Shown one piece after another: positions 1 to 9,663 of a stretch of DNA of 9,663 nucleotides (position 1 is the first letter of the stretch; each line of letters opens with the position of its first letter). Origin of the DNA: Octopus sinensis. Taxonomy: Eukaryota. The notes beneath the pieces are model-generated. The model did no database searches. It was not told where the DNA came from and worked only from the letters and a program-made list of their open reading frames with translations. The stretch covers positions 1-9,663 of the forward strand of contig NW_021827854.1 in the NCBI RefSeq assembly GCF_006345805.1. The letters are read 5' to 3'. Made by a program: the position numbers and the translations under genes.

Positions 1-459
1 ATCTCTGGCCCTTCAGTGTTAGCCTCTACTAAATAAGCTAATTGAATGAGAGATTTGGTCAGTATTTGCACTGAATTATATGCTGTCAATTTGGACTCCA
101 TACATGAGAAGAACTAGTCTGGACATAAGCCTACCAAAGTAGTAAAAAATAAAGGCATCATAGTTCTTTGGGACTTTAGTAGTCAAGCTAATCGAGAATT
201 TCAGGCTAATAGACCAGATATTGTTGTGAAAAATATTGACGAAATATGTTGGTTCGTGTATGTCAATCCCAGTATATTGCAAATCTCAGCGAAAACGTTG
301 GAAAAGTTAAGTAAATGCAAGAACCAAGAAATAAAGTTTTCAAGAATGCAGCATCTAAGAACGATATCTTTACTTGTGACCATCGGAGTTTTGAGGATAA
401 TATCGAATGGCTTTCTAGTGTGTATATGGCACATCCTAAGAAAAGTGGGGTCAACTTAA
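1..459 (+). pseudogene. Decayed C-terminal restriction-like endonuclease (RLE) region of an R4/Dong-clade non-LTR retrotransposon ORF
   Basis: Frame +1 from 121 reads GHKPTKVVKNKGIIVLWDFSSQANREFQANRPDIVVKNIDEICWFVYV...EKLSKCKNQEIKFSRMQHLRTISLLVTIGVLRII...HILRKVGST*. This follows the R4/Dong RLE pattern HKP-x-LWDF-x-NRPDIVV-x-EKLSKY-x-IG-x-HILRK. Upstream pieces ISGPSVLASTK (frame +1) and GQYLH*IIC (frame +3) fit the preceding region. Stops at expected Trp positions (72-74, 115-117) and frameshifts show it is dead. Confidence 0.88.
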
Positions 460-525
460 GAACATTTTAATCTTTTAAAATCTTTCAAACTCACAAATAT
501 TTCAACAAACTATTACCGAAATCCT

Positions 526-627
526 AATTTAAACGGAAATTTTACAATTATATTCACTTATATTCACATCCTTGGCTGAACTGATATACGACCTAAAAAA
601 TGACAGGAATCTCATACGAAATTTCTT
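526..627 (+). repeat. Unclassified interspersed repeat, copy 1 (inverted homologue at 1568-1689)
   Basis: aatttaaacggaaattttacaat...catccttggctgaactgatatacgacctaaaaaatga aligns to the reverse complement of 1568-1689. A 14-mer is identical (567-580 vs 1613-1626). Confidence 0.75.
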
Positions 628-962
628 GGTCAGTATTAGTTAAAACTGCTTTCTTTATATGTGGCGAGAGTGAATGCAACATCTGCTAAATTAATCAATT
701 AGAATCATAAACAATAGGGATAATTTGTTAACCAAACGTATCGTGATGTTAATTAGATGATTCTCGCTTATACACAAGAGGACTTTCGGAAAGCTTCATA
801 TTCTTAGACTTTTTTCTCTTATAGTGTACCTGGAATCGCTTTAACTTAAATCTTAGTTTCTTAAAATTTAATACCAGTTCTTGACAATCTGACTTCCTCA
901 CAAAATTCATTCACTTTAGTTGATCTTAATATTATTAGTAACGATCTTATTCCAACACATAG

Positions 963-1096
963 AAATTCCGCCGAGATTGACTTCGCCTTTCATCTATTAG
1001 GGGTCGGTAAATTAAGTACCAGTGAAACACTGGGGATCAACGTAATCTCCCTCACCTACAATTTCAGACCTTGAGCCTATAGCAGAAAGGGTTATT
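963..1096 (+). mobile_element. 5'-truncated tRNA-derived SINE, family A (central domain plus tail type 1)
   Basis: aaattccgccgagattgacttcgcctttcatctattaggggtcggtaaattaagtaccag aligns with 1312-1390 and with the reverse complement of 3721-3863. The tail aatttcagaccttgagcctatagcagaaagggttatt matches the tail of the 3721-3935 copy. Confidence 0.85.
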
Positions 1097-1242
1097 CCCC
1101 ATGTACACACATTTGCAATCCCGCACATAGGTGTTGCTCCTACCACATTACGATTTGATATTTTTTGTAATATTTTTCTGGTATTTTCTCTCATGGTTTC
1201 CTTTATTTTCTAATACAGTTTATATGTTAATGCTTAATAGAA

Positions 1243-1465
1243 GGGCTGTGAGCTGGCGCACACCGGGCAAACGCTTAGTGGCATTTCGTCCGTCTTAAAG
1301 TTCTGAGATAAAATGCTGCCGAGATCGACTTTGCCTTTCATTCTATTGACATCGATAAAATAAGTACCAGTTGAGTACTGGGGTCGATGTAACAAACTTA
1401 TCTCATTCCTCGAAATTGACGTTCTTGTTCCAAATTTGAAAACATTGTTATTATTATCATTATTA
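1243..1465 (+). mobile_element. tRNA-derived SINE, family A (tail type 2, ending in (TTA)n)
   Basis: The head ggctgtgagctggc...ccgggcaaacgcttagtggcatt aligns with the head of the 3721-3935 copy, with a small deletion. Central domain gactttgcctttcattctattgacatcgataaaataagtaccag. The 3' tail differs from the other two copies and ends in ttattattatcattatt. Confidence 0.88.
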
Positions 1466-1560
1466 AGTTTTTTGTTGTTGCTGCTATTCGAAGTCTCATC
1501 CAGAGACCTCAAGTTAAGCCTTTTACGGAGGGTGTTATTTATGAGTAGCAATGCTATATT
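1445..1560 (-). mobile_element. Possible extreme 3' fragment of a second R4/Dong-type element with a (TAA)n tail
   Basis: The minus strand reads IALLLINNTLRKRL, spaced like the IALLGTAHILRKVL-type C-terminus of this clade. It continues cttgaggtctctggatgagact and then taataatgataataataa. Short and diverged, so weak. Confidence 0.4.
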
Positions 1561-1567
1561 TCAGAAA

Positions 1568-1689
1568 AAGAATTACATATGGGCTTTCTATCATCTTTAG
1601 GTCGAATATCGATTCAGCCAAGGATGGAGATTAGCGCTTACCTAAATACTTAAATGAATGAACAGGATTGTAAAATCTCCGTTTAAATT
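1568..1689 (-). repeat. Unclassified interspersed repeat, copy 2 (inverted relative to 526-627)
   Basis: Reverse complement aatttaaacggagattttacaat...catccttggctgaatcgatattcgacctaaagatga aligns to 526-627, with a ~20-bp internal indel. Confidence 0.75.
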
Positions 1690-1703
1690 GAAATTACATG
1701 ACA

Positions 1704-1999
1704 TCTTTATATATAAAAGTGAAGTTGTGTGTCTGTCTCCTACGATTTAGATTCCTAACTACTCCCACATTTTGCGGTGCAGTTTAACCAAAAGCGGGTA
1801 TCTTATAGTCGTGATTCATATCGAACCCTTCTGGGTATAGCGCGCGTCTACTATGAGTCTACGATTTAAAAAAAAAATACCATCATTTTTTCCCATTTTT
1901 AATCCATTTTTTGCTATTAAATAAGGGAAGTAACTCTCTAAAAATGCTTATATAGTTATTTCCCTTACAAACCCGAGCAACGCCGGGCGATACTGCTAG
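1704..1999 (+). mobile_element. Non-autonomous Helitron (rolling-circle element), 296 bp, both termini intact
   Basis: 5' end A|TCtttatatataaaa (A1703, TC 1704-1705). 3' end CTAG|T (1996-1999, T2000). GC-rich hairpin cccgagc-aac-gccggg at 1972-1987, 8 nt before CTAG. Inserted between A and T with no target duplication, all canonical Helitron hallmarks. Confidence 0.9.
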
Positions 2000-2320
2000 T
2001 CTGTTATAAATGGCTGCATCTAACTTCTTTCTAAGGGACTGATTAGCTAACGGGCGTTCTGTGATCCCTAATGATATTAGTTTACAATTTCCTATTATTC
2101 ATGGCTATGTTGTACGCCAGGACAGGGAGCAAAACATGCACTGTTGTTCAGTGTAAATACCCCTTCAAACACTGAGAGGCAACGGGAACTGATGAGAAAC
2201 TTATAGTTCTTACATCCAGGCTACAGATTTCATCGGTGCACAGGGCTACGTAACAGCAGATCGTAGAAATGATTGAGTTCTCCAAAAATAAACAAAACAG
2301 AATGGTTCGCATTCTCCAGA

Positions 2321-2357
2321 TATATGTGTGCGTGCGTGTGTGTGTGTGTGTCTGTGT

Positions 2358-2389
<32 letters not shown>

Positions 2390-2588
2390 TTGCCCCGCCC
2401 CACCGTCGCTTGACAACCGGGGTTGGTGTGTTTACGTCCACGTAACATAGTGGTTCGGCAAAAGCGACCGACAGAATAAGTACTAGGCTTACAAAGAATA
2501 AGTCCTGGGGTCGAATTGTTCGACTAAAAGTGGTGCTCCAGTATGGCCGAAATCAAATGACTGAAACAAGTAAAAGAATAAAAGAATA
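2321..2588 (+). mobile_element. 5'-truncated SINE, family B (internal (TG)n plus 3' half)
   Basis: ccccgccc...cgcttgacaaccggggttggtgtgtttacgtcc...agaataagtactaggcttacaaagaataagtcctggggtcga...caaatgactgaaacaagtaaaagaataaaaga is colinear with 6300-6556. No tRNA head lies upstream of the (TG)n. Confidence 0.88.
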
Positions 2589-2667
2589 TATATATGTGTG
2601 TGTGTGTGCATTATATATACAGATGTACTAACTTACACTGTGTATAATTTATACACGTGTAGTATAT

Positions 2668-2844
2668 AGGCGTGGCTGTGTGGTAAGAAGCTTGTTTCCC
2701 AGCCACACGGTTTTGAGTTCAGTCCCAGTGCGTTGTACTTGTGCAAGTAACGATTTGTGAATGGGTTTGGTAGACGGAAATTGAAAGAATCCCGTTATGT
2801 CTGTGTGCGTGTGTGTATGTGTGCATACGTGTGTGCGTGTGTGC

Positions 2845-2875
<31 letters not shown>

Positions 2876-3078
2876 GTGTGTGTGTGTGTGTGTGTGTCTT
2901 TCTCTGTCTGTATCCCCGCCCCCACCCCGCGCAGCCAGTGGTTCAGCAGAAAGAAAATGCCAGAATAAGCACCAGATGTATAAAAAAAAAATTAAATTCT
3001 TGAGTTGATTTGTTCTACCAAACCCTTCAAGGCGGTGCCCCAGCATGGCCGTAGTCCAATGACTGAGACAAGTAAAAA
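2668..3078 (+). mobile_element. tRNA-derived SINE, family B, older copy with internal deletions and expanded internal (TG)n
   Basis: A-box-like TGGCTGTGTGG at 2673-2683 and B-box-like GAGTTCAGTCC at 2715-2725. Colinear with 6136-6556. The tail ggcggtgccccagcatggccgtagtccaatgactgagacaagtaaaa is shared with the other copies. Confidence 0.85.
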
Positions 3079-3280
3079 CAAACTGAGAGAGAATTAGAGG
3101 GACAGAAAGAAGTGGTCGAGACTGAAATAAACAGAGAGAGAGAGGGGCCTTAGGTGAGAAAACGAAATCTTTGAGAAAAAAATCAGAGCTAATAAAACGT
3201 ACGGCTTTTATTAAGATTTGCTATTTAGTTAATAAACAAACGGCTGTCAGAGAATTTGTTTTCTTTTTCAAGAACTCATT

Positions 3281-3510
3281 GTGTGTGTGTATGTGTTTTG
3301 CATGCGTGCATGTGTGAATGTGTGCATATGCGTCCAGGCCTGAGTCTGTATTTTATGTCCACATGCATTTCTAGGTGTATGAGTGTATGAGAGTGTAAGC
3401 GTCTTCACGCACGTATGTGTGTTTTTATGTTAGTTCTAATGAATTCCCTCTATTTTTGTTAATTGATGCATGCATGCGTGTGTCAAGTGCGTCTTTTCCC
3501 AACGAGTTTT

Positions 3511-3541
<31 letters not shown>
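3281..3541. repeat. Degenerate TG/TGCA-rich low-complexity tract ending in pure (TG)n at ~3515-3541
   Basis: Direct reading of the sequence. Confidence 0.8.
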
Positions 3542-3720
3542 CGTGGTTTTTTTATGTGCAATTATTATAACTTGTCTTTATGTCTAATAGCTGTATGTTC
3601 CCAACTAATGCGTGTGTTTGAGTATGTGTGTTTATTTGGATGTATATGTGAAATTTTATGAGATATTTTGTCTTTCTATCGGTCACCAGAAATGCCGATA
3701 ATGTTTTGTAATATGGTGAG

Positions 3721-3935
3721 ATAATCCTGTCTATTATAGGCACAGGCCTGGAATTTAGGGGAGGGGATAAGTCGATTATTTCGACCCCAGAACTCAACTG
3801 GTACTTACTTTATCGACCCCGAAAGGATAAAAGGCAAAGGCGACCCCAGTGGCATTTGAACTCAGAACGTGATGACAGACTAAATGACGCCAAGCATTTC
3901 GCCCGACGTGCTAACGATTCCGCCAGCTCACCGCC
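3721..3935 (-). mobile_element. Full-length tRNA-derived SINE, family A (tail type 1), with a 16-bp target-site duplication
   Basis: Minus strand: ggcggtgagctggcggaatcgttagc (A-box-like), gagttcaaatgcc (B-box-like, 3851-3863), ctttgccttttatcctttcggggtcgataaagtaagtaccag, then the tail. Flanks aatatggtgaGataat (3710-3725) and aatatggtgaTataat (3937-3952) match at 15/16. Confidence 0.92.
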
Positions 3936-4097
3936 AAATATGGTGATATAATAAAGAATTGAATTCTTTTATTTTGATTGGGGGTGGGTTATGGGTGTCA
4001 GATTCCCTACAAAACTTTCTTCAGATATACGGACGTACGTCTGACGTTACTTATTTTGAAACATTTTATCGTTAGTCCAATACCAAGGAACAGATTT

Positions 4098-4187
4098 GTG
4101 AGTGCGTGTGTGTGTCTGTGTTGTGTGCGCGCGCGCGCGTGTGTGTGTGTGTGTGTGTCTGTGTGTGTGTGTGTGTGTACGTGTGTA
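4098..4187. repeat. (TG)n microsatellite with an embedded (CG)6 run
   Basis: gtgtgcgcgcgcgcgcgtgtgtg around 4123-4145; alternating purine-pyrimidine with a few interruptions. Confidence 0.9.
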
Positions 4188-4329
4188 TTACATAGTTGAG
4201 AATTCTCCCCCTGTATAAGTTATGCGATCAGCGGTAACGCGAAATCTGAAAAGATTAAGCTCGTCTCTAATTTCTGAAATGAGTTCGTTTCTCTTGTTTG
4301 AAAACTAAACGTCTTAATGTGTGTGCATG

Positions 4330-4332
<3 letters not shown>

Positions 4333-4395
<63 letters not shown>

Positions 4396-4425
4396 ATATA
4401 TATATCTATACATACACACACACAC
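4333..4425. repeat. (TA)n followed by a short (CA)n microsatellite
   Basis: Direct reading of the sequence. Confidence 0.95.
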
Positions 4426-4429
4426 CATT

Positions 4430-4610
4430 ATATATTTATCCTTCGAAACGTTTAGTAATGAAATCTTAGCGACTGAAGAAGGGGATTTTTCGTTGGCTTA
4501 TTGTCCTGTATCTCTCCTTTTTTTTGCTTGTCTTGTTCCTTGGTTGTGTCTATGTGTTTCGTCTCTCTATGTGTTCGACGTCTTTTTGGTGTCCTGTACA
4601 CAGATATGCG
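4430..4610 (+). mobile_element. Probable Penelope-like pseudo-LTR fragment embedded between TA-rich microsatellites
   Basis: Starts atccttcGAAACGTTtagtaatgaa (3' half of a hammerhead plus a polyA-signal-like motif), contains CTGAAGA at 4473-4479, then a T-rich tail. The layout resembles the 7291-7500 and 8383-8552 units. Family assignment is inference. Confidence 0.4.
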
Positions 4611-4676
4611 TGTATATGTAATGTAGAGGTAGGTACGTACATATATGTTTATATATATGCATATTTCTATTTTATT

Positions 4677-4680
<4 letters not shown>

Positions 4681-4725
<45 letters not shown>
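4681..4725. repeat. (TA)n microsatellite
   Basis: Direct reading of the sequence. Confidence 0.95.
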
Positions 4726-4727
<2 letters not shown>

Positions 4728-5140
4728 CATACACGAACATATATACATATATAAACAGAGCGTACATGCTATTTTACTCTATACTTGTAAGTTAGTAAGC
4801 AAAACATCTATGTTTTGGATGCTTAACAAAACTTCTCCCGTGAAACAAACTGTATCGAGTATCACTAAAAATCAATAGCTATATTACATCAAAGCTGATA
4901 GATATAATGAAACTGCAGATCACTGTATCTAATTGCCCCGAGATGAAAACTCTATGCACTTTATATTGATTTTCGATCGATAATACAACCTAGCTGATAT
5001 AGTATTCAATCTGCATTTTCGTTCCTAATATGAATAGAGTTTCTTGTTATACATTCATTTTTATTTATTTTTTACTGCGAGAGTTTTTGTCTTTGATTTT
5101 ACCAGGTTACCGTTGTTCTAATTCTTCTTCAACTTCTACA

Positions 5141-5520
<380 letters not shown>

Positions 5521-6038
5521 TGTATTCCGTTTTTTTGTTTAAATTTGTCGTTTGTCGGTTTAGATTTATTATAAATTCACTTATCGACTCATATATCATG
5601 ACATCTTTTGCTGATTCTATATACTTTTCTAACTACGCCCCCACCCCACCGCCAACCTCCACACACACATACACACGCACGCAAACATACACACAAAATA
5701 ATCTATGCTCGAACCAATCCCACTCTCGTCTTAGCAAACCCCCCACACCTAACTATTAATCTACAAATTACCTTCCTTCCAGCGAATGATTTACCTCATC
5801 AAATATAGATTACCTAGTTTGATAAGAGCACGACTAAACAAAGGTAACCAACCCATCACGACCACTACTACCACAGTATACAGCTGAGACGAGCGGTTTC
5901 AATTCTTACTTGGAGATAATTACACTTTATTTACTGCTACTAGAGCTATTAGGAAAACTCATCAAAACCACAAAATCTTATATTTTCATCATCCTTGCAT
6001 TCTTAAAATATGTGTGTGTGTGTGTGTGCGTTTGAATC

Positions 6039-6110
6039 TATGTATGTATGTATGTATGTATGTATGTATGTATGTATGTATGTATGTATGTATGTATGTA
6101 TGTATGTATG
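6039..6110. repeat. (TATG)18 tetranucleotide microsatellite
   Basis: Direct reading; preceded by (TG)n at ~6011-6028. Confidence 0.95.
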
Positions 6111-6135
6111 TGTGCATTTATTTATGTATGTAATA

Positions 6136-6556
6136 GGCACAGGAGTGGCTGTGTGGTAAGCAGCTTGCTTACCAACCACATGGTTCCGGCTTCAGATCCA
6201 CTGCGTCGCACCTTGGGCAAGTGTCTTCTACTATAGGCTCGAGTCGACCAAATCCTTGTGAGTGGATTTGGTTGACAGAAACTGAAAGAAGCCCGTCGTA
6301 TATATATATGTGTGTGTGTATGAGTGTGTGTGTGTGTGTATGTTTGTGTGTCTGTGTTTGTACCCCGCCCCTAACAACGCTTGACAAGCGATGCTGGTGT
6401 GTTTACGTCCCCGTCACTTAGCGGTTCGGGAAGAGAGACAGATAGAATAAGCACTAGGCTTACAAAGAATAAGTCCTGCGGTCGATGTGCTCGACTAAAG
6501 GCGGTGCTTCAGCTTGGCCACAGTCAAATGACTGAAACAAATAAAAGAATAAAAGA
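6136..6556 (+). mobile_element. Full-length composite tRNA-derived SINE, family B (CORE-like motif, internal TA/TG microsatellite)
   Basis: A-box-like TGGCTGTGTGG at 6146-6156 and degenerate B box at ~6189-6199. accttgggcaagtg (6210-6223) resembles the start of the CORE-SINE domain (ccttgggcaagt). Internal microsatellite at ~6299-6357. Tail cagtcaaatgactgaaacaaataaaagaataaaaga. Two homologues lie in this window. Confidence 0.92.
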
Positions 6557-6567
6557 GTATGTATATA

Positions 6568-6783
6568 GAGGTTTGGCCAAAAGTAACCCGAAAGTAAACC
6601 AAAATTACAAAAATACTTAATATTCAATTTTATTTATTCATCCCAATTATGAATGTTTAATAATTGAATATTGTGAGTTAAAAATTGCCTTTTTTGTTGT
6701 TTATTTATATGAAATAATTTTTTTGTTTTAACCTTAAAACTGAAAGGTTTTGATTTATTGTCATTGTGACTGTTGGTCAGTCC

Positions 6784-6785
<2 letters not shown>
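6568..6785. mobile_element. Probable Tc1/mariner-type MITE with degenerate terminal inverted repeats
   Basis: Left TA|gaggtttggccaaaagtaac versus reverse complement of the right end TA|caggactgaccaacagtcac: 14/20 identical. TA on both flanks (6566-6567, 6786-6787) and an AT-rich non-coding interior. Confidence 0.55.
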
Positions 6786-6787
<2 letters not shown>

Positions 6788-6849
<62 letters not shown>

Positions 6850-6871
6850 TAGTAGATAGATAGAGAGATAG

Positions 6872-6909
<38 letters not shown>

Positions 6910-6946
6910 TTGTAATATATATATATATAATGCATATATATATATT

Positions 6947-6980
<34 letters not shown>

Positions 6981-7098
6981 TATATATATTATATATATAT
7001 ATAATATCTATTCTATCTATATATATGTATATATATCACATACAATATACATATATATATACATATATATGCATGTATACTTATAAAAATATATATGT

Positions 7099-7130
<32 letters not shown>

Positions 7131-7290
7131 ATAATATTCTATATATACAGGATTAATAAAAGACAAAAACGAAATGTGACAAATTTGTATGTAATGTATT
7201 TATATTATATATTATATATATAATATATATAACACCATACATACATATACATATACATATACATATATATATATATGTTATATATATATA
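6788..7290. repeat. Long compound (TA)n/(GATA)n/(TACA)n low-complexity array
   Basis: Direct reading. (GATA)n at ~6846-6908; short unique island at ~7148-7200. Confidence 0.92.
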
Positions 7291-7500
7291 GTGAGAATTC
7301 ACATAAAAAACAACAGACAGGTGGTGTAGACAACAAACAGATGTATTAGTGTTAACGCTCACGAAGTGAAAAAGTCTTTAATGTTTCGAGCCTACGCTCT
7401 TCCACAGAAAGGAACACAGAAAGAACAAAGAGAGAAAGTAAAGAGATTAATATATATAATAATCCCAAAAGACGGTAGTAAATACACGGCGAAAAGAAAA
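7291..7500 (-). mobile_element. Probable Penelope-like pseudo-LTR fragment with a degenerate minimal hammerhead
   Basis: Minus strand 7411-7376: cttt-CTGTGGA-a-gagc-gtag-gctc-GAAAC-ATT-aaag. Helix II gagc/gctc and helix I cttt/aaag both pair perfectly. A T-rich tail follows and ends at (TA)n. Confidence 0.6.
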
Positions 7501-7509
7501 CACAGATAC

Positions 7510-7540
7510 ATATATATATTATATATATATATATGTGTGT

Positions 7541-7573
<33 letters not shown>

Positions 7574-7601
7574 TGTGGGTGGGTGTGTGTGGTGTGTGGT
7601 G

Positions 7602-7637
<36 letters not shown>
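7510..7637. repeat. (TA)n-(TG/TGG)n-(TA)n compound microsatellite
   Basis: Direct reading of the sequence. Confidence 0.9.
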
Positions 7638-7639
<2 letters not shown>

Positions 7640-7858
7640 GCTCTCCTAAGGAAGTAAAAAATTTATAATGTTCATTTATATAAATATGCGCAAGGGTGGT
7701 TGTGTGGTATAGAATGTGTCTTGCATATATACATACATATACCTTCACGAGTTTGTGTGTTCATGTGTGTGTGTGCGTGCGTGTTTAAATGTAATGTACA
7801 GTATATGAATTTATATAATCCATCGGTGATTACAAAAAAGTTCCTTTAGTGAACCAGG

Positions 7859-7932
7859 CTACAAACCACGTTGTATACCAATACGTAAGAGTGTAATATA
7901 GTCCCATGCAGTTGAAATCCACTTAATCCAAT
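7859..7932 (-). CDS. Candidate terminal coding exon (phase 1): xWIKWISTAWDYITLLRIGIQRGL*; product unknown
   Basis: Unique sequence with a minus-strand acceptor cattttttcAG (AG at 7934-7933), then AT TGG ATT AAG TGG...GGT TTG TAG. The peptide looks protein-like and amphipathic. No family recognised and no upstream exon found in the window. Confidence 0.3.
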
Positions 7933-8032
7933 CTGAAAAAATGATTTCATAAGGATTATACAGAATACATATTACAAGCATATGTATATATGAGAGGTAT
8001 TGGTATCCAGAAGCCCCAAGGTGGCAGGTAAC

Positions 8033-8064
8033 GCTATGTAAGTGCTATGTAAGTGCTATGAAAG
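8033..8064. repeat. 11-bp tandem repeat (gctatgtaagt) x ~3
   Basis: gctatgtaagt gctatgtaagt gctatgaaag. Confidence 0.85.
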
Positions 8065-8208
8065 GACCGTAGTTAAACTCTCGGTTCGATAATGATAAGA
8101 GGGAGGAGTCTAATGCGGGTCTTTTATGAGCATGTATATGTTAAATAAAATGAGACAACAAAGCCAAGGCTGTGTGGAATTTTCAAGACATTTATGAAGA
8201 GAAAGTTA

Positions 8209-8256
8209 GCCTTACAGCTGTTTCTGAGAAATTAGGGATATCCCTTCATCAGAGAC
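8209..8256 (-). ncRNA. Minimal type I hammerhead ribozyme motif (left arm)
   Basis: Minus strand gtct-CTGATGA-a-gggatat-cccta-atttctc-a-GAAAC-agct-GTA-aggc. The core is intact, helix I gtct/aggc pairs with one G-U, and helix II is weakened by one G-U and one U-U. Confidence 0.65.
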
Positions 8257-8434
8257 GATATGAGAGAGTTAAATAGAGGGGAAATAGTAGAATTCAGTAT
8301 AAGGAGTTATTTTGGAAAAGGAAGGAAATAAGGAGTATAGAGGGAAATAGGAGAATGAATGTACAAATAAAAATTTATAAACTAACTCGTTGTATTGAAC
8401 TCTAATATTTCCCTCTGTTTAACTATCTCACATC

Positions 8435-8482
8435 GTTTCTGATGAAGGGATATCCCTAATATCCCGGAAACAGCTGTAAGAT
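8435..8482 (+). ncRNA. Minimal type I hammerhead ribozyme motif (right arm); predicted cleavage after A8478
   Basis: gttt-CTGATGA(8439-8445)-a-gggatat-cccta-atatccc-g-GAAAC(8467-8471)-agct-GTA(8476-8478)-agat. Helix II is a perfect 7 bp, helix III is the palindrome ACAGCTGT, and helix I has two G-U wobbles. Confidence 0.75.
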
Positions 8483-8549
8483 TAACTTTCTCTTCATAAA
8501 TGTCCTGAAAATTCCACACCGCCTTGGCTTTATTGTTTCATTTTATTTA

Positions 8550-8559
8550 ACACACACAC

Positions 8560-8597
<38 letters not shown>

Positions 8598-8606
8598 ACA
8601 CACACT

Positions 8607-8658
<52 letters not shown>
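8550..8658. repeat. (AC)n microsatellite
   Basis: Direct reading of the sequence. Confidence 0.97.
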
Positions 8659-8661
<3 letters not shown>

Positions 8662-8691
8662 TGCACGTACATATATAAATATATATACGAA

Positions 8692-8999
8692 GGCGCGTGG
8701 TTTAGCGGTTAGGGTATTTGGCTCACGATCATAAGGGAGTGAGTTCTATTCCCGGTGATGCGCTGTGTCTTTGAGTAACACACTATTTCACGTCGCTCCA
8801 GGCCACTCAGATGGCAAAAATGAGTAGTACCTTGTGAGATTCTGTATCACGCAGAATCACCCTGAGAACTACGTTAAGGGTATGCGTGTTAGTGGAGTGC
8901 TCAGCCACTTGCATGTTATTTTCATTAGCAGGCTGTTCTGTTCATCGGATCAACTGGAACCCGCGTCGTCGCAAACGACGGTGTGCCAGCTTTTTTTTT
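8692..8999 (+). mobile_element. tRNA-derived SINE, family C (CORE-like centre, 3' hairpin, oligo-T end)
   Basis: A box TGGTTTAGCGG at 8698-8708 and B-box-like GAGTTCTATTCC at 8741-8752. tgtgtctttgagtaacacact...ccactcagatggcaaaaatgagtagtacc resembles CORE-type central domains. 3' hairpin cgtcgt-cgcaa-acgacg at 8964-8980; T9 at 8991-8999. Confidence 0.8.
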
Positions 9000-9216
9000 A
9001 TGTATTTATATAAATGAGTAAACAAAAGAAAAAATAGAACATTCATTCAACACATATTTATAATAACAGTGCGACTCAAATCCAGATTAATTAAATTTTT
9101 GTGTGGGCCTCCATCTCATCAGGGCCTACATCCCATCAAATGAGTTTTACGTGTCATATGCGCCTACGAAAGTAAGTCATGCGAAACTGAGTCAAGTTGA
9201 TATTAATACATGTGAC

Positions 9217-9663
9217 TGTGTGTGTGAGCGCGCGTGCGTATATATATATATATATATAGACCGCTAGATAGATATAGATATTGATAAACATATACCTATA
9301 TGTATATATATATGTATATATACATGTTTATATATATATGTATATATATATATATGTATATATACATACGTAGATATATATATACATATATATATATATA
9401 TACGTATATATAAATATACATGTACATATGTATATATATATATTTATGTATACACATATGCTTATATATATGTATATATACATATGTACATATATATATG
9501 TATATATACATGTACATATATATATATACACGCAAGATGACAGAAACTTTTTTACTCTCTTGACTGGGTACAATGTACAAGTAATATATAAATATATATT
9601 TATGTAATATATATATATATATATATATATGGATATATACATATATACATATATACATACATA
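9217..9663. repeat. Compound (TA)n/(TACA)n/(TATG)n low-complexity array
   Basis: Direct reading; short unique island at ~9530-9585. It accounts for both YI-rich ORFs. Confidence 0.93.

What the first reader, a model, noticed from the sequence alone, without database searches (positions are those of the whole stretch)
8139..8552. Twin hammerhead ribozymes in a fold-back: each ribozyme is preceded by its own antisense copy
Seen: two ~170-bp arms (~89% identical) in divergent orientation. Both keep CTGATGA, GAAAC and the GTA cleavage triplet, and none of the 19 differences hits these core positions. Established: Penelope-like elements carry minimal type I hammerheads in their pseudo-LTRs and often form inverted pLTR arrangements. 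Inference: a read-through transcript from either strand makes the antisense arm first and the ribozyme second, so a long hairpin should trap the ribozyme. Only transcripts starting in the spacer would release a free ribozyme. This could be a non-autonomous ribozyme-bearing fold-back family or a self-silencing arrangement tolerated in introns.
Basis: partly seen in the sequence, partly recalled or inferred. Interest (0 to 1): 0.8.

Follow-up and report, generated by a model that had tools for sequence, protein, structure and literature searches.

The report
Penelope retrotransposon fold-back insertion scar
The two back-to-back hammerhead motifs are real, but they are the decayed tail ends of one jumping gene of the Penelope type, likely pasted in twice in opposite directions during a single insertion, a shape that is common in this octopus genome and already described in other animals.

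Summary
The inverted repeat and both hammerhead cores are real. The arms are not a dedicated twin-ribozyme unit. They are two 5'-truncated 3' ends of one Hydra-clade Penelope-like element; a full-length parent (L243: RWK, DKT, RT, C-terminal GIY-YIG, 3'UTR, hammerhead 89% identical) lies elsewhere in the genome. Of 88 sampled loci, 31 have a divergent inverted partner, each with its own breakpoints; 27 of the 31 carry the tail on one end only, and 17 of 88 hold two whole hammerheads. Five differences between the window's arms fall in helices I/II, neither arm folds as a hammerhead, and helices do not covary among copies. Hairpin trapping follows from geometry, but nothing shows transcription or selection here. 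Opposite-strand hammerhead pairs and inverted-copy-plus-tail insertions are in print (Cervera 2014, Craig 2021), and this scan noted such scars in two other genomes. Small new points: a 137-nt tail (published: 30-40) and copy statistics that favour priming from both target strands.

The parts
7992..8139 (-). Tail of the long arm: element sequence 3' of the pLTR body that, in the full-length parent, leads on to the ORF start. 148 nt here, 137 nt in most copies; the excess is an 11-bp tandem duplication at 8033-8064.
8140..8381 (-). Long arm: 5'-truncated 3'UTR/pLTR of the Hydra-clade element, including the supposed spacer 8313-8378
   Evidence: (89% over 226 nt to the 3' end of L243)
8209..8256 (-). 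Left minimal type I hammerhead motif (CTGATGA at 8252, predicted cut between 8213 and 8212); helix II carries a U-U mismatch and a G-U, helix I a U-G
8374..8381 (.). Head-to-head junction of the two arms, 3-8 nt overlap, no unrelated spacer
8379..8551 (+). Short arm: second 5'-truncated copy of the same 3' end, without tail
   Evidence: 89% over 158 nt to L243
8435..8482 (+). Right minimal type I hammerhead motif (CTGATGA at 8439, predicted cut between 8478 and 8479); helix II intact (7 bp), helix I has two G-U pairs of four; palindromic helix III ACAGCTGT at 8470-8477
8550..8658 (+). (CA)n microsatellite abutting the tail-less end, as at many other copies

Best explanation
Window 7992-8551 is two head-to-head, 5'-truncated 3' ends of one Hydra-clade Penelope-like retrotransposon, likely produced in a single insertion in which both strands of the cut target primed reverse transcription, and it has likely been decaying without function since. 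Shown: both arms match the 3' end of a full-length RT/GIY-YIG element; one arm ends at the pLTR body end, the other 137(+11) nt further on, at the tail end; the same geometry recurs with different breakpoints at about a third of sampled loci. Inferred: the RT-endonuclease cut both strands in a (TA)n/(CA)n tract; one 3'-OH primed at the tail-end start site and the other at the body-end start site; both cDNAs stopped early and were joined head to head by short overlap or end joining. The hammerhead is duplicated only because it lies about 75-120 nt from the body end. In the parent RNA it would act as a weak, dimer- or protein-assisted type I hammerhead (from the literature; not tested for this family). 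Any read-through RNA would form a long hairpin, as a by-product.
For: Parent L243: short pLTR + tail + ATG + RWK, DKT, QFDI, YIGS, CxxC + 3'UTR + hammerhead, 89% to both arms. L082 is the long version of the window: inverted 3' copy, truncated RT, EN, UTR, hammerhead, tail. Of 88 loci picked by a 3'-end motif, 31 have a divergent partner and 1 a convergent one. Tail on one end 27 of 31, both 1 (partial), none 3. The tail arm is the longer arm in 11 and the shorter in 10 of 21 scorable pairs, so a simple snap-back of one cDNA does not fit. Nine of 88 loci have only an inverted piece of tail next to a body, the non-overlapping twin-priming product. Arms of a pair share subfamily: 35 of 217 polymorphic cells differ (16%) against 53% between pairs, 0 of 5000 permutations. 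Decay: 47 of 89 copies keep the 13-nt core; no covariation. The purified anole PLE protein cuts and extends both strands and starts RT at two sites bounding the tail (PMC11167929).
Against: Core columns are better kept than flank columns across copies (4.3% against 7.3% departures, Fisher p = 3e-5). This points to selection on the core in the source elements, or to alignment bias, and does not strictly exclude selection on some copies. Pfam support for the domains is below curated cut-offs (RVT_1 E = 0.023, GIY-YIG E = 0.004). No target-site duplication or empty site was identified. Junctions show overlaps of only 0-10 nt in 12 of 24 pairs and gaps of 2-78 nt in the other 12. The window's arms differ at 5 of 14 subfamily columns, the most of any pair (P about 0.06). 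The priming model rests on genomic patterns only.
Confidence: 0.88

Rival explanations
1. Same parent and single event, but the inversion arose by self-priming (fold-back) on an antisense or looped template, as proposed for rotifer Penelope elements, not by priming from both target strands.
For: PMC3846280 proposes self-priming on an antisense template to explain head-to-head repeats with junction palindromes. The window junction overlaps the palindrome TTTATAAA, and L124/L125 junctions fall in the self-complementary helix II.
Against: The tail arm is longer in 11 and shorter in 10 pairs, half the junctions have gaps, and nine loci have an inverted tail piece with no duplicated region. It changes the mechanism, not the verdict. 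Its share lies inside the confidence given to the main identification.
Confidence: 0.25
2. A non-autonomous twin-hammerhead fold-back family that moves as a unit.
For: Two loci align across the junction query at 77-80% (L144, L145) and have similar size.
Against: L144 and L145 have other breakpoints and carry the tail on the shorter arm. All other hits stop at or near the junction. Spans run from 126 to 4698 bp.
Confidence: 0.03
3. A host-retained self-silencing hairpin or ribozyme switch, or a dsRNA source for editing or small RNAs.
For: The hairpin is very stable on both strands. Penelope copies give small RNAs in rotifers (PMC3846280). Both cores are intact.
Against: Arm divergence is ordinary (10.9% against 10.6%). 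Both cores are intact in 6 of 17 twin loci anyway. Helices are degraded. No gene was seen in the contig.
Confidence: 0.05
4. Two independent insertions, or two different template RNAs, that ended up adjacent.
For: The arms differ at three linked subfamily columns (-34, -14, -8), where each matches a different subfamily.
Against: Arms abut with no host DNA between them. 5 of 14 has P about 0.06, so about one of 21 pairs is expected by chance. Downstream columns agree. The one-tail geometry is the family's norm.
Confidence: 0.08
5. Terminal inverted repeats of a DNA transposon (MITE).
For: Inverted arms around a short middle.
Against: Arms are unequal, most copies are solo and 5'-truncated with a fixed 3' end, and long copies run into RT and GIY-YIG sequence.
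Confidence: 0.01

Closest known systems
Canonical EN+ Penelope-like insertion unit (Craig et al. 2021, PMC8557442, Fig. 2 legend; Arkhipova et al. 2013, PMC3846280)
   Same: Inverted 5'-truncated copy adjacent at the 5' end, tail on one end only, microsatellite targets, hammerhead in the pLTR.
   Different: Both copies here are short. The tail is 137 nt rather than 30-40 bp. No TSD was found.
Hydra clade of PLEs, including Hydra-1_Obim (PMC8557442 section 11 and supplement)
   Same: RWK, DKT, CxCx5C linker, no CCHH, CxxC and CxH around the EN E and N, C-terminal GIY-YIG, hammerhead, (TA)n next to the ends. By eye the motif DIIRRMRWKAFF is shared with Hydra-1_Obim.
   Different: About 4.1 kb with a 1.3-kb 3'UTR, against under 3 kb (Hydra-1_Obim 2507 bp). 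The hammerhead listed for Hydra-1_Obim is another sequence. This family has a clear pLTR and tail. So it is a different family; no tree was built.
Minimal hammerheads of metazoan PLEs (Cervera and de la Pena 2014, PMC4209133)
   Same: Type I, helix II 7 bp, helix I 4 bp, extra base after A9, G10.1-C11.1, palindromic helix III; that paper also reports pairs 100-700 bp apart on opposite strands.
   Different: An extra base also sits between C11.1 and G12 (A in 64, T in 34 of 108 copies). Helix III has a 4-nt loop giving an 8-bp palindrome.
PAc Poseidon element of Anolis (Frangieh et al. 2024, PMC11167929)
   Same: Two RT start sites bounding the tail, an AC-rich start region, AT-rich targets; hammerhead not needed for insertion, matching the lack of 5' ends at the cut site here.
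   Different: Other clade. Here the ORF starts about 50 nt after the tail end rather than inside the hammerhead, and the start sites are 137 nt apart.
Non-LTR retrozymes (bioRxiv 10.64898/2026.07.22.740005)
   Same: Type I hammerheads derived from PLE pLTRs.
   Different: Retrozymes are head-to-tail tandem arrays; these two motifs are on opposite strands and cannot form the cis dimer.

Membership tests
Penelope-like elements (EN+) | RT followed by a C-terminal GIY-YIG endonuclease in the parent | tested here: met
   L243 and L082 carry QFDI/YRDD-type RT motifs, then YIGS and EN motifs, upstream of a 3' end 89-90% identical to the arms. Pfam hits are below cut-off: RVT_1 E = 0.023 on L082, GIY-YIG E = 0.004 on L065 and L075; 5 of 8 pieces hit neither family.
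Penelope-like elements (EN+) | pLTR formed by a partial tandem; 5' truncation with a fixed 3' end | tested here: met
   L243 has a short upstream pLTR + tail before the ATG; 5' ends are spread widely, 3' ends fixed.
Penelope-like elements (EN+) | Inverted 5'-truncated copy, and tail at one end | tested here: met
   31 of 88 loci inverted; tail on one end in 27 of 31. Tail is 137 nt, not 30-40.
Penelope-like elements (EN+) | Target-site duplication | tested here: inconclusive
   Flanks are (TA)n-like and (CA)n; none could be read.
Hydra clade | RWK and DKT motifs in the RT N-terminal region | tested here: met
   RRMRWKAFF and SDKTGN in L217/L243.
Hydra clade | CxCx5C linker; CCHH absent; CxxC and CxH flanking the EN E and N | tested here: met
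   CNCCPGTIC in L031 (arm 92% to the window) and like motifs in L076, L107, L188; CKLCLKE and C[NH]H in L082; one Cys only before YIG (by eye). The linker pattern did not match in L243 or L082, which are mutated.
Hydra clade | Generally shorter than 3 kb | tested here: not met
   L243 spans about 4.07 kb. The paper gives this as a tendency, not a rule.
Hydra clade | Insertion into (TA)n | tested here: inconclusive
   Tail ends: (TA)n at 14 of 27. Body ends: (CA)n at 28 of 76, (TA)n at 8, (TG)n at 1.
Hydra clade | Placement in the RT phylogeny | not tested
   Reference sequences were only seen in a paper supplement.
Minimal type I hammerhead | CUGANGA, GAAA, UH core in type I order | tested here: met
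   Both arms.
Minimal type I hammerhead | Helices I, II and a short palindromic helix III | tested here: met
   87% of cells paired against 15-47% for slid controls in 72 copies. A near-source copy (L063) folds with helix I and II at P 0.87 and 0.98; the window arms do not (0.0/0.37 and 0.0/0.0).
Minimal type I hammerhead | Covariation in helices across copies | tested here: not met
   5 cells changed on both sides against 12.3 in shuffles; 476 of 500 shuffles reach the covariation score. Other families in the fetched loci keep the core with wholly different paired helices, and loop II varies in length.
Minimal type I hammerhead | Match to an Rfam hammerhead model | tested here: not met
   No hit.
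Minimal type I hammerhead | Self-cleavage | not testable with these tools
   No pile-up of 5' ends at the cut site among 123 copies.
Non-autonomous fold-back family or MITE | The unit recurs with the same ends and junction | tested here: not met
Non-LTR retrozyme | Head-to-tail tandem array of hammerhead units | tested here: not met
   Window arms are inverted; 1 of 88 loci scored tandem by its 3' ends, and that is a local duplication.

The most novel reading that the evidence does not exclude
This family is a genome-scale fossil record of how Penelope elements integrate: a dimeric RT-endonuclease primes both target strands at two fixed RNA sites 137 nt apart, four times the published tail length. 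That one rule gives solo copies, tail-only inversions and twin-hammerhead fold-backs, with (CA)n polarised to the body end and (TA)n to the tail end. As a side effect it has seeded hundreds of long hairpins in an animal known for heavy RNA editing.
Probability: 0.45. Interest if true: 0.45.

Novelty: new member of a known kind. Interest (0 to 1): 0.2.

Why it matters
As a locus it matters little: it is one decayed copy among many. It is useful as a caution, since twin opposite-strand hammerheads in animal genomes are an expected by-product of Penelope insertion. The family adds an octopus Hydra-clade element with a clear pLTR, a 137-nt tail and enough copies to test integration models by counting.

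Tried and rejected
Rfam scans: no hammerhead, only microsatellite and hairpin noise. Pfam on the 83-aa EN piece: nothing. Homologue search with L076 EN/linker: none of 3078 candidates; with the L082 RT piece: 1 of 721, an octopus protein with an uninformative name. Idea that 5' truncations cluster at the hammerhead cut site: rejected, 3-6 ends per 10 nt from -70 to +20 among 123 copies; the 5' end of L243 lies 7 nt before the site, a single case. Within-family covariation: none. Run search: no RNA holder listed. Laying two RNA runs of a related label (about 6% of each read): 118 and 105 reads, only 3 and 0 at 99% or more, 94-96% running on unlike, no pile-up of ends; two contig sets gave family copies and no piece spanning the stretch. 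None of this bears on expression of this locus or confirms the junction independently. Earlier-finding look-ups by sequence and by genome were blank. Among the 31 inverted loci, L166 looks like a larger palindrome with its flanks, and L168 and L210 (4.7 and 3.9 kb) may be chance neighbours; they were kept in the counts. In one search, 4 of 28 pairs could not be scored and 3 had arms within 8 nt.

Full report
Observation. The inverted repeat is real. A gapped alignment of 8380-8558 with the reverse complement of 8133-8312 shows 22 differences in 180 columns, 20 inside the element. Both arms read CTGATGA, a 7-bp helix II, GAAAC, AGCT, GTA, in type I order. That no difference hits the core is unremarkable (P = 0.16), and five differences fall in helices I and II. 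Rfam does not detect the motif.

Anatomy. The arm is the 3' end of a dispersed repeat: 2770 first-look candidates, 40 scored, best others 90-93%; exact 27-mer and 23-mer motifs occur 136 and 268 times. These are lower bounds, not copy numbers. The supposed spacer matches the sequence upstream of the hammerhead in other copies, so it belongs to the left arm. The left arm also continues 148 nt past the point where the right arm ends, in sequence shared with other copies. The unit is therefore tail 7992-8139, long arm 8140-8381 (minus), short arm 8379-8551 (plus), then (CA)n.

Parent. Longer copies run upstream into an endonuclease-like frame, whose relatives are abundant (9721 candidates, 150 scored). 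L082 has an inverted 3' copy, a 5'-truncated RT, the endonuclease, a 1.3-kb 3'UTR, the hammerhead arm (90% to the window) and the tail. L243 is full length: short pLTR and tail, ATG, RWK, DKT, QFDI, YIGS, CxxC, and a 3' end 89% identical to both window arms. These motifs, with the CxCx5C linker and no CCHH, are the features given for the Hydra clade (PMC8557442 section 11). Pfam hits are weak and below cut-off. The host is an octopus by inference from the label of P0001. The paper's supplement lists Hydra-1_Obim, 2507 bp, with another hammerhead; by eye ours is a different family.

How common is the fold-back. I took 98 of the 100 listed matches (of 268) to a 3'-end motif, which collapse to 88 loci; 28 had 1.5-kb flanks and 60 about 4.5 kb upstream. 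Thirty-one have a divergent inverted 3' end upstream and one a convergent one. Two-ended loci are sampled twice as often, so the true share is nearer 21% (my arithmetic). Seventeen of 88 hold two whole hammerheads, six with both cores intact. The tail is on one end in 27 of 31, on both in 1 (partial), on none in 3; spans are 126-4698 bp. Tail length is 137 nt in 16 of 28 measured. A junction query finds only half-matches apart from L144 and L145, which have other breakpoints.

Mechanism. Arms of a pair share subfamily letters (16% mismatch against 53% between pairs, 20 pairs), so they come from one source at one time. The tail arm is longer in 11 and shorter in 10 pairs, and nine loci have an inverted piece of tail beside a body with nothing duplicated. 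I infer priming from both target strands at two fixed start sites, with head-to-head joining of the truncated cDNAs. This fits the anole element, whose protein cuts and extends both strands, starts at two sites bounding the tail, is predicted to dimerise, and does not need its hammerhead for insertion (PMC11167929). Self-priming on an antisense template (PMC3846280) remains a rival. 5' ends do not cluster at the hammerhead cut site.

Is the ribozyme alive here. In 72 copies the helices pair in 87% of cells against 15-47% for slid controls, but changes break pairs rather than compensate. Only 47 of 89 copies keep the 13-nt core. Against a purely neutral reading, core columns depart less than flank columns (4.3% against 7.3%, p = 3e-5; helices 6.3%, p = 0.07), which I read as selection on source elements. 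A near-source copy folds with helices I and II; neither window arm does. The palindrome ACAGCUGU could form an 8-bp dimer helix (-11.1 kcal/mol), but not between a sense and an antisense motif in cis. Each arm departs from the family's commonest letters at about 5% of sites (6 of 133, 7 of 135); on the scale of 0.09 = 25 million years quoted in PMC13282606 that is very roughly 13 million years (inference).

What is known. PMC4209133 reports minimal hammerheads in PLE repeats, low dimer-dependent activity, and pairs 100-700 bp apart on opposite strands. PMC8557442 and PMC3846280 describe the inverted truncated copy and a 30-40 bp one-sided tail. Searches for octopus + Penelope + hammerhead, octopus genome + Penelope, Penelope + twin priming and inverted/tail terms listed no paper on this family or on a tail of this length; the library lacks most subscription papers, and Repbase and Dfam could not be checked.

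What I read. PMC4209133: parts 1-2 of 4 (abstract, results, discussion), supplements not seen, and they may list mollusc motifs. PMC11167929: parts 1-2 of 4. PMC8557442: passages, section 11, supplement passages. PMC3846280 and PMC13282606: passages. bioRxiv 10.64898/2026.07.22.740005: part 1 of 5. Hammerhead numbering, the L1 twin-priming analogy and heavy RNA editing in cephalopods are recalled.

Verdict. A real feature, explained by a known insertion process: new family member, known arrangement, interest 0.2.

Noticed in passing
window 7378-7412, minus strand: A second, unrelated minimal-hammerhead-like motif (CTGTGGA, GAGC/GCTC helix, GAAAC). Relatives in L002, L006, L030, L068, L167, L191, L192 read CTGTTGA or CTGTGGA, so this family appears to carry U where the core normally has A6.
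   Followed up: partly
L023, L096, L162, L184; L109, L138, L196; L190: At least three further hammerhead-bearing repeat families occur in the fetched loci, each with its own paired helices I and II around the same core.
   Followed up: no
window 4440-4680: Repeat containing CTTCGAAACG followed by CTGAAGAAGGGG; may be the end of another Penelope-like family (recalled resemblance only; printed).
   Followed up: no
L080 120-2807, minus strand: A second Hydra-like element with long open frames (371 and 333 aa), RIRW and SDKT motifs, 44% identical to the L082 RT over 140 aa, lying beside a copy of the studied family.
   Followed up: partly
family ends, e.g. window 8550 and 7991: Microsatellite polarity: (CA)n follows the body end in the element's own orientation (28 of 76, (TG)n once), (TA)n follows the tail end (14 of 27). 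Target choice or RT-added repeats; unresolved.
   Followed up: partly
L122 2138 (+), L072, L075, L189: Copies with longer loop II or a lengthened, still paired helix II.
   Followed up: no
L166: Inverted arms whose outer flanks are also inverted copies of each other: a larger palindrome rather than a simple insertion.
   Followed up: no
window 963-1035, 1269-1409, 3759-3899; 2393-2595, 6364-6566; 2668-2738, 6141-6211: Several dispersed SINE-like repeats in two or three copies amid long microsatellites; no gene evident in the contig.
   Followed up: no
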